DNA from: Candidatus Egerieimonas intestinavium
Lineage (GTDB): Bacteria; Bacillota; Clostridia; Lachnospirales; Lachnospiraceae
Reading direction: 5' to 3'
DNA: 64,000 nt
NCBI GenBank assembly: GCA_018711815.1
Contig: DVHU01000104.1
Span: forward strand, 90-64,089
The notes beneath the pieces were generated by a model. The model ran no database searches. It was given only the letters and a program-made list of their open reading frames with translations, and was not told the origin of the DNA. The translations under genes were made by a program, and so were the position numbers. Positions 1 through 64,000 of this stretch are shown in pieces. Within the stretch, counting starts at the first letter, position 1; the number at the start of each line of letters is the position of its first letter.

Positions 1-67
1 AGAAGAATTTTTCCCATAGACACAGAAAATTTTACGCCCTCAATTTTCATTTTCCACAAAACAACTA

Positions 68-1432
68 TTGAACTTAGAATCCTTTTTCTTTTTAGTTGCC
101 TTTGAATTATTGATGTCTTTTTCCTTTTTGGGATATATCCATATCGAACCCATCTCTGTGACAATCTCTTATATCCCTGTGCTGATTGCGGCTTGCCTGC
201 TGGGTCCAATATACTCCACTGTCCTGGGAGCGGTTTTTGGCATAGCAAGCCTGTGGAAGGCCTCCGCCTTCTATGTGTCGGCCGGCGACCGCATATTTTC
301 GCCGTTTTTAAGCGGAGCGCCCATTCAAAGTTTTCTGTTGAGCGTGGGTTCGCGTCTGCTCTTTGGCGCGGTGGTTGGGGTTCTCTATTGGGCGGCTAAG
401 CGCAGCGCCAGACATCAGTATCTCTTTATTGCCATTATTTCCTTTTTCGGGAAGGTGCTTCATTACGTCTGCGTCTACGGTGTCATGGGGATAGTATTTC
501 CGGAACAGGGGCGTGGAGTCCTGGATGCCTTTGAGGGCTTTTTGGATGCGGGCGATCTGCTGGTGGCGTTATTTACCATGCTTCTCCTGGCGGTATCCTG
601 GAAAGTATGGAACATGCCTCAGATACTGCAATACCGGGATTTTGTCAGGCTGAAACAGAGTTATTCCGGCAGTCCCAGCTACATAAAATTGGTGGTTTTG
701 TCCATCGTTCTTTTACTGATCTTCGCGGGGATGATTGGAACATACTTCGTCAACCGCATAAGGTATATGCTGCTGGCCCACGGAGTAGAGCTCTCAGAGA
801 AGGCCAGCCATGATTTGACCCATCTGCAGCTTCAATTTTTGTTCGGCGTAATTGCGCTTTCCCTCATTGTCTATATTGTTTCCCGGGGCGTTCATGATTA
901 TATTGTCTATCGGGTTTACAGCAGCATGGACAAGGATGGATTGACAGGACTGCTGAATCGAAAGGGTTTTTCCCGGATCTATAAAAATCTGTCGGAAAAA
1001 ATAGAGTTCTCTCCGGAGCAGCCATGCTACTTTATGATTCTGGATGTGGATTATTTTAAGGAAATTAATGATAAGTACGGGCATCCTCAGGGAGATCGGA
1101 TTTTGAAGGAAATTGCCAGCTGCCTGAAGGAGACCCTGGGAGATATAGGGATAGTTGGGCGGCTGGGAGGCGACGAATTTCTGATGTTCACCCACACGCC
1201 CTTGCCCCAGGAGCTGTTTGAGGAGCGAGTCCGCTGTTTGATGGACAAGATCCAGGGAATCGAATGCGACGGGGAGAAAAAGATCTCCTGCAGTATTGGC
1301 ATCGTGTCTGCCTGGGAATTGGCTTCAGAGGAATTCTTGTACCATTATGCGGATCAAGCTCTGTATCGCGCCAAAGGCGGTGGACGGAATCAGTACGTTA
1401 TAACAGCGGCCAAAAAAAGAGTTCTGAAATGA
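68..1432 (+). CDS. Membrane-anchored diguanylate cyclase (polytopic N-terminal domain + GGDEF domain)
   Basis: 454-aa ORF. About 270 aa of hydrophobic helices are followed by GGDEF-domain motifs: LTGLLNRKGF, DVDYFKEINDKYGHPQGD, GRLGGDEFLMF, YRAKGGGRNQY. No RxxD I-site lies just upstream of GGDEF. The TTG start at 68 is uncertain; ATG at 113 is the alternative. Confidence 0.88.
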   Translation: MNLESFFFLVAFELLMSFSFLGYIHIEPISVTISYIPVLIAACLLGPIYSTVLGAVFGIASLWKASAFYVSAGDRIFSPFLSGAPIQSFLLSVGSRLLFGAVVGVLYWAAKRSARHQYLFIAIISFFGKVLHYVCVYGVMGIVFPEQGRGVLDAFEGFLDAGDLLVALFTMLLLAVSWKVWNMPQILQYRDFVRLKQSYSGSPSYIKLVVLSIVLLLIFAGMIGTYFVNRIRYMLLAHGVELSEKASHDLTHLQLQFLFGVIALSLIVYIVSRGVHDYIVYRVYSSMDKDGLTGLLNRKGFSRIYKNLSEKIEFSPEQPCYFMILDVDYFKEINDKYGHPQGDRILKEIASCLKETLGDIGIVGRLGGDEFLMFTHTPLPQELFEERVRCLMDKIQGIECDGEKKISCSIGIVSAWELASEEFLYHYADQALYRAKGGGRNQYVITAAKKRVLK

Positions 1433-1480
1433 AAATTCCCGGCATATAGTAGTGACAAAAGATTTTCCGGGGAGGATTGT

Positions 1481-2731
1481 ATGGGCAGAGGCAAACGGAT
1501 ACTGAGCGGGCTGCTGGCGGCAGGCCTGTTGTTTTGGGGAACTGCGGCGGTCTGGGCCCAGCCGGAGGATGGTCAGGCGCAGCCGGAGGAAAGCCAGGCG
1601 CAGCCGGAAGATAATCAGGCCCAGCCGGAGGGCGGACAGGCGCAGTTGAACCTGACGGCGCCCTCGGCGGTGCTGATGGAGGCCTCCACAGGCCAGATCC
1701 TGTATGAGAAGTCGGCGGATGAGGAGCGCAGCCCCGCCAGTATCACCAAGATTATGACGCTGCTCTTGATCTTTGAGGAGCTGGAAAAGGGCAATCTGCA
1801 GCTGGAGGATATGGTCACCACCAGCGCCTACGCCAAGAGCATGGGAGGCTCCCAGGTGTTTCTGGAGGAGGGGGAACAGCAGACGGTGGAGACCATGATT
1901 AAATGTATCGTGGTGGCCTCCGGAAATGACGCCTCTGTGGCCATGGCCGAGCACATTGCCGGCAGTGAGGAGGAATTTGTCAGCCGCATGAATCAGCGGG
2001 CCCAGGAGCTGGGCATGGAGCACAGCCACTTTGAGGACTGCTGCGGGCTGACGGACTCCGCCAACCACTATACCACGGCCAGGGACGTGGCCACGGCCTC
2101 CCGGGAGCTGGTATCCCGCTTTCCCCAGATTCTGGACTATTCCTCTATCTGGATGGAGGACATTACCCACACCACAGCTCAGGGAACCAAGGAGTTTACC
2201 TTGACCAACACCAACAAGCTGGTGCGCAGCTATGAAGGCTGCGTGGGGTTAAAGACTGGCAGCACCAGCGTGGCCAAATACTGTGTCTCCGCGGTGGCGG
2301 AGCGGGACGGTCTGCAGCTGATTGCCGTGGTCATGGGAGCGCCGGAGCCTAAAGGGCGGTTTGCGGACGCCTCCACTATGCTGAATTATGGTTTTGGAGT
2401 CTGCAAGTTCTATGTGGATGAAAATCAGGATCAGCTGGAGCAGGTGAAGGTAAGCCGTTCCACCAAGAGCCGGATTGACTGCACTTACGCGGGGCCCTTC
2501 CGCTATCTGGATACCCAGGGGCAGTCCCTGCAGGAGGTGGAAAAGGAGATTCAGCTGCCGGAGCAGGTGGAAGCTCCGGTTAAGAAGGGCGACGTGGTGG
2601 GAAGAGTCATCTACAGTTTGAGGGGGACGGAGCTTGGCAGCGTGGAAATTCTGGCGGCGGAGGAGGCCCCAGAGGCAGGCTTTGGGGATTGCCTGAAGAG
2701 GGCCTGGGAGGAGATGCTCATGTGCGCCTAA
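1481..2731 (+). CDS. D-alanyl-D-alanine carboxypeptidase (peptidase S11, PBP5/DacB-like)
   Basis: Signal peptide, SxxK motif (SITK in SPASITKIMT), SGN motif (ASGNDAS), KTG motif (LKTGST), and a C-terminal PBP5-like domain. Confidence 0.9.
   Translation: MGRGKRILSGLLAAGLLFWGTAAVWAQPEDGQAQPEESQAQPEDNQAQPEGGQAQLNLTAPSAVLMEASTGQILYEKSADEERSPASITKIMTLLLIFEELEKGNLQLEDMVTTSAYAKSMGGSQVFLEEGEQQTVETMIKCIVVASGNDASVAMAEHIAGSEEEFVSRMNQRAQELGMEHSHFEDCCGLTDSANHYTTARDVATASRELVSRFPQILDYSSIWMEDITHTTAQGTKEFTLTNTNKLVRSYEGCVGLKTGSTSVAKYCVSAVAERDGLQLIAVVMGAPEPKGRFADASTMLNYGFGVCKFYVDENQDQLEQVKVSRSTKSRIDCTYAGPFRYLDTQGQSLQEVEKEIQLPEQVEAPVKKGDVVGRVIYSLRGTELGSVEILAAEEAPEAGFGDCLKRAWEEMLMCA
1559..1645 (+). repeat. In-frame 21-nt tandem repeat (4 units + partial) encoding a QAQPE(D/E)x linker
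   Basis: Units cagccggaggatggtcaggcg / cagccggaggaaagccaggcg / cagccggaagataatcaggcc / cagccggagggcggacaggcg. They lie directly after the signal peptide of the DD-carboxypeptidase. Confidence 0.9.
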
Positions 2732-2779
2732 AGGTGGGATTTCCTCCCGGGGAGGAGAGCTGGAAAAGTAAGGCAGAGC

Positions 2780-2808
2780 TTGCAATCTGACCGGGAATGT
2801 ACTATGAT
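2780..2808 (+). promoter_or_regulatory. Candidate sigma-A promoter for the metallophosphoesterase gene
   Basis: TTGCAA (2780-2785), 17-nt spacer, TATGAT (2803-2808), about 30 nt upstream of the RBS/ATG at 2839. Confidence 0.45.
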
Positions 2809-2838
2809 TAGGGGAGAATAGGGCAATAAGGAGTTTGT

Positions 2839-3639
2839 ATGAAAAAATTTCAGACAAAAATATATGCACTGAAATCCCCGAAAATAAAACCGCAGCGGGA
2901 GCCGTTGCGGTTTCTTTTTGTCAGCGATCTGCACAACTCGCTTTTCGGTCCGGGAAACTGCCGGCTGCTGCAGGAGATGGAGCGTCTGGCCCCGGAGGCG
3001 GTTTTTGTGGGGGGCGACCTGGTGGTGGCAAAGCCCGGCTACTCCATGGAGGTGGCCATGGATTTTGTCCGGGAGGCTGCCCGGCGCTTTCCCGTCTACT
3101 ATGCCCCGGGGAATCACGAGTATCGGATGCGGATTTATCCGGAGACCTACGGGGATATGTATCCCCGGTACCGGCGGGTGCTCAAGGAGGCTGGGGTGGA
3201 GTTTTTGGACAACCGGAAGATAGAGCTGCAGACGGCCGCGGGCCGGATCTGCCTGTGCGGCTTTACCATGGACCGGGAGTATTACCGCAAGGGCCACCGG
3301 CGCAAGCTCCCCACAGAAGAGCTGGAGAGGATCTTCGGACGGCCTTCCCGGGAGTCCTTCACCATTCTTCTGGCCCACAATCCTCTCCAGGGGGATACCT
3401 ACCTGGACTGGGGACCGGATCTGACGCTCTCCGGCCATCTGCACGGGGGAATGGTGCGCCTGGGAGGGCGGGCTGTGGTGAGCCCGGATTTCACGCTCTT
3501 TCCCAAGTACGGCTGCGGGCTGTATCGGAAGGGAAATTCCCGGCTGATCGTCAGCTCCGGGCTGGGGGAGCATACCATACCGGTGCGGCTTTTTAATCCC
3601 CGGGAGCTGGTGGTCATTGAGCTGAAGGGTGCGCGGTGA
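2839..3639 (+). CDS. Calcineurin-like metallophosphoesterase (YkuE-like)
   Basis: Motifs FVSDLHN, GGDLV, GNHEY, LLAHNP, SGHLHGG. GGAG RBS 5 nt upstream of the ATG. Confidence 0.85.
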   Translation: MKKFQTKIYALKSPKIKPQREPLRFLFVSDLHNSLFGPGNCRLLQEMERLAPEAVFVGGDLVVAKPGYSMEVAMDFVREAARRFPVYYAPGNHEYRMRIYPETYGDMYPRYRRVLKEAGVEFLDNRKIELQTAAGRICLCGFTMDREYYRKGHRRKLPTEELERIFGRPSRESFTILLAHNPLQGDTYLDWGPDLTLSGHLHGGMVRLGGRAVVSPDFTLFPKYGCGLYRKGNSRLIVSSGLGEHTIPVRLFNPRELVVIELKGAR

Positions 3640-3667
3640 GGAGGCCCTCGACTGGAAAGATTAAGAC

Positions 3668-3696
3668 TTGCAAAAAAGAAGATTTCCGATTAAAAT
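3668..3696 (+). promoter_or_regulatory. Candidate sigma-A promoter for scpAB
   Basis: TTGCAA (3668-3673), 17-nt spacer, TAAAAT (3691-3696). Followed by a 10-bp hairpin GTGCATCTGC/GCAGGTGCAC (3701-3727) in the leader. Confidence 0.45.
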
Positions 3697-3749
3697 GAAA
3701 GTGCATCTGCAGTTTGGCAGGTGCACTTTTATGGAATTTGAGGGAAGAT

Positions 3750-4502
3750 ATGGGAATACCGGTAAAGCTGCAGGTGTTTGAGGGCCCCCTGGATTTGCTC
3801 CTGCACCTGATTGACAAAAATAAAATTGATATCTATGATATCCCCATTGTGGAGATCACCGACCAGTATCTGGAGTATATCCAGCAGATGCAGCGGGAGG
3901 ACTTAAATATCATGAGTGAGTTCATGGTCATGGCCGCCACCCTGCTGGACATCAAGTGCCGGATGCTTCTGCCCAAGGAAGTGGACGAGGAGGGGCAGGA
4001 GGAGGATCCCAGAGAAGAGCTGGTGCAGCAGCTTTTGGAATATAAGATGTACAAATATATGTCCTATGAGCTGCGGGACCGGATGGGCGAGGCTTCTCTG
4101 ATGGCCTACAAAAGCCCCACAGTGCCTCCGGAGGTGCTGGCCTACCGGGAGCCGGTGGACCCGGGGGAGCTTCTGGGAGATTTGACCCTGGAGCGGATGC
4201 ACAGCATTTTTAAGTCTATACTCCGGCGCCAGGAGGACAAGGTGGATCCTATCCGAAGCCGGTTTGGGGAGATCCAGCAGGAGGAGGTAAGCCTGCCGGA
4301 GAAGATGAACGATGTGGAAGCTTATGCCCGCAGCCACCGTCATTTTTCCTTCCGGTCCCTGCTGAAGCGCCAGTGCAGCAAGGTGCAGCTGGTGGTCACC
4401 TTCCTGGCGATTTTGGAGCTGATGAAGGTGGGGAAGATACGGATTTCCCAGGAACATATTTTTGATGACATTATGATAGACAGTCTGCAAAGTGAGGAGT
4501 AA
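3750..4502 (+). CDS. scpA: Segregation and condensation protein A
   Basis: N-terminus MGIPVKLQVFEGPLDLLLHLI is the canonical ScpA start. The ORF track begins at a TTG (3714), but ATG 3750 has a GAGGG RBS 5 nt upstream. Confidence 0.9.
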   Translation: MGIPVKLQVFEGPLDLLLHLIDKNKIDIYDIPIVEITDQYLEYIQQMQREDLNIMSEFMVMAATLLDIKCRMLLPKEVDEEGQEEDPREELVQQLLEYKMYKYMSYELRDRMGEASLMAYKSPTVPPEVLAYREPVDPGELLGDLTLERMHSIFKSILRRQEDKVDPIRSRFGEIQQEEVSLPEKMNDVEAYARSHRHFSFRSLLKRQCSKVQLVVTFLAILELMKVGKIRISQEHIFDDIMIDSLQSEE

Positions 4503-4504
4503 GC

Positions 4505-5074
4505 GTGGAGATAAAAAAGTTAGAAGCGGCGGTGGAGGCGATTTTGTTCGCCATGGGCGACTCTGTGGAGGTGAGCCGCCTGGCAAAGGCCATTGAGCAG
4601 GACACGGAAACCACCAGAAAACTGGTGCGAAACCTGATGCTCAAATATAAGGAGGAGGATCGGGGGATCCAGATCATAGAGCTGGAAAATGCCTTTCAGA
4701 TGTGTACCAAGCAGGAATACTATGACTGTCTGGTGCGCATCGCCATGCAGCCCAAGAAACCGGCGCTCACGGATGTGATGCTGGAGACCCTCTCCATTAT
4801 CGCTTACAAGCAGCCGGTGACCAAGCTGGAGATTGAGAAGATCCGGGGGGTCAAGTGCGACCATGCGGTCAATAAGCTGGTGGAGTACAACCTGGTTCAG
4901 GAGGTGGGAAGGCTGGACGGCCCCGGGCGGCCCATTCTTTTCGGTACCACCGAGGATTTCCTGCGCCACTTCGGAATCCATTCCACCGACGATCTGCCGG
5001 TGATCAGCCCGGTAAAAATGGAGGACTTCAAGGCCGAGGCCGAGGAGGAAATTCAGCTAAAGCTGGATGTGTAG
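4505..5074 (+). CDS. scpB: Segregation and condensation protein B
   Basis: ScpB-like sequence (EAILFAMGDSV, LETLSIIAYKQPVTKLEIEKIRGV, GRPILFGTT) directly downstream of scpA. GTG start. Confidence 0.9.
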   Translation: MEIKKLEAAVEAILFAMGDSVEVSRLAKAIEQDTETTRKLVRNLMLKYKEEDRGIQIIELENAFQMCTKQEYYDCLVRIAMQPKKPALTDVMLETLSIIAYKQPVTKLEIEKIRGVKCDHAVNKLVEYNLVQEVGRLDGPGRPILFGTTEDFLRHFGIHSTDDLPVISPVKMEDFKAEAEEEIQLKLDV

Positions 5075-5112
5075 AAGGGATGAGCCCCGATCAAAGCCGG
5101 GGCTTATCCCTT
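5075..5112. terminator. Bidirectional stem-loop between convergent scpB and the LysR gene
   Basis: AAGGGATGAGCCCCG (5075-5089) pairs with CGGGGCTTATCCCTT (5098-5112). This is a 15-bp stem including one G-U, with an 8-nt loop. The 3' arm overlaps the last codons of the LysR gene. Confidence 0.7.
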
Positions 5113-5973
5113 TAGCATTTCCCAAAAGGCTTTTACCGCCGGGGAAAAGGTTTGGTATTTTTTGGTGACTATGTATAAGTCAACGGACAGCTCCGGGGTG
5201 ATGGGGCGAAAGGTCAGGTTCCGCCCCTGGGTGTTCACCAGCCGGTCCAGGCACAGGGCATAGCCGATGCCGCGTTCCACGAGAAAGGTGGCGTTATAGA
5301 TCAGATTGTAGGTGGCCACCACGTTAAGGACAGAGTAATCCGCGCCAAACCATTCCAAATCCTGATGCCCAAAAAAGGTCTGCTCTGCCATAATCATAGG
5401 CAGGGTTTTTAACTGATCAATATTTATTGCCTCCTGCCGGGCCAGCGGGCAGTCAGAGGGCATCAGAAGCCCGTAAATATCTTTTCTGTGAATGTTCAGG
5501 TAATCATACTTTTCCTGTCGTATGGGCCCTAAGAGGAGCCCCATATCCACAAGTCCCTTGTCCAGACGTTCCAATATCATATCCGCATCGCCGCTGTGGG
5601 TGTGAAACTGCACCTGGGGATGCTGCTGGTGAAATTCTGCCAATATTTCTGCAATCCTATCCATGGCGATGGTCTCCCCGCAGCCGATGGTAATATGTCC
5701 CCGAAGGGCCTGCTCTTCCGTGTGGAAGGCAGCCGCCGTATTGTCCAGCAGCTCCAGAATTTCCCTGGCCCGGTCCCGCAGATATTCCCCCTCCTCCGTC
5801 AGCGTCAGTTTCCGCTTTCCCCGGATAAACAGCTGTTTTCCCAGCTGCTGCTCCAGATCCATCATCTGTTTGGACAGTGTGGGCTGGGTAATATGCAGCG
5901 TTTCCGCCGCCTTTGTGATATTCAGCTCCCGGGCGACGGTTAAAAAATATTGCAGTAATCTTGTCTCAATCAT
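5104..5973 (-). CDS. LysR-family transcriptional regulator
   Basis: N-terminal wHTH (LQYFLTVARELNITKAAETLHITQPTLSKQM) plus a LysR substrate-binding domain. Divergent from the 6182-8988 operon. Confidence 0.9.
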   Translation of the reverse strand: MIETRLLQYFLTVARELNITKAAETLHITQPTLSKQMMDLEQQLGKQLFIRGKRKLTLTEEGEYLRDRAREILELLDNTAAAFHTEEQALRGHITIGCGETIAMDRIAEILAEFHQQHPQVQFHTHSGDADMILERLDKGLVDMGLLLGPIRQEKYDYLNIHRKDIYGLLMPSDCPLARQEAINIDQLKTLPMIMAEQTFFGHQDLEWFGADYSVLNVVATYNLIYNATFLVERGIGYALCLDRLVNTQGRNLTFRPITPELSVDLYIVTKKYQTFSPAVKAFWEMLKG

Positions 5974-6055
5974 CGTCTGTATTCCTCTCGGGTTAACTTT
6001 TGATTATCCTATTCTCAGCATAGCATGACACATCATTCTTGTAAACTATGAAAAA

Positions 6056-6068
6056 TTATTCTTAATAA
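6056..6068. promoter_or_regulatory. Candidate LysR-type T-N11-A box
   Basis: TTATTcttAATAA is a dyad with 5-bp arms that fits T-N11-A. It lies 5 nt upstream of the -35 of the divergent operon promoter. Confidence 0.4.
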
Positions 6069-6072
6069 CTGT

Positions 6073-6101
6073 TTGCAATGAATTTTTCTAGAACCTATAA
6101 T
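6073..6101 (+). promoter_or_regulatory. Candidate sigma-A promoter of the 6182-8988 operon
   Basis: TTGCAA (6073-6078), 17-nt spacer, TATAAT (6096-6101). Confidence 0.55.
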
Positions 6102-6181
6102 GTGATTGTAGGAAAACCACAGGAATCCCCTTTAGGAAATCAAGGGATTTCTGCATAAGAAATGCAAATAAGGAGGAAGTG

Positions 6182-6712
6182 ATGAAAAAGCTTGTTGGCA
6201 TTGCCGCCGTGCTCCTTCTGCTGCTGACCGCCTCCGCCTGCGGAACCGCCCCGGAGCAGGATGGCGCTGCCGCCCGACAGCCCACCGGGGACACAGAGGC
6301 GGAGCCCCAGACAACGATAGAAGCCCCGGCGGAGGATACAGATTTAACGGAACAGGAGGAAACGACCATGAGAATTTCTGTGAAATCAGAGCAGTATGAG
6401 ATTATTTATGAATTGAACAGCAGTACGGCCGCCAGAGAGCTGTACGCGCAGCTGCCGCTTACAATCCAGGTGGAGCCCTTCAGCAATAATGAGATGACCT
6501 TTTATCCGGAGCGCCTGAAGATAGGGGATACCCCGCTCTCTGGCGGGGAACCGGGCTCCCTGTCTTACTATGAGCCCTGGGGAGATGTGGTAATGTTTTA
6601 TGCGCCCTGCACGCCCAACAACAGCTTATATGAGCTGGGCACGGCAGTGTCCGGCGGGGAGAATATCAAAAATTTAAACGGAACCATTACTGTATCCGCG
6701 GTGGAAGAATAG
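6182..6712 (+). CDS. Lipoprotein with C-terminal cyclophilin-like-fold domain (function unknown)
   Basis: Lipobox LLTASAC|G, an acidic/Pro-rich linker, then a ~110-aa domain alignable by eye with the 7628-7999 product (EL-NS--A-EL, LPLT, FY-P, G-ITV). AGGAGG RBS 5 nt upstream of ATG 6182. Confidence 0.55.
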   Translation: MKKLVGIAAVLLLLLTASACGTAPEQDGAAARQPTGDTEAEPQTTIEAPAEDTDLTEQEETTMRISVKSEQYEIIYELNSSTAARELYAQLPLTIQVEPFSNNEMTFYPERLKIGDTPLSGGEPGSLSYYEPWGDVVMFYAPCTPNNSLYELGTAVSGGENIKNLNGTITVSAVEE

Positions 6713-6732
6713 ACGGAGAGGAGAGAAAAAGG

Positions 6733-7611
6733 ATGATTGAACATGTGACGCTGTACAACGGTGTTGCCATGCCCATGGAGGGCTTCGGGGTATTTCAGGT
6801 GCCTGAGCCGGAGTGCAAGGAGGTAGTGAAAAACGCCATCCGTACCGGCTATCGGCTCATTGATACCGCCAGCTCTTACAAAAACGAGGAGGCGGTCGGC
6901 GCGGCCATTAGGGAGACCGTGGCAGAGGGCACGGTAAAACGGCAGGAGCTGTTTATTGCCACCAAGGCCTACATTCAGGAGATGGGTTACGAAAACCTGA
7001 GAGAAGCCTTCGGACGATCCTTAAGTAAGCTGGGGCTAGACTATATGGACATGTACCTGATCCATATGCCCCTGGGCGATTACTATGGCGCGTGGCGAGC
7101 CATGGAAGAACTGTATCAGGAGGGAAAAATCCGCGCCATCGGGGTTTGCAACTTTGATGCAGCCCGATTGATGGACCTCTGTTACAACGCAAAAATAAAG
7201 CCCATGGTAAACCAGATTGAACGTCACCCGCATTTCCAGCGGGTCGGCGAGCTTGCCCTTATGGAAAAGCTGGGCGTACAGCCGGAGGGGTGGGCGCCCT
7301 TTGCCGAGGGACTGAAGGGAATGTTCACGGAGCCGGTTTTACAGAAAATTGCCGCGAAACATGGAAAAACGGTGGCGCAGGTGATTCTGCGCTGGAATAT
7401 CCAGCAGGGTGTGGTGATTATCCCGAAGTCTGTCCATAGAGAACGGATGGAAGAAAATATGGCAATCTGGGATTTCGCTCTGGATGACGATGACATGAAA
7501 AAGATCGAGGGCTTGGACAAAAACTGCCCCTCCATGCTGGATTGTTCTAAGCCCAGCGAGATTGATCGGCTCTACGATTATCTGAATAATCCGGTGCTGA
7601 CAACCCTATAG
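6733..7611 (+). CDS. Aldo/keto reductase (2,5-diketo-D-gluconate reductase-like)
   Basis: AKR signatures: GYRLIDTASSYKNEE, LFIATK, DLYLIHMP-like MYLIHMP, IGVCNF, IPKSVHRERMEEN. Confidence 0.9.
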   Translation: MIEHVTLYNGVAMPMEGFGVFQVPEPECKEVVKNAIRTGYRLIDTASSYKNEEAVGAAIRETVAEGTVKRQELFIATKAYIQEMGYENLREAFGRSLSKLGLDYMDMYLIHMPLGDYYGAWRAMEELYQEGKIRAIGVCNFDAARLMDLCYNAKIKPMVNQIERHPHFQRVGELALMEKLGVQPEGWAPFAEGLKGMFTEPVLQKIAAKHGKTVAQVILRWNIQQGVVIIPKSVHRERMEENMAIWDFALDDDDMKKIEGLDKNCPSMLDCSKPSEIDRLYDYLNNPVLTTL

Positions 7612-7627
7612 TCTAAGGAGAAGGATT

Positions 7628-7999
7628 ATGATACTGAATATGGAGGTAAATCATAGAACAATTCAGGTTGAGCTGATTCCCAATAGCTCCGCAAAAGCTC
7701 TGGAGGAGCTGCTTAAGGGCGGTCCCCTGACTCTGCAGATGAAGGACTATGCTCATATGGAGAAGTTCGGAGATCTGGGCGCCAGCCTTCCCCGCAACGA
7801 CCAGTATATCACCACGAAGGCGGGGGATGTGATCCTTTCCGAGGGCAATCTGCTGGTTATCTACTATGCACCCAATACCTGGAATTTCACCCGGCTGGGC
7901 CGCGTGGCAAATATGAGCGAGAGGGAACTGAAAAAGGTGCTGGGCAAGGGAAATATTACAGCCACGCTCACCTTGCCTGCAGAACAGAGAGGGGCCTGA
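7628..7999 (+). CDS. Cyclophilin-like-fold protein (cytoplasmic paralogue of the 6182 domain)
   Basis: 123 aa, no signal peptide, shares a motif pattern with the C-terminal domain of the 6182 lipoprotein. Family assignment is from memory of the cyclophilin-like Pfam families and is not verified. Confidence 0.5.
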   Translation: MILNMEVNHRTIQVELIPNSSAKALEELLKGGPLTLQMKDYAHMEKFGDLGASLPRNDQYITTKAGDVILSEGNLLVIYYAPNTWNFTRLGRVANMSERELKKVLGKGNITATLTLPAEQRGA

Positions 8000-8001
8000 A
8001 T

Positions 8002-8988
8002 ATGAAGAAAAAGAACCTTATTGAAACTACGGAACAGCTTCAGGATGGGCAGGAAGAATATTATATTTTTCATCTAAACGAAAATGTTAAGCGGATGGCG
8101 GTTACCTTTCGGAATCGTTACGGAATTGAGCTTTCTGGGGATTTATATACCGCGCAGGATTTAGATACGACAGCCAGCTATCCCGCGCTGGTAATTGGTC
8201 CGCCCTACGGCGGTGTAAAAGAGCAGGGGCCGGGGGTCTATGCAAATGAAATGGCGCAGAGAGGCTTTGTAGTACTGACCTTTGATCCGTCCTTTAACGG
8301 GGAAAGCGGCGGTGAACCGCGGCACGCATCCTCCCCGGATATCTTTACAGAAGATTTCAGCTCCGGAGTGGATTACTTGGGTACCTTGGACTATGTAGAT
8401 CGCCAGCGGATTGGGGCGATTGGAATTTGCGGAAGCGGCGGTTTTGCTCTTGCCGCGGCCCAAGTAGATACCCGGATCAAGGCGGTGGCCACCGCCAGTC
8501 TCTTTGACGTGAGCGCTTTGGGCAATGGTCTGAATACGGAGGCATGGTTCGCCGGGGTTGATCCGGTGGCCCAACAGAGATGGGCTGACGTGGATAACGG
8601 AACGCCGGAATATATCCCCACTTATCCCGAAACTCCCACAGAAGACATTCCGGAAGAGCTGGAGAGTATTTGGGCAGAATTTTACAGCTTTTACGGATTG
8701 GAGCGAGGCCACCATCCCCGGGCATTGGGTGGATTTACAACCACCAGCAATCTGGCTTTCTATAATTTTCAGCTGTTAGATCATCTGGATATGCTCACGC
8801 AGCCGGTTCTGTTCATGGCAGGTGAAAATGCGGAAACCCGTCCAATCAGCGAAACGGCATATGGCCTTGTGTCCGGCCCCAAGGAGCTTTGCATTGTACC
8901 GGATGCCAATCATGTGGATCTGTATGATGACACAGATAAGATTCCCTTCGATACGTTAGTAGAATTTTTCAATGAGAATATGTCATAA
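8002..8988 (+). CDS. Alpha/beta-fold hydrolase
   Basis: 328 aa. Nucleophile-elbow-like GICGSGGFA, and a C-terminal His region (VPDANHVDLY) typical of alpha/beta hydrolases. Confidence 0.75.
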   Translation: MKKKNLIETTEQLQDGQEEYYIFHLNENVKRMAVTFRNRYGIELSGDLYTAQDLDTTASYPALVIGPPYGGVKEQGPGVYANEMAQRGFVVLTFDPSFNGESGGEPRHASSPDIFTEDFSSGVDYLGTLDYVDRQRIGAIGICGSGGFALAAAQVDTRIKAVATASLFDVSALGNGLNTEAWFAGVDPVAQQRWADVDNGTPEYIPTYPETPTEDIPEELESIWAEFYSFYGLERGHHPRALGGFTTTSNLAFYNFQLLDHLDMLTQPVLFMAGENAETRPISETAYGLVSGPKELCIVPDANHVDLYDDTDKIPFDTLVEFFNENMS

Positions 8989-8992
8989 AAAA

Positions 8993-9045
8993 GCGGGCGC
9001 TCTGCAGACCGGAAACGGACTGCGGGGCGCTTTCCCGTCTTTTTG
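8993..9045 (+). terminator. Rho-independent terminator after the hydrolase gene
   Basis: GC-rich hairpin with core GCAGACCG-GAAA-CGGACTGC (9004-9023) and flanking GCGC/GCGC pairing, followed by TCTTTTT (9039-9045). Confidence 0.6.
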
Positions 9046-9076
9046 TACGCTGAGATAAGAAAAGAGAAAAAAATAC

Positions 9077-9105
9077 TTGCTTTTGCAAAGCAAAAGTGAT
9101 ATTCT
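9077..9105 (+). promoter_or_regulatory. Candidate promoter of the SipW/TasA-like locus with embedded dyad
   Basis: TTGCTT (9077-9082), 17-nt spacer, TGaTATTCT extended -10 (9097-9105). The dyad GCTTT-N3-AAAGC (9079-9091) sits inside the spacer. Confidence 0.4.
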
Positions 9106-9300
9106 GTCTATATCGGAGAGCGGTTCCGCTTCTCCCGTATTCTTACGGCAGGTTCCTGCCAATTTTTCCAAAGAAAGACGACAATGTAGCGCAGCGGCGC
9201 CAAAGGAGAGTCCTTTTTTGCCGCTGGCCGGGAGGTGATGCCTATGGGGGCAGGCAGTGATGGCTGACTGTTTATTTTGCGTACGAAAAAGGAGAGATCA

Positions 9301-9942
9301 ATGAGAAAAAAGAAAATAGCAGTGTGGGCCGGGGCTGCGTCCCTGGCGGCAATCCTCTCGGCGGGGGGCGCCTGGGCGTATTTCACCGACCGGCAGGAGG
9401 CGGAGAACGTATTGACCATGGGCTCGGTGGAAATCCAGCTGGAGGAGCCCCAGTATCCCGGCAATGACACCGATGAGGTGCACAATATTTACCCGGGACA
9501 GACCATTCCCAAGGATCCCCAGGTGGCCAACACCGGGCAAAATCCTGCCTATGTGCGGCAGGAGCTCTGGATCCCCATCGGAAATGTGAAGGTGTTCCGG
9601 CCCCAGGGGGGCTACACCCAGCTCACCAGAGCGGAGCTGGTGACCTATGAGATTCAGGAGGGCTGGACGGAACAGACAGAACTGAAAAAGAAGGTGGAGA
9701 TAGACGGAAAAGCCTACATCCGTCATGTGTACAATTACGACACGGTGCTGGAGCCGGGAGAAAAAACCACGCCCCTTTTTACGAATATTCAGGTGATTAA
9801 CCTCATTGAGGGGGAGATTCCCGGGGGAACTCTGGAGCAAATTCCCATCAAGGCCCACGCGGTGCAGTCCCAGGGCTTTGGTAATGCGGCAGCGGCCTGG
9901 GAGGCCTACGGGGTTCAGAATGTTGAGAGCGGATGGGAGTGA
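9301..9942 (+). CDS. TasA/camelysin-like secreted protein with SipW-type signal peptide (paralogue 1)
   Basis: N-terminus MRKKKIAVWAGAASLAAILSAGGAWAYFTDRQEAENVLTMGSVEIQLEE matches the SipW-cognate signal pattern (AYFTD). Internal IYPGQTIPKDPQVANTGQNPAYVRQ and C-terminal AHAVQSQ motifs resemble TasA/camelysin. GGAGAG RBS. Confidence 0.75.
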   Translation: MRKKKIAVWAGAASLAAILSAGGAWAYFTDRQEAENVLTMGSVEIQLEEPQYPGNDTDEVHNIYPGQTIPKDPQVANTGQNPAYVRQELWIPIGNVKVFRPQGGYTQLTRAELVTYEIQEGWTEQTELKKKVEIDGKAYIRHVYNYDTVLEPGEKTTPLFTNIQVINLIEGEIPGGTLEQIPIKAHAVQSQGFGNAAAAWEAYGVQNVESGWE

Positions 9943-9948
9943 TAAGCC

Positions 9949-11121
9949 ATGAAGGGAAAAGGTGTGTGGCGGGCGCTGGCGGTATCCCTATGGCTGGCAG
10001 CCCTTCCCGGCGGCGTTTTCGCCCAGGAGAGCGAGCCGCTGACCATTGAGAACAGGATTGTCCTGGACAAGGTAGAGATCAGTCTCCAGGAATTTCAGAG
10101 GCAGGGGGAGGAACTGATCCCCTGGGAGAATCCGGGGCAGATCTACCCGGGGCAGGTGGTATCCAAGATTCCGGTGATTACCAACCTGGGGGCTCCCTGT
10201 TACCTGCGGGTGCGGGTCAGTTTCAGCGGCTCCGAGGAGCAGCTGAGGCAGTGGGACGAGAGCTGCCTGGTGGGGCTGGACGAGGGAGAATGGCAAGCCT
10301 TCCAGGAGGAGGATCAGCTGGTGTATTACCGGCGGGAGGCCTTGGGTTCAGGGGAAAAAACAGAGCTTTTCCAGGGACTGCGGATACCGGAGACCTGGGG
10401 AAATGAGATGGCGGATCAGGAGTTTGGCCTAAAGCTGCTGCCGGAGGCGGTGCAGTCCGCCAACTTTGTCCAGAATCTGGACAGCGAAAGCCCCTGGGGT
10501 GAGCTGGAGATCCAGGATTACCGGGAGCAAAACCGGGAGGAGGCTTACGTGGGACAGGAGGGTCCCTTTTTGATCAGCTGTTCTCCCCTGGCCATGGAGC
10601 TTTTGGCCTCCCCGGAAGGGCTGTTTTTCCTGAATTTTAATGAACGGATGCCCGGGGAGCTGCTGACTGGAGAGATCGAGCTCTCTAACCAGTGGGATCA
10701 GGCGGCGGAGCTTTTTTTAAGGCTGGAGGGCGGGGAAAATAAAAGCCCCCAGGCCCAGGAGCTCCAGCAGGCCATCGCCATGAAGCTTACCTTAACCGGG
10801 GAGGATGGACAGGAACAGCTGGTATATCAGGGGCCGCTGGTGCCCCAGGAGGGCCAGCGGCAGCTGAGCCTGGGACGATTTCCCCCGGGATATAAAGGGC
10901 TTCTGCGGATGGAGGCACAGATTCCTGCGGAATTAGATAATGCGTTTACCCTGACGGATGTAATCAGCCGGTGGATCTTCTGGACATCCCGGGAGGATCC
11001 GGTGATCTGGGTGCCAAAAACCGGGGATGAGGCGCCGGTGGGAATCCTTTTGGGAGTTAGTCTGGGCTCAGCCATCGCCCTGGGGACAGCGCTGACCCTG
11101 GGAAGGAGGAGAATTGGGTGA
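9949..11121 (+). CDS. TasA-like N-terminal domain protein with C-terminal VPKTG cell-wall sorting signal (paralogue 2)
   Basis: Signal peptide, then NRIVLDKVEISLQEF and IYPGQVVSKIPVITNLGAPCYLRVRV, which parallel paralogues 1 and 3. A second ~190-aa domain follows. The C-terminus is VPKTG (11011-11025) + hydrophobic helix + RRRIG. Confidence 0.65.
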   Translation: MKGKGVWRALAVSLWLAALPGGVFAQESEPLTIENRIVLDKVEISLQEFQRQGEELIPWENPGQIYPGQVVSKIPVITNLGAPCYLRVRVSFSGSEEQLRQWDESCLVGLDEGEWQAFQEEDQLVYYRREALGSGEKTELFQGLRIPETWGNEMADQEFGLKLLPEAVQSANFVQNLDSESPWGELEIQDYREQNREEAYVGQEGPFLISCSPLAMELLASPEGLFFLNFNERMPGELLTGEIELSNQWDQAAELFLRLEGGENKSPQAQELQQAIAMKLTLTGEDGQEQLVYQGPLVPQEGQRQLSLGRFPPGYKGLLRMEAQIPAELDNAFTLTDVISRWIFWTSREDPVIWVPKTGDEAPVGILLGVSLGSAIALGTALTLGRRRIG

Positions 11122-11807
11122 GAAGGAAGGGTGGCCGGGCTGCCGCAGCCTTTGGCGCCGGAGTGATTATGGTTTTTCTCTTGGCCCGGCTCTGGGGCCT
11201 GCAGGTCTACACGGTGATGAGCGGCAGTATGGAGCCGGAGATACCGGTGGGAAGCCTGGTCCTTGCCGGGAAAGTCCAGGGGACTTCCCTGAGGGAGGGC
11301 GACGTGATCGTCTATCAGAGGGGAGAGAGCAGGATTATCCACAGGATCAAGGAGATTCGGTGGGAGGAGGCTTCTGTGATCACCCAGGGGGACGCCAATG
11401 AAAGGGAGGATGCGGCTCCCGTGAACTTTGGACAGATACGGGGCCGGCTGCTGTGGACAGTTCCCTGGCTGGGCTACCCGGGTCTGATCCTCCGTCGAAC
11501 CCCGGGGCAGACCGTGATCTGGGGAGCCATAGGGCTGCTGGCCCTGGCCGCAGCGGTCCGGCTGTGGAGAAACAGAAGCAAGAGCAAAGGAGAGGAGGAG
11601 CTTACGAGTATTGAAGGAGAGAAAGGGAAAAGGGCCCTGGGCTATGATAGTTCTGGTTCTGGGAATCCTCTGCCTGCCGGCGGCGGGGCTCGCCTTCCTG
11701 ACCGCCAGGGAACAGGTGCTCAACCAGGCGGTTATGGGGGAAAATACCAGTACCGTAGAGGAAAAATTTCAGGAGCCGGAGCCCCTGGATCCGGAAAAGT
11801 CCCATGA
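11118..11807 (+). CDS. sipW: Signal peptidase I, archaeal/SipW type
   Basis: N-terminal TM, catalytic-Ser box VMSGSMEPEIPVGSLV, GDVIVY, ITQGDANEREDAAPV, C-terminal TM. The GTG start overlaps the upstream stop (GTGA). The last ~65 codons are low-complexity and overlap the next gene. Confidence 0.85.
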   Translation: MRRKGGRAAAAFGAGVIMVFLLARLWGLQVYTVMSGSMEPEIPVGSLVLAGKVQGTSLREGDVIVYQRGESRIIHRIKEIRWEEASVITQGDANEREDAAPVNFGQIRGRLLWTVPWLGYPGLILRRTPGQTVIWGAIGLLALAAAVRLWRNRSKSKGEEELTSIEGEKGKRALGYDSSGSGNPLPAGGGARLPDRQGTGAQPGGYGGKYQYRRGKISGAGAPGSGKVP

Positions 11808-12159
11808 ACTTCAGAAGGAGATTCGGGTGAAGAATCAGGAAAATGTGCCCTGCTATGTCCGGGTCAGAATTCTTCAGGGGGACACGGAAACCGCATGTAC
11901 CTGGAAGGATCTGGATGATAAGCTTTGGCAGAAGCGAGGGGAGTATTATTACTATACGCAGATCGTCAATTCCGGGGAGAGCACGAAGCCCCTGGCGGGA
12001 ACGCTGGTTATAGAGAAAACCGGAGAGGCGGCAGGGCAGGAGTTTCGCCTGTTGGTTTATGAAGAGTCCGTTCAGGCCTATAACCCGGAGTCGGGCGAGA
12101 ACTGGCAGTGGCTGGAGGCCTGGAAGTATTATGTGGGAACGGAAGGAGGAGTCGTTTGA
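11611..12159 (+). CDS. TasA/camelysin-like secreted protein (paralogue 3)
   Basis: KERKGKG n-region + hydrophobic core + AFLTAREQVLNQAVMGENTSTVEE (parallels AYFTD...). VPCYVRVRIL and VYEESVQAY motifs are shared with paralogues 1/2. TTG start with a GGAGG 12 nt upstream; ATG 11644 is the alternative. Confidence 0.65.
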   Translation: MKERKGKGPWAMIVLVLGILCLPAAGLAFLTAREQVLNQAVMGENTSTVEEKFQEPEPLDPEKSHELQKEIRVKNQENVPCYVRVRILQGDTETACTWKDLDDKLWQKRGEYYYYTQIVNSGESTKPLAGTLVIEKTGEAAGQEFRLLVYEESVQAYNPESGENWQWLEAWKYYVGTEGGVV

Positions 12160-14723
12160 TGAGAAAAAAGAGGAGACTGGCGGCCCTGGGAGCCTTGCTC
12201 CTTATGGCGGCAGGAGCCGCCTTCCCGGCCCGGGCCCAGCAGGCGGAGGGACTGCCCGGACTGGAAGAGCTCCCCAGCTATCAGCTGCCGGAGGGATTTG
12301 TGGTCAGCTGGGGAAAGGAGGAGGCAGATCCCAGCCAGAGGTACCGGCTATACCTCCCCAAGGGGGAGGGAGTCAGCTACCAGTACCAGCAGGAGCGGGT
12401 GCTGGAGGAGGATGAACAGGGGGTGACCCTGGAGTACGGCTATGGGGAGCAGGTGGAAATTTCCGCTCTTCCCCTGGAGGGCAGCGGCAAGCCCGACTTC
12501 TTTTTGCTGGAGGGGGAGACCTGCTGCCTTATGAGCACCAGCCCGGAGGGAATCTCCGCCCGAATGCCCGATGAGGATGTCCGGGCGGCGGCGGTCACAG
12601 CCAGCACCCTTAAGGCCAGGAGTTTCACGGAGGTGGAGGATGCCCAGGGAGATACCACCATCCACGTGACCGGAAAGGAGCCGGGAAATGATTACGTGGA
12701 CGCCTATGATTCCGCCGGGAATAAGCTGGCCACCATGAAGTTCTGGGTGGAAAACCTCCAGACCGGGGAGAAGATGTTTGCCTTTTGCCTGGAGCCCGAG
12801 GACTACACCCCTAAGTCCGGCGAGTGGTACGCCAGCGTAAAGCAGGCGGAAAACGCGGGATTAAGCCAGGAAACCATCCAACAGATGCGCAAGATCCTCT
12901 ACTATGGCTACGGAGGCCCTGGGAACCTGTTTGCGGACGACGCGGTGGGGCTGGTGACCACTCACCTGGCATTGGGATATGTCTACACGGGTAAGACCAA
13001 GGGATACCGGCTCTATGAGCCTTTTCTGCAGCAGCTGGAGAGTCTGGAGATGCCCTACGGGGAGGCCTCCCTCACCCAGGAGAGCTTAACCGGCAGGCTC
13101 AATGCAGAGGGGCGGCTGGAAACTCCGGTGACTACCCTGGAGGCCTTTGGAAGAAATCAGTTTTACTTCGATCTGCCCAGCCAGGTGACCATTCACCTGA
13201 CCACGGGCCAGTCCCAGACCGGAGGCCGGTGCATGGTGTCGGGAGGCCAATCCTTTTATTTTACTGCTCCCGCCGGGTGCCAGGAGTCCATTCAGGCGGA
13301 AGGTATCCGGGGGACATACCAGGAGCCGGAGCTGTATCTGGTTACCCCCAGGCATGCCACCAGACAGAGCCTGCTGGGGGTAGACTGGCAGGAGGGCTCC
13401 CAGAGTATCTCTCTGTCGGTCAACTGGGAGAATCCCCAGGGGGAGGTGCAGGTGGAGAAGGAAGACACCCAGGGGAACCCGCTGGCCGGCGCGGAATTTG
13501 CCCTTACGGCCAGAGAAGATATTTTGCTGCCCTCCGGGGAGATAAAGACGCCGGCAGGTACCCGGCTGGGAACGCTGACTACCGACGGGGAGGGCCGGGG
13601 AACCTTCACCGGATTGGATCCGGGCAGTTACCTGGTGACGGAGACAAAGCCTCCGGCGGGGTATCTGTCGGCGGAAGCCCAGGAGGTTACCTTGGCAGCC
13701 CCAGACAGCCTGAAGAAGACGCTGACCTTTGTAGATCAGGAAAATCAGGTGAAGCTGATTAAGCGGAAAAAGGGGACGGATACGCCCCTTAAAGGAGCGG
13801 TTTTTCAAGTCTGGAATGTGAAGGAGATGAAAAAATCCTCCTACACCACCGATGAGAAGGGGGAAATCCTGCTGCGCAAACTGGCTCCCGGAACTTATCA
13901 GTACCAGGAGGTATCTGCCCCCGCGGGCTATCTGGCGGATAAGACGGTTTACAGCTTTGTGATCGGTGAGGACGGGCGTCCCACGGACAGCAGCTATGAG
14001 AGGGGCCATGAGATCGCCAACGCCTGCACCCGGCTGGAGCTGCTGAAAGTGAATGGAAGCACCGGGCGGGCCCTGGAGGGGGCTTCCCTGCGGCTGACGG
14101 ATGCCTCCGGCAAGGAGGTGGCCCGCTGGGAGAGCAAAGAGGAGTCCCAGGTACTGGAGGCTCTGGAACCGGGAGAATATATTCTGGAGGAGCTTAAGGC
14201 CCCCGCGGGATATCTAAAAGCCCAGCCAGTGCGCTTTTCCTTGAAGGCGGAGGAGGGAACCCAGCGGGTAACCATGGAAAATTATCCCTACGGAAGCCTG
14301 ACGGTTTCCAAGACAATCCGGGCCTCGGAGATTATCTGGGCCCACGGCGATCCCACCTTCTTCTTTACGGTGGAGGGGAAGGACCTGAACGGTGAAAACC
14401 ATCGGTATCACGGCTATGTGCGCTTTACCCGGGAGGAGATCGACAGCTGCACGGACAGCCAGGGGATGGCTGCCTTGAGCTGGACCTTTGAGCATCTGCC
14501 TCCGGGGAAAGAGTACACGGTGACGGAAGAGCCGGTGAAGGACTACCGCTTTGTGTCTGTGTCCGGCTCCGGGGATGTGCGTATAGAGGGAGAGAAGGCC
14601 CTGGTGGATCTGACGAAAAAACCCACCGGACAGCAGGTCCTCTTCTGCAATGAGAAGACCCGGTACGATGGGTTTAAGCACAATGACTTGAAAGTCAACA
14701 CCTTCACCTGGAAAGAAAACTAG
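12159..14723 (+). CDS. Large secreted adhesin: thioester-domain-like region + three SpaA/prealbumin-type repeats + C-terminal beta domain, no sorting signal
   Basis: Sec signal MRKKRRLAALGALLLMAAGAAFPARA|QQ. TED-like FAFCLEPEDY ... ILYYGYGGPG ... VTTHLALGY. Three repeats of the form G-PL-GA-F-L ... TTD-G-G ... L-PG-Y-V-E-K-P-GY. Ends ...FTWKEN with no LPXTG-like motif or TM. ATG overlaps the upstream stop (TGATG). Confidence 0.75.
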   Translation: MRKKRRLAALGALLLMAAGAAFPARAQQAEGLPGLEELPSYQLPEGFVVSWGKEEADPSQRYRLYLPKGEGVSYQYQQERVLEEDEQGVTLEYGYGEQVEISALPLEGSGKPDFFLLEGETCCLMSTSPEGISARMPDEDVRAAAVTASTLKARSFTEVEDAQGDTTIHVTGKEPGNDYVDAYDSAGNKLATMKFWVENLQTGEKMFAFCLEPEDYTPKSGEWYASVKQAENAGLSQETIQQMRKILYYGYGGPGNLFADDAVGLVTTHLALGYVYTGKTKGYRLYEPFLQQLESLEMPYGEASLTQESLTGRLNAEGRLETPVTTLEAFGRNQFYFDLPSQVTIHLTTGQSQTGGRCMVSGGQSFYFTAPAGCQESIQAEGIRGTYQEPELYLVTPRHATRQSLLGVDWQEGSQSISLSVNWENPQGEVQVEKEDTQGNPLAGAEFALTAREDILLPSGEIKTPAGTRLGTLTTDGEGRGTFTGLDPGSYLVTETKPPAGYLSAEAQEVTLAAPDSLKKTLTFVDQENQVKLIKRKKGTDTPLKGAVFQVWNVKEMKKSSYTTDEKGEILLRKLAPGTYQYQEVSAPAGYLADKTVYSFVIGEDGRPTDSSYERGHEIANACTRLELLKVNGSTGRALEGASLRLTDASGKEVARWESKEESQVLEALEPGEYILEELKAPAGYLKAQPVRFSLKAEEGTQRVTMENYPYGSLTVSKTIRASEIIWAHGDPTFFFTVEGKDLNGENHRYHGYVRFTREEIDSCTDSQGMAALSWTFEHLPPGKEYTVTEEPVKDYRFVSVSGSGDVRIEGEKALVDLTKKPTGQQVLFCNEKTRYDGFKHNDLKVNTFTWKEN

Positions 14724-16606
14724 GAGGATTTTACCTTCTTCCAGAGGTCGTTGTAGGTGGCGTCCACCTGGGAGCCCAGGTAGGTGAAGGTCTCGCAGTT
14801 GGCCAGCTCCGCTTCATCGGGGAAGGCGATATGGCTGTCGCGGATATCCTCATCCTGGATCAGCTCCCGGGCGGCCTCGTTGGGGGTGGAGTAGGTAATA
14901 TACTCAAAATTCATCAGGGCAATGTCGGGGCGGCAGAGAAAGTTAATGAAGGCCTCGGCATTTTCCTGGTGGGGAGCGTTCTTGGGGATGACCCAGGAGT
15001 CAATCCAGACATTGGAACCCTCCTTAGGGATAACGTACTCCAAATCAGGATTTTCCCGCTGGGTGTAGATGGCCTCCCCAGAGTAAATCACCCCCAGGGC
15101 GGCCTCGCCGCTGATCATCTTATCCCGGACCTGGTCGATGACGTAAGCCTGAACCAGGGGCTTCTGGGTGATCAGCAGCTGCTGGGCATCGGTGAGCTCC
15201 TTAATGTTGGTGGAGTTCAGGGAGTGCCCCAGATATTTCAGGGCTACCCCGAAGGAATCCCGGACGGAGTCCTGCATGAGGATACTGTCCCGGTACTTGC
15301 TCTCCCAGAGAATTTCCCAGCTGTCCACAGGCTCGTCCACCATGGTTTTGTTGTAGAGAATTCCCACGGTTCCCCAGCAGTAAGGTACGGAGTAGAGATT
15401 TCCCGGATCAAACTGCTGGGAGGTGCGGTAGTACATATCTCCGATGTTGGAGGCGTTGGGGATATTGTCCCAGTTCAGGGGAGCCAGCAGGTCATTGTCA
15501 ATCATTTTGCTGATCATATAGTCGGAGGGACAGACCACGTCGTAGGCCACGGCTCCGGCCTTGATTTTCGGATACATCATCTCGTTGGTCTCAAATTCCT
15601 CATAGACCACCTGGATTCCGGTTTCCTCCTCGAAGAGGTCCAACACCTCCGGGTCGATGTACTCACCCCAGTTATAGACGATCACCTGATTGTCGGAATC
15701 CAGCCTGGTCTTGCTGCCGTAATAGAAGCCTCCCACCAGAATTACCGCGGCCAGAGCGGCGGGGATCACCCGCCCGAAAATGAGCCGCCTCCGCCGGGGG
15801 GACAGAAGGTTTTTTTTGCCGTTGCCTGAGCCCTGCAAAAGCTTTTCCTCCGAGGGGGACAGGTTGACGATCAAAAGCAGCGCCAGCACCGTCACGAACA
15901 TCAACGTAGACAGGGCGTACATTTCCGGCTTGATTCCCTTTCTCACCTCCGAGTAGATCTTAGTGGATAGGGTGTCCACCCCGGGCCCCTTGGTGAAGTA
16001 GGTGATGATGAAGTCATCCAGGGACAGGGTGAAGGCCATGAGAAATCCCGAGAGGACTCCCGGCAGAATATCCGGGAATACCACCAGGAAGAAAGCCCTT
16101 ATGGGGGAGGCACCCAGATCCAGAGCCGCCTCGTAGGTGCTTTTGTTTACCTGCTTCAGCTTCGGCATCACGCTGAGGATCACATAGGGGATGCAGAAGG
16201 TAATGTGAGCCAGGAGGATGGTAGTAAAGCCCAGCGTCATCCGGCAGGCCAGAAACAAAAGCATCAGGGAGATGCCGATGACGATCTCACCGTTTAGGAT
16301 GGGAACATTGTTCAGTCCGTTAAAGAAGGCCCGGGAGCGCCGGCGCATGTGATTGATGCCCAGAGCCCCCATGGTTCCGATTACGGTAGCGATCAGAGCG
16401 GCCAGAACCGCGATCAGCAGCGTGTTGTAGAGAGCCTGCATAATCTCTGTATTCTGGAATAAGGACACATACCACTGGCCGGTGAATCCGCCCCACTTGG
16501 CCCGGGTCTTGCTGGAGTTAAAGGATAACACCAGCAGGGTCACAATGGGGGCGTACAAAAACAGAAAGATGAGGCCCATATAAAAGCGTTGGATAAATTT
16601 TTTCAA
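14720..16606 (-). CDS. Spermidine/putrescine ABC transporter, fused permease (PotC-like) and periplasmic-type binding protein (PotD-like)
   Basis: 628 aa. The N-terminal ~260 aa is a 6-TM permease with an EAA-like loop (EAALDLGASPIRAFF). After one more TM comes a ~330-aa PotD-like solute-binding domain. Confidence 0.85.
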   Translation of the reverse strand: MKKFIQRFYMGLIFLFLYAPIVTLLVLSFNSSKTRAKWGGFTGQWYVSLFQNTEIMQALYNTLLIAVLAALIATVIGTMGALGINHMRRRSRAFFNGLNNVPILNGEIVIGISLMLLFLACRMTLGFTTILLAHITFCIPYVILSVMPKLKQVNKSTYEAALDLGASPIRAFFLVVFPDILPGVLSGFLMAFTLSLDDFIITYFTKGPGVDTLSTKIYSEVRKGIKPEMYALSTLMFVTVLALLLIVNLSPSEEKLLQGSGNGKKNLLSPRRRRLIFGRVIPAALAAVILVGGFYYGSKTRLDSDNQVIVYNWGEYIDPEVLDLFEEETGIQVVYEEFETNEMMYPKIKAGAVAYDVVCPSDYMISKMIDNDLLAPLNWDNIPNASNIGDMYYRTSQQFDPGNLYSVPYCWGTVGILYNKTMVDEPVDSWEILWESKYRDSILMQDSVRDSFGVALKYLGHSLNSTNIKELTDAQQLLITQKPLVQAYVIDQVRDKMISGEAALGVIYSGEAIYTQRENPDLEYVIPKEGSNVWIDSWVIPKNAPHQENAEAFINFLCRPDIALMNFEYITYSTPNEAARELIQDEDIRDSHIAFPDEAELANCETFTYLGSQVDATYNDLWKKVKSS

Positions 16607-17424
16607 AACAGAGAGCCCTCCCCGTCTTTATCGTATTTGGCAGTGACTGCCATGGAAAAGAGGATAAACAGCATCAGAACCAGGGAGAGCCCGGATCCCA
16701 CATGATAATTGTTGGTCTGCTGAAATTCCTGCTCGATGACGTTTCCGATCAGCAAAATCTTGCTGCCTCCCAGCATACTGGAGATAACGAAGGTAGTCAG
16801 GGAGGGGATAAATACCATGGTGATGCCGCTGATAATTCCCGGCAGACTCAAGGGAATCAGAATCCGGGTCAGGGTCTGGAGAGGGTTAGCCCCCAGATCT
16901 CTGGCAGCGTTGACCACATCCTTATCAATTTTAATCATCACATTATAGATGGGCAGCACCATGAAGGGAAGAAAATTGTAAACCATGCCCAGGATAATGG
17001 CCCCCGGGGTGTTGATGATTTCCAGAGCCGGCAGGTGCAGGAAGGAGAGCACGCTGTTGATGACTCCGTTTTTCTCCAAAAGCGTCTGCCAGGCCAGTGT
17101 ACGCAGCAGAAAATTCATCCACATGGGCAGGATGAAAATCAGCACGATAAAGCTGGTTTGATTTACCGATTTCTGGGCGAGGATCATGGCCAGGGGGTAG
17201 GCCAGAATCAGGCAGATGGCCGTGCTCACCACCGAGAGCAGCAGGGCCAGCGCCAGGGCCTTCATGTTTTCCGGGCTGGAAATTTCCGCCAGGTTAGAGA
17301 GGGTAAAACCGCCGGTTTCATTGTCGGTGAAGGCGTAGTATATCACAATCAGCAGGGGGATGATGGTAAAACCTACCGCCCACACCGTAAAGGGAGCGGC
17401 CAAAAAACGACTTTTATTCTTCAA
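16603..17424 (-). CDS. potB: Spermidine/putrescine ABC transporter permease
   Basis: 273-aa 6-TM permease with the motif [20 protein letters not shown]. Overlaps its neighbours by 4 and 11 nt. Confidence 0.85.
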
Positions 17425-18487
17425 CGCTTACCGCCTCCTCATGGACAGATTCCGGCTTGTTCATGATCTGAATGTCAAAGGGATCAACCCAGATGCCCAC
17501 TTCCTCCCCCACGGGCACCATATCGGTGCTGTGTACCAGCCAGGTGTATCCTCCGGCCTCCACATCCATCTCATAGTGGACGCCCCGGAAAATCAGATTA
17601 GTCACCCGGCCGGTGATGATTCCTTTTTTGGGCTTTACTAAGTCAATATCCTCCGGGCGGATCACCACGTCCACCGGTTTGTTTCTGCCGAAGCCAGTGT
17701 CCACGCAGGGGAACTTGGCCCCCAGAATTTTCACCAGCCTGTCCTCCAGCATAACCCCGTCGATGATGTTGCTGTCCCCGATGAAATCTGCCACAAAGGC
17801 GTTCTGGGGCTCGTTGTAAATATCCTCCGGGGTTCCGATCTGCTGGATATACCCTTGATTCATAACCACGATGGTGTCCGACATGGTCAGGGCTTCCTCC
17901 TGATCGTGGGTCACGTAGATAAAGGTGATGCCCAGCTCATTTTTCAGGCGGATCAATTCATACTGCATGTCCTGGCGCAATTTCAGATCCAGGGCCCCCA
18001 GGGGCTCGTCCAGCAGAAGCACCTTAGGCTCATTGACGATGGCCCGGGCGATGGCGATTCTCTGCTGCTGGCCGCCGGAGAGGGAGGCGGGGGATCGGTG
18101 CTCATAGCCCTCCAGATTTACCAGCTTTAGAGCATACTTGATTTTATCTTTGATATACTCCTGGGACTTTCCCTTGATTTTCAGGCCGAAGGCAATATTT
18201 TCCGCAATGGACATGTGGGTAAACAGGGCGTATTTCTGAAATACGGTGTTCAGCTGACGTTTGTTGGGGGCCAGGTTGGTGATGTCCTGGCCGTCAAAGA
18301 TAACCCGCCCGGAGTCCGGGCTCTCAAAGCCCCCGATGATCCGCAGGGTTGTGGTCTTCCCGCAGCCGCTGGGGCCCAGAAGCGTGAGAAACTCGTTTTC
18401 CCGGATATACAGGTTTAAATTATCCAAGACCCTTTGGCCCTCATAGGACTTGGTAATATTTTCCAGATTAATTAATTTATAGCTCAT
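17414..18487 (-). CDS. potA: Spermidine/putrescine ABC transporter ATPase
   Basis: Walker [10 protein letters not shown], signature LSGGQQQR, Walker B LLLDEP, C-terminal TOBE-like domain. Confidence 0.9.
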
Positions 18488-18584
18488 GGATGGCCTCCTT
18501 TTTCAAAGGTAAGGTAAAAAGCGTCTCCCGCCCTTGGGATGCGGCCGGATATAGGGCCTTTTCGCAGTAGGGAGAACGGCCCTT

Positions 18585-18612
18585 ATTATACTCGTTTTTG
18601 GAGCAATGTCAA
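18585..18612 (-). promoter_or_regulatory. Near-consensus sigma-A promoter of potA operon
   Basis: On the minus strand: TTGACA (18612-18607), 16-nt spacer, TATAAT (18590-18585). Leaves a ~95-nt leader before the ATG at 18487. Confidence 0.6.
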
Positions 18613-18681
18613 TTTCTTTTGCGGAAAAAACGGGTATAGAAAAGAGCTTTGTCCCATAAAGATAAGAGAAGGGGGCATGTT

Positions 18682-19905
18682 ATGAAAAAAATGAGTAAAG
18701 TTATTGCCGCTTTGGGGGTATTTCTGCAGTTCTTTTTCCTGGGAATCCGGGCGGCGTCAGGCGGGGAAGCGCCGGGTCCCACAGAGCTCTATGCCAAGGC
18801 TGCCTGTCTGCTGGACGGAGATTCCGGGCGAGTCCTCTACGGGAAGGAAGAGAATCTGGCGCTGCCCATGGCCAGCACCACTAAGATTATGACCTGTATT
18901 CTGGTGCTGGAGTCCGGCACAGAGGAAGAGATGGCCACGGTCAGCTCCCGGGCAGCGGGGCAGCCCAAGGTACATTTGGGGGTCAGGAAGGGGGAGACCT
19001 ATCGGGTGGGGGATCTTTTGTATTCCCTGATGCTGGAATCCCACAACGACGCGGCCGTGATTCTGGCGGAGCATGTGGGAACCACGGTGGAGGGCTTTGC
19101 CGCTATGATGAATCAGAAGGCGGAGGAAATCGGCTGTGAGGATACATATTTCATCACCCCTAACGGGCTGGATGCTTCCGACGATCAGGGGGTGCACCAC
19201 ACCACCGCGGCGGATCTGGCCAGAATTATGCGCTACTGTATCCGTATTTCTCCCAAGAAGGCTGAATTTCTGGAAATTACGGGAACCGCTTCCTACACCT
19301 TTACCGACGGCTCCGGCAGCCGGAGTTTTTCCTGCTATAACCACAATACCTTTTTGGATATGATGGAGGGAGCTCTGTCGGGAAAGACCGGCTTCACCGC
19401 CGATGCGGGTTACTGCTATGTGGGAGCCCTGGAGCGGGAGGGGCGCACCTTCATTGTGGCCCTTCTGGCCTGCGGATGGCCCAACAACAAGACGTACAAG
19501 TGGAGCGACACCAAAAAGCTGATGGTCTACGGTCTGGAAAATTATCAGTACAGGGACGTATTTCAAAAAGGGCAGGAGTTTCCGGCCCTGCCGGTGTCCG
19601 GAGGCCAGGCGGAGCTGGTGGATGAGCTCCCCCGGGTGCAGGTGGGGCTGAATATACCTTCGGAGGAGCAGCAGCTTACGCTGCTTCTGCGGGAAGATGA
19701 GGAAGTGCGGGTGGAGACAGAATTGCCTCAGGCCCTGGCAGCTCCCGTGGAGGCGGGCAGCCCTGTGGGGGCGGTGCGCTACTATCTGGGGGAAGAGTTG
19801 GTGGGCGAATATCCTCTTTATACCCTGAGCCAGGTAAAGAAGATTGATTTTGACTGGTGTTTTGATATAATAAAGAAAAGATTTCTGCACGCGGTCAGGG
19901 AGTGA
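18682..19905 (+). CDS. D-alanyl-D-alanine carboxypeptidase (peptidase S11), second paralogue
   Basis: Signal peptide, SxxK (STTK in MASTTKIMT), SxN (ESHNDAA), KTG (GKTGFT). ATG 18682 is preferred over the upstream TTG because of the GGGGG RBS. Confidence 0.9.
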
Positions 19906-19933
19906 GGCTGCGGCGGTACACAGGAGGCGAAGG

Positions 19934-21430
19934 ATGAAGCAGTATATTATGGCACTGGATCAGGGAACCACCAGCTCCCGCTGTATTATTTTTGACGAGA
20001 AGGGCGCCATCTGCAGTATGGTGCAGAAGGAGTTTGAGCAGATTTTTCCCCAGCCCGGCTGGGTGGAGCACAATCCCACCACCATCTGGTCTTCCCAGCT
20101 CTCGGCGGCCATGGAGGCCATGAGCCAGCTGCGGCTGACGGCCCGGGAGATCGCGGCCATCGGTATCACCAATCAGAGAGAGACCACGGTTATCTGGGAG
20201 AAGGAGACGGGGCAGCCCATCTATAACGCCATCGTGTGGCAGTGCCGGAGGACTGCGGATATTGTGGACAGCATCCGGGAGCAGGGCAAGGATCAGATGA
20301 TCAAGGAGAAGACGGGCCTGGTGCCGGACGCTTACTTCTCCGGCACAAAGGTAAAATGGATTCTGGATCATGTGCCCGGGAGCCGGGAGAGGGCCTGCCG
20401 GGGAGAGCTTCTCTTCGGAACCATGGATACCTGGCTCATCTGGAACCTCACCGGAGGGAAGGTTCATGTGACCGATTACACCAACGCTTCCCGGACTATG
20501 CTCTTTGACATTCACCGGCTCCAGTGGGATCAGGAGATTCTGGATCTCCTGGATATTCCTCGGCAGCTGCTGCCCCAGGTGAAGCCCAGCAGCTGCATCT
20601 ACGGGCACACGGCTCCGGGGATTCTGGGGGCGGGGATTCCCATCGCCGGAGCGGCGGGGGATCAGCAGGCGGCCCTCTTCGGCCAGTGCTGCCTGGAGCC
20701 GGGAACGGTGAAAAATACCTACGGGACAGGCTGCTTCCTGCTGATGAATACCGGAGAGCAGGCGGTGGAGAGCAGAAACGGACTTTTGACTACCATAGCC
20801 GCTGGAGCCGGGGAGCAGGTGAATTATGCCCTGGAGGGAAGTATCTTTGTGGCTGGGGCGGCCATCCAGTGGCTCCGGGATGAGCTGCGGATTTTGGATA
20901 ACGCCGCCCAGAGCGAGAAGGCCTGCCAGATGGTGCCGGATACCAACGGCGCCTACGTAGTTCCGGCCTTCACAGGCCTGGGCGCGCCCTACTGGGATCA
21001 GTACGCCCGGGGGGCCATCGTGGGCCTTACCCGGGGAACCAGCCGGGAGCATCTGATCCGGGCCACGGTGGAGTCCCTGGCCTATCAGACCTACGACCTG
21101 TTGGACGCCATGGAGCGGGATTCCGGCATTGAGATTCGGGAGCTGCGGGTGGACGGCGGAGCCAGCGCCAACAACTTCCTGATGCAGTTCCAGGCGGATG
21201 TGATGAAATGTCAGGTGATCCGGCCCAAGTGCATTGAGACCACAGCCCTGGGGGCCGCCTACTTGGCGGGCCTGGCGGTGGGCTACTGGAGAGATTCCCA
21301 GGAGATCCGGGAAAATTGGGCCCTGGATAAGCGCTTTGAACCCCAGATGGAGGAAGAACGCAGGGAACGGCTGATTAAGGGCTGGAAGAGGGCGGTGCGC
21401 TGTTCCTTCGGCTGGGCGAAAGAGGACTGA
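19934..21430 (+). CDS. glpK: Glycerol kinase
   Basis: Full-length FGGY kinase: [52 protein letters not shown]. Confidence 0.95.
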
Positions 21431-21449
21431 GGAAGAAGGAGAAGGCGGT

Positions 21450-22514
21450 ATGAACGAGGCACTGAAAAAGCTGCTGAAGGCTCTGTCCAACCCGGAGGAG
21501 GAGTTGGATGTGATTAAAAGCCGTCAGCTGATGGATCTGAAGAAGCTAGATCCCTTCAAGCGCTTTTACCGGACTATTGACCAGAAAATTTATAATGGAG
21601 ATCACCAGGTTCCCACCCGGATTTATTTTCCCAGCCAGGAGAGCTTTGAGACGGTCAATATTGAAGAGTATCACCGGGCCCGGGCGGATATCGACATGGG
21701 AAAGATGGTGGACAACACCTACCCGGTGCTGTTGTTCTTTCACGGCGGAGGATTTGTGACGGAGAGCGTGGAGAGCTATAACCGAATCTGCTGGAATATG
21801 GCCAAGGCCACCGGGCATGTGGTGGTGTCTGTGGATTACCGCCTGGCTCCGGAACACCGTTTTCCCGCGGGGCTTATGGATTGCTATGCGGTGGCCAAGG
21901 CGGTCTTTCAGGATCAGACCATCCTGCAGGTGAAACCGGAGCACATTACGGTGATAGGGGACAGCGCCGGGGGAAACCTGGCGGCGGCGGTCTGCCAGAT
22001 GGCCCGGGACCGGGGGGATTTTCATCCCCGGCGGCAGATTCTGATTTACCCCTGCCTAAACAGCGACTATTCCGATGGCTCTCCCTATGCTTCTGTCCGG
22101 GAGAACGGCCAGGATTACCTGCTGACTCAGCGGGATATGATGGATTATCTGGATCTGTATCAGAGCAGCCCCGCAGACCGGGAAAACCCTTATTTTGCCC
22201 CCCTGGAGGCTCGGGATTACCGGGATCTTCCCCGGACCCTGGTGCTCACGGGAGAGTTTGACCCCTTAAGGGACGAGGGGGAAGAGTATGCCCGGCGGAT
22301 CCGGCGAGCGGGAGGAGAGGCCTCAAGCCGAAGGATTGCCGACGGCGTCCATGGGTTTCTGATGATGCCCCTGCGCTATCCGGCGGTGAGAGAGCTGTAC
22401 GAACAGATCAACGAATTTTTGAAAGAGGTGTCAGCCGGTGTTTCAGATACGGAAGAACAAATGGAGAAGTTTGGAAAATACGGCCAAGATTTTCCCGGCT
22501 ACCAGCAGCGCTAA
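21450..22514 (+). CDS. Alpha/beta hydrolase fold-3 esterase/lipase (HSL family)
   Basis: Oxyanion HGGGF, nucleophile GDSAGGNLA, C-terminal DPLRDEG and HGF motifs. Confidence 0.85.
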   Translation: MNEALKKLLKALSNPEEELDVIKSRQLMDLKKLDPFKRFYRTIDQKIYNGDHQVPTRIYFPSQESFETVNIEEYHRARADIDMGKMVDNTYPVLLFFHGGGFVTESVESYNRICWNMAKATGHVVVSVDYRLAPEHRFPAGLMDCYAVAKAVFQDQTILQVKPEHITVIGDSAGGNLAAAVCQMARDRGDFHPRRQILIYPCLNSDYSDGSPYASVRENGQDYLLTQRDMMDYLDLYQSSPADRENPYFAPLEARDYRDLPRTLVLTGEFDPLRDEGEEYARRIRRAGGEASSRRIADGVHGFLMMPLRYPAVRELYEQINEFLKEVSAGVSDTEEQMEKFGKYGQDFPGYQQR

Positions 22515-24261
22515 GGATGAGCGGGTGTTCCGCTTTGCCTGCGAGCTGAAGGAGGAGATCCAAAAGCCGCTGCTGGAGAAGGCTCTGGAGGCGGCCTTGG
22601 TGCGGTTTCCTTCCTTTGCCTGTGTCATGCGCAAGGGGTTTTTCTGGAATTACATGGAGGATCTGCCGGCCAAGGCCCAGGTTCGGGAGGAGTACAGGCC
22701 TCCCTGCAGTCAGATGTATGTCCATGATCAGAAGAATCTGCTTTTCCAGGTGACCTACTACAAAAGCAGAATCAATCTGGAAACCTACCATGCCCTGACG
22801 GACGGCACCGGGGCTATGATTTTTTTGAAAACCTTGGTTTACGAGTATCTGCGGCTGACCCATCCGGAGGAAGTGGCCGGGGATACCGGAGAGCGGATGG
22901 GCTTTGACGCCACCGAGGATGAAAAGACCGAGGACGGTTTCCTGAAATATTACGTCCGGGACAGGGAAAAGCTGGAGATCCCCAAGTATAAGGCCTACCA
23001 GATTCCCTATCGGAAGCTGGAGCACGGAAGCTTCCGGCTGACGGAGGGAAGAGCTTCCACCGGGGAAGTGCTGGCGGCAGCCAGAAAGTATGGAACTACC
23101 ATGACGGTATTCCTGACTGCGGTGTATCTGCTGGCGGTGGCCCGGGACATGAGTCCCCGCCAGAGAAAGCGGCCGGTGGCGCTGATGGTTCCGGTGAATC
23201 TGCGCAGCTATTTTCCTTCGCATACCATGCGGAATTTCTTCGGATGGTTTGATATCGGCTACACCTTCAGCGGCCAGGAGAGCCTGGAGGAGGTGATTCC
23301 CTTTGTGGCGGAGTTTTTTCAGCGGGAGCTGACGGCGGAGCGCATGGGGGAGCGCATGGGAAGGCTCATGGATTTTGAGCGAAATCCCCTGGTGAGAATC
23401 CTTCCCCTGGAATTGAAGACGGTGGCTATGCAGATCGGGGCGGCCTCCACCACCGGCGAGGTGACGGCAGTGTTCTCCAATATTGGACGGGTGCAGATGC
23501 CCCCGGAGTGCGCGCCATTTATCCAGAGATTTTCTTTTTTTACCACCACCCCCAAGGCGGAGCTCTGTCTCTGCTCCTGGGAGGATGAGCTGATCTTTGG
23601 CTTTACCTCCGCTTACACCAATGAGCGGCTGGAGAAAAACTTTTTCCGGATTTTGGAGGAGCAGGGCATAGAAGTTTCCTTGCTGGACAAGGGGGAACGC
23701 TACCCGGATACGGGAAAGGAGAAGAAGATTGTTCACAAAAGCTTTCAGTGGTTTACCTTTATCTGCGTGGCGGTGGCTGTGTTGGCTAATGCCCTGAATT
23801 GGGTGGCCTTCCCCGATTCCTGGTGGGGGAAATATGTGCTGGTGGGGGCCGGCTGCGCCTGGCTGGTCACAGGCACAGGCCTGGCGAAAAGGCGCAATCC
23901 CCTGAAAAATGCGGTCTGGCAGATGGTGCTCTTAAGTGCCCTCTTGGTGCTCTGGGACCTGCTGACCGGCTGGAGAGGATGGTCGGTAAACTACGGGGTT
24001 CCCGTGACAATCACCGTCACCTTGATTTTCCTGACCGTGATCACGGCTCTGCTGCACCTGACCTCAGAGCGATACATGATTTATTTTCTCATGACCTGCC
24101 TGGCGGGACTGGTGATCTGGATACTGGCCGGGGTGGGAATTTTGCCGGTTAAATTGCCGGCGGCCGTGTGCGGAGCCGCCAGTCTGCTGACCTTGGCCGC
24201 CCTGGTGATTTTCCAGCGCCAGGCAGTGGCGGAGGAGCTGAAGAAGAAATTCCACCTGTAG
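22438..24261 (+). CDS. HxxxD acyltransferase (alcohol acetyltransferase/condensation-like) fused to a polytopic membrane domain
   Basis: N-terminal ~420 aa with HALTDG (HxxxDG). The C-terminal ~180 aa holds 5-6 predicted TM helices. GTG start with an AGAGGTG RBS 6 nt upstream; overlaps the esterase gene by 77 nt. Confidence 0.6.
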   Translation: MFQIRKNKWRSLENTAKIFPATSSAKDERVFRFACELKEEIQKPLLEKALEAALVRFPSFACVMRKGFFWNYMEDLPAKAQVREEYRPPCSQMYVHDQKNLLFQVTYYKSRINLETYHALTDGTGAMIFLKTLVYEYLRLTHPEEVAGDTGERMGFDATEDEKTEDGFLKYYVRDREKLEIPKYKAYQIPYRKLEHGSFRLTEGRASTGEVLAAARKYGTTMTVFLTAVYLLAVARDMSPRQRKRPVALMVPVNLRSYFPSHTMRNFFGWFDIGYTFSGQESLEEVIPFVAEFFQRELTAERMGERMGRLMDFERNPLVRILPLELKTVAMQIGAASTTGEVTAVFSNIGRVQMPPECAPFIQRFSFFTTTPKAELCLCSWEDELIFGFTSAYTNERLEKNFFRILEEQGIEVSLLDKGERYPDTGKEKKIVHKSFQWFTFICVAVAVLANALNWVAFPDSWWGKYVLVGAGCAWLVTGTGLAKRRNPLKNAVWQMVLLSALLVLWDLLTGWRGWSVNYGVPVTITVTLIFLTVITALLHLTSERYMIYFLMTCLAGLVIWILAGVGILPVKLPAAVCGAASLLTLAALVIFQRQAVAEELKKKFHL

Positions 24262-24284
24262 GATAGCAGTGTGAGGGTAGAAAT

Positions 24285-24340
24285 GAGACAGAAAAAAAGA
24301 GCCTTGGGCGTTGACCGCCCAGGGTTCTTTTTTCTGTCTC
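24285..24340. terminator. Bidirectional terminator between convergent genes
   Basis: GAGACAGAAAAAAAGAG-CCTTGGGCG-ttga-CCGCCCAGGG-TTCTTTTTTCTGTCTC. The GC stem is flanked by complementary A and T runs. Confidence 0.8.
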
Positions 24341-24344
24341 TGTA

Positions 24345-25721
24345 TCATTTGATTTTCGCCAATGCCTCCTCGGAGAGAATCTTCTTTTTGGTAGCCAGGA
24401 AGAGGATACCGGCGATGGCGGCGGAAGTGATATCAGAGATAGGCTCCGAAAAGTAGATGGACATCACGTCCCCGCCGGTGAATATGGGCAGCAGGATAGC
24501 CAGGGGAATCAGAAGGATAACCTTCCGCAGGAGGGCGATAAAGAGAGAGATTTTCGCCTGCCCCAATCCCATGAAGGTGGTCTGACAGCCCATCTGGATA
24601 CCGAACATCCAGATCCCTCCCATAAAGATAGGCATTACCCGGGCCAGCAGCTCCAGAAGCTCAGGATCTGTGGTGAACAGCCCCGCAAATACCAGGGGAA
24701 GCTGGGTGGTCAGCAGACAGCAGATGACGGCGGTGATAAAGGTGATGGTCAGGGTGATCCGGTAGGTCTGCTTTACCCGCTCAAATTTTCTGGCGCCGAA
24801 ATTATAGCTGATGATAGGCTGTATTCCCTGAGTGAAGCCATGGACAGGAACCACAATCAGCTGCATGACGCTCTGGAGGATCGTCATGGATCCCACGTAG
24901 AGGTCGCCTCCGTAGGTCTGCAGCCCACGGTTGAGGATTACCTGAATGGCGCTCTCGGTGGCCTGCATGATAAAAGGGGAGATACCCAGGGCCATAACCC
25001 GCTTCAACAGGGAAAAATCCGGTTTTAAATAAGCCCGCCGGATACGGATGGCGGATTTCTCAGAGGTGAGAAACACCAAAACCCAGGCGGCGCTCATGGC
25101 CTGGGAGATAATCGTGGCCAGGGCCGCCCCCCGAACGCCCATGCCAAAGAGAAAGATGAAGATGGGGTCCAGGATGATATTCGCCACAGCTCCGATGAGC
25201 ACCGACAGCATGGCTGTTTTCGCCCGGCCCTGGGAGGTGATGAACATATTCAGACCCAGAGAGAGCTGGACGAACACGGTGCCGATCAGATAAATGGTGA
25301 TATAGTCGCTGCCGTAGCCCACGGTGGCGTCGCTGGCGCCGAACATGTAGAGCAGAGGCCGATGAAAAATCAGAAAGAAAACGGTCAGCACCAGGGAGAA
25401 AATCAGGAGAACCGTGGTGCCGCTGCCCAGGATGCGCTCAGCCTTTTCTCTGCTCCCCTTGCCCAGATAGATGGAAGCTAAGGGGGCGCCTCCGGCTCCG
25501 ATAAAGTAGGAGAAAGCGGCCACCAGCAGCACGATGGGGAAGGTGACGCCCACCCCGGTGAGAGCTGTGTGGCCGATTTCCGGGATATGCCCGATGTAAA
25601 TTCGGTCTACAATGTTATAGAGGACGTTGATCAGCTGAGCGATCACCGAGGGGACCGCCAGTGTGGCCATAAGCCTGGGAATAGGCGCTGTGCCCAGGCG
25701 TTCTTCTGACTGTGTTGCCAT
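24345..25721 (-). CDS. MATE-family efflux transporter
   Basis: 458 aa, 12 TM helices, typical MATE N-terminus (PIPRLMATLAVPSVIAQLINVLYNIVDRIYIG). Confidence 0.9.
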   Translation of the reverse strand: MATQSEERLGTAPIPRLMATLAVPSVIAQLINVLYNIVDRIYIGHIPEIGHTALTGVGVTFPIVLLVAAFSYFIGAGGAPLASIYLGKGSREKAERILGSGTTVLLIFSLVLTVFFLIFHRPLLYMFGASDATVGYGSDYITIYLIGTVFVQLSLGLNMFITSQGRAKTAMLSVLIGAVANIILDPIFIFLFGMGVRGAALATIISQAMSAAWVLVFLTSEKSAIRIRRAYLKPDFSLLKRVMALGISPFIMQATESAIQVILNRGLQTYGGDLYVGSMTILQSVMQLIVVPVHGFTQGIQPIISYNFGARKFERVKQTYRITLTITFITAVICCLLTTQLPLVFAGLFTTDPELLELLARVMPIFMGGIWMFGIQMGCQTTFMGLGQAKISLFIALLRKVILLIPLAILLPIFTGGDVMSIYFSEPISDITSAAIAGILFLATKKKILSEEALAKIK

Positions 25722-25754
25722 GTGTAAGACTCCTTTGTTATGTAAGATAAATTC

Positions 25755-25798
25755 AGTGTATTTCTTTTTGGGAGGGATGTCAAGCTTAGATGACTAAG
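25755..25798 (-). promoter_or_regulatory. Candidate MATE promoter with abutting palindromic box
   Basis: Minus strand: TTGACA (25783-25778), 17-nt spacer, TACACT (25760-25755). The palindrome CTTAGatgaCTAAG (25785-25798) lies immediately upstream of the -35. Confidence 0.45.
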
Positions 25799-25850
25799 AA
25801 AGAAATTCCCGGGGAAATATAAAAAAATTCTAAAAATTCACCTTCAACGC

Positions 25851-25894
25851 TTGCAATATGGTAGGAGGTTGACTAAAATACTTTAGACGACTAA
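25851..25894 (+). promoter_or_regulatory. Candidate marR-ABC operon promoter overlapped by palindromic boxes
   Basis: TTGCAA (25851-25856), 17-nt spacer, TAAAAT (25874-25879). Dyads CTAAAatacTTTAG (25873-25886) and TTAGacgaCTAA (25883-25894) cover the -10 and start region. Confidence 0.45.
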
Positions 25895-25917
25895 CTAAGT
25901 AAGTGAGGAGGAGAGAG

Positions 25918-26436
25918 ATGGAAATGTTCGGGGAGGAAGACGGGATTCAGGCCAACAGCCTCCAGTCTTATTTTTTGAAAATTTCCCATATGTACTTCGC
26001 CAAAAGCTTTTCCCAGATGGCGGAATACGGGATCCATCCGGGACAGCTGTCCATGCTGAAACTTTTGGGAGTCCAGGACGGATTGAGCCAGAGTGAAATC
26101 TGCCGGGCCCTGAAAATCAAGCCCTCCACCGCAGCGGTATCTCTAAAGCGGCTGGAAAAAGCAGGGCTCATTGCCCGCAGGCCTGACCAGAAGGATCAGC
26201 GGGTGATCCGCGTATTTATTACGGAGGAGACAAAGGAGATCGGCCGAAGCGTCATGCGGCGCCAGGCTGAGAATGAGAAGATTATGCTCCGGGGCTTCAG
26301 CGAGGCGGAGGTCTGCCTGCTGAAGCGATTCCTGCAGCAGATTCTCGATAACACGGAGCTGCTGTCAGAGAAGCCGGCAGCAGATCCCTGTCATACCATG
26401 TTAAAAGACGAAGAAGAAGGAGAGAGACGATGCTGA
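25918..26436 (+). CDS. MarR-family transcriptional regulator
   Basis: wHTH region (LSQSEICRALKIKPSTAAVSLKRLEKAGLIARRPDQKDQRV). ATG 25918 is preferred, with GAGGAGGAG upstream. Confidence 0.9.
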   Translation: MEMFGEEDGIQANSLQSYFLKISHMYFAKSFSQMAEYGIHPGQLSMLKLLGVQDGLSQSEICRALKIKPSTAAVSLKRLEKAGLIARRPDQKDQRVIRVFITEETKEIGRSVMRRQAENEKIMLRGFSEAEVCLLKRFLQQILDNTELLSEKPAADPCHTMLKDEEEGERRC

Positions 26437-28598
26437 AATTGTACCGACATTTAAAAGGCTCTTACCGCTACATTGTCTGTATTGTGCTGTTGCTGCTGCT
26501 GCAGGCCAACTGTGATCTGGCTCTGCCCAGCTATACCTCCAACATTGTCAATGTTGGAATTCAGCAGCAGGGGGTGGAAAACGGTGTGCCCAAACAGATA
26601 CGGGAGGAGACGCTGGAGCATTTATTCCTTTTTATGGAAGAGGATGATATTGCCCGGGTGAAGGATGCCTACACCCTGGGGCAGGAAGGAATCTGGGAGC
26701 TGAAGAAGCTGAACAAGAGTGAGACAGAGGAGCTGGAGAAGCTCCTGGCTGTGCCGGAGATGATCGTCAGCGGCCTTTCCGGAGACAGCCAACAGGCGGC
26801 CCAGATGCGGCAGCAGATGAACCTGCCCCAGGAGGCGGACCTCTTTGCGGTGTTCGCGCAGATTCCCAAGGAACAGCTTCTGGCGCAGATGGAGGAGCAG
26901 GCCAGCAAGCTGGAGGAGATGCCCGACACCATGCTGACCCAGAGCGCCGTGCTGTTTGTGCAGCAGGAGTATGAGGCCCAGGGGATCAGCCTGGATACCC
27001 TGCAGACCGATTACATCAAGAGCTCAGGGATTCAGATGCTGGGGCTGGCCTTTGTGACTATGGCAGCGGCCATAGCGGTTACCTTCCTGTCCTGCCGCTT
27101 GGCGGCCTCCCTGGGCAGGAGTCTGAGAAATGAGATTTTTGGCAAAGTAATCTCTTTCTCCAGCAGTGAGATGAATCAGTTTTCTACGGCTTCCCTGATC
27201 ACCAGAAGCACCAACGATATTCAGCAGGTGCAGATGATGACTACCATGATGTTCAGGATCGTGCTGTACGCCCCTATCCTGGGCATCGGCGGCGTGATTA
27301 AGGTGCTGAACACGGAGGGCTCCATGACCTGGATCCTGGCGGTGGCCGTGGCGCTGATTATGGTAGTGGTGGGCGTGCTTTTTAAGGTGGCTATGCCCCG
27401 GTTCCGCCGGCTGCAGACCCTCATCGACCGGGTGAACCTGGTGGCCAGAGAGATTCTCACCGGTATTCCGGTGATTCGGGCTTTCTCCCGGGAGAAGCGG
27501 GAGGAGGAACGCTTTGAGGAGGCCAACCAGAACCTGACCAGAACAAATCTCTTTGTCAACCGCTGTATGACCTTTATGATGCCGCTGATGATGCTGATCA
27601 TGAACGGAATTACCGTTCTTATCGTCTACACCGGGGCTCACACCATTGACAGCGGTACCATGCAGGTGGGAGACATGATGGCCTTTATTCAGTACGCCAT
27701 GCAGATTATCATGTCCTTCCTGATGATCACTATGATTTCCATTATGCTGCCCCGGGCAGAGGTGTCCGCCAAGCGGATCAACCAGGTGCTGGATACCCAA
27801 GTGGAGATTGAAAATCCCGCCATCTGCAAAAGTCCCCGGGAGGATAAAAAGGGAGAGCTGGAGTTTCGCAATGTATCCTTTGCCTACCCGGGGGCTGAGG
27901 AGAAGGTGCTGGAAAATATTTCCTTTACGGCGGCCAGGGGAGAGACTGTGGCCTTCATCGGAAGCACCGGAAGCGGAAAGAGCACGCTGGTAAATCTGAT
28001 TCCCCGATTTTTCGACGTGACGGAGGGAGAGATTCTCCTGGACGGCGTGGATATCCGGGAGATGGATCTGAAGGATCTGCGCCGGCGCCTGGGCTATGTG
28101 CCCCAGAAGGGCGTGCTCTTCTCGGGAACCATTGACTCTAACTTAAGGTACGGCTGCCCCGACGCGCCGGAGGAGGCTATCCGCAGGGCGGCGGAGATTG
28201 CCCAGGCCACGGAATTTATCGAGGCTAAGCCGGAGAAATACCGCTCGCCCATCGCCCAGGGGGGAAGCAACGTGTCCGGCGGTCAGAAGCAGCGGCTCTC
28301 CATCGCCAGGGCCATCGCCAAGAACCCGGAGGTATATATTTTCGACGACAGCTTTTCCGCCCTGGACTTTAAGACGGATGTGACTCTGCGGAAAGCTTTA
28401 AAGGAGTCTACCGGGGACGCCACCACCCTGATTGTGGCCCAGCGGATCAGTACCATCATCCACGCGGATCAGATTTTGGTGCTGGATGAGGGCCGGGTGG
28501 CCGGAAAGGGAACCCATAAGGAATTGCTGAAAACCTGTGAAGTGTATCGCCAGATTGCGACTTCCCAGCTGTCAGAGGAGGAATTGGACAATGAGTAA
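26430..28598 (+). CDS. ABC exporter, fused TMD-NBD (heterodimer partner 1)
   Basis: 722 aa. 6-TM type-I exporter domain with a ~150-aa insertion between TM1 and TM2. Walker A GSTGSGKST, signature VSGGQKQR, Walker B IFDDSFSALD. Confidence 0.9.
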   Translation: MLKLYRHLKGSYRYIVCIVLLLLLQANCDLALPSYTSNIVNVGIQQQGVENGVPKQIREETLEHLFLFMEEDDIARVKDAYTLGQEGIWELKKLNKSETEELEKLLAVPEMIVSGLSGDSQQAAQMRQQMNLPQEADLFAVFAQIPKEQLLAQMEEQASKLEEMPDTMLTQSAVLFVQQEYEAQGISLDTLQTDYIKSSGIQMLGLAFVTMAAAIAVTFLSCRLAASLGRSLRNEIFGKVISFSSSEMNQFSTASLITRSTNDIQQVQMMTTMMFRIVLYAPILGIGGVIKVLNTEGSMTWILAVAVALIMVVVGVLFKVAMPRFRRLQTLIDRVNLVAREILTGIPVIRAFSREKREEERFEEANQNLTRTNLFVNRCMTFMMPLMMLIMNGITVLIVYTGAHTIDSGTMQVGDMMAFIQYAMQIIMSFLMITMISIMLPRAEVSAKRINQVLDTQVEIENPAICKSPREDKKGELEFRNVSFAYPGAEEKVLENISFTAARGETVAFIGSTGSGKSTLVNLIPRFFDVTEGEILLDGVDIREMDLKDLRRRLGYVPQKGVLFSGTIDSNLRYGCPDAPEEAIRRAAEIAQATEFIEAKPEKYRSPIAQGGSNVSGGQKQRLSIARAIAKNPEVYIFDDSFSALDFKTDVTLRKALKESTGDATTLIVAQRISTIIHADQILVLDEGRVAGKGTHKELLKTCEVYRQIATSQLSEEELDNE

Positions 28599-30441
28599 TG
28601 GAACAGGAAATCGTCCTCCCAGAGGGCCCATGGGCCGCGGTATGGGCCATGGCATGGGAGGAGAGAAGGCCAAGGATTTCACCGGGGCCATGAAAAAGCT
28701 GCTGAAATATATGGAGCGCTACAAGTTCCGGCTGCTGATTATGATTATTTTTGCCATAGCCGGAACTACCTTCTCCATCGTGGGTCCCAAGATTCTGGGA
28801 AAAGCCACCACGGAGCTGTTTAACGGCCTGGTGGCCAAGATTCAGGGCACCGGAGGCATTGATTTCGGAAAGATCGGACAGATTCTTCTTGGGGTGCTCT
28901 GCCTCTATCTGGTGTCCGCGACCTTTTCCTTCATCCAAGGATTTGTGATGACGGGCATCTCCAACGACGTGAGCTACTCCCTGCGAAGGGATATCTCCCA
29001 GAAGATTAACCGGATTCCCCTGAAATATTTCGAGAGCCGGACCTACGGGGAGGTGCTCTCCAGGGTAACCAACGATGTGGATACCCTGCAGATGAGCTTG
29101 AACCAGAGTATCACCCAGCTGATCACCTCTGTGACCATGCTGGTGGGCGTGTTCTTTATGATGCTCTCCATCAATGTGTGGATGACGCTGGTGGCCCTGC
29201 TGATTCTGCCGGTGTCCATGGCCATCATCGGTCAGGTGATGAAGCGGTCCCAGAAATATTTCCGGGCCCAGCAGAGATACCTGGGCGAGGTCAACGGCCA
29301 GGTGGAGGAGATCTACAGCGGCCACAATATTGTGAAAGCCTTTAATAAGGAAGGAGATGTGGAGGCCACCTTCCAGGAGACCAACGATCAGCTCTATACC
29401 TCCGCCTGGAAATCCCAATTTTTCTCCGGCATGATGATGCCCATCATGCAGTTTGTGGGAAATCTGGGTTATGTGATGGTGGCTATCCTGGGCGGTTATC
29501 TGACCATCAAGGGAAGCATCCAGGTGGGAGATATTCAGTCCTTCTTCCAGTATATCCGCAACTTTACCCAGCCGGTGCAGCAGATCGCCCAGGTGACCAA
29601 CCTGCTTCAGTCCTCTGCCGCGGCCTCCGAGCGTGTCTTTGAGTTTTTGGAGGTGGAAGAGGAGGATCAGACGGTGGAAAATCCGGTGTCCCTGGAGGGA
29701 CTCCAGGGAAATGTAAAATTCTCCCATGTGAGCTTCGGCTACCAGCCGGATAAAATCATCATCCACGATTTCTCCGCGGACGTGAAGGCGGGCCAGAAGG
29801 TGGCTATCGTGGGCCCCACGGGAGCCGGAAAGACCACCATGGTCAAGCTGCTGATGCGGTTCTACGATGTGAACAGCGGAGGAATCTTTGTGGACGGCCA
29901 CAACGTGAAGGATTTTAACCGTTCACAGCTGCGGGAAATGTTCGGCATGGTGCTCCAGGACACATGGCTGTTCTCCGGCACGATTATGGAGAACATCCGC
30001 TACGGCCGCCTGGACGCCACTGACGAGGAGGTAATCGCCGCGGCCAAGGCAGCCCACGCCCACCGGTTTATCATGACCCAGCCGGAGGGCTACAACACGG
30101 TGCTCAACGAGGAGACCAGCAACATCTCCCAGGGCCAGAAGCAGCTGCTGACCATCGCCAGGGCCATCCTGGCGGACAATCGGATTCTGATTCTCGACGA
30201 GGCCACCTCCTCGGTGGATACCAGAACCGAGGAGCAGATCCAGAAGGCCATGGATAACCTGATGAAAGGCCGGACCAGTTTTGTCATCGCCCACCGGCTT
30301 TCCACCATCCGGGATGCGGACTGCATCCTGGTAATGAAGGACGGGGATATCATCGAGCAGGGCAGCCATCAGGAGCTCCTGGCCAGGGGCGGCTTCTACG
30401 CGGGTCTCTATAACAGCCAGTTTGAGAAAATCGGCGCATAA
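28591..30441 (+). CDS. ABC exporter, fused TMD-NBD (heterodimer partner 2)
   Basis: Walker A GPTGAGKTT, signature ISQGQKQL, Walker B ILDEATSSVD. ATG 28591 overlaps the upstream stop (ATGAGTAA). Confidence 0.9.
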   Translation: MSNGTGNRPPRGPMGRGMGHGMGGEKAKDFTGAMKKLLKYMERYKFRLLIMIIFAIAGTTFSIVGPKILGKATTELFNGLVAKIQGTGGIDFGKIGQILLGVLCLYLVSATFSFIQGFVMTGISNDVSYSLRRDISQKINRIPLKYFESRTYGEVLSRVTNDVDTLQMSLNQSITQLITSVTMLVGVFFMMLSINVWMTLVALLILPVSMAIIGQVMKRSQKYFRAQQRYLGEVNGQVEEIYSGHNIVKAFNKEGDVEATFQETNDQLYTSAWKSQFFSGMMMPIMQFVGNLGYVMVAILGGYLTIKGSIQVGDIQSFFQYIRNFTQPVQQIAQVTNLLQSSAAASERVFEFLEVEEEDQTVENPVSLEGLQGNVKFSHVSFGYQPDKIIIHDFSADVKAGQKVAIVGPTGAGKTTMVKLLMRFYDVNSGGIFVDGHNVKDFNRSQLREMFGMVLQDTWLFSGTIMENIRYGRLDATDEEVIAAAKAAHAHRFIMTQPEGYNTVLNEETSNISQGQKQLLTIARAILADNRILILDEATSSVDTRTEEQIQKAMDNLMKGRTSFVIAHRLSTIRDADCILVMKDGDIIEQGSHQELLARGGFYAGLYNSQFEKIGA

Positions 30442-30465
30442 AAAATAAAATAAGGAAGCCCGAGA

Positions 30466-30527
30466 GGGCCGCGGCAGAGAGAGGACTCCGAAATAAATTC
30501 GGAGGAAAAATCTGCGGCGGCCCTTTT
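30466..30527 (+). terminator. Long imperfect hairpin + T-run after the ABC exporter operon
   Basis: GGGCCGCGGCAGA ... CTCCGAA-ataaa-TTCGGAG ... TCTGCGGCGGCCC then TTTT. An outer clamp AAGGAAGCC (30452-30460) pairs with GGCTTCCTT (30545-30553). Confidence 0.7.
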
Positions 30528-30618
30528 ACCTGGGAAAAACATCCGGCTTCCTTTAGAAGGTGCGCCTAAAATTAACAGAAAGTCCCCGCTGCTTTTTGAC
30601 AAAACTGACGGAAAACTA

Positions 30619-30647
30619 TTGAAAAAAGTCGTCAAACCATGTATTAT
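30619..30647 (+). promoter_or_regulatory. Candidate promoter of the decarboxylase operon
   Basis: TTGAAA (30619-30624), 17-nt spacer, TATTAT (30642-30647). A consensus TTGACA at 30596-30601 lies just upstream. Confidence 0.4.
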
Positions 30648-30705
30648 TAAAGTTGGCGGAAATTGGTCAAACTTTTTATTTTTATAGAAAATGGAGGACA
30701 TAAGA

Positions 30706-32142
30706 ATGAGTAACACATCACAAAGCTTAGCAAGTCAAAGAATCGCTTCTTTACTTGACGAAAACAGTTTTGTTGAGATCGGTGGACAGATTACTGCCAG
30801 AAGCACCGACTTCAACTTATCTGCGAAAGAGACTCCGTCTGACGGCGTCATCACCGGCTACGGTGTGATCGACGGCAACCTGGTTTATGTGTACAGCCAG
30901 GACGCTTCCGTGTTAAACGGAACCATCGGAGAGATGCACGCCAAGAAGATTGCAAGACTGTATGAGTTCGCTCTGAAGACCGGCGCACCGGTAATCGGTC
31001 TCATCGACTGTGCGGGCCTGCGGCTTCAGGAGGCCACCGACGCCTTAAATGGCTTCGGAGAAATCTACATGGCTCAGACCATGGCCAGCGGAGTGGTTCC
31101 GCAGATCACCGCCATCTTCGGAAACTGCGGCGGCGGCCTGGCTCTGATTCCCGCCCTGACAGATTTTACTTTCATGGAAGAGAAGAAGGCTAAGCTTTTC
31201 GTTAATTCCCCCAACGCTATCGAGGGAAATACAGCGGCTAAATGCGATACCGCCAGCGCTTCTTACCAGAGCAGCGAGGCTGGCCTGGTGGATTATGTGG
31301 GAGAAGAGGAAGAAATCCTTTCCCAGATCCGGGCTCTGGTTTCCATGCTGCCGGCCAACAATGAGGACGACATGTCTTACATGGAGTGCAGCGATGATCT
31401 GAACCGTGTCTGTGCGGAGCTGGAGAACTGTGTGGGAGATACTTCCATCGCCCTTTCCCAGATCAGCGACGACAACGTGTTCTTTGAGGTGAAGGCAGAT
31501 TACGCCAAGGATATGGTTACCGGCTTCATCAAGCTGAACGGAACCACCGTGGGCGCTGTGGCCAACCGCACAGAGATTTACAACGAGGACGGAGAGAAGA
31601 CGGACAGCTTCGACGCCGTGCTCACCGCCAGAGGAGCCAGAAAGGCAGCGGGCTTCGTGAAGTTCTGCGACGCTTTCAATATTCCGGTGCTGACTCTGAC
31701 TAATGTAACCGGCTTCCATGCCAGCAAGTGCTCTGAGGCAAATATGGCCAAGGCAGTGGCAGAGCTGACATACGCCTTCGCCAACGCCACCGTTCCCAAG
31801 GTAAATGTGGTGATCGGCAAGGCTTACGGCAGCGCATATCTGGCCATGAACAGCAAGTCTATCGGCGCCGATATGGTTTACGCATGGCCGGGCGCAGAGA
31901 TCGGTATGATGGATGCCCGGATGGCAGCTAAGATCATGTATGCCAACGCGGATGCAGCCACCATCAATGAGAAGGCCGCAGAGTACGCGGATCTGCAGTC
32001 CAATGTGACCTCCGCAGCCAGAAGAGGCTATGTGGATACCATTATCCAGCCGGAGGATACCAGAAAATATGTGATTGGTGCTTTTGAAATGCTGTTCACA
32101 AAGAGAGAGAATCGTCCCGACAAGAAGCACGGCACGGTTTAA
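30706..32142 (+). CDS. Acyl-CoA-type carboxyltransferase subunit (MmdA/GcdA-like, 12S-like)
   Basis: 478 aa with a two-lobed carboxyl-transferase domain: GVITGYGVIDGNLVYVYSQD, PVIGLIDCAGLRLQE, AIFGNCGGGLA, PVLTLTNVTGF, GKAYGSAYLAM. GGAGG RBS 8 nt upstream of ATG 30706. Confidence 0.85.
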   Translation: MSNTSQSLASQRIASLLDENSFVEIGGQITARSTDFNLSAKETPSDGVITGYGVIDGNLVYVYSQDASVLNGTIGEMHAKKIARLYEFALKTGAPVIGLIDCAGLRLQEATDALNGFGEIYMAQTMASGVVPQITAIFGNCGGGLALIPALTDFTFMEEKKAKLFVNSPNAIEGNTAAKCDTASASYQSSEAGLVDYVGEEEEILSQIRALVSMLPANNEDDMSYMECSDDLNRVCAELENCVGDTSIALSQISDDNVFFEVKADYAKDMVTGFIKLNGTTVGAVANRTEIYNEDGEKTDSFDAVLTARGARKAAGFVKFCDAFNIPVLTLTNVTGFHASKCSEANMAKAVAELTYAFANATVPKVNVVIGKAYGSAYLAMNSKSIGADMVYAWPGAEIGMMDARMAAKIMYANADAATINEKAAEYADLQSNVTSAARRGYVDTIIQPEDTRKYVIGAFEMLFTKRENRPDKKHGTV

Positions 32143-32155
32143 GCGAGGTGAGCAT

Positions 32156-32914
32156 ATGAAGCAGAGAAAAAATAAAATAGTTACGCTGATGCTGGCAGGT
32201 CTGCTGACCTTCTCCCTTGCCGCCTGCGGAAACACGGAGGATGAGAGCGAGGCCAGAAGCCAGGCTCGGTACGAGGAAGTTAAGGCTGATCTGGAGACAG
32301 GGGCGGAGACCCTGACCAACACCCTGACTGCCCTGACCGACGCGGAGCGGGAGAGCTATAAGGAATCCACAGACTCCTTCACCGTGGCCGCTGTGGAGGC
32401 CTGGGAGGATGTCATGGACGAGGCCGGAGAGCTGGTGCAGATCCAGAGCGTTACCTCTGAGAATGACGAAGATAACTATACGGCCACCGTGCTGGCTGAG
32501 TGCTCCGAGAATGACGTGGAGTTTGTATACACCTACGACAAGGATACCGGCGCGGCTACCAGTATCGCCGTGAATGTGGAGTATTCCCTGGCCACCAATA
32601 TGCAGCGGGCGGGAATGAACACCATCATGGGACTGGGCATTGTGTTCCTGGTGCTGATTTTCCTGTGCTTTATCATTTCCCTGTTCAAGCATGTGAATAA
32701 GGCAGTCAGCAGACAGGAGAAAAAGGAGGAGCCCGTGAAGGCAGCTCCGGCCCCGGCGCCTGTGGCAGAGATCCAGGAGGAGGATCTGACCGATGACCTG
32801 GAGCTGGTGGCGGTGATCACCGCGGCCATCGCGGCGTCCCAGCAGACATCCGCAGACGGATTTGTGGTGCGTTCCATTAAAAAAGCAAATAGAAGTAAAT
32901 GGCAGAGAGCCTAA
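32156..32914 (+). CDS. OadG/MmdD-like small membrane subunit with N-terminal lipoprotein ectodomain
   Basis: Lipobox LTFSLAAC|G, an acidic ~150-aa domain, one TM (GLGIVFLVLIFLCFIISLF), an Ala/Pro linker, and the OadG-type tail LELVAVITAAIAAS. Confidence 0.6.
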   Translation: MKQRKNKIVTLMLAGLLTFSLAACGNTEDESEARSQARYEEVKADLETGAETLTNTLTALTDAERESYKESTDSFTVAAVEAWEDVMDEAGELVQIQSVTSENDEDNYTATVLAECSENDVEFVYTYDKDTGAATSIAVNVEYSLATNMQRAGMNTIMGLGIVFLVLIFLCFIISLFKHVNKAVSRQEKKEEPVKAAPAPAPVAEIQEEDLTDDLELVAVITAAIAASQQTSADGFVVRSIKKANRSKWQRA

Positions 32915-32931
32915 GTTTGGAGGAAGAAAAG

Positions 32932-33297
32932 ATGAAAAATTATACCATTACTGTAAACGGAAACGTGTATGATGTAACTGTTGAAGAGGGCGGCGCAGGA
33001 GCGGCAGCTCCCGTGGCAGCACCCAAGGCGGCTCCCAAGGCAGCCCCCAAAGCAGCAGCTCCCAAGGCCGCAGCCGCAGCAGGCGGCGTAGCCATCAAGG
33101 CTTCTCTGCCCGGCAAGGTAGTAAAGATTGAGGCAAATGTAGGACAGGCAGTAAAGGCCGGCGATAACGTAGTAGTTCTGGAAGCCATGAAAATGGAAGT
33201 TCCGGTTGTTGCTCCCCAGGACGGTACCATCGCAAGCATTGACGTGGCAGTTGGCGACGCAGTGGAATCCGGAGACGCTCTGGCATCCATGAACTAA
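32932..33297 (+). CDS. Biotin carboxyl carrier protein (1.3S/MmdC/GcdC-like)
   Basis: 121 aa. Ala/Pro/Lys linker (APKAAPKAAPKAA) and a biotinyl domain with the motif VLEAMKMEVPV. Confidence 0.9.
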   Translation: MKNYTITVNGNVYDVTVEEGGAGAAAPVAAPKAAPKAAPKAAAPKAAAAAGGVAIKASLPGKVVKIEANVGQAVKAGDNVVVLEAMKMEVPVVAPQDGTIASIDVAVGDAVESGDALASMN

Positions 33298-33372
33298 GAA
33301 TTTACAGACTCTGTAAATTCCCAACAGCGAAAGATACATGTTTGCTGAATTATCGAAACGGGAGGTTAAAAC

Positions 33373-34533
33373 ATGTCTTATATTACAGAGACATTGTCAA
33401 ATCTGGTGAACCAGACCGCATTCCTGAACCTGGAATGGGGCAACTACGTGATGATCCTCGTTGCCTGCGTGTTCCTGTATTTGGCAATTAAAAAAGATTA
33501 TGAGCCGCTGCTGCTGGTGCCCATCGCATTCGGTATGCTGCTGGTTAATATCTATCCGGATATTATGGCTCAGCCCTATGTGGATGCCAACGGTATTTCC
33601 CATGCGGGCGGCCTGCTGCATTACTTCTACCTGATGGACGAGTGGAGTATTCTGCCGTCCCTGATCTTCATGGGAGTGGGCGCTATGACCGACTTCGGTC
33701 CCCTGATCGCCAACCCCAAGAGCTTCCTGATGGGAGCCGCCGCCCAGCTGGGTATCTACGTGGCATACTTCCTGGCCATCTTCATGGGCTTCAACGGGAA
33801 GGCCGCAGCGGCTATCTCCATCATCGGAGGAGCCGACGGACCTACCTCTATCTTCCTGGCCGGAAAATTGGGACAGACGGCCCTGCTGGGGCCCATCGCC
33901 GTGGCGGCATATTCCTATATGTCCCTGGTGCCCATTATCCAGCCGCCGATCATGAAGCTTCTAACCACGGAGAAGGAGCGGAAGATCAAGATGGAGCAGC
34001 TGCGTCCGGTGTCCAAGCTGGAGAAAATTCTGTTCCCCATCGTTATTACCATCGTTGTTTGTATGATCCTGCCCACCACGGCACCCCTGGTTGGTATGCT
34101 GATGCTGGGTAACCTGTTCCGGGAGTCCGGCGTGGTTCATCAGCTGACGGAGACCGCCTCCAACGCCCTGATGTACATCGTGGTAATCCTGCTGGGTACC
34201 TCCGTGGGAGCCACCACCAGCGCAGAGGCTTTCCTGAATCTGGATACCATCAAGATCGTTATCCTGGGTCTGGTGGCCTTCGCCTTCGGTACCGCCGGCG
34301 GCGTTCTTCTGGGCAAACTCATGTGCAAGCTGTCCGGAGGCAAGATCAACCCGCTGATCGGCTCCGCAGGCGTGTCCGCGGTTCCCATGGCAGCCCGTGT
34401 ATCCCAGAAGGTTGGAGCTGAGGCAGATCCCACCAACTTCCTGCTGATGCACGCTATGGGTCCCAACGTGGCAGGCGTTATCGGTACAGCCGTTGCAGCC
34501 GGTACCTTTATGGCAATCTTTGGGGTAATGTAA
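33373..34533 (+). CDS. Na+-translocating decarboxylase beta subunit (OadB/MmdB/GcdB family)
   Basis: 386-aa polytopic protein with family motifs: EPLLLVPIAFGMLLVN, GADGPTSIFLA, NPLIGSAGVSAVPMAARV, MHAMGPNVAGVIG. Confidence 0.9.
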   Translation: MSYITETLSNLVNQTAFLNLEWGNYVMILVACVFLYLAIKKDYEPLLLVPIAFGMLLVNIYPDIMAQPYVDANGISHAGGLLHYFYLMDEWSILPSLIFMGVGAMTDFGPLIANPKSFLMGAAAQLGIYVAYFLAIFMGFNGKAAAAISIIGGADGPTSIFLAGKLGQTALLGPIAVAAYSYMSLVPIIQPPIMKLLTTEKERKIKMEQLRPVSKLEKILFPIVITIVVCMILPTTAPLVGMLMLGNLFRESGVVHQLTETASNALMYIVVILLGTSVGATTSAEAFLNLDTIKIVILGLVAFAFGTAGGVLLGKLMCKLSGGKINPLIGSAGVSAVPMAARVSQKVGAEADPTNFLLMHAMGPNVAGVIGTAVAAGTFMAIFGVM

Positions 34534-34573
34534 ACTGCCGATGCTTGAATAATGAATAGAGAGGAATAAGAAT

Positions 34574-35986
34574 ATGTCAGATATGGTAAAAAAACCGATT
34601 AAAATTACTGAGACTATTCTGCGAGACGCGCACCAGTCTCTGATTGCGACCCGTATGTCCACAGAGCAGATGCTGCCCATCGTAGAAAAGCTGGATAAAG
34701 TGGGTTATCATTCTGTGGAGTGCTGGGGAGGAGCCACCTTCGACGCTTCCCTGCGTTTCCTGAAGGAAGATCCCTGGGACAGACTGAGAAAGTTCCGGGA
34801 GGGCTTCAAGAATACCAAGCTGCAGATGCTCTTCCGCGGACAGAACATCCTGGGCTACCGTCCCTACGCCGACGACGTGGTGGAGTACTTTGTACAGAAA
34901 TCCATCGCCAACGGTATTGATATCATCCGTATTTTCGACTGTCTGAACGATCTGCGCAACCTGCAGACCGCAGTAACCGCAGCCAATAAGGAGGGAGGAC
35001 ACGCTCAGGTGGCGCTGTCCTACACCCTGGGAGACGCTTACACCCTGGAGTACTGGACCAGCATGGCCAAGAAGGTTGAGGAGATGGGCGCTAACTCCAT
35101 CTGTATCAAGGATATGGCCGGTCTGCTGCTGCCGTACCAGGCCACCGAGCTGGTGACAGCGCTGAAATCCGCAGTGAAGATCCCCATCCAGCTGCACACC
35201 CACTACACCTCCGGCGTGGCTTCCATGACTTATTTGAAGGCCGTTGAGGCTGGCGTTGACGTGATCGACACCGCCATGTCTCCCTTCGCGCTGGGAACCT
35301 CCCAGCCGGCCACCGAGGTTATGGTTGAGACCTTCAAGGGAACTCCCTACGACACCGGCTTCGATCAGAAGCTGCTGGCGGAGATCGCCGACTACTTCCG
35401 TCCCATCCGTGACGAGGCTCTGGACAGCGGTCTGTTAAATCCCAAGAATCTGGGCGTAAATATCAAGACCCTGCTGTATCAGGTGCCGGGCGGTATGCTC
35501 TCCAACCTGACCAGCCAGCTGAAGGAGCAGCACGCGGAGGACAAGTTCTACGAGGTTCTGGAAGAGGTGCCGAGAGTAAGAAAAGACCTGGGCGAGCCGC
35601 CTCTGGTAACTCCCTCCTCTCAGATCGTGGGAACTCAGGCTGTGTTCAACGTGATCATGGGCGAGCGCTACAAGATGGTTACCAAGGAGACCAAGGACGT
35701 GCTCAGCGGCAAGTACGGAGCTACCGTGAAGCCTTTCGACCCGGAGGTGCAGAAGAAGTGCATCGGAGACGCAGAGGTAATCACCTGCCGTCCTGCAGAC
35801 CTGCTGGACAACGAGCTGGCTACCCTGGAGTCCGAGATGGCTCAGTACAAAGAGCAGGATGAGGATGTTCTGTCCTACGCCCTGTTCCCCCAGGTGGCTA
35901 CCGACTTCTTCAAGTACAGAGATGCCCAGAAGACTAAGGTGGACGCCACTGTGGCCGACAGCGAAAACGGAGCTTATCCCGTGTAA
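34574..35986 (+). CDS. Oxaloacetate/pyruvate-type carboxyltransferase (OadA / 5S-like) lacking a biotinyl domain
   Basis: 470 aa: KITETILRDAHQSL, ECWGGATFD, LQMLFRGQNILGYR, IKDMAGLL, HTHYTSG. The C-terminal conserved region PSSQIVGTQA is present. There is no AMKM biotin motif. Confidence 0.85.
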   Translation: MSDMVKKPIKITETILRDAHQSLIATRMSTEQMLPIVEKLDKVGYHSVECWGGATFDASLRFLKEDPWDRLRKFREGFKNTKLQMLFRGQNILGYRPYADDVVEYFVQKSIANGIDIIRIFDCLNDLRNLQTAVTAANKEGGHAQVALSYTLGDAYTLEYWTSMAKKVEEMGANSICIKDMAGLLLPYQATELVTALKSAVKIPIQLHTHYTSGVASMTYLKAVEAGVDVIDTAMSPFALGTSQPATEVMVETFKGTPYDTGFDQKLLAEIADYFRPIRDEALDSGLLNPKNLGVNIKTLLYQVPGGMLSNLTSQLKEQHAEDKFYEVLEEVPRVRKDLGEPPLVTPSSQIVGTQAVFNVIMGERYKMVTKETKDVLSGKYGATVKPFDPEVQKKCIGDAEVITCRPADLLDNELATLESEMAQYKEQDEDVLSYALFPQVATDFFKYRDAQKTKVDATVADSENGAYPV

Positions 35987-36014
35987 GGATTTATAGTAAA
36001 AATTAGAGGACGAT

Positions 36015-36079
36015 GGGGTTGTTGCACTATTCGATATTCGTTAATTGCAGCAGCCCCGGCGTTCTCTTTTTTTCTTTTT
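36015..36079 (+). terminator. Terminator of the decarboxylase operon
   Basis: GGGGTTGTTGCA (36015-36026) pairs with TGCAGCAGCCCC (36046-36057), 12 bp including 2 G-U. A long T-rich run follows (36067-36079). Confidence 0.65.
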
Positions 36080-36096
36080 ATAAGGAGGTACCAGAG

Positions 36097-37224
36097 ATGG
36101 AGCAGATGAATATCGGAGAAAATATTCTGCGGCTGCGCCGGGAACACCGCATTACCCAGGAGGTGCTGGCGGATTTTGTTGGAGTCACCAAGGCATCCGT
36201 CTCCAAATGGGAGACCAATCAGAGCAAGCCGGACATTCTGCTGCTGCCTCAGCTGGCGGCCTTCTTTGGGGTCACCGTGGATGAGCTCCTGGGCTATGAG
36301 CCCCAGCTGTCTAAGGAACAGATACAGAAGCTTTATCGGGAGCTGGCCGAGGATTTCACCCGACTGGAGCTGGAGCAGGTGGAAGAGAAAATCGACGCCT
36401 ACGTGAATCGCTATTATTCCTGCTATCCCTTTCTCTTTCAGGTTTGCATCCTGTGGCTCAACCACTATATGCTGGCGCAGGAGCCGGAGAAGCAGGCAGA
36501 GCTTTTGAAGCGGATTCAAAAGCTCTGCGGCCGTATCCAGGAGGGTAGCAGAGATTCCCGGCTGTGCGGAGATGCGGCTATGCTGTCGGCTATGGTTTCC
36601 ATGTATCTGGGCAAGCCCCAGGAGCTTATCACTATCCTGGAGGAGGAGAGGAATCCCGGCAGGCTGTCCCAGCAGGGGGATGCCCTGCTGACTAGCGCCT
36701 ACCTGATGAAGGGAGATCTGGAGAAGGCCCGAAGCTTTTCCCAGATCAGCATGTACCTGAATCTGGGAAATCTCCTGGGGAATGCCTCCCGCTATCTGGC
36801 GGCCTGCGCCGGAGAGCTGCCGGTTATCCGGGAGACTGTCCGGCGGATAGGGAGAGTGACAGAGGAGTACCGGCTGGTGAAGCTGATGCCCAACAATGTG
36901 GCGGGCTTTGCCTACCAGGCAGCCTTAAGCTTTCTGGCCTTTGAGGAGAAGGAGGAGGCCCTGGGGCAGCTGAAAATCTACATGGCCTGTCTGCGGGAGC
37001 TGCTGAAGGAGCAGGGGCTTCTCCTGCACGGGGATGACTATTTTGACCGGCTGGAGCATTGGATTCAGAGGTTAGACAGCGGAGCTGAGGCACCCAGGGA
37101 CAGGAAAAGCGTCCTTAGGGATATGGCTGCTTCCCTGGACGCGCCGGCCTTCGCGCCCCTGGGGGAGGATAAAATTTTCCGGCAGCTGAAGACGGAGCTG
37201 AGGGAAATACTCCATTTCAGTTGA
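36097..37224 (+). CDS. XRE-family HTH regulator with C-terminal helical-repeat (TPR-like) domain
   Basis: N-terminal HTH_3 (IGENILRLRREHRITQEVLADFVGVTKASVSKWETNQSKPDI) plus ~300 aa of helical repeats. AGGAGG RBS. Confidence 0.8.
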   Translation: MEQMNIGENILRLRREHRITQEVLADFVGVTKASVSKWETNQSKPDILLLPQLAAFFGVTVDELLGYEPQLSKEQIQKLYRELAEDFTRLELEQVEEKIDAYVNRYYSCYPFLFQVCILWLNHYMLAQEPEKQAELLKRIQKLCGRIQEGSRDSRLCGDAAMLSAMVSMYLGKPQELITILEEERNPGRLSQQGDALLTSAYLMKGDLEKARSFSQISMYLNLGNLLGNASRYLAACAGELPVIRETVRRIGRVTEEYRLVKLMPNNVAGFAYQAALSFLAFEEKEEALGQLKIYMACLRELLKEQGLLLHGDDYFDRLEHWIQRLDSGAEAPRDRKSVLRDMAASLDAPAFAPLGEDKIFRQLKTELREILHFS

Positions 37225-37290
37225 GAGGGCTAAGAGAATTGGTGGCGGTGAGGCCGAAAGGCTGAAGTGCTGCGAGAATTTTGCAAGAGT

Positions 37291-37323
37291 CCTGGAAAAT
37301 GATTGCATTTTCCAGGGCTTTTG
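37291..37323 (+). terminator. Terminator after the XRE regulator
   Basis: CCTGGAAAAT (37291-37300) pairs with ATTTTCCAGG (37307-37316), followed by GCTTTTG. Confidence 0.8.
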
Positions 37324-37332
37324 TGCTATAAT
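37303..37332 (+). promoter_or_regulatory. Candidate promoter of the RpiR-family gene, overlapping the terminator
   Basis: TTGCAT (37303-37308), 18-nt spacer, TATAAT (37327-37332). Confidence 0.5.
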
Positions 37333-37399
37333 GTGCCTTATGATGAAAGAGAACTTGCAAAAGAAAGGCAAAATTGCAGGAAAGTGTGAAGTGAGGAGC

Positions 37400-38323
37400 A
37401 TGGAACAGGCAGAAAATCTCATCGGAAAAATAAACAGACAGTACGGCAAATTCAGCAAGGGCCAGAAGAAGCTGGCGGAGTATATCTGCCATAATTATGA
37501 TAAGGCGGTATTTCTGACGGCCGCCAAGCTGGGGGCTGAGGTGGGGGTCAGCGAGTCCACCACCGTGCGCTTTGCCACCCAGCTGGGCTACCAGGGGTAT
37601 CCTGAGTTTCAGCGGGCCCTGGAGGAGCTGGTGCGAAACAAGCTGAACTCTATCCAGCGGATGGAGGTGACCTTTGGCCGGGTGCCTCAGTCAGAGATTC
37701 TGGATACGGTGTTTCAGTCGGATATCAATAAAATCAAGCTGACCATGGAGGACATTGACCACGAGGCCTTTGACCTGGCGGTGGAGACCGTACTTCAGGC
37801 CAGAACCATATACATTGTAGGTATCAGAAGCTGCGCTCCCCTGGCCAGCTTCCTGGGCTTTTATCTGAATCTGATCATGGACGATGTGCGCTTAATTCAG
37901 ACTAATTCCGCCAGCGAGACCTTTGAGCAGATGCTGCGGCTGGGGGAGGAGGACGTGGTGATCGGCATCAGTTTCCCCCGGTACTCCATGCGCACCCTGA
38001 AGGCTCTGGAGTTTGCCAACAACCGGAATGCCAAGGTGATCACCTTGACGGACAGCGTTCATTCTCCCATCAACCTGTATTCCTCCTGCAACCTGATTGC
38101 CAGGAGCGACATGGCCTCCATCGTGGATTCCCTGGTGGCCCCCCTGTCGGTGGTCAACGCCCTGGTGGTGGCCCTCTGCATGAAAAAACAGAAGGAAGTG
38201 GTGGGTACTCTGGAATCCCTGGAGAAAATATGGGATGAATACCAGGTCTACAACAGCGACGAGATCGATCACGTGGGCGGAAATGTGGACCTTTCCAGAC
38301 GGTCGGAGAGGGAGAAGAAATGA
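37400..38323 (+). CDS. MurR/RpiR-family transcriptional regulator (HTH_6 + SIS domain)
   Basis: KGQKKLAEYICHNYDKAVFLTAAKLGAEVGVSESTVVRF-like HTH, and a SIS domain (IYIVGIRSCAPLASFL). GAGGAG RBS before ATG 37400. Confidence 0.85.
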   Translation: MEQAENLIGKINRQYGKFSKGQKKLAEYICHNYDKAVFLTAAKLGAEVGVSESTTVRFATQLGYQGYPEFQRALEELVRNKLNSIQRMEVTFGRVPQSEILDTVFQSDINKIKLTMEDIDHEAFDLAVETVLQARTIYIVGIRSCAPLASFLGFYLNLIMDDVRLIQTNSASETFEQMLRLGEEDVVIGISFPRYSMRTLKALEFANNRNAKVITLTDSVHSPINLYSSCNLIARSDMASIVDSLVAPLSVVNALVVALCMKKQKEVVGTLESLEKIWDEYQVYNSDEIDHVGGNVDLSRRSEREKK

Positions 38324-39546
38324 GCGAGATATTGATTGTGGGGGGAGGCGCCGCCGGCATGTTTGCTGGAATATGCGCCGCGAAAAAAGGCTGCAGCGTC
38401 AAGCTTTTTGAGCAGAATGAGAAGCTGGGCAAGAAGCTTTTTATTACGGGGAAGGGGCGGTGCAATTTTACCAACGCCTGCACCCAGGAGGAGCTTCTGG
38501 AGCACACGGTCACGAACCCGAAATTCCTCTACAGCGCCTATCATGGCTGCAGCAGCTGGGATATGATTGCTTTCTTTGAGGAGCTGGGGGTTCCCACCAA
38601 GGTGGAGCGGGGGAACCGGGCTTTTCCCGCCTCAGATCACTCCTCGGATATTATCCGGGCCCTGGAGAGGGAGCTAAAAAGACTGGGCGTTCAGGTATTT
38701 CTCAACACCCGGGTGGAAAAACTGGATATAGACGGGGGAGCAGTCCGGGGGATTTTTCTGGAGACCGGGAAGAGGATCCCTGGGGATAAGGTGATCGTGG
38801 CCACTGGCGGCCTCTCTTACCCCTCCACCGGTTCCACCGGAGACGGTCTGCGTTTCGCCCGGGAGGCTGGGCTTACGGTTACCGATTGTTATCCCTCCCT
38901 GGTGCCCTTTAACACGGAGGAAGAGTATTTGCGCAGACTCCAGGGCCTGTCCCTGAAAAATGTAACCCTCACGGTGGAGCGGGAGGGGGAATGCCTGTAT
39001 CGGGAATTCGGGGAGATGCTCTTTACCCACTTTGGGATCAGCGGTCCCCTGGTGCTGACGGCCAGCGCCCATCTGGCCCCCTTGGCCGCCCGGGAGAGGC
39101 TTAAGGCCTATGTGGATTTAAAGCCGGCCCTTACCAGAGAGCAGCTGGATGAAAAGCTTCTGCGGCTCTTTGAGGAGGGACACAAGAAGCAGTTTAAAAA
39201 CGTGGTGGCGGGGATGTTTCCCGCCAAGCTGCTGCCGGTGATGGTGGAGCTCTCGGGCATCTCCGGGGAGAAGCCTTCCCACGGGGTATCCCGGGAGGAG
39301 CGCCGGCGGTTTGTGGAGCTTATCAAGGCGCTTCCCATGACGGTTACCGGCCTTCGGGGATATAAGGAAGCCATCATCACCAAGGGCGGTGTGGCGGTGT
39401 CTGAGATTTCCCCAAAAACCATGGAGGCCAGGAAGATCCAGGGGCTCTGTTTCATCGGGGAGGTTCTGGATCTGGATGCGGTGACCGGTGGATTTAATCT
39501 GCAGATTGCCTGGTCCACAGCCGCGGCTTGTGCCAGCGCTATATAA
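38320..39546 (+). CDS. NAD(P)/FAD-dependent oxidoreductase, HI0933/BaiN-like flavoprotein
   Basis: Dinucleotide fold ILIVGGGAAGMFAG, FITGKGRCNFTN, ATGGLSYPSTGSTGDG, and the C-terminal ITKGGV...GEVLDLDAVTGGFNLQIAWSTA. Confidence 0.8.
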   Translation: MSEILIVGGGAAGMFAGICAAKKGCSVKLFEQNEKLGKKLFITGKGRCNFTNACTQEELLEHTVTNPKFLYSAYHGCSSWDMIAFFEELGVPTKVERGNRAFPASDHSSDIIRALERELKRLGVQVFLNTRVEKLDIDGGAVRGIFLETGKRIPGDKVIVATGGLSYPSTGSTGDGLRFAREAGLTVTDCYPSLVPFNTEEEYLRRLQGLSLKNVTLTVEREGECLYREFGEMLFTHFGISGPLVLTASAHLAPLAARERLKAYVDLKPALTREQLDEKLLRLFEEGHKKQFKNVVAGMFPAKLLPVMVELSGISGEKPSHGVSREERRRFVELIKALPMTVTGLRGYKEAIITKGGVAVSEISPKTMEARKIQGLCFIGEVLDLDAVTGGFNLQIAWSTAAACASAI

Positions 39547-39559
39547 TAAGGAGGTTAAG

Positions 39560-40225
39560 ATGTTCAATATTGCCATTGACGGACCGGCGGGAGCCGGAAA
39601 AAGCACCATTGCCAGACGGGTGGCGAAGGCCCTGTCCTATATCTATGTGGACACGGGAGCCATGTACCGGGCCATGGCCCTGTACCTGATCCGCCAGGGA
39701 ATTTCCCCTCAGGATGAGCGGGCCATCCAGGAGGCCTGTGCCAGCGCCCGCATATCCATCGCCTATGTGGACGGGGAGCAGCAGGTGCTTTTAAATGATG
39801 AGAATGTGACGCCCTATCTCCGGCAGGAGGCGGTGGGGAATATGGCTTCCGCTTCATCGGGAAACCGGAAGGTGCGGGAGAAACTGGTGGAGCTGCAGCA
39901 GCAGCTGGCCGCCCGGGAGAATGTGGTCATGGACGGCCGGGATATCGGAACCCAGGTGCTTCCTGAGGCTCAGGTAAAAATCTATCTCACCGCCAGCGCC
40001 CACACCAGAGCCCGGCGCCGTTTCCTGGAGCTGGAGCAGAAGGGCCTTACGGCGGATCTGAAGCAGATCGAGGAGGATATCAATCAACGAGATTATCAGG
40101 ATATGCACCGGGAGATTTCGCCCCTGCGCCAGGCGGAGGACGCCGTGCTGGTGGACTCCTCGGATATGACCATTGATGAGGTGGTGGAGGCAATCCTGAG
40201 CCTGTGCCGGGAGAGGGGAGTATAG
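39560..40225 (+). CDS. cmk: Cytidylate kinase
   Basis: MFNIAIDGPAGAGKSTIA P-loop, YVDTGAMYRA, DGRDIGT. AGGAGG RBS. Confidence 0.95.
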   Translation: MFNIAIDGPAGAGKSTIARRVAKALSYIYVDTGAMYRAMALYLIRQGISPQDERAIQEACASARISIAYVDGEQQVLLNDENVTPYLRQEAVGNMASASSGNRKVREKLVELQQQLAARENVVMDGRDIGTQVLPEAQVKIYLTASAHTRARRRFLELEQKGLTADLKQIEEDINQRDYQDMHREISPLRQAEDAVLVDSSDMTIDEVVEAILSLCRERGV

Positions 40226-41077
40226 ATGGAAATTCTGCGTGCGAAGACGGCGGGCTTCTGCTTCGGCGTGCGCCGGGCGGTGGATACGGTCTACCAGCAG
40301 GTGGAGAAGAGCCGGGAGCCGGTGTACACCTTCGGCCCGATTATTCACAATGAACAGGTGGTGGCTGACCTGGAGGCCCGGGGCGTTCAGGTGGTGGAGA
40401 GGGCGGAGGAGCTGGAAAAGCTCTCCGGCGGAACGGTGATTATCCGTTCCCACGGAGTGCCAAAATCCGTCTGCGATAAGATTCACGCCTGCGGCTTAAA
40501 GTGTGTGGATGCCACCTGTCCCTTTGTAAAAAAGATTCACCGGATTGCGGAGCGGGAGAGCCAAAAGGGCCGCCATGTGGTGATCATCGGCAATGACGGA
40601 CATCCGGAGGTGGAGGGAATCAAGGGCTGGTGCAGCGGCCCGGTGACGGTTCTGGGAACCGCCCGGGAGGCGGAGGAATTTGCCCCAAAAGAGGGCACAA
40701 CTCTTTGTATTGTTTCCCAGACGACATTTAATTACAACAAATTTAAAGATTTAGTTGAAATTCTTGAGAAAAAGAGGTATGATAGTATTGTTTTAAATAC
40801 GATTTGCAGCGCTACAGAAGAGCGGCAGGCGGAAGCCAGGGAGATTGCGGCCCAGGTGGATACCATGATTGTCATAGGAGGAAGCCACAGTTCCAACACC
40901 CGGAAGCTCTATGAGATCTGCAAACAAGAATGTGAAAATACTTACCATATACAAACAAGTGTTGATTTGGATAAAAAGCCTTTTCAATGTATTGGTCGTG
41001 TAGGTATTACAGCTGGGGCGTCAACCCCAAATAATATAATTGAGGAGGTTCAAAAACATGTCAGAGTTGAGTTTTGA
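40226..41077 (+). CDS. ispH: 4-hydroxy-3-methylbut-2-enyl diphosphate reductase
   Basis: GFCFGVRRAV, IIHN, SHGV, DATCPFV, VSQTT, NTICSAT, IVIGGSHSSNT. Confidence 0.95.
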   Translation: MEILRAKTAGFCFGVRRAVDTVYQQVEKSREPVYTFGPIIHNEQVVADLEARGVQVVERAEELEKLSGGTVIIRSHGVPKSVCDKIHACGLKCVDATCPFVKKIHRIAERESQKGRHVVIIGNDGHPEVEGIKGWCSGPVTVLGTAREAEEFAPKEGTTLCIVSQTTFNYNKFKDLVEILEKKRYDSIVLNTICSATEERQAEAREIAAQVDTMIVIGGSHSSNTRKLYEICKQECENTYHIQTSVDLDKKPFQCIGRVGITAGASTPNNIIEEVQKHVRVEF

Positions 41078-42140
41078 ACAAATGCTGGAAGATTCTTTAA
41101 AAACTATCAGAAATGGAGAGGTAGTCGAGGGCACCGTCATCGATGTCAAGGAAGATGAGATCATTTTAAATATAGGCTATAAAGCAGACGGTATTCTGAC
41201 CAAGAACGAATACAGCAACGACAACAGCATTGATCTGAGCCAGGTTGTTCACGTGGGCGACACCATGGAGGTGAAGGTGCTGAAGGTGAACGACGGCGAG
41301 GGCCAGGTGCTTCTGACCTACAAGAGACTGGCTGCCGAGAAGGGCAACCGCCGCCTGGAGGAGGCTTTCGAGAGCCAGGAGGTTCTGAAGGCTAAGGTTA
41401 CTCAGGTGCTGAACGGAGGCTTAAGCGTAGTGGTTGACGAGGCCAGAGTATTTATCCCTGCCAGCCTGGTGTCCGACACCTACGAGAAGGATCTTTCCAA
41501 GTACGCTGATCAGGAGATTGAGTTCGTGATCACCGAGTTCAATCCCAGAAAGCGCCGCATCATCGGCGACAGAAAGAAGCTTCTGATGGCTGAGAAGGCC
41601 CAGAAGCAGAAGGAGCTCTTTGAGCGCATCCAGCCCGGCGATGTGGTTGAGGGCGTGGTGAAGAATGTGACCGATTTCGGCGCATTCATCGATCTGGGCG
41701 GAGCAGACGGACTGCTTCACATTTCTGAGATGTCCTGGGGAAGAATTGAGAATCCCAAGAAGGTTCTGAAGACCGGCGAGACCGTGCGCGTGCTGATCAA
41801 GGAGATCAACGGCGACAAGATTGCCCTGAGCCGCAAGTTTGAGGATGAGAATCCCTGGCTGAACGCTGCTGAGAAGTATGCGGTAGGCAACGAGGTAGAG
41901 GGTAGAATCGCCCGTATGACCGATTTCGGCGCATTTGTGGAGCTGGAGCCGGGTATCGACGCGCTGCTGCACGTATCTCAGATTTCCAGAGAGCATGTGG
42001 CAAAACCCTCTGACGTGCTGACCATCGGACAGGTGATCACCGCTAAGGTTGTGGACTTCAACAATGAGGAGAAGAAGATCAGCCTGAGCATGAAATCTTT
42101 GGAGGCCCCTGCAGATTCCCAGGAGGGAGCACAGGAGTAA
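41058..42140 (+). CDS. rpsA: 30S ribosomal protein S1 (four S1 domains)
   Basis: Repeated S1 motifs (GEVVEGTVIDV, VVEGVVKNVTDFGAFIDLGGADGLLHISE, VEGRIARMTDFGAFVEL...LLHVSQ). AGA/CGC-biased codon usage. Overlaps the ispH end by 20 nt. Confidence 0.9.
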   Translation: MSELSFEQMLEDSLKTIRNGEVVEGTVIDVKEDEIILNIGYKADGILTKNEYSNDNSIDLSQVVHVGDTMEVKVLKVNDGEGQVLLTYKRLAAEKGNRRLEEAFESQEVLKAKVTQVLNGGLSVVVDEARVFIPASLVSDTYEKDLSKYADQEIEFVITEFNPRKRRIIGDRKKLLMAEKAQKQKELFERIQPGDVVEGVVKNVTDFGAFIDLGGADGLLHISEMSWGRIENPKKVLKTGETVRVLIKEINGDKIALSRKFEDENPWLNAAEKYAVGNEVEGRIARMTDFGAFVELEPGIDALLHVSQISREHVAKPSDVLTIGQVITAKVVDFNNEEKKISLSMKSLEAPADSQEGAQE

Positions 42141-42154
42141 ATTTCGGAAACTTT

Positions 42155-42183
42155 AAAAGGGTGTCTGCAAGGACACCCTTTTT
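42155..42183 (+). terminator. Rho-independent terminator after rpsA
   Basis: AAAAGGGTGTC-tgcaag-GACACCCTTTTT. Confidence 0.9.
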
Positions 42184-42270
42184 GTATTAGGCAGATTAGC
42201 GGAAACGAGGAAAAGCGGACGGGGGATCAGGCATAAGAAGCGCTAAAAACATAAGGAAGGAATAGGAACA

Positions 42271-44058
42271 TTGAGGACAGAGGGGCAGGAGATATGGAAC
42301 AGACGGGAACTGAAACGCAGGGCCCGGGGAAATATGAAGCGCCAGTACTGGCGGCTGATGGTGGTGTGGTTTCTGGTGGCCTATGTCACCGGTATTTTTG
42401 GAGACGTGCTGGGGGCTTTCGGTTTTTACAATGAGAGCGCAGCCCTGGAGAATGTGGTGGAGACCAATATGGGCGAGCTGCAGCAGGATAATTCCGAAAT
42501 TTTCCAGGAATTTCTGGAAGAGACCGGGATGAATAAGGCCCAAGACTCTTCCGGGGAGAACGGTCAGTATCCCGGGGCGGAAAGCGAGCCTTCCCGGGAG
42601 GAAGACGGCCCCTCCCTGGAAGAAGGGGAGGCGCCCCAGGAGGAGGGCCCTGTGCTGGCCAAGGATATCCCTGCCAATTCCCGAGGCGTGCTGGCAGCAG
42701 TATTTAACAAGGTGACGGAATCCGGCGGCATCTTTTTTGCTGTCTTAAATGTGGTGAACACAGCCATGGGCGGAAGGACCTCCGCGGTGGTGATGATGTC
42801 CCTGGGCGTTGTGCTGGTCACCCTCTGGTGGTTTTTCGTCCAGCAGGTGGGACAGATCAGCGGCTACCGGTTCAGCGCGGAAGCAGTCACCTACCAGGAG
42901 ACGCCCATGAACCGACTGCTGTTTCCCATCAAGGTGCGCAGAATCTGGCGGATTGCCAAGACTATGCTGTACTGGTGGTTTTTCCAGCTGCTGTGGAATC
43001 TGACCATCGTCGGGGGAGTAATCAAGCATTATTCCTACTATATGGTGCCCTTTTTGATCGCGGAGAATCCCAACATTACCGGGAAGCAGGCCCTGACCCT
43101 CTCCAAAGCCATGATGCAGGGGGAAAAGTGGAAGGCGTTTCTGCTGGATTGCTCCTTTCTCCCCTGGCACATCTTAAACACCTTTACCCTGGGGCTGAGC
43201 AATATCTTCTGGTCTAACCCCTACCGGATGCAGACCAGGGCACAGCTCTATGTGCAGCTGAGGGGGGAGGCCATCCGCCGGGAGCTTCCCTTCTTTGAGG
43301 AGCTCTGCGACCGGTATCTGACAGAGAAGCCCACGGGCCTGGAGGGATATCCCCAGGATCTGGAGGAGTACCCGGTGGAGCTCTATTTCATCCCCGAGCA
43401 GGAGAGGCGTCAGTGGATCACCATCAACTGGCGCAGGGACTACAAGCTGAGATCCCTGATTCTGATGTTTTTCACCTGCTCGGTCATCGGCTGGCTCTGG
43501 GAGGTGAGCCTCCACCTGGCCAAAGAGGGATTTGTAAATCGGGGCGTTATGCACGGTCCCTGGCTGCCCATCTACGGCAGCGGCGGTGTGCTGATGCTGG
43601 TGCTGCTGAAAAAGGTGAGGGAGAAGCCATGGCTCACCTTCCTGCTGGCGGTGGTTGTCAGCGGCGTGGTGGAGTACGGTACCAGCTGGTATCTGGAGGT
43701 GACCAAGGGAACTAAGTGGTGGGATTATCACGGTTATTTCCTGAACCTGAACGGCAGGGTCTGCGCCGAGGGCCTGTTGGTCTTCGGCCTGGGAGGCTGC
43801 GCCATCATTTATCTGTTGGCGCCCCTTCTGGACGAATTATTCACAAAAATACCGGCCAAAACAGCCAGGCTGCTCTGTGCCGGATTGCTGGTGATCTTTG
43901 CGGCGGATATGATCTATTCTAATGGCCACCCCAACACCGGGAAGGGGGTCACCGATTATGCCGCCCGGGCGGAGCAGGAGGAGCCTGAGGCGGAACTGCC
44001 GGAGGGAGGAAGGGCGGCCTACTGCTCCCAGAGGGAGAGCAGCAGGTGGCGGGCGTAG
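42271..44058 (+). CDS. Fusion membrane protein: DUF975-like N-terminal domain + acidic insert + C-terminal CmpB-like (putative ABC-transporter type IV) domain
   Basis: WNRRELKRRARGNMKRQYWRLMVVWFLV is a typical DUF975 start. The C-terminal FTCSVIGWLWEVSLHL...GVMHGPWLPIYGSGGVLM parallels the 45250 product. The TTG start is inferred. Confidence 0.6.
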   Translation: MRTEGQEIWNRRELKRRARGNMKRQYWRLMVVWFLVAYVTGIFGDVLGAFGFYNESAALENVVETNMGELQQDNSEIFQEFLEETGMNKAQDSSGENGQYPGAESEPSREEDGPSLEEGEAPQEEGPVLAKDIPANSRGVLAAVFNKVTESGGIFFAVLNVVNTAMGGRTSAVVMMSLGVVLVTLWWFFVQQVGQISGYRFSAEAVTYQETPMNRLLFPIKVRRIWRIAKTMLYWWFFQLLWNLTIVGGVIKHYSYYMVPFLIAENPNITGKQALTLSKAMMQGEKWKAFLLDCSFLPWHILNTFTLGLSNIFWSNPYRMQTRAQLYVQLRGEAIRRELPFFEELCDRYLTEKPTGLEGYPQDLEEYPVELYFIPEQERRQWITINWRRDYKLRSLILMFFTCSVIGWLWEVSLHLAKEGFVNRGVMHGPWLPIYGSGGVLMLVLLKKVREKPWLTFLLAVVVSGVVEYGTSWYLEVTKGTKWWDYHGYFLNLNGRVCAEGLLVFGLGGCAIIYLLAPLLDELFTKIPAKTARLLCAGLLVIFAADMIYSNGHPNTGKGVTDYAARAEQEEPEAELPEGGRAAYCSQRESSRWRA

Positions 44059-45101
44059 GCGGCGGGCATTTCGCTGCCCGTTTCCCACTCCTGGGGCAGG
44101 TAGGCAAAGTAGGACAGGGCGTCCCCGTATTCCAGGCGGAAGCCGGGGGCGCGAAAGTCTGAAAACTGGGGCAGATAAAGCCCCTCTTTTTTTTGATAGC
44201 AGTCCCGGGCCTTGGCCTGGCGCCGGTACCGGCTGTCCACGTAGGCTCCCACGCTCTTGTGGATGGCAGTGTCCTCCAGGGGAAGGTAGTAGTAGTCCCG
44301 GTAATTTTCATAAAAGTATTTCAAAACCCCTTCATACAGGGGTACCCGGATGAGGCCCTCCTGTCCCCGGAAATGGCCCTCCGCCGGGGACAGGGACAAG
44401 TCCAGGGAAATCGGCAGGCTTCCCGGCAGCTTCAGATGGAGGGACAGCCATGGATCCTCCCGGGAGGGCAGGGAGAGGGAGTGAAGCTTCCCCTGGCCCT
44501 GACGCAGCCGCTCCAGGGTCAGCAGGGGGAGGATCCGGGCCATGCCGGAGACGTCCTCCCGATTGTGCAGAAGAAGGGTCTGATACAGTCCTAAATCGGC
44601 GGTTTGGAGAAACTCCCGGTACAGGGCGATGAGTTCCCCGCCGGAGAAGGGATCCTCCCGGTGGAATCCGCAGAGCTCCTCGCAGTCCCGCTGGCGGCAG
44701 TGACTCAGTCCCAGAAGATCCCGGAAGGGGCGGACTTTCTTGTAGAGATCAATCCCCTCCTGGCGGGGCCAGGGCTGCTTCATCTGGTAAAACTTGTATT
44801 TACTGCGAAGATAAGGGATGTCGAAGGTGTCCCCGTTAAAATGAACCAGGCAAGTCTCGGGGCGGCAGTGGCGGGAAAAGCTGCGCAGCAGCTCCTCCTC
44901 CTGGGAGGGCCTTTCGGCAAAGTACTGGAACAGCTGCCAGCCATCCTCCAGGCGCTGCAGCAGGCCCAGCAGATAGAGATGGGACCGGCGGTGATCTAAC
45001 CCCGTGGTTTCAATATCGAAAAATAGCGTGTGCTCCGGAAGCCCTGCAAGATCCAGGGAGCGCTGCAGCGGCTCCGGGAGTTTCATCTGTTCTGTAAGCA
45101 A
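44019..45101 (-). CDS. RNase H-like fold protein, YprB-type predicted 3'-5' exonuclease
   Basis: FFDIETTGLD (Exo I-like), VHFNGDTFDIPYL, and HNREDV motifs, plus a ~170-aa C-terminal domain of unknown function. Confidence 0.65.
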   Translation of the reverse strand: MLTEQMKLPEPLQRSLDLAGLPEHTLFFDIETTGLDHRRSHLYLLGLLQRLEDGWQLFQYFAERPSQEEELLRSFSRHCRPETCLVHFNGDTFDIPYLRSKYKFYQMKQPWPRQEGIDLYKKVRPFRDLLGLSHCRQRDCEELCGFHREDPFSGGELIALYREFLQTADLGLYQTLLLHNREDVSGMARILPLLTLERLRQGQGKLHSLSLPSREDPWLSLHLKLPGSLPISLDLSLSPAEGHFRGQEGLIRVPLYEGVLKYFYENYRDYYYLPLEDTAIHKSVGAYVDSRYRRQAKARDCYQKKEGLYLPQFSDFRAPGFRLEYGDALSYFAYLPQEWETGSEMPAAYARHLLLSLWEQ

Positions 45102-45249
45102 AATAAGTCCTCCTTTTGTATTCGATTATATACCAGCCGGGGAAAAATAGATAGTGATTTTTCCCGGGGGATGGGGTATGATGGGAGGAGAAAACCCTCT
45201 AGGGAGCGAGGGCAGGAAAGAGCGCAAAATTTTTGAAGGGAAGAGACGC

Positions 45250-46161
45250 ATGCTGCAGATTTCGATTTTAGGGATAAACTTGTATCATATTTTGGCCTGG
45301 TTTTTTGTGTACAGCTTTCTGGGCTGGGTCTGGGAGAGCTGCTACGTTTCGGTGAAAGAGCGCAAGTGGGTGAACCGGGGATTTGTGGCCGGGCCGGTGG
45401 TGACCCTCTACGGGGTAGGGGCAGTGACGGTCTACGTCATCCTCCGTCCCCTGTCCGGCCATGTTCTGGCCCTCTATCTGGGGGGAGTGGTGCTGGCCAC
45501 AGCCCTGGAGTATGTGACGGGGAAGCTGATGGAAGCCATCTTTCACACCAGCTGGTGGGATTACAGTCATAAACGGTTTAACTTCCAGGGAGTCATCTGC
45601 CTGGGCAGCTCCCTGGCCTGGGGCTTTTTTACCCTGGGACTTTTCTACGGGCTGCACCCGGTGGTAAGCCGCCTGGTGGATCTGGTGCCGGTGAACGTCG
45701 GCGCTCCCCTGATCTGGCTGAGCCTCCTGCTGTACCTGCTGGATTTTTCCGTGTCCATGGTTCAGGCGGCCCGACTCTCCGGAAAGCTTCGCTCCCTGGA
45801 CAAGGCCTGGGAGGATTTCCTGGACTATGTGCAGGGAAGCCGGCTGGCGGAGAGCGCTGCGGACTTTAGGGAATGGCTGGGCGCCTACCGGAGAGAGACC
45901 TCCAGGAAGAAGGCCATCCGTTATCTGGCAGAATATAAGGACAAGGTAAAAGGCTATATATCCCGCTTCGGGGACGCCAATCAGGATTTGCAGAGCGCAT
46001 TCTGGGAGAAATATGACAGCTTTATGAAGGTTGCCCAGGAGAAAAAGAGCAGCCTTTCCAGAACCCACAAGCGTCTGCTGCGGGCCTATCCTAACCTGAG
46101 TATACGGGTGAGACGCAAGGATAAAAAACAAAAAACACAGGAGACAGAGGAGACGAAATGA
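45250..46161 (+). CDS. CmpB-like polytopic membrane protein (putative ABC-transporter type IV family)
   Basis: ILAWFFVYSFLGWVWESCYVSV...GFVAGPVVTLYGVGAV, then a charged C-terminal tail. ATG 45250 is preferred over the upstream in-frame start. Confidence 0.6.
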   Translation: MLQISILGINLYHILAWFFVYSFLGWVWESCYVSVKERKWVNRGFVAGPVVTLYGVGAVTVYVILRPLSGHVLALYLGGVVLATALEYVTGKLMEAIFHTSWWDYSHKRFNFQGVICLGSSLAWGFFTLGLFYGLHPVVSRLVDLVPVNVGAPLIWLSLLLYLLDFSVSMVQAARLSGKLRSLDKAWEDFLDYVQGSRLAESAADFREWLGAYRRETSRKKAIRYLAEYKDKVKGYISRFGDANQDLQSAFWEKYDSFMKVAQEKKSSLSRTHKRLLRAYPNLSIRVRRKDKKQKTQETEETK

Positions 46162-46769
46162 TCGGGTACATCAAGGGAATTGTGGCGGATCTGGAGGAAA
46201 ACCAGATTTTGCTGGAGAATAACGGAATTGGCTATGAGATTCTGATGCCGGCCTCGGCCCTGGAGAGGAGCCTGCGGGAGGGCATGGAGTGCAGAATCTA
46301 TACCTATCTGCAGGTGAAGGAGGACGGGCTGCAGCTCTTTGGATTTCTGACTAAGGATGATCTGCAGGTGTTCCGGCAGCTGCTGACCGTCAGCGGCATC
46401 GGCCCCAAGGCAGCCCTGGGAATCCTCTCGGGCCTAAGCGCCGACGAGCTGCGCTTCGCGGTGCTGGCGGACGACGCGGCCACCATCGCCCGGAAATCTC
46501 CCGGGGTGGGGAAGAAAACGGCTCAGAAGCTGATCCTGGAGCTGAAGGATAAGTTTGATCTGCAGGAGGCCTTTGAGAAAAAGCTGGAGCATCAGGCGGC
46601 TCCCGCCGCCCAGGAGGCCGGAAGCGATGTGCGCAGCGAGGCGGTGCAGGCTCTGGTGGCTCTGGGCTATTCCAGCACGGAGGCCCTGCGGGCGGTGAAG
46701 CAGGCGGACGACGGCGCAGCCGCGGACGCGGAGGAGCTTTTGAAGGCATCATTAAAACGACTGATATAG
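46158..46769 (+). CDS. ruvA: Holliday junction branch migration complex subunit RuvA
   Basis: MIGYIKGIV...GIGYEI, HhH motifs (LLTVSGIGPKAALGIL; PGVGKKTAQKLILEL), C-terminal domain III. Confidence 0.95.
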   Translation: MIGYIKGIVADLEENQILLENNGIGYEILMPASALERSLREGMECRIYTYLQVKEDGLQLFGFLTKDDLQVFRQLLTVSGIGPKAALGILSGLSADELRFAVLADDAATIARKSPGVGKKTAQKLILELKDKFDLQEAFEKKLEHQAAPAAQEAGSDVRSEAVQALVALGYSSTEALRAVKQADDGAAADAEELLKASLKRLI

Positions 46770-46778
46770 AGGTAGACT

Positions 46779-47771
46779 ATGGAAAAGCGTATCATTACCA
46801 CGGAAGTGATGGAGGAGGACCAGCGCATCGAGGGGACTCTGCGCCCCCAGAGGCTGGAGGAATATATCGGACAAGAGAAAACCAAGGAAAATCTGAAGGT
46901 CTATATCGACGCGGCCAAACAGAGGGGGGACTCCCTGGACCACGTGCTTTTCTACGGCCCCCCGGGACTGGGCAAGACCACCCTGGCGGGGATTATCGCC
47001 AACGAGATGGGGGTACATATGAAGGTGACCTCCGGGCCGGCCATCGAGAAGCCCGGGGAAATGGCGGCTATCCTCAACAATCTGCAGGAGGGGGATGTGC
47101 TCTTTGTGGATGAGATTCACCGGTTGAACCGGCAGGTGGAGGAGGTACTCTACCCGGCCATGGAGGATTTCGCCATCGACATTATGATCGGCAAAGGCGC
47201 CTCCGCCCGGTCTATCCGGCTGGACCTGCCCCGCTTTACCCTGGTGGGGGCCACCACCAGGGCGGGACTGTTGACTGCCCCCCTGAGGGACCGCTTCGGT
47301 GTGATCCACCACCTGGAATTTTACACCCAGGAGGAGCTGCAGACCATCATTCGCCATTCGGCCAAGATACTGGGAGTGGAGATTGACACTAAGGGAGCGG
47401 CGGAGCTGGCCAGAAGGGCCCGGGGAACCCCCCGGCTGGCCAACCGGCTTCTTAAGCGGGTGCGGGATTTTGCCCAGGTAAAATACGACGGCAGGATCAC
47501 CCAGGAGGTGGCGGCCTTCGCCCTGGATCTGCTGGAGGTGGATCAGTATGGGCTGGATCAGGTGGACAGGAGAATCCTGCTGACGCTGATCCAGAAATTT
47601 CAGGGGGGCCCGGTGGGACTGGACACCCTGGCGGCGGCCATCGGGGAGGATTCCGGCACCATAGAGGATGTGTACGAGCCCTACCTGCTGCAGCACGGAT
47701 TTTTGAGCCGTACCCCCAGGGGAAGGGTGGCCACGGAGCGGGCCTACGGCCATCTGGGCCTCACCCCGTAA
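46779..47771 (+). CDS. ruvB: Holliday junction branch migration ATPase RuvB
   Basis: [67 protein letters not shown]. Confidence 0.97.
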
Positions 47772-47849
47772 AAAAAGGTTGTTTTTCCCGGGGATTCAGG
47801 TATAATATAAAGATAAGTTATGATTTTACATTTGGAGGAAATGCCGGCT

Positions 47850-48260
47850 ATGTCAGCAAAAAATACAACACAGGTCATTATTGGCGGAAAGATTATTACC
47901 CTGTGCGGCTACGAGAGCGAAGAGTACCTTCAGCGGGTGGCGGCATATTTAAATAACAAGATCAGCGAGCTGTCAGAGCTGCCCGGCTACAACCGGCAGC
48001 AGGTGGAGATGAAGCAGACGCTTCTGAGCCTGAATATCGCAGACGACTATTTCAAGGCCAAGAAGCAGGCGGAGATCTTTGAGGAGGACTCCCAGCTGAA
48101 GGATAAGGAAATGTACGATCTGAAGCATGATCTGATCTCTCTGCAGATTCAGAACGAGGCTCTGAAGAAGGAGATCGAGCAGGCCCAGGCGGAGCGGAAG
48201 ACTCTGGAGGAGGAGAACGCCAGACTGGCAGGAGAAGTGGACGAGCTATTAAAAGGATGA
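47850..48260 (+). CDS. zapA: Cell division protein ZapA
   Basis: TQVIIGGKIITLCGYESEEYLQRVAAYLNNKISEL is ZapA-like, with a C-terminal coiled coil. The start could be ATG 47841 or 47850; GGAGG lies at 47834-47838. Confidence 0.78.
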   Translation: MSAKNTTQVIIGGKIITLCGYESEEYLQRVAAYLNNKISELSELPGYNRQQVEMKQTLLSLNIADDYFKAKKQAEIFEEDSQLKDKEMYDLKHDLISLQIQNEALKKEIEQAQAERKTLEEENARLAGEVDELLKG

Positions 48261-48263
48261 GGG

Positions 48264-48299
48264 AAAACGGGAGATTGCGCAGGTAATCCCCCGTTTTTT
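48264..48299 (+). terminator. Rho-independent terminator after zapA
   Basis: AAAACGGGAGATT-gcgcaggt-AATCCCCCGTTTTTT. Confidence 0.85.
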
Positions 48300-48313
48300 A
48301 GAAAGGAAAAGAA

Positions 48314-50560
48314 ATGATTGAATTATTGGCACCGGCGGGAAATTATGAGACCATCCTGGCCGCCTACCAGGCGGGGGCGGATGCGGTCTACGTGGGTGGC
48401 GGCCGGTTTGGCGCCAGGGCCTACGCCCAAAATCTCAGCCAGGAGGAGCTGCTGTCGGCCATAGATGAGGCCCATCTGCGGGGAAAGAAGCTGTACCTGA
48501 CGGTGAATACGCTGATCAAAAGGGAGGAGCTCTATGGAGAGCTCTACGAGTACCTGCTGCCCCTGTATCGCCGGGGGCTGGATGCGGTGATTGTCCAGGA
48601 TCTGGGGGTAATGGCCTGGCTGCGGCGGCAGTTTCCGGGGCTGGCCCTCCACGTGAGCACCCAGGCGGCAGTCACCGGTCCTAAGGGGGCCCGCCTTTTG
48701 GAGGAGCTGGGGGCCTGCCGGGTAGTTCCCGCCCGGGAGCTGTCCCTGGAGGAAATCCGGGACATCCGCCGGGAGACGGAGCTGGAAATTGAGACCTTTA
48801 TCCACGGGGCCCTCTGCTACTGCTATTCGGGCCTCTGCCTGTTTTCCAGTATGCTGGGAGGCAGAAGCGGCAATCGGGGGCGCTGCGCCCAGCCCTGCCG
48901 CCTGCCCTATCAGCTGCTTCAGGGGGGACGCAAGCTCTCCCGCCCGGGACAGGATTACCTGTTAAGTCCCAAGGATATCTGTACGGTGGATTTGCTGCCT
49001 CAGATTTTGGAGGCGGGAGTCACCTCCCTGAAGATTGAGGGGCGGATGAAGCGGGCGGAGTACACGGCGGGGGTGGTGCGGATCTACCGAAAGTACCTGG
49101 ATCTCTGCCTGGAGGGGAAGCCCAGGAAAATTTCCCGGGAGGATATGGCCCAGCTGATGCTCCTCTTTAATCGGGACGGATTTTCCCAGGGATATTATCA
49201 GACCCGCAACGGCCGGGAGATGATGGCCTTAACCAACGCCAAGGAAAAGGAGCGGGAGGAGTCGGCCACGGCAAAAAAGCGGGAGGCCCTCTACGGGGAG
49301 ATTCAGGAGAGCTTTCGGGAGAAAAAAGCTCAAGAAAAAATTAAGGGAAGCTTAAAGCTTTCTGTGGGCGAGCCTGCTATATTAGAACTGGAAAAGGGAG
49401 AAACCCGGATCCGCGTCCAGGGAGACCTGGTTCAGGAGGCGAAGAATCAGCCCCTGTCCCGGGAGCGGATTGGGCAGCAGATGGAGAAGACAGGGAACAC
49501 ACCCTTTGTCTTTGAAAAATTAGAAATCACTCTGGAGGGGCCGGTGTTTCTGCCCATGCAGGGGTTGAACCAGCTGCGAAGAAACGGTCTGGAGAACCTG
49601 GAGGAAGAGCTGCTGAAACCCTGGCGCCGGGAGGAGCCCGGAAGACAGCAGGAGATCGCAGAAGCCTCCAGGACGGAGAGGGCTTCCGGAGAGCGCCAGC
49701 TTCCTGAGGCTGGCAAAAATTGGCTTGCGGCTTCCCCAAAGAGTTGTTTCTGCGCCTCGGCGGAGACTGGGGAGCAGCTGGAGGTTCTGCTGGCGGAGCC
49801 GGAGATTTCGGCCATTTACGCCGACTGCAGCTGCTTTGGGGAGGATAGATTCCCGGAGGAGGCGGCACACTATCTGCAGAGGGCGAAGAAGGCCCGGAAG
49901 GAATTTTTCCTGGCTCTGCCCCAGGTGATTCGCCGGGGTGATCTGGAGAGGCTGCAGCCGACGGTGGAGGCCTTGAGGGATAAGGGAATCAGCGGATTTC
50001 TGGTCAGGAATTTAGAAAGCCTGGCTTTCCTTCGGGAGCTGGGGCTGGCGGAGAGCACGGAGCTGGACGCCGCCGTCTATACCTTCAACCCGGAGAGCCA
50101 GAGGCTGGCGGAAGAGCTGGGGGTTCGGGGGGACACCGTTCCTGTGGAGCTGAACCTTCGGGAGCTGCGGCAGCGGGACAACCGCGGCAGCCAGATGGTG
50201 GTGTACGGCCATCAGCCGCTGATGATTTCCGCCCAGTGCCTGGGGAAAACCACCAGGGGCTGTGACAAAAAATCGGGAATTTATCAATTAAAGGACCGTT
50301 ATGGCAAAGAATTTTGTGTAAAATGCCACTGCAGGTTCTGCTATAATGTAATCTATAACAGCGTGCCCACGGATCTGTCCGGGGAGCTGGAGGAGATCAG
50401 AGGGCTGAAAGCCCGGGCCCTGCGTCTGGCCTTCACCCTGGAGAGCGGGGAGAAAACCCGGCAGGTGCTGGACAGATTTCTGGGAAAAGAAAACGGGAAG
50501 GGAAAAAGACAACAGGAAGCCGCCTACACGAAGGGACACTTCCGTAGGGGCGTAGAGTAG
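48314..50560 (+). CDS. Peptidase U32-family protein (long form, with C-terminal extension)
   Basis: ELLAPAGN, LYLTVNTL, the Cys-rich U32 signature EIETFIHGALCYCYSGLCLFS...GRSGNRGRCAQPCR, and a second half-domain with SAQC...CRFCYN. Confidence 0.85.
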   Translation: MIELLAPAGNYETILAAYQAGADAVYVGGGRFGARAYAQNLSQEELLSAIDEAHLRGKKLYLTVNTLIKREELYGELYEYLLPLYRRGLDAVIVQDLGVMAWLRRQFPGLALHVSTQAAVTGPKGARLLEELGACRVVPARELSLEEIRDIRRETELEIETFIHGALCYCYSGLCLFSSMLGGRSGNRGRCAQPCRLPYQLLQGGRKLSRPGQDYLLSPKDICTVDLLPQILEAGVTSLKIEGRMKRAEYTAGVVRIYRKYLDLCLEGKPRKISREDMAQLMLLFNRDGFSQGYYQTRNGREMMALTNAKEKEREESATAKKREALYGEIQESFREKKAQEKIKGSLKLSVGEPAILELEKGETRIRVQGDLVQEAKNQPLSRERIGQQMEKTGNTPFVFEKLEITLEGPVFLPMQGLNQLRRNGLENLEEELLKPWRREEPGRQQEIAEASRTERASGERQLPEAGKNWLAASPKSCFCASAETGEQLEVLLAEPEISAIYADCSCFGEDRFPEEAAHYLQRAKKARKEFFLALPQVIRRGDLERLQPTVEALRDKGISGFLVRNLESLAFLRELGLAESTELDAAVYTFNPESQRLAEELGVRGDTVPVELNLRELRQRDNRGSQMVVYGHQPLMISAQCLGKTTRGCDKKSGIYQLKDRYGKEFCVKCHCRFCYNVIYNSVPTDLSGELEEIRGLKARALRLAFTLESGEKTRQVLDRFLGKENGKGKRQQEAAYTKGHFRRGVE

Positions 50561-50568
50561 GTGATAAG

Positions 50569-52152
50569 ATGATTCATTTAATTGTGGAGCTGTCAAAATA
50601 TTTTCTTCTTATCCTCATGCTGCTGTATTCCATGCAGTGCTTCTCCATTGTGCGCAAGCGGGATGAGGATGAGCGGAAAAACGGGGAGAGGAAGCAGATT
50701 ATTCTGATGCTCTTTCTCAATCTAGCGGCTTACACCGTCATGTACCTGCAGACGGAAGACATCTGGATGGTGTACGGGTGCGCCGCGGTGGTGGCGTACA
50801 TTCTGGCGGTACAGATACTGTACAGGATTTTTTACCGGAAGGCTAACATGCTGCTGGTAAACAATATGTGTATGTTGATGACCATCGGATTGATTATGAT
50901 ATCCAGGCTGAATTTTGACAACGCCAAAAAGCAGTATCTGATCATCGTGGCGGGAACAGCCCTGTCCCTGGTGGTGCCGGTGCTCATCCGCAAGGTGAGG
51001 TCCCTGAAAAACTGGACCTGGCTGTACGCGGCGGCGGGCATCGGCATGCTGATGGTGGTGCTGGCCCTGGCGGCCATCAGCGGAGGAGCCAAGCTGTCCA
51101 TTGAGATCGGCGGGATTACCTTCCAGCTGTCGGAGGTGGTGAAGATCACCTTTGTGTTCTTCCTGGCCAGCATACTGCGGGCGGACACCAGCTTTAAAAA
51201 TGTGGTGAAGGCCTCGGCGGTGGCGGGAGCCCACGTGCTGATCCTGGTGGCCTGCAAGGACCTGGGAAGCGCGGTGGTGTTCTTCATGGCCTACCTGGTG
51301 ATGGTCTATGTGGCCACCAAGAAACCAGTCTACGCCCTGGCGGGAACCCTGGGCGGCTGCGGAGCTGCGGTGGCCGCCTACTACCTCTTCAGCCATGTGC
51401 GCCAGCGGGTGGAGGTGTGGAAGGATCCCTTCGGCACCTACGACCAGGTGGGCGGCGGCTATCAGATCGCCCAGTCCCTCTTCGCCATCGGCGCCGGGGG
51501 ATGGTTCGGCACCGGGCTTTTTGCGGGCTCCCCGAATTCCATACCGGTGGTGCAGAAGGACTCGATCTTCGCGGCCATCTGCGAGGAGCTGGGAGGGCTC
51601 TTTGGCATCTGCCTGGTGCTGGTCTGCATGAGCTGCTTTTTGATGATTGTCAATATTTCGGTGAAGATGAGCAATCGGTTTTACAAGCTGGTCGCCCTGG
51701 GACTTGGCACCCAGTATGCGGTGCAGGTGTTCCTGACGGTGGGAGGAACCATCAAGTTCATTCCTCTGACAGGAATCACTCTGCCCTTAGTCAGCTACGG
51801 AGGAAGCTCGGTGATTGCCACCATTTTGGTTTTAGCGATCATACAGGGATTGTATCTATTGAGAGAAGATGAAGGTGAGCAAGTTGAGAGACAAAGACAG
51901 GAAAAAGAAATCCAAAACCGGGAAAGCCGCTACAGCCAGCAGCCGCAGTACCAGAGGCCGGAGTACCGGAACCAGTACCAGCAGCCGCAGTACGGGCAGC
52001 CGGACTACCGGAGCCAGGGCTACCGGGAGGACTACCGGGGACCGGTACCAGGAGCCGGGTATGGAGTACCGGGCTCCCAGGCAAAGCCCCAGCGGGAAAA
52101 AACCCTCGAAGAAAGAATCGAGGAAGAAACAGAAAAGAGCCTCAACTGGTAA
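50569..52152 (+). CDS. FtsW/RodA/SpoVE-family peptidoglycan polymerase with Q/Y/R-rich C-terminal tail
   Basis: 10-TM SEDS protein: QLSEVVKITFVFFLA, DLGSAVVFF, GLFAGSPNSIPVVQKDSIFAAICEELG, PLTGITLPLVSYGGSS. It has a ~100-aa low-complexity tail. Confidence 0.9.
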   Translation: MIHLIVELSKYFLLILMLLYSMQCFSIVRKRDEDERKNGERKQIILMLFLNLAAYTVMYLQTEDIWMVYGCAAVVAYILAVQILYRIFYRKANMLLVNNMCMLMTIGLIMISRLNFDNAKKQYLIIVAGTALSLVVPVLIRKVRSLKNWTWLYAAAGIGMLMVVLALAAISGGAKLSIEIGGITFQLSEVVKITFVFFLASILRADTSFKNVVKASAVAGAHVLILVACKDLGSAVVFFMAYLVMVYVATKKPVYALAGTLGGCGAAVAAYYLFSHVRQRVEVWKDPFGTYDQVGGGYQIAQSLFAIGAGGWFGTGLFAGSPNSIPVVQKDSIFAAICEELGGLFGICLVLVCMSCFLMIVNISVKMSNRFYKLVALGLGTQYAVQVFLTVGGTIKFIPLTGITLPLVSYGGSSVIATILVLAIIQGLYLLREDEGEQVERQRQEKEIQNRESRYSQQPQYQRPEYRNQYQQPQYGQPDYRSQGYREDYRGPVPGAGYGVPGSQAKPQREKTLEERIEEETEKSLNW

Positions 52153-53542
52153 GGAGTACGTGATCATCGCCTACCTGTGCGTGGGCATGTTCCTGTCCCT
52201 GATCTGCTACATGGTTTATTTTCATGTGAAGCTGAAGGACGACGTCATCAGCAGCCCCTACAACCGCAGGCAGGACACCTACGCGGAGCATGTGGTCCGG
52301 GGAGAGATCCGGGCCTCCGGCGGGGAGGTGCTGGCCAAGACGGAGACCGACGGTGAGGGCAATGAGCAGAGAGTCTATCCCTACGGGCGGGTTTTCGCTC
52401 ACGCGGTGGGCTACGACAGCAACGGCCGGGGCGGCATTGAGCTGTCCAAGAATTCCCAGCTGCTCACCTCCCACGCCTTTCTGCTGGAACAGGTGCAAAA
52501 CGGCCTGACGGATCAGAAGAATCAGGGAGATAACGTGATCACCACCCTGGACGCCAATTTGCAGCAGGTGGCCTACGATGCCCTGGGGAACAACCAGGGG
52601 GCGGTGGTGGTGCTGGAGGCGGACACCGGAAAGGTGCTGGCTCTGGTGAGTAAGCCGGATTTTGACCCCAACACTCTGGCTGCCGACTGGGACGCCATGG
52701 TGGCGGATGAGAACAACAGCAGCCTGGTGAACCGGGCCACCCAGGGCCTCTACCCGCCGGGTTCCACCTTTAAGATCATCACAGGGCTGGCCTATCTGCG
52801 GGATAAGGGAACTCTGGAGGGCTTCAGCTACAACTGCGCCGGGGAGATAACCCAGGACGGCTACACCCTCCACTGCTACGACGGGGAGGTTCACGGCCAG
52901 GAGGACTTTACCAAGGCCTTCGCCAAATCCTGCAACACGGCCTTTGCGGAGATCGGTATGCAGACCTCTCTGTCTGTGTTCCAGAAGACCGCCAAGGATC
53001 TCCTCTTTAACACGGATCTGTCCCTGGGGGATATGCTCTCCAATTCTAGCTCCTTTACCCTGGATAAGGACGCGGGCCGGCCGCTGACCATGCAGACCTC
53101 CATCGGACAGGGAAATACTCTGGTGACGCCCATGCACATGGCTATGATTACCAGTGCCATCGCCAACGGCGGTACGGCCATGAAGCCGTATCTGGTGGAT
53201 GAGATCCAGAGCTATGAGGGAAACCGGGTGAAGAAATATACCCCCAAGACCTACGCCACCCTGATGACCGAGCAGGAGGCCCAGACCTTGAGCGCCCTCA
53301 TGCAGGAGGTGACCGCCTCCGGTACGGCCAGAAGCCTCTCCGGGACCGGCTACACGGTGGCAGGAAAGACCGGATCTGCGGAGCATGCCGGATCAGATAT
53401 TCCACATTCCTGGTTTGTGGGCTTCTCCAACGTGGAGGATCCGGATATCGTGGTGAGCATCATTTCCGAGGGCTCAGGAACCGGAAGCCAGGTGGCGGTT
53501 CCCATCGCCAAGAAAATTTTCGACGCCTACTATAATAGCTAA
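52061..53542 (+). CDS. Penicillin-binding protein 2-type transpeptidase (class B PBP)
   Basis: Basic tail + TM (YVIIAYLCVGMFLSLICYMVYF), dimerisation domain, STFK (PPGSTFKII), SCN (KSCNTA), KTGS (AGKTGSA). ATG 52061 with AGGAG 6 nt upstream is preferred; the ORF is open from 51869. Confidence 0.88.
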   Translation: MEYRAPRQSPSGKKPSKKESRKKQKRASTGKEYVIIAYLCVGMFLSLICYMVYFHVKLKDDVISSPYNRRQDTYAEHVVRGEIRASGGEVLAKTETDGEGNEQRVYPYGRVFAHAVGYDSNGRGGIELSKNSQLLTSHAFLLEQVQNGLTDQKNQGDNVITTLDANLQQVAYDALGNNQGAVVVLEADTGKVLALVSKPDFDPNTLAADWDAMVADENNSSLVNRATQGLYPPGSTFKIITGLAYLRDKGTLEGFSYNCAGEITQDGYTLHCYDGEVHGQEDFTKAFAKSCNTAFAEIGMQTSLSVFQKTAKDLLFNTDLSLGDMLSNSSSFTLDKDAGRPLTMQTSIGQGNTLVTPMHMAMITSAIANGGTAMKPYLVDEIQSYEGNRVKKYTPKTYATLMTEQEAQTLSALMQEVTASGTARSLSGTGYTVAGKTGSAEHAGSDIPHSWFVGFSNVEDPDIVVSIISEGSGTGSQVAVPIAKKIFDAYYNS

Positions 53543-53550
53543 AAACCTTC

Positions 53551-53579
53551 TTGCGTACGCCGGGAAAAAGCGTTATACT
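53551..53579 (+). promoter_or_regulatory. Candidate sigma-A promoter for the NUDIX gene
   Basis: TTGCGT (53551-53556), 17-nt spacer, TATACT (53574-53579). Confidence 0.45.
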
Positions 53580-53645
53580 GTTCCTAGCAAAAAATACACA
53601 ACGCACATCCCGGCTGAGGCCTGGGATAGCAGGAGGTCTTGCAGG

Positions 53646-54098
53646 ATGATTGAAGCAACGAGCTGTGGCGGGGTGGTAATTTATCGGGGTAAGATCCTGA
53701 CCTTATACAAGAGCTACAAGAATAAGTATGAGGGCTGGGTGCTGCCCAAGGGAACTGTTGAAAAAGGCGAGGAATATAAGGATACCGCAATCCGGGAGGT
53801 GCTGGAAGAGGCGGGAGTTCAGGCGTCCATCATCAAGTATATCGGCAAGAGTCAGTACACCTTCAATGTGCCGGAGGACACGGTGGAGAAGGATGTACAC
53901 TGGTATCTGATGAGGGCCAACAGCTACTACAGCAAGCCCCAGAGGGAAGAATACTTCGTGGATTCCGGGTACTATAAGTTCCATGAGGCTTACCATCTAC
54001 TGAAATTTTCCAATGAGAGACAGATTTTGGAAATGGCCTACAATGAATACTTGGATTTGAAAAAGTCCAATTTGTGGGGAAACCGGAAATATTTTTAG
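53646..54098 (+). CDS. NUDIX hydrolase
   Basis: Nudix box GTVEKGEEYKDTAIREVLEEAGV (GX5EX7REUXEEXGU). Confidence 0.85.
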   Translation: MIEATSCGGVVIYRGKILTLYKSYKNKYEGWVLPKGTVEKGEEYKDTAIREVLEEAGVQASIIKYIGKSQYTFNVPEDTVEKDVHWYLMRANSYYSKPQREEYFVDSGYYKFHEAYHLLKFSNERQILEMAYNEYLDLKKSNLWGNRKYF

Positions 54099-54183
54099 CG
54101 TTAGAGGGGCTACCGCAATTAGTAGATAACTGCGGCGGCCCCTTGTTCGCAGATCGGGCCGGCAATGGCAAAAAGGAAAGATT

Positions 54184-54513
54184 ATGCTGGATTGGTATAA
54201 GAAGCTATATGTGGGGGAAACTGCAAAAAAGAAGGAAAAAAAGCTGGTGAGAAGGATCAGCAGAGGCCGGATGGCCCCGGGCGTCTACCTGATCACCCTG
54301 GCCTCCAACGGCCGGGATCAGCTGGATATTCTGTCCGCCGTACAGGCGGTCTGGAGAGGGAAGCGCGGTCTCTGCCCCCCCATTGTGGGGCTGGCCGGCA
54401 GCTACGGGGAGGCCCTGGAGCTGGTGGAGCAGATGGCCCGGGAGGCCTTCGATCAGACTGGCCGGGCGGATATCCGCAGTTATCTGACAGAATGGGAAGA
54501 GGAAGGAAAGTAG
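54184..54513 (+). CDS. Hypothetical protein (109 aa)
   Basis: ORF with a GGAAAG RBS-like sequence upstream. I recognise no motif. Coding-like composition, and closely followed by the next gene (3-nt gap). Confidence 0.4.
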   Translation: MLDWYKKLYVGETAKKKEKKLVRRISRGRMAPGVYLITLASNGRDQLDILSAVQAVWRGKRGLCPPIVGLAGSYGEALELVEQMAREAFDQTGRADIRSYLTEWEEEGK

Positions 54514-54516
54514 AAG

Positions 54517-55608
54517 GTGCTTATGGTACATATTATACTGACCATCTTAAAAATCATAGGGATTTTTCTTCTGGTTATCCTGGGACTGCTTCTGCTGGCG
54601 CTGCTGTCGGCGCTCTTTGTGCCCCTGCGTTACAGCGGCAGAGCCCAAAAAGAAGGGGAAGTGATGGAGGCGAGCCTGCGGGTTTCCTGGCTTCTGCACC
54701 TGATTCATTTCACCCTGGGCTGGCGGGAGGGAAAATTAGACTGGAACCTGAGGATTTTTGGTATCTCCCTGAAAAAGCTGGGGAAACTATTGGAGAGAAG
54801 ACAGCGGAGAGACAAGGCCAAGGCTCCGGGGGAAGGCCGGCGGGAGACAGAGGAGCCGGAAAGCGTTCGGGAAGAAAAGCCTGAGCCCCGGGCAGAGGAA
54901 AAGGAGCCCGGGCAGCTCTCCCGGGCAGCCGCGGAAACACAAAAGCCGCCCCAGGAGGATATGGAAGCTCCCCGGTCGCTCCAGGAGGATGCGGAAGCTC
55001 CCCGGTCATCCCAGGAGGATGCAAAGACGCCCCAGCTGGAGGAGGGCTTTCGGCCGGCGTCTCTGCCGGGTCCAACCATAAGCTTTTGGGAGAGGATTGC
55101 CGGGGCTCTGAGAGCAGCCCTGGGGGCGGTGAAAGGATTTTTTGTGAAAATATGGCGGGGAATCCGCTGGATTTTGGGCCTTCCCGGAAGAATTTTCCGG
55201 GGGGTTAAGAAAATCTGTTTCACAATCCAGGGAATGTGTGATAAAATAGAGAAATGGAAAAGGTTTGTGCGGGAGGAGGATACCCGGGAGGCCTTTAGGC
55301 TGGTGAAACGGAGTATCGGCGGAGCCCTCAGGCATGTGCTTCCCCGGAGGATTCGCGGGCGGCTGCTCTTTGGGTTTGAGGATCCGTCCCAGACAGGCCG
55401 GCTGCTGGCAGCCCTGTCCCCCTTTTATCCCGTGTACGCCAAGAGCCTGGCCTTGACCCCGGCCTTTGACCGGGCAGTGCTGGAGGGCAGGATTTCCTTC
55501 CGGGGACGGATATACGGCGTCTTTTTCGTGAAGACAGCCCTCAACATATGGATGGACAAGCACGTGAAGAAAACGGTGAAGCGATTCCGCCAGGTGAGCA
55601 GCCTGTAG
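54517..55608 (+). CDS. YtfI-like (DUF2953-like) membrane protein with acidic repeat insert
   Basis: N-terminal TM (ILTILKIIGIFLLVILGLLLLALLSALF) and position immediately upstream of a ytfJ homologue, as in Bacillus ytfIJ. The family call is from context and memory. Confidence 0.45.
   Translation: MLMVHIILTILKIIGIFLLVILGLLLLALLSALFVPLRYSGRAQKEGEVMEASLRVSWLLHLIHFTLGWREGKLDWNLRIFGISLKKLGKLLERRQRRDKAKAPGEGRRETEEPESVREEKPEPRAEEKEPGQLSRAAAETQKPPQEDMEAPRSLQEDAEAPRSSQEDAKTPQLEEGFRPASLPGPTISFWERIAGALRAALGAVKGFFVKIWRGIRWILGLPGRIFRGVKKICFTIQGMCDKIEKWKRFVREEDTREAFRLVKRSIGGALRHVLPRRIRGRLLFGFEDPSQTGRLLAALSPFYPVYAKSLALTPAFDRAVLEGRISFRGRIYGVFFVKTALNIWMDKHVKKTVKRFRQVSSL
54951..55040 (+). repeat. In-frame 30-nt tandem repeat (3 units) encoding PQED(M/A)EAPRS
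   Basis: ccaggaggatatggaagctccccggtcgct / ccaggaggatgcggaagctccccggtcatc / ccaggaggatgcaaagacgccccagctgga. Confidence 0.9.
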
Positions 55609-55634
55609 GCGGAGACAGCAAGGAGGTAACAGAG

Positions 55635-56036
55635 ATGGCCAATGATTTTCAGACCACAGTGTCCGCCCTCTTTAAGGGAATGGACAGCTTTATCACCACA
55701 AAGACGGTAGTGGGTGAGGCAATCCACATCGGCGACAACATTATTCTTCCGCTGGTGGACGTCAGCTTCGGCGTGGCGGCCGGGGCCTTTGCGGAGAACG
55801 CCAAGAATAACGGCGGAGGCGGTATGGGAGGAAAGGTATCTCCCAGCGCGGTGTTGGTGATCAACAAGAACGGAACCCGCCTGGTGAACATCAAGAACCA
55901 GGATGCGGTCACTAAGATTCTGGATATGGTTCCGGATCTGATCAACAAGTTTACCAAGAAGGATGACGGTTCTGAGTATTCAGCCGAGGAGGTAGAGCAT
56001 ATATTAGAGCAAGAGGCAAAAAAAGAACAGGAGTAG
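55635..56036 (+). CDS. ytfJ: Sporulation protein YtfJ (GerW family)
   Basis: TKTVVGEAIHIGDNIILPLVDVSFGVAAGAF...GGGGMGGKVSPSAVLVI is characteristic of YtfJ/GerW. AGGAGG RBS before ATG 55635. Confidence 0.8.
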   Translation: MANDFQTTVSALFKGMDSFITTKTVVGEAIHIGDNIILPLVDVSFGVAAGAFAENAKNNGGGGMGGKVSPSAVLVINKNGTRLVNIKNQDAVTKILDMVPDLINKFTKKDDGSEYSAEEVEHILEQEAKKEQE

Positions 56037-56040
56037 GTTA

Positions 56041-56181
56041 ATGAACCGAGTGCTGGGCTTCTTGCTATTTTGGACCGGCGTCGGGATGATGATTATGATT
56101 ATCATTCCCACTAATTTCTGGACCGTATTAGCTGCGGCGGTCTGTATGCTGATCGGGTACAATCTGTTTTGCAGTTCATAG
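56041..56181 (+). CDS. Unlisted small ORF, 46-aa two-helix membrane peptide
   Basis: Translates to MNRVLGFLLFWTGVGMMIMIIIPTNFWTVLAAAVCMLIGYNLFCSS. It starts 5 nt after the ytfJ stop, with AGGAG 8 nt upstream. It falls below the 60-aa cutoff of the ORF track. Confidence 0.35.
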   Translation: MNRVLGFLLFWTGVGMMIMIIIPTNFWTVLAAAVCMLIGYNLFCSS

Positions 56182-56253
56182 GTGTTCGGGGATGCTTTCT
56201 CGGGCACCTTTTATTCTTCTCTAGAAAATTACACAAGGAGAAAACGTGAATTT

Positions 56254-57810
56254 ATGAGTATACTGAATGTGGAGCACCTGTCCCACGGATTTGGGGACAG
56301 AGCAATTTTCCAGGATGTCTCCTTTAGGCTGTTAAAGGGGGAGCATATCGGCCTGGTGGGAGCCAACGGGGAGGGAAAATCTACTTTCCTGAATATCGTC
56401 ACCGGGAAACTGATGCCCGATGAGGGCAAGGTGGAGTGGGCCAAGAATGTCCGGGCCGGGTATCTGGACCAGCATGCAGTCCTCCAGAAGGGGATGACCA
56501 TCGGGGAAACGCTGCGCCAGGCCTTCCAGCCCCTTTTTCAGATGGAGCAGCGGATGAACGAGATCTGCGACGGGATGGGGGAAGCCTCCCCGGAGGAGCT
56601 GGAGGCCATGATGGAGGAGCTGGGAACCATCCAGGAGCTGCTGACAGCCCACGATTTCTATATCATCGACGCCAAGGTGGAGGAGGTAGCCCGGGCCCTG
56701 GGACTATTGGAGCTGGGCCTGGATCAGGATGTGACGGAGCTCTCCGGCGGTCAGCGGACCAAGGTGCTCTTGGGAAAGCTGCTGCTGGAGAAGCCGGATA
56801 TTCTGCTGCTGGATGAGCCCACCAACTATTTGGATCAGCAGCATATCGCCTGGCTCACCCGGTATTTGCAGGAGTATGAGAACGCTTTTATTTTGATTTC
56901 CCACGATATCCCCTTCTTAAACAGCGTGGTGAATCTGATCTACCACATGGAAAATCAGAAATTAGACCGTTACGTGGGGAATTATGACAAGTTCCTGGAG
57001 GTCTATGAGGTGAAGAAGGCCCAGCTGGAGGCGGCTTACCGTCGGCAGCAGCAGGAGATCACCCAGCTGAAGGATTTTGTGGCCAGAAACAAAGCCCGGG
57101 TGGCCACCAGAAATATGGCCATGTCCCGGCAGAAGAAGCTGGATAAGATGGAGGTTATCGAGCTGGCGGCGGAGAGGCCCAAGCCTCAGTTTCTCTTCAA
57201 GGAGGCCAGAACCTCCGGGAAAATGGTATTTCTCACCAGGGATTTGGTGATCGGCTATGAGGAGCCCCTGTCCAAGCCGCTGAATCTGGAGATGGAGCGG
57301 GGGCAGAAGATCGCCCTGACGGGGGCCAACGGCATTGGAAAAACCACGCTGCTAAAGAGCATTCTGGGGCTGGTAAAGCCCCTGTCCGGCTACGCTCAGC
57401 TGGGGGATTATCTGTATCTGGGATACTTCGAGCAGGAGATGGCTCCGGGAAACACCCGCACCTGCATAGAGGAAATATGGGAGGAATTTCCCTCCCTGAC
57501 CCAGTACGAGGTGCGCTCAGCCCTGGCCAAATGCGGCCTTACCACCAAGCATATCGAGAGTCAGGTGCGGGTGCTCTCCGGCGGGGAGCAGGCCAAGGTG
57601 CGGCTGTGCAAGCTCATCAACCGGGAGACCAACCTGCTGCTTCTGGACGAGCCCACCAACCACCTGGACGCGGACGCCAAGGCGGAGCTGAAGAGGGCCC
57701 TGCGGGAGTACCGGGGAAGCATCCTTCTCATCTGCCATGAGCCGGATTTTTATGAGGATATTGTGACGGAGGTCTGGGACTGCAGTCGGTGGACCACGAA
57801 AATTTTATAA
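56254..57810 (+). CDS. ABC-F family ATPase (two NBDs, no TMD)
   Basis: Two Walker A sites (GANGEGKST; GANGIGKTT), two signatures (LSGGQRTK; LSGGEQAK), and an inter-domain linker rich in K/R/Q. Confidence 0.9.
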   Translation: MSILNVEHLSHGFGDRAIFQDVSFRLLKGEHIGLVGANGEGKSTFLNIVTGKLMPDEGKVEWAKNVRAGYLDQHAVLQKGMTIGETLRQAFQPLFQMEQRMNEICDGMGEASPEELEAMMEELGTIQELLTAHDFYIIDAKVEEVARALGLLELGLDQDVTELSGGQRTKVLLGKLLLEKPDILLLDEPTNYLDQQHIAWLTRYLQEYENAFILISHDIPFLNSVVNLIYHMENQKLDRYVGNYDKFLEVYEVKKAQLEAAYRRQQQEITQLKDFVARNKARVATRNMAMSRQKKLDKMEVIELAAERPKPQFLFKEARTSGKMVFLTRDLVIGYEEPLSKPLNLEMERGQKIALTGANGIGKTTLLKSILGLVKPLSGYAQLGDYLYLGYFEQEMAPGNTRTCIEEIWEEFPSLTQYEVRSALAKCGLTTKHIESQVRVLSGGEQAKVRLCKLINRETNLLLLDEPTNHLDADAKAELKRALREYRGSILLICHEPDFYEDIVTEVWDCSRWTTKIL

Positions 57811-57822
57811 GGAGGTAGAGCA

Positions 57823-58710
57823 ATGAGCGACTATGTATTGGAAAATGGGGAACTGCGGGCGACCTTCCGCAGCCAGGGGGGCGAACTGACCTCCCTGGTG
57901 AAAAAGGAAAATGGACAGGAGTATCTCTGGAAGGGGGACGGCGCCTACTGGGGCTGGCATTCTCCGGTGCTCTTTCCCCTGGTGGGCTCCCTGAAGGGCG
58001 GCGGATATACCCACGAGGGCAAGAGCTACGCCATGGGGCAGCACGGCCTGGCCCGGCGGCTGGAGTTTGACCTGCTGCGGCAGGAGGAGGACAGCCTCTG
58101 GTTTGTGCTTCAGGATACCCCGGCCACCCGGGAGAGCTATCCCTTCGCCTTTCGGCTGGAGATCGGCTACGAGCTCACCGGTAAGGAGCTGAAGGTACTC
58201 TGGCGGGTGAAGAACCCCGGGGAGGAGACGCTGTATTTTTCCATCGGAGCCCATCCGGCCTTCCTGTGCCCTCCGGGAGGGGAGAAGCCCCACTGGCAGG
58301 GCGCTTACATCGGCTTTGATACCCGGGAGGACCGCATCGTTTACCGGCTGGTGGATCCCAGCTGCGGACTGGCGGCCCCGGCCACCTATGTTCAGCCCCT
58401 GGAGGAGGGGATGTTCCCGGTGCAGCGGGATACCTTTGACCGGGATGCCCTGATCCTGGAGGACAAGCAGGTGAGCCAAGTGTTCCTGGCCGGGGAGGAT
58501 AAGGTGCCCTACCTGTCGGTGAAATTTGACGCCCCCCTGGTGGGCCTCTGGTCTCCGGTGAAAAAGGACGCTCCCTTCATCTGCATCGAGCCCTGGTACG
58601 GCCGGTGCGACGGCGTGGACTTTGAGGGGGAGTGGAAGGATCGGAAGTACGGGAACAGCTTAAAGCCCGGGGATACCTTCGCGGCAGAATATACCATTTC
58701 AGTGAACTAG
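57823..58710 (+). CDS. Aldose 1-epimerase-family (galactose mutarotase-like) protein
   Basis: 295 aa. WHSPVLFPLVG, HGLAR, FSIGAHPAF, and CIEPW motifs are typical of the LacX/YihR-like subgroup. Confidence 0.7.
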   Translation: MSDYVLENGELRATFRSQGGELTSLVKKENGQEYLWKGDGAYWGWHSPVLFPLVGSLKGGGYTHEGKSYAMGQHGLARRLEFDLLRQEEDSLWFVLQDTPATRESYPFAFRLEIGYELTGKELKVLWRVKNPGEETLYFSIGAHPAFLCPPGGEKPHWQGAYIGFDTREDRIVYRLVDPSCGLAAPATYVQPLEEGMFPVQRDTFDRDALILEDKQVSQVFLAGEDKVPYLSVKFDAPLVGLWSPVKKDAPFICIEPWYGRCDGVDFEGEWKDRKYGNSLKPGDTFAAEYTISVN

Positions 58711-58722
58711 CAGGAGGTACAT

Positions 58723-59907
58723 ATGGATAATTTTACATTTTGCAGTCCCACGCTTTTTGTGTTCGGCAGGGATCAGGAGAACAATGCGGGAAAATACGTG
58801 AAGCAGTTCGGCGGCACCAAGGTGCTGCTCCATTACGGGGGAAGCTCCGCGGAGAAGTCCGGCCTTCTGGGCCGGGTGGAGAATTCCCTGAAGCGGGAGG
58901 GAATTTCCTGGGTGAAGCTGGGAGGGGTGCAGCCCAACCCCAAGAGCCCGCTGATCTATGAGGGAATTGAGCTTTGCAAAAAGGAAGGGGTAGACTTTAT
59001 CCTGGCGGTGGGCGGCGGCAGCGTCATCGACTCCGCCAAGGCCATCGGCCTGGGGGTGGTGTATGAGGGAGATATCTGGGAGCTGTACTCCAAGCAGGCA
59101 GCTCCGGCGGCTTCCCTGCCGGTGGGCACAGTGCTGACCATTGCCGCCGCCGGCAGCGAGGGCAGCAACGGCAGCGTGGTCTCCTTCCAGCGGGAGGACG
59201 GCGTTTATAAGAGGGACTGCGGCGGGGAATTTATGCGGCCTAAGTTTTCCATCCTGAATCCGGCCCTGACGCAGACCCTGCCCCCCTATCAGACCGCCTG
59301 CGGCATTGTGGACATCATGTGCCACGTGCATGAGCGGTATTTCACCAACACGGAGCACGTGGAAATCACCGACCAGCTCTGCGAGGGCGTCCTGCGCACG
59401 TTGATTAAAGAGGGGCCCAAGGTTATGAAGGATCCCAACGACTACGAGGCCCGGGCCAACATCATGTGGGCCGGCACCATGGCCCACAACGACATCTGCG
59501 GCGTGGGCCGAGAGCAGGACTGGGCCAGCCACAACCTGGAGCACGAGCTGTCGGGACTTTACAACTGCGCCCACGGAGCCGGCCTGGCGGTGATTATGCC
59601 CGCCTGGATGGATTATGTGATGAAGCATGATATCAAACGGTTCGCCCGCTATGCGGTAAATGTCTGGGGCTGTGAGAAGGAGGAAAATCCGGCCAACACT
59701 GCCCGGGCGGGAATCGCAGCCTTGAGAAAATTCTGGAAATCCCTGGGGATGCCCCTGAATTTCCAGCAGCTGGGCGCCCGGGAGGAGGACATTCCTCTGC
59801 TGCTGAACTATCTGCAGATCGAGGGCAGGACGGAAGGCCATTTCGTGAAGCTGGGAACGGAGGACTGCCGGGCCATCTATCAGCTGGCGGCGGACTATCC
59901 GGGATAA
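58723..59907 (+). CDS. Iron-containing alcohol dehydrogenase (butanol dehydrogenase/YqhD-like)
   Basis: ILAVGGGSVIDSAKAI, the TIAAAGSE-type motif, and His cluster HNLEHELSGLYNCAHGAGLA. Confidence 0.9.
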   Translation: MDNFTFCSPTLFVFGRDQENNAGKYVKQFGGTKVLLHYGGSSAEKSGLLGRVENSLKREGISWVKLGGVQPNPKSPLIYEGIELCKKEGVDFILAVGGGSVIDSAKAIGLGVVYEGDIWELYSKQAAPAASLPVGTVLTIAAAGSEGSNGSVVSFQREDGVYKRDCGGEFMRPKFSILNPALTQTLPPYQTACGIVDIMCHVHERYFTNTEHVEITDQLCEGVLRTLIKEGPKVMKDPNDYEARANIMWAGTMAHNDICGVGREQDWASHNLEHELSGLYNCAHGAGLAVIMPAWMDYVMKHDIKRFARYAVNVWGCEKEENPANTARAGIAALRKFWKSLGMPLNFQQLGAREEDIPLLLNYLQIEGRTEGHFVKLGTEDCRAIYQLAADYPG

Positions 59908-59917
59908 GGAGAGAAGA

Positions 59918-60601
59918 ATGTACAAGATTCTGTTGGTGGAGGATGATCCGGTGATTGCCGGGACCGTGAAAACTCAGCTCTCCGGCTGGGGTTATCAGGT
60001 GGAGTGCGCGGAGGATTTCCAGCATGTGCTGGAGCACTTCTGCCGCCTGGATCCCCAGCTGGTGCTGATGGATATTTCCCTGCCCTTTTTCAACGGCTAC
60101 CACTGGTGCAGCCAGATACGGAAGATCTCCAAAGTGCCGATTCTCTTTCTCTCCTCGGCCTCCGACAACATGAATCTGGTGATGGCCATCAACATGGGAG
60201 GGGACGATTTCCTGGCAAAGCCCTTCGACATGAGCGTTCTGGTGGCCAAGATTCAGGCCCTGCTGCGCCGGACCTACGAGTTTGCCGGCCAGACGGCCCA
60301 TCTGGAGCATCGGGGAGCCATCCTGAACCTGGCGGAGGCCACCTTAAGCGTGGGGGAGGAGAAGCTTTCCCTGACGAAAAATGAATTTCGGATTCTCCAG
60401 GTGCTGATGGAGCGTAAAGGGCGGGTGGTGTCCCGGGATAAGCTCATGGAGCGGCTCTGGGAGACGGACAGCTTTGTGGACGACAACACCCTGACCGTGA
60501 ATGTGAACCGGCTGAGAAAGAAACTGGCGGAGGCGGGCCTTGAGGATTTTATCGCCACCAAAAAGGGGATCGGCTATGTGATTGAACAGGAGCAGCTATG
60601 A
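59918..60601 (+). CDS. OmpR-family response regulator (BceR-like)
   Basis: Receiver domain (ILLVEDD, LVLMDISLP, KP) plus a winged-helix output domain (LTKNEFRILQVLM, LTVNVNRLRKKL). Confidence 0.9.
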   Translation: MYKILLVEDDPVIAGTVKTQLSGWGYQVECAEDFQHVLEHFCRLDPQLVLMDISLPFFNGYHWCSQIRKISKVPILFLSSASDNMNLVMAINMGGDDFLAKPFDMSVLVAKIQALLRRTYEFAGQTAHLEHRGAILNLAEATLSVGEEKLSLTKNEFRILQVLMERKGRVVSRDKLMERLWETDSFVDDNTLTVNVNRLRKKLAEAGLEDFIATKKGIGYVIEQEQL

Positions 60602-61671
60602 GATTTTTCTTTCGTTATCTTAAGGGACACTGGAAAATATGCCTGGGATACCTTCTGGGCTGCGGGATATTCTGGCTGATCTGCTGCGTCTACCGCATTC
60701 CGGCGGAGGCCTCCGGCTACACGGCCTTTCTCGTCTCCTTTGTGATGCTCCTTCTGGGAGGGACGGACTGCCTGCATTCCTGGCAGAGATGGCGGATTCT
60801 GGAACAGCTTAAGGAGAGGGAGTTTCTGACGGAGGAAATGCTGCCGGAGCCCCGCTCAGAGCTGGAGGAGGGGTACCAGGAGCTTCTGGGAGAGTTGATT
60901 CGGCGGAAGCAGCGGGAGGGAGCGGCCCAGCAGGGAAGGCTGTCGGAGATGACCGATTACTATACCATGTGGGTGCATCAGATCAAGACGCCCATTGCGG
61001 CCATGCACCTGCTGCTGGAGCAGGAGAGCCCCCAGCAGGAGAGTCCCAAGCAGGGAAGTCCCCACCTGTCTGGGGGGCAGGAGGGCCCGGTGGAAATTCC
61101 CCAAAGAAGCCGGGAGGAGCTGCTGGAGGAGGAGCTTTTCCAGATTGAGCGGTATGTGGAGATGGTGCTGGTCTATCTGCGCTCCCAGCAGATGGGGGAG
61201 GATCTCTCCCTGGCTTACCACCAGCTGGACGACCTGGTGCGCCAGGCCGTGCGCAAATATGCCCGTCTCTTTATCCGCAAACGGATTTCCCTGGATTTTC
61301 AGCCCACGGGGATGCGGGTACTCACCGACGAGAAGTGGCTGGTGTTTGTGCTGGAGCAGCTTTTGTCCAATGCCCTCAAGTACACTCCCGCCGGGGGCCG
61401 GGTGACCATCCGCCGGGAGGATCCGGGAAGCATGGTGCTGGCGCTGGAAGATACGGGTATCGGCATTACCCCGGAGGACCTGCCCCGGATATTTGAGCGG
61501 GGATACACGGGATACAACGGGCGCATGGATAAGAAATCCACAGGTATCGGGCTTTACCTGTGCCGGCGGATCACCGGGCGGCTCTCCCACAAGCTGACGG
61601 TGCGCTCCCAGGTGGGACAGGGAACCCGGGTGTTTCTGGATTTCACCCTTTATGGCGGGAGCAATGAGTGA
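60598..61671 (+). CDS. Intramembrane-sensing histidine kinase (BceS-like)
   Basis: Two N-terminal TM helices joined by a ~5-residue loop and no extracellular domain. H-box WVHQIKTPIAAM, N box LSNALKYT, G boxes DTGIGI / GIGLYL. Overlaps the RR gene by 4 nt. Confidence 0.85.
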   Translation: MRFFFRYLKGHWKICLGYLLGCGIFWLICCVYRIPAEASGYTAFLVSFVMLLLGGTDCLHSWQRWRILEQLKEREFLTEEMLPEPRSELEEGYQELLGELIRRKQREGAAQQGRLSEMTDYYTMWVHQIKTPIAAMHLLLEQESPQQESPKQGSPHLSGGQEGPVEIPQRSREELLEEELFQIERYVEMVLVYLRSQQMGEDLSLAYHQLDDLVRQAVRKYARLFIRKRISLDFQPTGMRVLTDEKWLVFVLEQLLSNALKYTPAGGRVTIRREDPGSMVLALEDTGIGITPEDLPRIFERGYTGYNGRMDKKSTGIGLYLCRRITGRLSHKLTVRSQVGQGTRVFLDFTLYGGSNE

Positions 61672-61675
61672 GGAA

Positions 61676-61719
61676 GGCTGTCTCAACCTTACAGAAATGT
61701 AAGGTTGGGGCGGCCTTTT
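61676..61719 (+). terminator. Terminator between the kinase gene and the ABC transporter genes
   Basis: 18-bp stem GGCTGTCTCAACCTTACA-gaaa-TGTAAGGTTGGGGCGGCC (3 G-U pairs) followed by TTTT. Confidence 0.75.
61684..61707. promoter_or_regulatory. Perfect 10-bp inverted repeat, candidate BceR-type response-regulator box
   Basis: CAACCTTACA-gaaa-TGTAAGGTTG. The core TTACA-N4-TGTAA fits, as I recall it, the box reported for BceR-like regulators. It lies ~60 nt upstream of TATAAT (61758-61763), which has no good -35. Confidence 0.45.
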
Positions 61720-61795
61720 GTAAGTTAGATCCATGGAAGGAAACCCAGGGAAGGGGGTATAATGATACCATCAAAGAGAGAAAGGGGAAAGACAA

Positions 61796-62566
61796 ATGGC
61801 ATTGCTGGAAGTACAGAATGTGAAGAAAATATATACTACCCGCTTCGGGGGAAATCAGGTGGAGGCTCTGCACAACGTGAGCTTCTCTGTGGAGAAAGGA
61901 GAGTACGTGGCCATTATGGGGGAGTCCGGCTCCGGAAAAACCACCCTGCTGAATATTCTGGCCTCACTGGATACCCCCACCGCCGGGGAGGTGCTGCTGG
62001 ACGGCAAGAGTATTCTGGGAATCCGGGAGAAGGAGCTGGCCTCCTTCCGCCGGGAGCATCTGGGCTTTGTGTTCCAGGATTTTAACCTGCTGGATACCTT
62101 CAGCCTGGAGGACAATATCTACCTGCCGCTGGTGCTGGCTGGGAAGGATTACCGGGAGATGCGGGAGCGGCTTGCTCCCATCGCCAAACTTCTGGGCATT
62201 CAGTCCCTGCTAAAAAAATATCCCTACGAGGTGTCGGGAGGCCAGAAGCAGAGGGCGGCTGTGGCCCGGGCCCTCATCACTCAGCCGGAGCTTATTCTGG
62301 CCGATGAGCCCACCGGAGCTCTGGATTCCAAGGCCACCGACAAGCTGTTAAATATGTTTCAGACCATCAACCAGGGCGGCCAGACCATCCTCATGGTAAC
62401 CCACAGTGTCCGGGCAGCCAGCCGTGCCGGCCGGGTGCTCTTTATCAAGGACGGGGAGGTCTACCACCAGCTCTATAAGGCCGGCAGAAACGATGAGCAG
62501 ATGTATCAGAAAATTTCGGAGACCCTGACGGTGATGGCGACGATGGGCGGTGATTATCATGAGTAA
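61796..62566 (+). CDS. BceA-like ABC transporter ATPase (MacB/FtsX-type)
   Basis: Walker A GESGSGKTT, signature VSGGQKQR, Walker B ILADEPTGALD. Confidence 0.9.
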   Translation: MALLEVQNVKKIYTTRFGGNQVEALHNVSFSVEKGEYVAIMGESGSGKTTLLNILASLDTPTAGEVLLDGKSILGIREKELASFRREHLGFVFQDFNLLDTFSLEDNIYLPLVLAGKDYREMRERLAPIAKLLGIQSLLKKYPYEVSGGQKQRAAVARALITQPELILADEPTGALDSKATDKLLNMFQTINQGGQTILMVTHSVRAASRAGRVLFIKDGEVYHQLYKAGRNDEQMYQKISETLTVMATMGGDYHE

Positions 62567-64000
62567 ATTCTTCTATACAAGACTGGCCAAGGAAAATCTG
62601 AAGAAGAATAAGTCCAGCTACTTTCCCTATATCCTCACGGGAATCTGTACGGTGGCGGTATTTTACATGATCCTCTCCCTGACCATCAATCCGGGGGTCC
62701 AGGAAATGAACGGCGGCCGGGATATGCAGATGGTGCTGCAGTTCGGCACGGCCATTGTGGCGATCTTTGCGGCCATCTTCCTTTTTTACACCAACAGCTT
62801 TTTGATCAAGCGCAGAAAGAAGGAGCTGGGCCTTTACTGTATTCTGGGCATGGATAAGGGAAATCTGGCGCGGCTGATTTCCCTGGAGACTCTGCTGGTA
62901 TCCCTGGCCTCCGTGATTGGGGGACTGGTGGCCGGCGTGGTGCTGGACCGGTTGATCTTCTGGATTCTCCTGCGGGTGGTGCGCTACGAGATACCCATCC
63001 AGTACCATTTCTATGCCCCGGCCCTGGTGATGACTGGGGCGGCCTTCGCCGGCATCTACCTTCTGACTCTGCTCTTTAACCTGCTGCAGATTGGAAAGGC
63101 AAAGCCTGTGGAGCTGCTGCGGGGCGGAAACGTAGGGGAGAAGGAGCCCAAGACCCGGCTGATTATGGCGGCGGCGGGAGCCCTGTGTATGGGAGCGGGC
63201 TACTATATCGCCATCACCACGGAAAATGTGATTGCGGCCTTTGCCCTGTTCTTCGTGGCGGTTCTGCTGGTGATCCTGGGTACCTATCTGATTTTTACCG
63301 CCGGCAGCATTGCGGTGCTGAAGGCTCTGCGGTGGAATAAGGGGTATTATTATCACCCCAGACATTTCATCTCTGTGTCAGGGATGATTTACCGGATGAA
63401 GCAGAACGCGGTGGGGCTGGCCAACATCTGTATCTTAAGCACCGGCGTGCTGCTGGCGGTGGCCACCTCCGTGTCCATGTACGCCTCTGTCCAGGAAATC
63501 ATTGAGACCCGCTATCCCACGGACGTCTCCTTTGTGATGGAGAATGATTCCTACAGCTTTGCGGGAGATATGGAGGAGGTAGTCCGGCAGACGGCCCAGG
63601 AGGTGGGCGTGGAGGTGAACAGCTACGAGGGCTATGCCAACCTGGAATTTACCGCCGTGAAGGAGGGCTCTGTTTTTTTGACAGATCAGGATTACACGGG
63701 AATGGATTTTTCCCAGGTGATTTTGGTTAATGAAGAGGAATATGAGCAGCTCACCGGCCGAAAGGCCCAGCTTGAGGCGGATCAGGTGCTGATATATACC
63801 CGGCGGGGGGACACTGACGACGCCCAGGTGGAGCTCTTCGGCAAGACCTATCAGGTGAAGGAGCATCTGGAGAATTTCCCGGAAAATGGCTCCGACCTGG
63901 CTTTGCTCATGGACAGCTATTATTTGGTGATGGATAACGACACGATGGAGGAAGTTTACAATGGACAAAAAGAAGCGTATCAGGACTACAGCAGCGACTA
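62559..64000 (+). CDS. BceB-like FtsX-family permease (partial, continues beyond the window)
   Basis: Reading frame open from ATG 62559 (overlapping the bceA-like stop) to the window end, so it is absent from the ORF track. MSKFFYTRLAKENLKKNKSSYFPYILT is a typical BceB N-terminus. It has four TM helices followed by a large extracellular domain. Confidence 0.8.
   Translation, partial: MSKFFYTRLAKENLKKNKSSYFPYILTGICTVAVFYMILSLTINPGVQEMNGGRDMQMVLQFGTAIVAIFAAIFLFYTNSFLIKRRKKELGLYCILGMDKGNLARLISLETLLVSLASVIGGLVAGVVLDRLIFWILLRVVRYEIPIQYHFYAPALVMTGAAFAGIYLLTLLFNLLQIGKAKPVELLRGGNVGEKEPKTRLIMAAAGALCMGAGYYIAITTENVIAAFALFFVAVLLVILGTYLIFTAGSIAVLKALRWNKGYYYHPRHFISVSGMIYRMKQNAVGLANICILSTGVLLAVATSVSMYASVQEIIETRYPTDVSFVMENDSYSFAGDMEEVVRQTAQEVGVEVNSYEGYANLEFTAVKEGSVFLTDQDYTGMDFSQVILVNEEEYEQLTGRKAQLEADQVLIYTRRGDTDDAQVELFGKTYQVKEHLENFPENGSDLALLMDSYYLVMDNDTMEEVYNGQKEAYQDYSSD

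Follow-up and report, generated by a model that had tools for sequence, protein, structure and literature searches.

A five-gene locus in the chicken-gut Lachnospiraceae genome of Candidatus Egerieimonas intestinavium (GCA_018711815.1, contig DVHU01000104.1) very probably encodes a SipW-dependent fibre module of the TasA/BsaA type, in which one paralogue is sortase-anchored. The genes lie on the + strand of the window, the 64-kb stretch of this contig that was analysed, as overlapping, co-directional ORFs, here called A, B, C (sipW), D and E. The whole arrangement that we propose, E - (A/D)n - B - cell wall, is on balance probable. Judged from its sequence, the large protein E appears to attach via a copy of the donor strand at its C-terminus and not via a sortase signal.

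The gene junctions were checked base by base. Genes A and B are separated by 6 nt (TGA 9940-9942, ATG 9949), B and C share a GTGA overlap at 11118-11121, and D and E share a TGATG overlap at 12157-12161. The tight packing described in an earlier sequence-only reading of this DNA was thus confirmed at each of these junctions. That reading had passed over a further overlap, which is also kept in the relative L001: the last 197 nt of sipW (11611-11807) lie within D. Because of the start/stop overlaps, co-translation of all five genes is expected. The 5' leader of the operon (9077..9300, + strand) was analysed by sequence, hairpin search and Rfam scan. Before it, the upstream gene ends in a terminator made of a hairpin (9022-9038) and a T-run. 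The leader itself holds a palindrome (10-bp stem, 9077-9099) and, at 9147-9160, a hairpin followed by a T-run. The Rfam scans of 9077..9300 were empty or insignificant and gave no known riboswitch.

Gene A (9301..9942, + strand) encodes 213 aa, with a SipW-type signal peptide (predicted cleavage after ...GGAWA, before YFTD) and a subunit of the TasA/BsaA superfamily. The protein matched Pfam Peptidase_M73 with 38 bits (gathering score 22.5), the match spanning just 74 of the 196 positions of the profile, at its N-terminal end. It also reached 32 bits (cutoff 19) against TIGR04088, the model of SipW-cognate signals. Its score against the BsaA family model TIGR04090 was 45.6 bits, under the cutoff of 60. 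Among the 48 members of the A family, PF12389 was matched by 44 and TIGR04090 by 47. The AF2 model of A is a beta-sandwich (pLDDT 80), and A is a candidate shaft subunit.

BLASTP bore out the kinship of the three small proteins that had been noticed before, with 1e-13 for B against D (about 200 aa aligned), 7e-9 for A against B and 0.004 for A against D, and by sequence A, B and D are true paralogues. The core motif beginning with IYPGQ, which had been assigned to all three, does not hold for D, which lacks IYPGQ and keeps K...V.N...PCYVRVR. The expected matches to the camelysin/Peptidase_M73 and SipW-cognate signal models were obtained for A, and B gave no Pfam hit. The structure search did not recover TasA: Foldseek with the models of A and B returned only generic beta-sandwiches (TM about 0.1-0.37), and PDB sequence and profile searches were empty.

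Gene B (9949..11121, + strand; 390 aa) comprises a signal peptide, a TasA-like N-domain, a domain termed Bc and a sorting signal. Having no Pfam match of its own, B is called TasA-like because of its paralogy to A and D and its profile matches to the A family. The N-domain carries the triad N35/E48/K73 and retains a full donor strand with Asn35, and the AF2 model of B shows two beta domains. The Bc domain (residues 206-350; 10564..10998, + strand) belongs to an uncharacterised beta-sandwich family without a Pfam match, and its similarity to the A family in hhalign was weak (probability 19%). At E<=1e-3 this family had 195 representative clusters. Of these, 99 were two-domain proteins, 83 of which have a sorting signal, and 48 were Bc-only proteins, 29 of which have one; the Bc domain is nearly always followed by a sorting signal.

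The VPKTG sorting signal reported earlier for one paralogue was found again at the end of B (11011..11118, + strand), as V355-P-K-T-G-D, a hydrophobic segment and RRRIG. T358, G359 and D360 do not vary among 7 homologues, and the score against TIGR01167 was 14.4 bits, just under the cutoff of 15.9. Across 60 anchored paralogues the sorting motifs read xPKTG, xVKTG or xAQTG. The donor Asn is rarer in these anchored paralogues (25/60) than in free ones (184/201), and some anchors are Bc-only and carry no donor strand at all. Both features, read from sequence, would fit an anchor that acts as terminal acceptor, and B is a candidate wall-anchored base subunit. A motif scan of the 64-kb window found no credible sortase ORF, in agreement with the sequence-only reading.

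Gene C (sipW; 11118..11807, + strand) encodes an archaeal/ER-type signal peptidase I with the Ser box SGSMEP and the His box IIHRI. Its earlier assignment from SGSMEP was upheld by the model TIGR02228, matched with 83.6 bits (cutoff 51.85). The C-terminal tail of the protein, roughly 80 aa of low complexity, is coded over the start of D. Gene D (11611..12159, + strand; TTG start, 182 aa) encodes a short TasA/BsaA-like subunit, assigned from its paralogy and from TIGR04090 (33 bits, E=4e-8, under the cutoff). Its signal peptide is predicted to be cleaved after ...AGLA, before FLTAREQVLNQAVMG. D-type paralogues are conserved beside A and B in Blautia loci, and D may be a second subunit of the shaft or an adapter.

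The donor-strand segment of A (Y27-G41, YFTDRQEAENVLTMG; 9379..9423, + strand) was recognised by homologue conservation and by disorder in the AF2 model. All 48 A homologues keep A26, Y27, T29 and N36, and the triad N36, E49 and K71 is likewise invariant in them. In a survey of 260 paralogues from 79 loci, the aligned paralogues carried the Asn in 209/224, the Glu in 220/227 and the Lys in 204/242 cases. For C. perfringens BsaA, a donor-strand-plus-isopeptide lock was shown by mutagenesis. Residues 28-39 of A are disordered in the monomer model (pLDDT below 50), as was reported for residues 28-38 of BsaA (PMC11580942), and the paralogue consensus V-x-N-x-F agrees with V33/N35/F37 of BsaA. The triad of A may correspond to N35/E56/K74 of BsaA, and the N-to-E spacing is 13 residues in A compared with 21 in BsaA. 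By analogy, the near-invariant triad is consistent with a lock of the BsaA kind.

The conservation of the module was surveyed in 73 species-level loci from Blautia and other gut Clostridia. In 42 of them, SipW was combined with two or more TasA-like paralogues and a sorting-signal paralogue; B-type anchors (a TasA-like paralogue plus sorting signal) occurred in 52, and an adjacent sortase in just 3. The same five-gene order was found in a relative with 55% identity in B, and the core A-B-sipW-D is retained in another with 27%. Moreover, Blautia genomes, among them that of the cultured B. caecimuris DSM 29492, show the genes permuted to sipW-A-D-B*-E. The recurrence of this gene set supports the function that had been suggested from the window.

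Gene E (12159..14723, + strand) is a candidate tip adhesin according to its Pfam domains and operon position, and E homologues hold the same position in other loci. As the earlier reading had it, the last gene encodes an 854-aa TED/SpaA protein. An ordinary signal peptide and an unknown N-domain are followed by the TED (Cys within FAFCLEP); three SpaA/CnaB-like domains come next, and the protein closes with a last Ig domain and a tail. The Pfam matches were TED_2 (39.7 bits), SpaA (three stretches, 186 bits) and DUF7601 (25 bits, sub-threshold, with an uncertain domain boundary). E has no sorting signal.

The tail begins beyond the last Ig strand (VLFCNEK), spans T834-N854 (TRYDGFKHNDLKVNTFTWKEN; 14658..14720, + strand) and was recognised by cross-locus conservation and a donor-strand HMM. 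Its roughly 20 residues (FKHNDLKVNTFTW in the window version) resemble the N-terminal donor strand, with the pattern F839-x7-N847-x-F849, and are conserved among otherwise divergent large cluster proteins of different lengths with TED or vWA heads. In a search of 1192 ORFs with the HMM, the top five non-TasA matches lay 2-9 residues from the C-terminus of large cluster proteins, and the tails scored above other ORFs (Mann-Whitney p=2.6e-15); the tail of E in the window reached just 4.2 bits. A strict tail regex matched 31/70 in-cluster large proteins compared with 47/862 other ORFs (p=6e-18). Tails with at least 0 bits were found in just 22/43 loci with a large protein, many contigs being incomplete. 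Furthermore, WL/YF variants of the tail co-vary with the donor strands of their own locus, and no protein combines the tail with a sorting signal. For a specific role of the E tail in the fibre, the balance tilts only slightly in favour. In Blautia the E tail is closest to the N-terminal strand of B, a likeness that a simple linear model does not explain.

Our model builds on the observed gene content, paralogy and family matches and on the finding that module, triad and tail are all conserved. As in the rest of the family, SipW would remove the special signal peptide of A, and probably that of D as well, and this cleavage would free an N-terminal donor strand (A|YFTD...N36 in protein A). The strand would enter the open beta-sandwich of the neighbouring subunit and so polymerise the fibre, and Asn (donor), Glu and Lys (acceptor) would probably form an intermolecular isopeptide lock at each junction, by analogy to BsaA. 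B would end the fibre at its base and be attached to peptidoglycan by a sortase presumably encoded elsewhere in the genome; A or D may be the major subunit. E, a thioester domain on a SpaA/CnaB-like stalk, resembles the tip adhesin of a sortase pilus, with a donor-strand copy, including the Asn, where the sorting signal would stand. With this copy E could donate a strand and could not accept one, and it most likely occupies the groove left empty in the first, distal subunit and so would come to lie at the fibre tip. The presumed polarity would be E (tip, donor) - (A/D)n - B (base) - peptidoglycan. The fibre with B as base, A, D or both as shaft and the adhesin displayed had been proposed before; it gained support from the conservation of the module and from the E tail and none from the fold search.

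A rather improbable alternative keeps the SipW/TasA-like fibre, whether or not B anchors it, and takes E as a separate thioester adhesin, secreted or loosely wall-associated. Its tail would then complete the last Ig domain as the final strand, or serve as a signal for retention or processing. The insertion of the tail into subunits is read from sequence resemblance, and the 4.2 bits of the window tail, the sub-threshold DUF7601 match with its uncertain boundary and the free 70-kDa band of BsaC, from the bsa operon, in supernatants would suit a separate E. However, the tail follows a canonical last CnaB-type strand, at the LPXTG site of pilins, and is kept on unrelated heads only inside SipW/TasA clusters. 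It also resembles the donor strand in sequence, spacing and locus-specific variants, and tail and sorting signals are mutually exclusive, which argues against a separate E. With reversed polarity, the anchored B would donate its strand, the A/D fibre would grow outward, as has been proposed for TapA-TasA, and E would plug the groove of B and be displayed at the wall, not at the fibre tip. We consider this unlikely, since many anchors are Bc-only and the donor Asn is often absent from anchored paralogues, which there can only accept; in the Tafi and BsaA models, too, the anchor accepts a strand and the fibre grows at its base (PMC11821415; PMC11580942). It draws on the full donor strand with Asn35 in the window B, on the closeness of the Blautia tail to the B strand, and on TapA, thought to be cell-associated and the donor of the first strand (PMC9674648; PMC10151520).

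That the locus makes a released biofilm-matrix fibre like that of B. subtilis TasA or strain-13 BsaA, with B and E merely co-regulated surface proteins, is very unlikely. TasA and BsaA are indeed matrix proteins, and BsaA oligomers of strain HN13 are membrane-associated, shed and not wall-linked, but a TasA-like paralogue with sorting signal belongs to the conserved core (52/73 loci), and the start/stop overlaps imply co-translation of the five genes. Scarcely credible is a conventional sortase-polymerised (SpaA-type) pilus or a set of secreted camelysin-type metalloproteases, suggested by the SpaA/CnaB domains of E, weak pilin-model matches and the Pfam name Peptidase_M73. The pilus is contradicted by the missing sorting signal of E and by 64 kb without a class C sortase or any credible sortase ORF, and M73 is considered to owe its peptidase label to a misidentification (PMC11580942).

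The architecture had been thought uncharacterised, which was overstated, since similar neighbourhoods and an LPXTG-bearing BsaB are published (PMC11580942; PMC11821415; 10.64898/2026.01.04.697558). Besides a large vWA protein, the C. perfringens operon sipW-bsaA-bsaB-bsaC encodes several paralogues of the TasA-like kind, most strains have an LPXTG-bearing BsaB adjoining srtB, a wall anchor by the authors' speculation, and BsaA/TasA genes were noted to share operons with genes of the LPxTG, SpaA, signal peptidase and sortase types (PMC11580942). BsaC has been recovered free in culture supernatant, which argues against an obligatory covalent attachment of the large protein. Archaeal Tafi and AbpX-type loci have been described as tip-adapter-shaft-anchor systems (PMC11821415; 10.64898/2026.01.04.697558), and in the model of Tafi pili, tip - adapter - shaft - anchor, the anchor is the strand acceptor (PMC11821415). 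TasA receives its first donor strand from TapA (PMC9674648; PMC10151520). The present locus has no TapA-like gene, as the sequence-only reading had stated, and the first donor strand is probably supplied by the E tail; E would take the initiator role of TapA, with the strand at its C-terminus. Sortase pilins carry LPXTG where E bears its donor-strand-like tail, and a C-terminal donor-strand adhesin of this kind looks undescribed.

The window locus consists of five genes on the + strand, A (9301-9942, 213 aa), B (9949-11121, 390 aa), C or sipW (11118-11807, 229 aa), D (11611-12159, 182 aa, with a TTG start) and E (12159-14723, 854 aa). The sequence-only reading had described a tightly packed five-gene locus, and its junctions were found to be exact, with a gap of 6 nt between A and B, GTGA at 11118-11121 and TGATG at 12157-12161. 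The layout it gave was confirmed with one correction, namely that the last 197 nt of sipW (11611-11807) are shared with the start of D, in another frame. This overlap gives SipW a low-complexity tail of about 80 aa, which follows the second transmembrane segment. Since the same long overlap and tail are present in a related locus, L001, whose SipW is 41% identical, a sequencing frameshift is not the cause, and translational coupling is one possibility. The B protein matched, at 100% identity, a hypothetical protein from the Lachnospiraceae MAG 'Candidatus Egerieimonas intestinavium'.

The operon is preceded by a leader of about 200 nt, which contains a perfect palindromic hairpin, TTGCTTTTGCAAAGCAAAAG, at 9077-9099, and a second hairpin with a T-run at 9147-9160 that could serve as an attenuator or an operator. 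No riboswitch was found with Rfam, either in the whole window or, at a relaxed threshold, in the leader; the only matches were at chance level. Downstream of E lies a convergent operon of a polyamine-type ABC transporter (14720-18487, - strand). Its last gene (14720-16606, - strand, 628 aa), apparently a fusion of a permease and a periplasmic-binding-protein-like domain, overlaps the stop codon of E by 4 nt, so there is no space for a terminator between the two operons. Two long ORFs on the - strand, 10827-11723 opposite B and sipW (298 aa) and 13086-14009 opposite E (307 aa), are most likely artefacts of high G+C, which is about 59% in this stretch compared to about 52% in the flanks. This step in G+C might also reflect horizontal acquisition of the module.

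The family membership of the small proteins and of the peptidase was evaluated with profile models. A matched the camelysin/TasA family Peptidase_M73 (Pfam PF12389) with 38 bits, above the gathering threshold (GA) of 22.5, over profile positions 3-74 of 196 only, and the SipW-cognate signal model TIGR04088 with 32 bits against a cutoff of 19. C reached 83.6 bits with the archaeal-type signal peptidase I model TIGR02228 (cutoff 51.85) and has both the SGSMEP Ser box and the IIHRI His box; its score with the equivalog model of Bacillus SipW, NF046067, was 68 bits, under the cutoff of 190. The assignment of a SipW and a cognate signal thus held for C and A, respectively. The expectation that all three small proteins belong to the camelysin family was borne out directly for A alone, since B and D had no direct match to PF12389 and B had no Pfam match at all. 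B and D are tied to this superfamily through matches to the A-family HMM and through paralogy, BLASTP giving 1e-13 over about 200 aa for B and D, 7e-9 for A and B, and 0.004 for A and D. The core motif that the three proteins had been said to share was confirmed, except that D lacks the IYPGQ part. The signal of D (predicted cleavage between GLA and FLTA) resembles by eye the SipW-type signal that the profile identified in A; B and E have ordinary-looking signals.

With the BsaA-family model TIGR04090, A scored 45.6 bits (E 6.7e-12) and D 33.3 bits, both under the cutoff of 60. Among 48 homologues of A, 44 matched PF12389, 47 matched TIGR04090 at E<=1e-3 and 44 matched TIGR04088, and the best E-value of any family member with TIGR04090 was 1.4e-13, near that of A itself. 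By these scores, the A family is a relative of the curated BsaA subfamily and lies outside it.

The AF2 model of A was a confident beta-sandwich (pLDDT 80, pTM 0.71), in which residues 28-39, directly after the predicted SipW cleavage site between GGAWA and YFTD, were disordered in the monomer. Residues 28-38 of BsaA are its donor strand and are likewise disordered in monomer models (PMC11580942). In the model of B (pLDDT 71), a low-confidence linker connects two beta domains, and the C-terminal helix after them is the transmembrane segment of the sorting signal. Foldseek searches of the PDB with the full-length model of B and with the model of A returned only generic beta-sandwiches (cohesin, CBM3, integrin) with TM scores of about 0.1-0.37, and TasA (PDB 5OF1/5OF2/8AUR) was outside the top 50 matches for both. 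Neither the sequence of A nor the A-family profile, at E<=1 or at E<=10, gave any match among the PDB sequences. Membership of the TasA superfamily is therefore based on the profile matches to the N-terminal third, the SipW-type signal and the gene context. No match to a TapA model (TapA/YqxM) was found among the five window proteins.

The invariant columns in the 48 homologues of A include A26, Y27, T29, N36, E49 and K71. To put numbers on the last three, 260 TasA-like paralogues from our own ORF calls in 79 loci were aligned to the A-family HMM. Asn was present at N36 in 209 of the 224 sequences aligned there (93%), Glu at E49 in 220 of 227 (97%), and Lys at K71 in 204 of 242 (84%). All three window paralogues have this triad, N36/E49/K71 in A, N35/E48/K73 in B and, by inspection, the corresponding residues in D. 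In BsaA, mutagenesis showed that N35 in the donor strand and K74 and E56 in the acceptor are needed for SDS-resistant oligomers (Kivimaki 2025, PMC11580942), and a 'donor-strand-exchange-and-lock' isopeptide was proposed (PMC11580942). Moreover, the family consensus T-V-T-N-T-F-T (V-x-N-x-F) agrees with the description of V33 and F37 of BsaA as core-facing residues flanking N35 (PMC11580942). Compared with BsaA by its description, the window triad is well supported as the probable equivalent of N35/E56/K74.

The B protein ends with VPKTGD, a mostly hydrophobic segment of 25 residues and RRRIG, and in a motif scan of all ORFs it was the only credible sorting-signal protein of the 64-kb window. 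The TGD of this signal is invariant in 7 homologues, and the score of B with TIGR01167 was 14.4 bits, just short of the cutoff of 15.9. In the related loci the motifs were xPKTG, xVKTG, IPATG or QAQTG, followed by D or E, and the motif class of B resembles the (S/P)PxTG substrates of C. difficile SrtB (PMC4155245). The same motif scan found no credible sortase ORF in the window; a candidate returned by the regular expression T[LVIM]xTC was an antisense artefact.

The second domain of B (residues 206-350), here called Bc, has the conserved motifs MPGD...N, Y.G.L, VP.EL.N.Y and W.F and is a wall-anchor domain that has yet to be characterised. A word-indexed search returned only 7 relatives of B, and the idea that B is a rare protein was discarded, as profile searches of the collected loci and an exhaustive search with the Bc domain showed it to be widespread. 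The Bc family comprised 195 representative clusters. The domain follows a TasA-like domain in 99 proteins, 83 of which have a sorting signal, and stands alone behind a signal peptide in 48, of which 29 have one. Bc itself was not accepted as TasA-like, because hhalign against the A-family core gave a probability of 19% and a PGx...N motif over 35 columns, which was insufficient. Short Bc-only proteins of about 205-270 aa, such as P0136, P0137 and P0164, consist of nothing other than a signal peptide, Bc and a sorting signal. Such short anchors stand at the end of clusters with several TasA-like paralogues (for example L054, L059 and L069).

The spread of the module was surveyed by scanning one genome per species with a 12-sequence alignment of the A family, which yielded 73 loci from Blautia, other Lachnospiraceae, Oscillospiraceae, Hominibacterium, Acetanaerobacterium and others. 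The loci were classified with our own simple ORF calling and HMMs, and many contigs were broken off, so the following counts are lower bounds or approximations. SipW was present in 56 of the 73 loci, at least two TasA-like paralogues in 65 (median 3, maximum 10), and a TasA-like or Bc-type protein with a C-terminal sorting signal in 52; all three occurred together in 42. An adjacent sortase was confirmed by Pfam in 3 loci, and a further match to the sortase regular expression, in L023, was a false positive that looks by sequence like an acyl-CoA dehydrogenase. Two gene orders dominated, sipW-A-D-B-E in Blautia and A-(D)-B-sipW-(D)-E, which is that of the window, where B stands for any paralogue with a sorting signal. 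The former is found in the cultured strain Blautia caecimuris DSM 29492 (L015). A relative with a 55%-identical B had its five genes in the order of the window, with other chromosomal surroundings, and one with a 27%-identical B kept the core A-B-sipW-D, with giant CnaB/SpaA proteins flanking it. The gene set of the window, that is a tip-like protein (E), at least two pilin paralogues (A and D), an anchor (B) and a dedicated peptidase (sipW), thus recurs in related loci. Three loci of Oscillospiraceae/Ruminococcus (L066, L057 and L063) had 6-10 tandem TasA-like paralogues with one giant protein and one short anchor, a paralogue number far above that of any characterised TasA system.

The E protein has no sorting signal. 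It contains a TED_2 thioester domain, three CnaB-like SpaA domains and, last, an Ig domain that resembles DUF7601. This last domain has a Lys in its first strand and an Asn in its last strand, the places where domains of this kind have their isopeptide bonds. The Cys motif expected of a thioester domain is present as FAFCLEP (domain at 12723-13001, residues 189-281). The Gln motif that usually partners it was not found in this putative thioester domain, the best candidate being TTHLALGY with His in the place of Gln. The other large proteins of these clusters (600-2700 aa) also carry TED or vWA heads on SpaA/CnaB stalks and almost never a sorting signal. They share instead a C-terminal tail of about 20 residues after the last Ig strand (...F.N.K), which reads TRYDGFKHNDLKVNTFTWKEN in window E, YDRYSHTDVIRNIIPVLP in Blautia, KWFSDTDVVKNTFKVGS in Acetanaerobacterium and KWL......V.N.F in Oscillospiraceae. 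In the TasA-like subunits, the N-terminal donor strand has the consensus AYLTDTDTVTNTFTVG, which this tail resembles.

The resemblance was quantified with an HMM of 181 distinct donor strands, with which all 1192 ORFs (396,665 residues) from the loci were searched. The five best matches outside the TasA-like proteins all lay 2-9 residues from the C-terminus of large proteins of the clusters, and the best of them scored 14.8 bits (i-E 0.0018). For the last 35 residues, the median score was -0.5 bits in the in-cluster large proteins compared to -3.5 bits in other ORFs (Mann-Whitney p=2.6e-15). A strict regular expression for the tail matched 31 of 70 in-cluster large proteins and 47 of 862 other ORFs (Fisher p=6e-18), and it never occurred in the same protein as a sorting signal. 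The tail of window E scored 4.2 bits, a match that is modest by itself and gains weight from its homologues. Furthermore, the tails followed the donor strands of their own loci: loci with AWL... donor strands had KWL... tails with equal spacing from W to N, and the Blautia tails resemble the YFSDTLKVTNHI strand of their own B paralogue. The tail could alternatively be the last strand of the final Ig domain. This is less likely, as the tail comes after the canonical last strand, VLFCNEK, and varies in step with the donor strands of each locus. From these comparisons, the E-type proteins resemble tip pilins whose sorting signal has given way to a donor strand, its Asn (N847 in window E) included.

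The clearest tail of this kind, KWFSDTDVVKNTFKVGS, belongs to a 1256-aa protein of Acetanaerobacterium elongatum CGMCC 1.5012 (L059:5602-9372), which has a vWA domain, a GBS104-like tip-pilin Ig domain and no sorting signal. Its cluster also encodes a sipW, a TasA-like protein, a short anchor and a sortase. This protein is likely an analogue of C. perfringens BsaC, and the cluster, being in a cultured strain, is a good experimental model.

We tentatively propose, with confidence that falls a little short of even, that these loci of gut Clostridia (Blautia, other Lachnospiraceae, Oscillospiraceae and relatives) encode a hybrid pilus, in which the LPXTG signal of the tip adhesin is replaced by a C-terminal, possibly isopeptide-lockable donor strand that nucleates and caps a TasA/BsaA-like shaft, and a sortase-linked paralogue ends the shaft. 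SipW would free the donor strands of A and D, and the subunits would polymerise through strand insertion, probably with an Asn-Lys isopeptide lock. As a strand donor without a groove, E would fill the single vacant distal groove and so both nucleate and cap the fibre; its tail would be a functional analogue of the TapA initiator, whose N-terminal peptide fills a vacant groove and nucleates TasA (PMC9674648, PMC10151520). At the other end, B would accept the last strand and be joined to peptidoglycan by a sortase.

The opposite polarity, in which B donates its strand and E plugs B, is consistent with the complete donor strand that window B keeps. The proposal of B as the terminal acceptor is based on the Bc-only anchors, which have no donor strand, and on the donor Asn being kept less often in anchored paralogues (25 of 60) than in free ones (184 of 201). 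This polarity, with the anchor as acceptor, also matches that modelled for the archaeal Tafi pilus, TafC tip - TafE - TafA - TafF anchor (PMC11821415), and that of the base-growth model of BsaA (PMC11580942). A conventional SpaA-type pilus polymerised by a sortase would account for the SpaA/CnaB domains of E, but it does not fit the lack of a credible sortase ORF in 64 kb, the missing sorting signal of E and the rarity of adjacent sortases in the related loci (3 of 73).

If the hybrid pilus exists, strand exchange, spontaneous isopeptide bonds and sortase transpeptidation would be combined in one organelle. TasA-type fibres have mainly been known from Bacillus and C. perfringens, as a biofilm matrix that is released; this locus and dozens of relatives in abundant gut commensals suggest that the same chemistry makes wall-anchored, adhesin-tipped pili. 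A tail working as proposed would explain how large adhesins free of sorting signals are mounted on Gram-positive cells, how TapA is replaced outside Bacillus and how the order of subunits is encoded. It would also provide a search rule for genomes, namely a large Ig-stalk protein without LPXTG, ending in [YFW]-x(7-10)-N-x-[FIL], beside sipW. The self-locking pair of strand and groove may be of interest as a protein-ligation tool, and the presence of the module in cultured B. caecimuris DSM 29492 makes the hypothesis directly testable.

The architecture had been thought uncharacterised, but several papers bear on it already. In most C. perfringens strains, an LPXTG-bearing BsaB lies beside srtB and has been speculated to anchor BsaA fibres (PMC11580942). 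For bacterial AbpX loci of the TasA superfamily with LPXTG anchors, AF3 predicts strand exchange with the fibril subunit (bioRxiv 10.64898/2026.01.04.697558). Tafi pili provide an experimentally supported precedent for a tip, adapter, shaft and anchor (PMC11821415, PMC12337348). Given these precedents, the locus is a member of a recognised, barely studied kind. In the literature searched, we found no description of this Lachnospiraceae/Blautia family, of the Bc anchor domain or, as the chief new point, of a C-terminal donor-strand mimic on adhesins free of sorting signals.

The sipW-bsaA-bsaB-bsaC operon of C. perfringens (Obana 2020, PMC7395162; Kivimaki 2025 preprint, PMC11580942) shares with the window a dedicated SipW, several TasA-like paralogues per operon and a large adhesin-type last gene (with vWA in BsaC and TED in E), and the Asn in the donor strand of BsaA and the Glu and Lys of its acceptor are the probable counterparts of the window triad. 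The window differs in its order A-B-sipW-D-E, in having no adjacent sortase and no two-component system, in the scores of A and D under the TIGR04090 cutoff, in an anchor with the extra Bc domain and in a TED/SpaA adhesin. The donor-like C-terminal tail of E is unreported for BsaC, which occurs free in supernatants. The tapA-sipW-tasA operon of B. subtilis (Bohning 2022, PMC9674648; Roske 2023, PMC10151520) also has SipW-processed subunits and N-terminal donor-strand exchange, both of which are proposed for the window, and an accessory protein with a short donor-like peptide that supplies the first strand, as is proposed for E. In contrast, the window has no TapA, has three paralogues and a sortase signal, and carries the strand mimic at the C-terminus of an 854-aa adhesin instead of the N-terminus of a small protein. 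The triad is present in the window, whereas TasA is reported to lack it (PMC11580942).

The Tafi system (TafC-TafE-TafA-TafF and the peptidase TafD; PMC11821415, PMC12337348) parallels the window model in its tip, adapter or minor subunit, shaft, anchor accepting the last strand and dedicated signal peptidase. It is distinguished by a tip with an N-terminal pilin-like domain and strand, a transmembrane anchor in place of a sortase substrate, and Tat secretion. The AbpX-type loci differ from the window in a peptidase with 10 transmembrane helices (bioRxiv 10.64898/2026.01.04.697558). Sortase pili (SpaA/RrgA/GBS104) show the tip-pilin domain grammar of E, with an adhesive TED (vWA in relatives) on CnaB/SpaA Ig domains, and, as in the window model, a base subunit linked to the wall via its sorting signal. 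The window departs from them in having no pilus sortase, an E without LPXTG and TasA-like shaft subunits, and its subunits would be joined by strand insertion instead of transpeptidation. Chaperone-usher pili (Fim/Pap) resemble the window model as ordered heteropolymers built by donor-strand exchange, with a tip adhesin and a base terminator. They are unrelated to the window system, which has neither chaperone nor usher, and the polarity is the opposite, in that FimH accepts a strand and E is proposed to donate one.

Follow-up and report, generated by a model that had tools for sequence, protein, structure and literature searches.

A Lachnospiraceae-wide operon with the parts of a split Na+-translocating oxaloacetate decarboxylase and a derived PccB/12S-type carboxyltransferase

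Results

The stretch of DNA analysed here (the window; 64,000 nucleotides of Candidatus Egerieimonas intestinavium) contains an operon of five genes. On the sequence evidence we read it, with modest confidence, as coding for a Na+-translocating oxaloacetate decarboxylase of the split (Firmicute) type that is bound to the membrane and depends on biotin, and in which the fifth subunit, derived from a carboxyltransferase (CT), would act much like a scaffold. Since only the OadA-type head looks catalytically intact, the products most likely make up a Na+-pumping oxaloacetate decarboxylase together with a decayed acyl-CoA CT. The operon is present in nearly every genus of the Lachnospiraceae, a gut family, and is not peculiar to this genome.

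Five genes form a single predicted transcription unit

An ORF check of the window placed five co-directional genes on the + strand, separated by gaps of 13, 17, 75 and 40 nt, in the order PccB/12S-type CT, long OadG, free 121-aa biotin carrier, OadB and OadA-type CT. The features of the locus are as follows.

30466..30527, + strand: terminator hairpin on the upstream side (30466-30523 fold at -37.7 kcal/mol, then TTTT)
30619..30647, + strand: promoter-like site TTGAAA-17-TATTAT (consensus scan, 10/12 matches; a pattern match only)
30706..32142, + strand: PccB/12S-type CT, 478 aa (Pfam Carboxyl_trans, 374 bits)
32156..32914, + strand: OadG-like membrane subunit, 252 aa (PF04277 OAD_gamma, 84 bits)
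32932..33297, + strand: free biotin carboxyl carrier, 121 aa, with EAMKME (PF00364 Biotin_lipoyl, 60 bits)
33298..33320, + strand: AT-rich 10-bp hairpin found by folding, with no T run, directly 3' of the carrier stop codon
33373..34533, + strand: predicted OadB-type Na+-translocating carboxybiotin decarboxylase, 386 aa (PF03977, 519 bits)
34574..35986, + strand: OadA-type oxaloacetate/pyruvate carboxyltransferase, 470 aa (NF008985, 762 bits; cut-off 718)
36015..36079, + strand: terminator hairpin at the operon end (36015-36057 fold at -23.8 kcal/mol, then the T run TTCTCTTTTTTTCTTTTT)

The first hairpin is the end of the upstream ABC-transporter genes and separates the operon from them. The promoter-like site lies 59 nt 5' of the first start codon, and a GGAGG ribosome-binding site stands 5' of the ATG at 30706. 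Between the five genes, a terminator scan combined with folding found nothing on the + strand that resembled a terminator and had a T run; the hairpin at 33298..33320 is not a terminator, and it recurs at this locus in Blautia producta and B. hominis but is missing in most relatives, where the gap after the carrier gene has a median of 41 nt. A preliminary description of this DNA had proposed one operon with these ORFs, gaps and flanking terminators, in which a single biotin carrier and pump are shared, and had taken an internal terminator as the sign that the operon was split; with two outer terminators and none inside, the proposed structure and gene set hold.

Of 80 close relatives, 71 have all five genes in identical order and 9 have loci interrupted by contig ends; the order also recurs in 28 of 40 OadB-centred loci taken from different Lachnospiraceae genera. 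OadB is encoded in 141 of the 151 Lachnospiraceae genera sampled, a count that, like the others, comes from genera related to each other and is not one of independent cases. The five-gene layout is also found in about 18 other Clostridia families, in which 12 of 40 sampled loci have CT, carrier and OadA-like genes without OadB. In the literature open to search we found no publication testing the five-gene layout or assigning it biochemically.

Four gene products match a split oxaloacetate decarboxylase

All parts of a split Na+-translocating oxaloacetate decarboxylase are present, namely an OadA-type CT, OadB, a biotin carrier and an OadG/OadH-type subunit, and they score above the curated cut-offs wherever such cut-offs exist. 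The OadA-like protein has HMGL-like and PYC_OADA domains and no association or biotinyl domain. It exceeds the cut-off of the NCBIfam model 'oxaloacetate decarboxylase subunit alpha' (NF008985), falls short of that of the '5S' equivalog (NF008984; 559 bits against 827), and among PDB entries matches PycB best (5ks8, 2e-150), followed by OadA of Vibrio cholerae (2nx9, 4.5e-149) and 5S (1rqb, 3e-132). OadB, which with 479 bits clears the TIGR01109 cut-off of 191, is the sole copy in the genome. The OadG-like protein reaches 54.7 bits for TIGR01195 (cut-off 36), with the OAD_gamma match confined to residues 151-228 of 252 behind a long, lipoprotein-like N-terminal extension of about 150 aa; its gene holds the same position in relatives, at 27-48% identity. 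The carrier begins with a segment reading MKNYTITVNGNVYDVTVEE, and its best NCBIfam match, an MmdC-type carrier, gives 86 bits and lies below the cut-off of 200.

These parts resemble the four-subunit OadA/OadB/OadD/OadH oxaloacetate decarboxylase of Enterococcus faecalis, in which OadD is a free biotin carrier (PMC6193673): in both the alpha subunit is split, with an OadA lacking the biotin domain, a small free carrier, OadB and an OadG-like subunit. However, the four subunits of the E. faecalis enzyme are encoded in a citrate-lyase cluster, whereas the window operon begins with a fifth, 12S/PccB-derived subunit and has no adjacent citrate genes, and the OadG-like subunit, small in E. faecalis, is here the extended one. 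The OadA-OadB-OadG enzymes of V. cholerae and Klebsiella pneumoniae share with the operon the OadA CT domain, OadB, an OadG-family subunit and presumably the reaction, but in them the association and biotinyl domains are part of OadA itself, and an acyl-CoA-type subunit is lacking.

The first gene encodes a derived carboxyltransferase

The best PDB match of the first gene product is PccB (1vrg; 4e-109, 369 bits). A GcdA-type CT, as in glutaconyl-CoA decarboxylase, is ruled out by its much weaker matches (3gf3, 5e-19, 72 bits; 1pix, 1e-15), which cover the protein in part, and an MmdA-type alpha subunit by a score of 437.6 bits for TIGR01117 (mmdA; cut-off 998.8) and a canonical motif score of 0/4. 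The protein is a homologue of 1on3 (1e-93), but a canonical 12S CT is ruled out too: of the 202 columns without variation among canonical Clostridia CTs it keeps 95, and all four motifs are altered. In the Lachnospiraceae operon CTs these motifs read DCAGLRLQEA, NVTGFHAS, GKAYGSAY and ANMAKAVAEL, their canonical counterparts being DSGGARIQEG, DVPGFLPG, RKAYGGAY and GGIIRHGAKLL, respectively; the derived form also has a 10-aa insert and an N-terminus about 40 aa shorter than the canonical one.

The derived motifs are found in 98/98 Lachnospiraceae operon CTs. Canonical motifs are found in 9/9 classical CT-carrier-OadB operons and in 10/12 operons without OadB, and a fully canonical CT occurs in 12 of 20 five-gene operons of other families. 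Constraint on the Lachnospiraceae CT is relaxed at 91 of the 202 otherwise invariant positions, and 16 have switched to a new conserved residue. In the same family the OadA-like protein keeps 156 of 171 invariant columns and OadB 147 of 172, as against 95 of 202 for the CT, a contrast somewhat inflated by the canonical CT comparison set having been picked by motif score. The operon CT is thus most likely a derived, Lachnospiraceae-wide clade in which the head has degenerated and may serve as a scaffold. More than 100 genomes encode the derived CT as an intact ORF, with 42% of its positions at least 90% conserved; given this and the 16 switched positions, a changed catalytic specificity would fit as well as a scaffold. 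Both glycines of CGGG, which we take to form the acyl-CoA oxyanion hole, are kept. In some genera the CT is dispensable: one (G067) has the OadA-like protein, OadB and carrier with no Carboxyl_trans match in the genome, and another (G097) has a plain cluster of OadA-like protein, carrier and OadB.

Likeness to acyl-CoA systems is partial

The transcarboxylase of Propionibacterium (12S+5S+1.3S; 1on3, 1rqb; EC 2.1.3.1) likewise combines an acyl-CoA CT with a keto-acid CT, and its 1.3S subunit resembles the window carrier, which is about 120 aa long and has a VTVNG..YDV segment at the N-terminus. That enzyme has no membrane subunits and a canonical 12S subunit, whereas the window operon has OadB and OadG, a degenerate 12S-like subunit and no methylmalonyl-CoA pathway. 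The OadB and OadG-like genes inside the operon do not fit a soluble transcarboxylase without membrane subunits.

With MmdABCDE of Veillonella parvula and Propionigenium the operon shares a free carrier and the order CT, small subunit, carrier, OadB-type pump, and it has weak matches to the MmdC and MmdD models of NCBIfam. However, MmdABCDE lacks an OadA-type subunit and is paired with methylmalonyl-CoA mutase (PF01642), of which we found none in this genome (87.5% complete), in the 5 named Blautia-group carrier genomes or in any of the 151 Lachnospiraceae genera. The missing mutase, the score far below the MmdA model cut-off and the CT motifs all speak against a methylmalonyl-CoA decarboxylase.

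Clostridium thermocellum also has a cluster (Cthe_0699-0701/Clo1313_1523-1526) that combines an acyl-CoA-type CT with a gamma-like subunit, a carrier and an OadA-like CT, and that is annotated as an oxaloacetate decarboxylase and modelled as a transcarboxylase, the function being putative. Its CT has been seen in membrane fractions, the cluster has been proposed as a source of malonyl-CoA, and no OadB subunit is named there (PMC3561251, PMC5414155, PMC3039559). Sampled Clostridia loci of this layout have canonical CT motifs, in contrast to the derived CT of the window.

Codon usage points to high expression

Arginine codons in the operon are AGA (42%), CGT (27%) and CGG (20%), with AGG at 0%, whereas in the genome CGG accounts for 40%, AGA for 15% and CGT for 7%. 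The operon signature is that of EF-Tu, ribosomal proteins, GAPDH, PPDK and PFOR in this genome. Among 2318 ORFs ranked by codon adaptation index (CAI) with a 12-gene reference set, the OadA-like gene ranks at about 30, the biotin carrier 49, OadB 73, the CT 138 and the OadG-like gene 196, so that the operon genes fall within the highest 1-8%, led by the OadA-like gene. The arginine-codon bias described earlier thus holds, its hint of high expression is supported by this ranking, and the operon is probably highly expressed. PEP carboxykinase (PckA; TIGR00224, 824 bits) has CAI rank 3.

In the favoured reading, the OadA-like subunit would transfer the carboxyl group of oxaloacetate to the free biotin carrier, and OadB would decarboxylate the carboxybiotin with export of Na+, the long OadG-like lipoprotein holding the soluble parts at the membrane. 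The first subunit, of apparent 12S/PccB-type acyl-CoA CT ancestry, with about half of its conserved positions lost throughout the Lachnospiraceae and its hallmark motifs changed, would be kept in a non-canonical role, either holding the complex together as a structural hub or having an altered activity. The complex and the very highly codon-adapted PEP carboxykinase probably form a branch from PEP through oxaloacetate to pyruvate by which additional energy is conserved as a sodium gradient. Since the genome also encodes pyruvate kinase and PPDK, this branch would not be obligatory.

Alternative functions of the operon

The preliminary description had suggested two substrate-specific heads, for example for oxaloacetate and for methylmalonyl-, glutaconyl- or malonyl-CoA, that share one carrier and one pump, so that either substrate could power Na+ export. 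In favour of such a pump, the two CT genes are intact, conserved and, by their layout, co-transcribed, and five-gene operons of other families include fully canonical CTs. However, without a mutase there is no source of methylmalonyl-CoA, the CT is not of the GcdA type and is degenerate in the Lachnospiraceae, with altered motifs and relaxed positions, and spending ATP-made malonyl-CoA on Na+ pumping would be futile. Nor does the CT follow fatty-acid synthesis. Biotin carboxylase is absent from 48 of the 151 genera, of which 30 have FabD and 18 do not; an additional canonical CT (PccB-like or AccDA type) accompanies FabD in 28 of the 30, while 13 of the 18 have the derived CT only, and of the 15 genomes whose sole CT is the derived one and which lack biotin carboxylase, 13 have no FabD. 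Judged by gene content, the operon CT does not track fatty-acid synthesis and is probably not a malonyl-CoA source. The two-head proposal thus finds no support: the operon CT is unlikely to be a head for any of the three acyl-CoAs, and a true dual-head pump is very improbable.

The same survey bears on a hybrid of transcarboxylase and pump, in which the operon CT would act on acetyl-CoA/malonyl-CoA and carboxybiotin derived from oxaloacetate would feed either Na+ export by OadB or the formation of malonyl-CoA without ATP. The clusters without OadB in other families, which can act only as transcarboxylases, speak for it, as do the persistence of FabD in the 30 genera lacking biotin carboxylase, the presence of Leu/Val instead of Asp at the CT specificity position, and the finding that 5/5 relatives examined that lack biotin carboxylase have no clear biotinyl-domain match other than the carrier orthologue. 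In C. thermocellum, Clo1313_1523-1526 was assigned to malonyl-CoA formation because the organism has no standard acetyl-CoA carboxylase (PMC5414155). Against the hybrid stand the canonical CTs that accompany fatty-acid synthesis, the absence of FabD where the derived CT is alone, the altered motifs and relaxed positions, and a complete accB-accC-accDA set in this genome, and we consider it unlikely here. A switch between transcarboxylase and decarboxylase is plausible in Clostridia with a canonical CT and, through separate canonical CTs, in Lachnospiraceae without biotin carboxylase.

The complex might also run in reverse, the carrier being carboxylated by the Na+ gradient or by cellular AccC and pyruvate being converted to oxaloacetate, in the anaplerotic role of a pyruvate carboxylase. 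Apart from the OadA-like gene, the genome has no PYC_OADA gene and no separate pyruvate carboxylase; the second-best NCBIfam match of the OadA-like protein is a 'pyruvate carboxylase subunit B' domain model and its best PDB match PycB; and in vitro reversal of such pumps was reportedly observed by Dimroth and Hilpert in 1984. However, at least 8 of the 48 genera without biotin carboxylase have the full five-gene operon, confirmed at locus level, so its conserved function cannot depend on AccC; PEP carboxykinase, present and among the three most codon-adapted genes, means that oxaloacetate supply needs no OadA/OadB complex; and very high codon adaptation suits catabolic flux better than anaplerosis. 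We therefore regard reverse operation as quite unlikely.

A further, tentative idea, which we hold to be possible but on balance doubtful, is that the operon carrier serves the entire cell as a common carboxyl hub. About a fifth of the Lachnospiraceae genera (28 of 151) have neither biotin carboxylase nor AccB but have retained genes for fatty-acid synthesis, along with AccDA or a PccB-like CT that stands alone. If the idea were right, such cells would form malonyl-CoA at the expense of oxaloacetate rather than ATP, through a 'distributed transcarboxylase' centred on the sodium pump, and the degenerate 12S-like subunit of the window would be a docking hub left from an ancestral hybrid in an organism that still has acetyl-CoA carboxylase.

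A probable Na+-pump decarboxylase operon carries two types of carboxyltransferase

A re-check of open reading frames (ORFs) showed that the positions and intergenic gaps given in the preliminary description for the five genes of the operon were right, and searches with Pfam and NCBIfam models identified their products.

Products of the operon (window 30706–35986, + strand) in gene order, with Pfam/NCBIfam assignments
First gene: PccB/12S-type acyl-CoA carboxyltransferase (CT), 478 aa; Carboxyl_trans
Second gene (32156–32914): OadG-like protein, 252 aa; OAD_gamma domain forming the last third
Third gene: biotin carrier, 121 aa; EAMKME motif
Fourth gene: OadB; OAD_beta protein
Fifth gene: OadA-like carboxyltransferase, 470 aa; HMGL-like and PYC_OADA, without a biotinyl domain

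The OadA-like protein scores 762 bits against the NCBI equivalog 'oxaloacetate decarboxylase subunit alpha', above the cut-off of 718. The N-terminal extension of the OadG-like protein (lipoprotein-like, about 150 aa) aligns over its full length in many relatives at 30–45% identity, so that it is family-wide and not a local fusion. Both of the terminators that had been said to flank the operon fold strongly as hairpins, with T runs after each, and a fold and sequence scan found no terminator in the internal gaps; a pattern scan placed a promoter-like site 59 nt 5′ of the first gene. Judged by this layout, the five genes are predicted to be co-transcribed. The 75-nt gap contains an AT-rich 10-bp hairpin (window 33298–33320), directly 3′ of the carrier stop codon, that recurs almost base for base in the Blautia producta and B. 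hominis loci. We rejected roles for this hairpin in termination within the operon or in conserved regulation, because it lacks a T run and is limited to the nearest Blautia-type relatives.

The five-gene layout is widespread in Clostridia

When one genome per species was scanned, at least 573 CT relatives were recovered. Among the best 80 loci, which were inspected and include those of Blautia producta DSM 2950, B. wexlerae, B. hominis, Lactonifactor and Mordavella, 71 have the five genes in identical order and the remaining nine are interrupted by contig ends. In a survey of 151 Lachnospiraceae genera, each represented by one genome with a completeness of 90% or more, OadB scored above the cut-off in 141. 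The full five-gene order was present at 28 of 40 OadB-centred loci sampled in this family, the others being classical Mmd-like or Gcd-like operons, plain OadA-carrier-OadB clusters or lone paralogues. PccB-like CTs (E ≤1e-60) occur in 113 of 200 Clostridia genomes, with identity to the window's CT of at least 63% only within Lachnospiraceae and at most 48% outside. These genome samples are related to one another and partly incomplete (the window's genome is 87.5% complete), and absences here and below mean not found in the genomes searched.

Gene order at 40 loci from about 38 other Clostridia families
CT-(G)-carrier-OadB-OadA: 20
CT-carrier-OadA without OadB: 12
CT-carrier-OadB without an OadA-like gene: 6
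CT alone: 2

Given this spread across Clostridia, the pairing of both carboxyltransferase types is old and dominant there and is not specific to the window. In the searchable literature, whose coverage is incomplete, we found no biochemical assignment or test of the five-gene enzyme. One locus (L112, genome G142) has the order CT-carrier-OadA-OadB; its OadB is just 46% identical, and its CT groups with the Lachnospiraceae derived clade.

The CT has degenerated in Lachnospiraceae

Compared by alignment with solved PccB and PCC-beta structures, the window's CT carries changes in its hallmark motifs, has a 10-aa insert and is about 40 aa shorter at its N-terminus. The motifs are putatively catalytic, as judged by their conservation. 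We scored 153 CTs by operon type on four features, namely the canonical form of three hallmark motifs and the lack of the 10-aa insert.

State of the CT by operon type
Classical CT-carrier-OadB operons: canonical in 9 of 9
CT-carrier-OadA without OadB: canonical in 10 of 12
Five-gene operons, other families: canonical in 12 of 20; 8 decayed, each differently
Five-gene operons, Lachnospiraceae: 98 of 98 in one common derived state

Of the 202 alignment columns with an invariance of at least 94% across 34 canonical Clostridia CTs, a set picked by motif score, 95 retain their residue in the Lachnospiraceae clade (51 non-redundant CTs), 16 carry a different residue that is itself conserved, and 91 have become variable, the GGIIRHGAK block among them. 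By a matching invariance test, 156 of 171 columns are kept in the OadA-like protein and 147 of 172 in OadB. The loss of constraint is therefore selective for the first gene. The derived CT nonetheless remains an intact ORF, and 42% of its positions show conservation of at least 90%.

In a midpoint-rooted FastTree phylogeny, in which node support was not usable, the Lachnospiraceae CTs group together, their stem being 0.34 substitutions per site long; their sister is made up of other degenerate sequences, possibly through long-branch attraction. Independent decay, with differing motif changes, is seen in CTs of five-gene operons in several other Clostridia families (loci L158, L160, L163, L164, L165, L168, L169 and L135), and some decayed CTs from these families are 430–500 aa long and have wholly lost YGGAY. 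Two of the sampled Lachnospiraceae genera lack the CT: genome G067 (locus L120) has OadA-like, OadB and carrier genes and no Carboxyl_trans match anywhere, and G097 (L089) has a plain cluster of OadA-like, carrier and OadB genes with no acyl-CoA-type CT. Both cases suggest that the CT can be dispensed with in some genera.

Substrate roles of the CT

The preliminary description proposed, as one option, that two substrate-specific carboxyltransferases share one carrier and Na+ pump, with glutaconyl-CoA and methylmalonyl-CoA among the options for the CT. The former is rejected because structure-sequence comparison places the CT with PccB/12S and not with GcdA. The latter fares no better, as the CT scores far under the mmdA model cut-off and methylmalonyl-CoA mutase was not found in the window's genome, in five named genomes that carry the operon (one a complete Blautia producta chromosome) or in any of the 151 genera, in a search that gave matches in 8 of 14 control genomes. 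The absence of the mutase excludes, by context, a succinate-to-propionate Mmd role. We also considered the PccB 'D422' position, which is Leu in the window's CT; since Ile or Val occurs there in solved PccB/PCC-beta relatives, it does not discriminate substrates.

Codon usage and a proposed sodium-pumping branch

A codon count bore out the contrast in Arg codons that had been noted for the operon. The ORFs with the highest share of AGA + CGT encode EF-Tu, S4, S12, GAPDH, S2, S7, PPDK, PFOR and EF-G, and CT, OadA-like and OadG-like rank 13, 22 and 33, respectively, among 2047 ORFs. Using a codon adaptation index (CAI) referenced to 12 genes (EF-Tu, EF-G, ribosomal proteins, GAPDH, PPDK, PFOR and DnaK), we obtained ranks among 2318 ORFs of 30 for OadA-like, about 49 for the carrier, 73 for OadB, 138 for CT and 196 for OadG-like, almost unchanged after Arg codons were dropped. 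This reference replaced a self-consistent CAI without a reference set, which had settled on a bias of the GC3 type and ranked the operon close to the median. From its codon usage, the operon is predicted to be highly expressed. The ATP-dependent PEP carboxykinase of the same genome (contig C115:2294–3898, minus strand) has CAI rank 3, beside EF-Tu and PFOR.

The most likely product of the operon is a split-type oxaloacetate decarboxylase that would translocate Na+, of the kind described for OadA/OadB/OadD/OadH of E. faecalis (PMC6193673); the window's operon has, in addition, a fifth subunit, a 12S-like protein that has decayed. This subunit may act as a structural hub, that is, a scaffold, or may have a changed activity. 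That PEP carboxykinase, OadA-like, carrier and OadB are all very highly codon-adapted suggests a branch that would run from PEP through oxaloacetate to pyruvate, keeping energy as a sodium gradient, in parallel with pyruvate kinase and PPDK. A pump as sole route from PEP to pyruvate is ruled out, because pyruvate kinase is found in the window's genome and the PPDK gene shows high codon adaptation.

The operon belongs to the core genome of Lachnospiraceae, a family that ranks with the most abundant bacteria of the gut. If it encodes a sodium pump fed by PEP carboxykinase, it would constitute an unrecognised energy-conserving step in their sugar fermentation, and a sodium pump would explain a widespread gene set to which pipelines give inconsistent labels (methylmalonyl-CoA decarboxylase, propionyl-CoA carboxylase or pyruvate carboxylase). 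Mislabelling of the first gene may lead to overestimates when propionate production by the succinate pathway is predicted from genomes. A pseudo-enzyme subunit retained across more than 100 genera would be a clear example of the repurposing of a catalytic subunit.

A possible route to malonyl-CoA in genera without biotin carboxylase

A modelling paper on C. thermocellum recruited a homologous cluster as a transcarboxylase making malonyl-CoA (PMC5414155); in other papers this cluster is labelled an oxaloacetate decarboxylase, or its CT is detected in membrane fractions (PMC3561251, PMC3039559). The window's genome keeps accB, accC and accDA. In our survey (G011–G155), biotin carboxylase was not found in 48 of the 151 Lachnospiraceae genera (for example those of loci L126 (G147) and L127 (G118)), and we therefore rejected the idea that the conserved function is that of a PycA/PycB-type pyruvate carboxylase; biotin carboxylase was still not found when five of the 48 were searched again with the AccC of the window's genome as query.

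Carboxyltransferases in the 48 genera without biotin carboxylase (related genera, so counts are not phylogenetically independent)
FabD present (30 genera): extra canonical PccB-like CT, 14; AccDA-type CT, 14; derived operon CT only, 2
FabD absent (18 genera): derived CT only, 13

This pattern makes it unlikely that the derived operon CT is the acetyl-CoA carboxyltransferase. The fab clusters of two genomes without biotin carboxylase have no accB or accC, accDA being retained in one, and the genes for the extra PccB-like CTs are isolated, without a carrier gene as neighbour. In all five of the FabD-positive genomes without biotin carboxylase that we examined, no protein besides the operon carrier is a clear biotinyl-domain match genome-wide, so that the OadA-like protein and the carrier provide the only visible route for loading CO2 onto biotin for a canonical CT there. 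These relatives point to a natural trait in which malonyl-CoA synthesis would be driven by oxaloacetate and need no ATP. Fully canonical PccB-like CTs of about 540 aa (608–619 bits to Pfam), with no adjoining carrier, are found at L130:6920–8548 (G118) and L131:6920–8539 (G075), both in genomes without biotin carboxylase.
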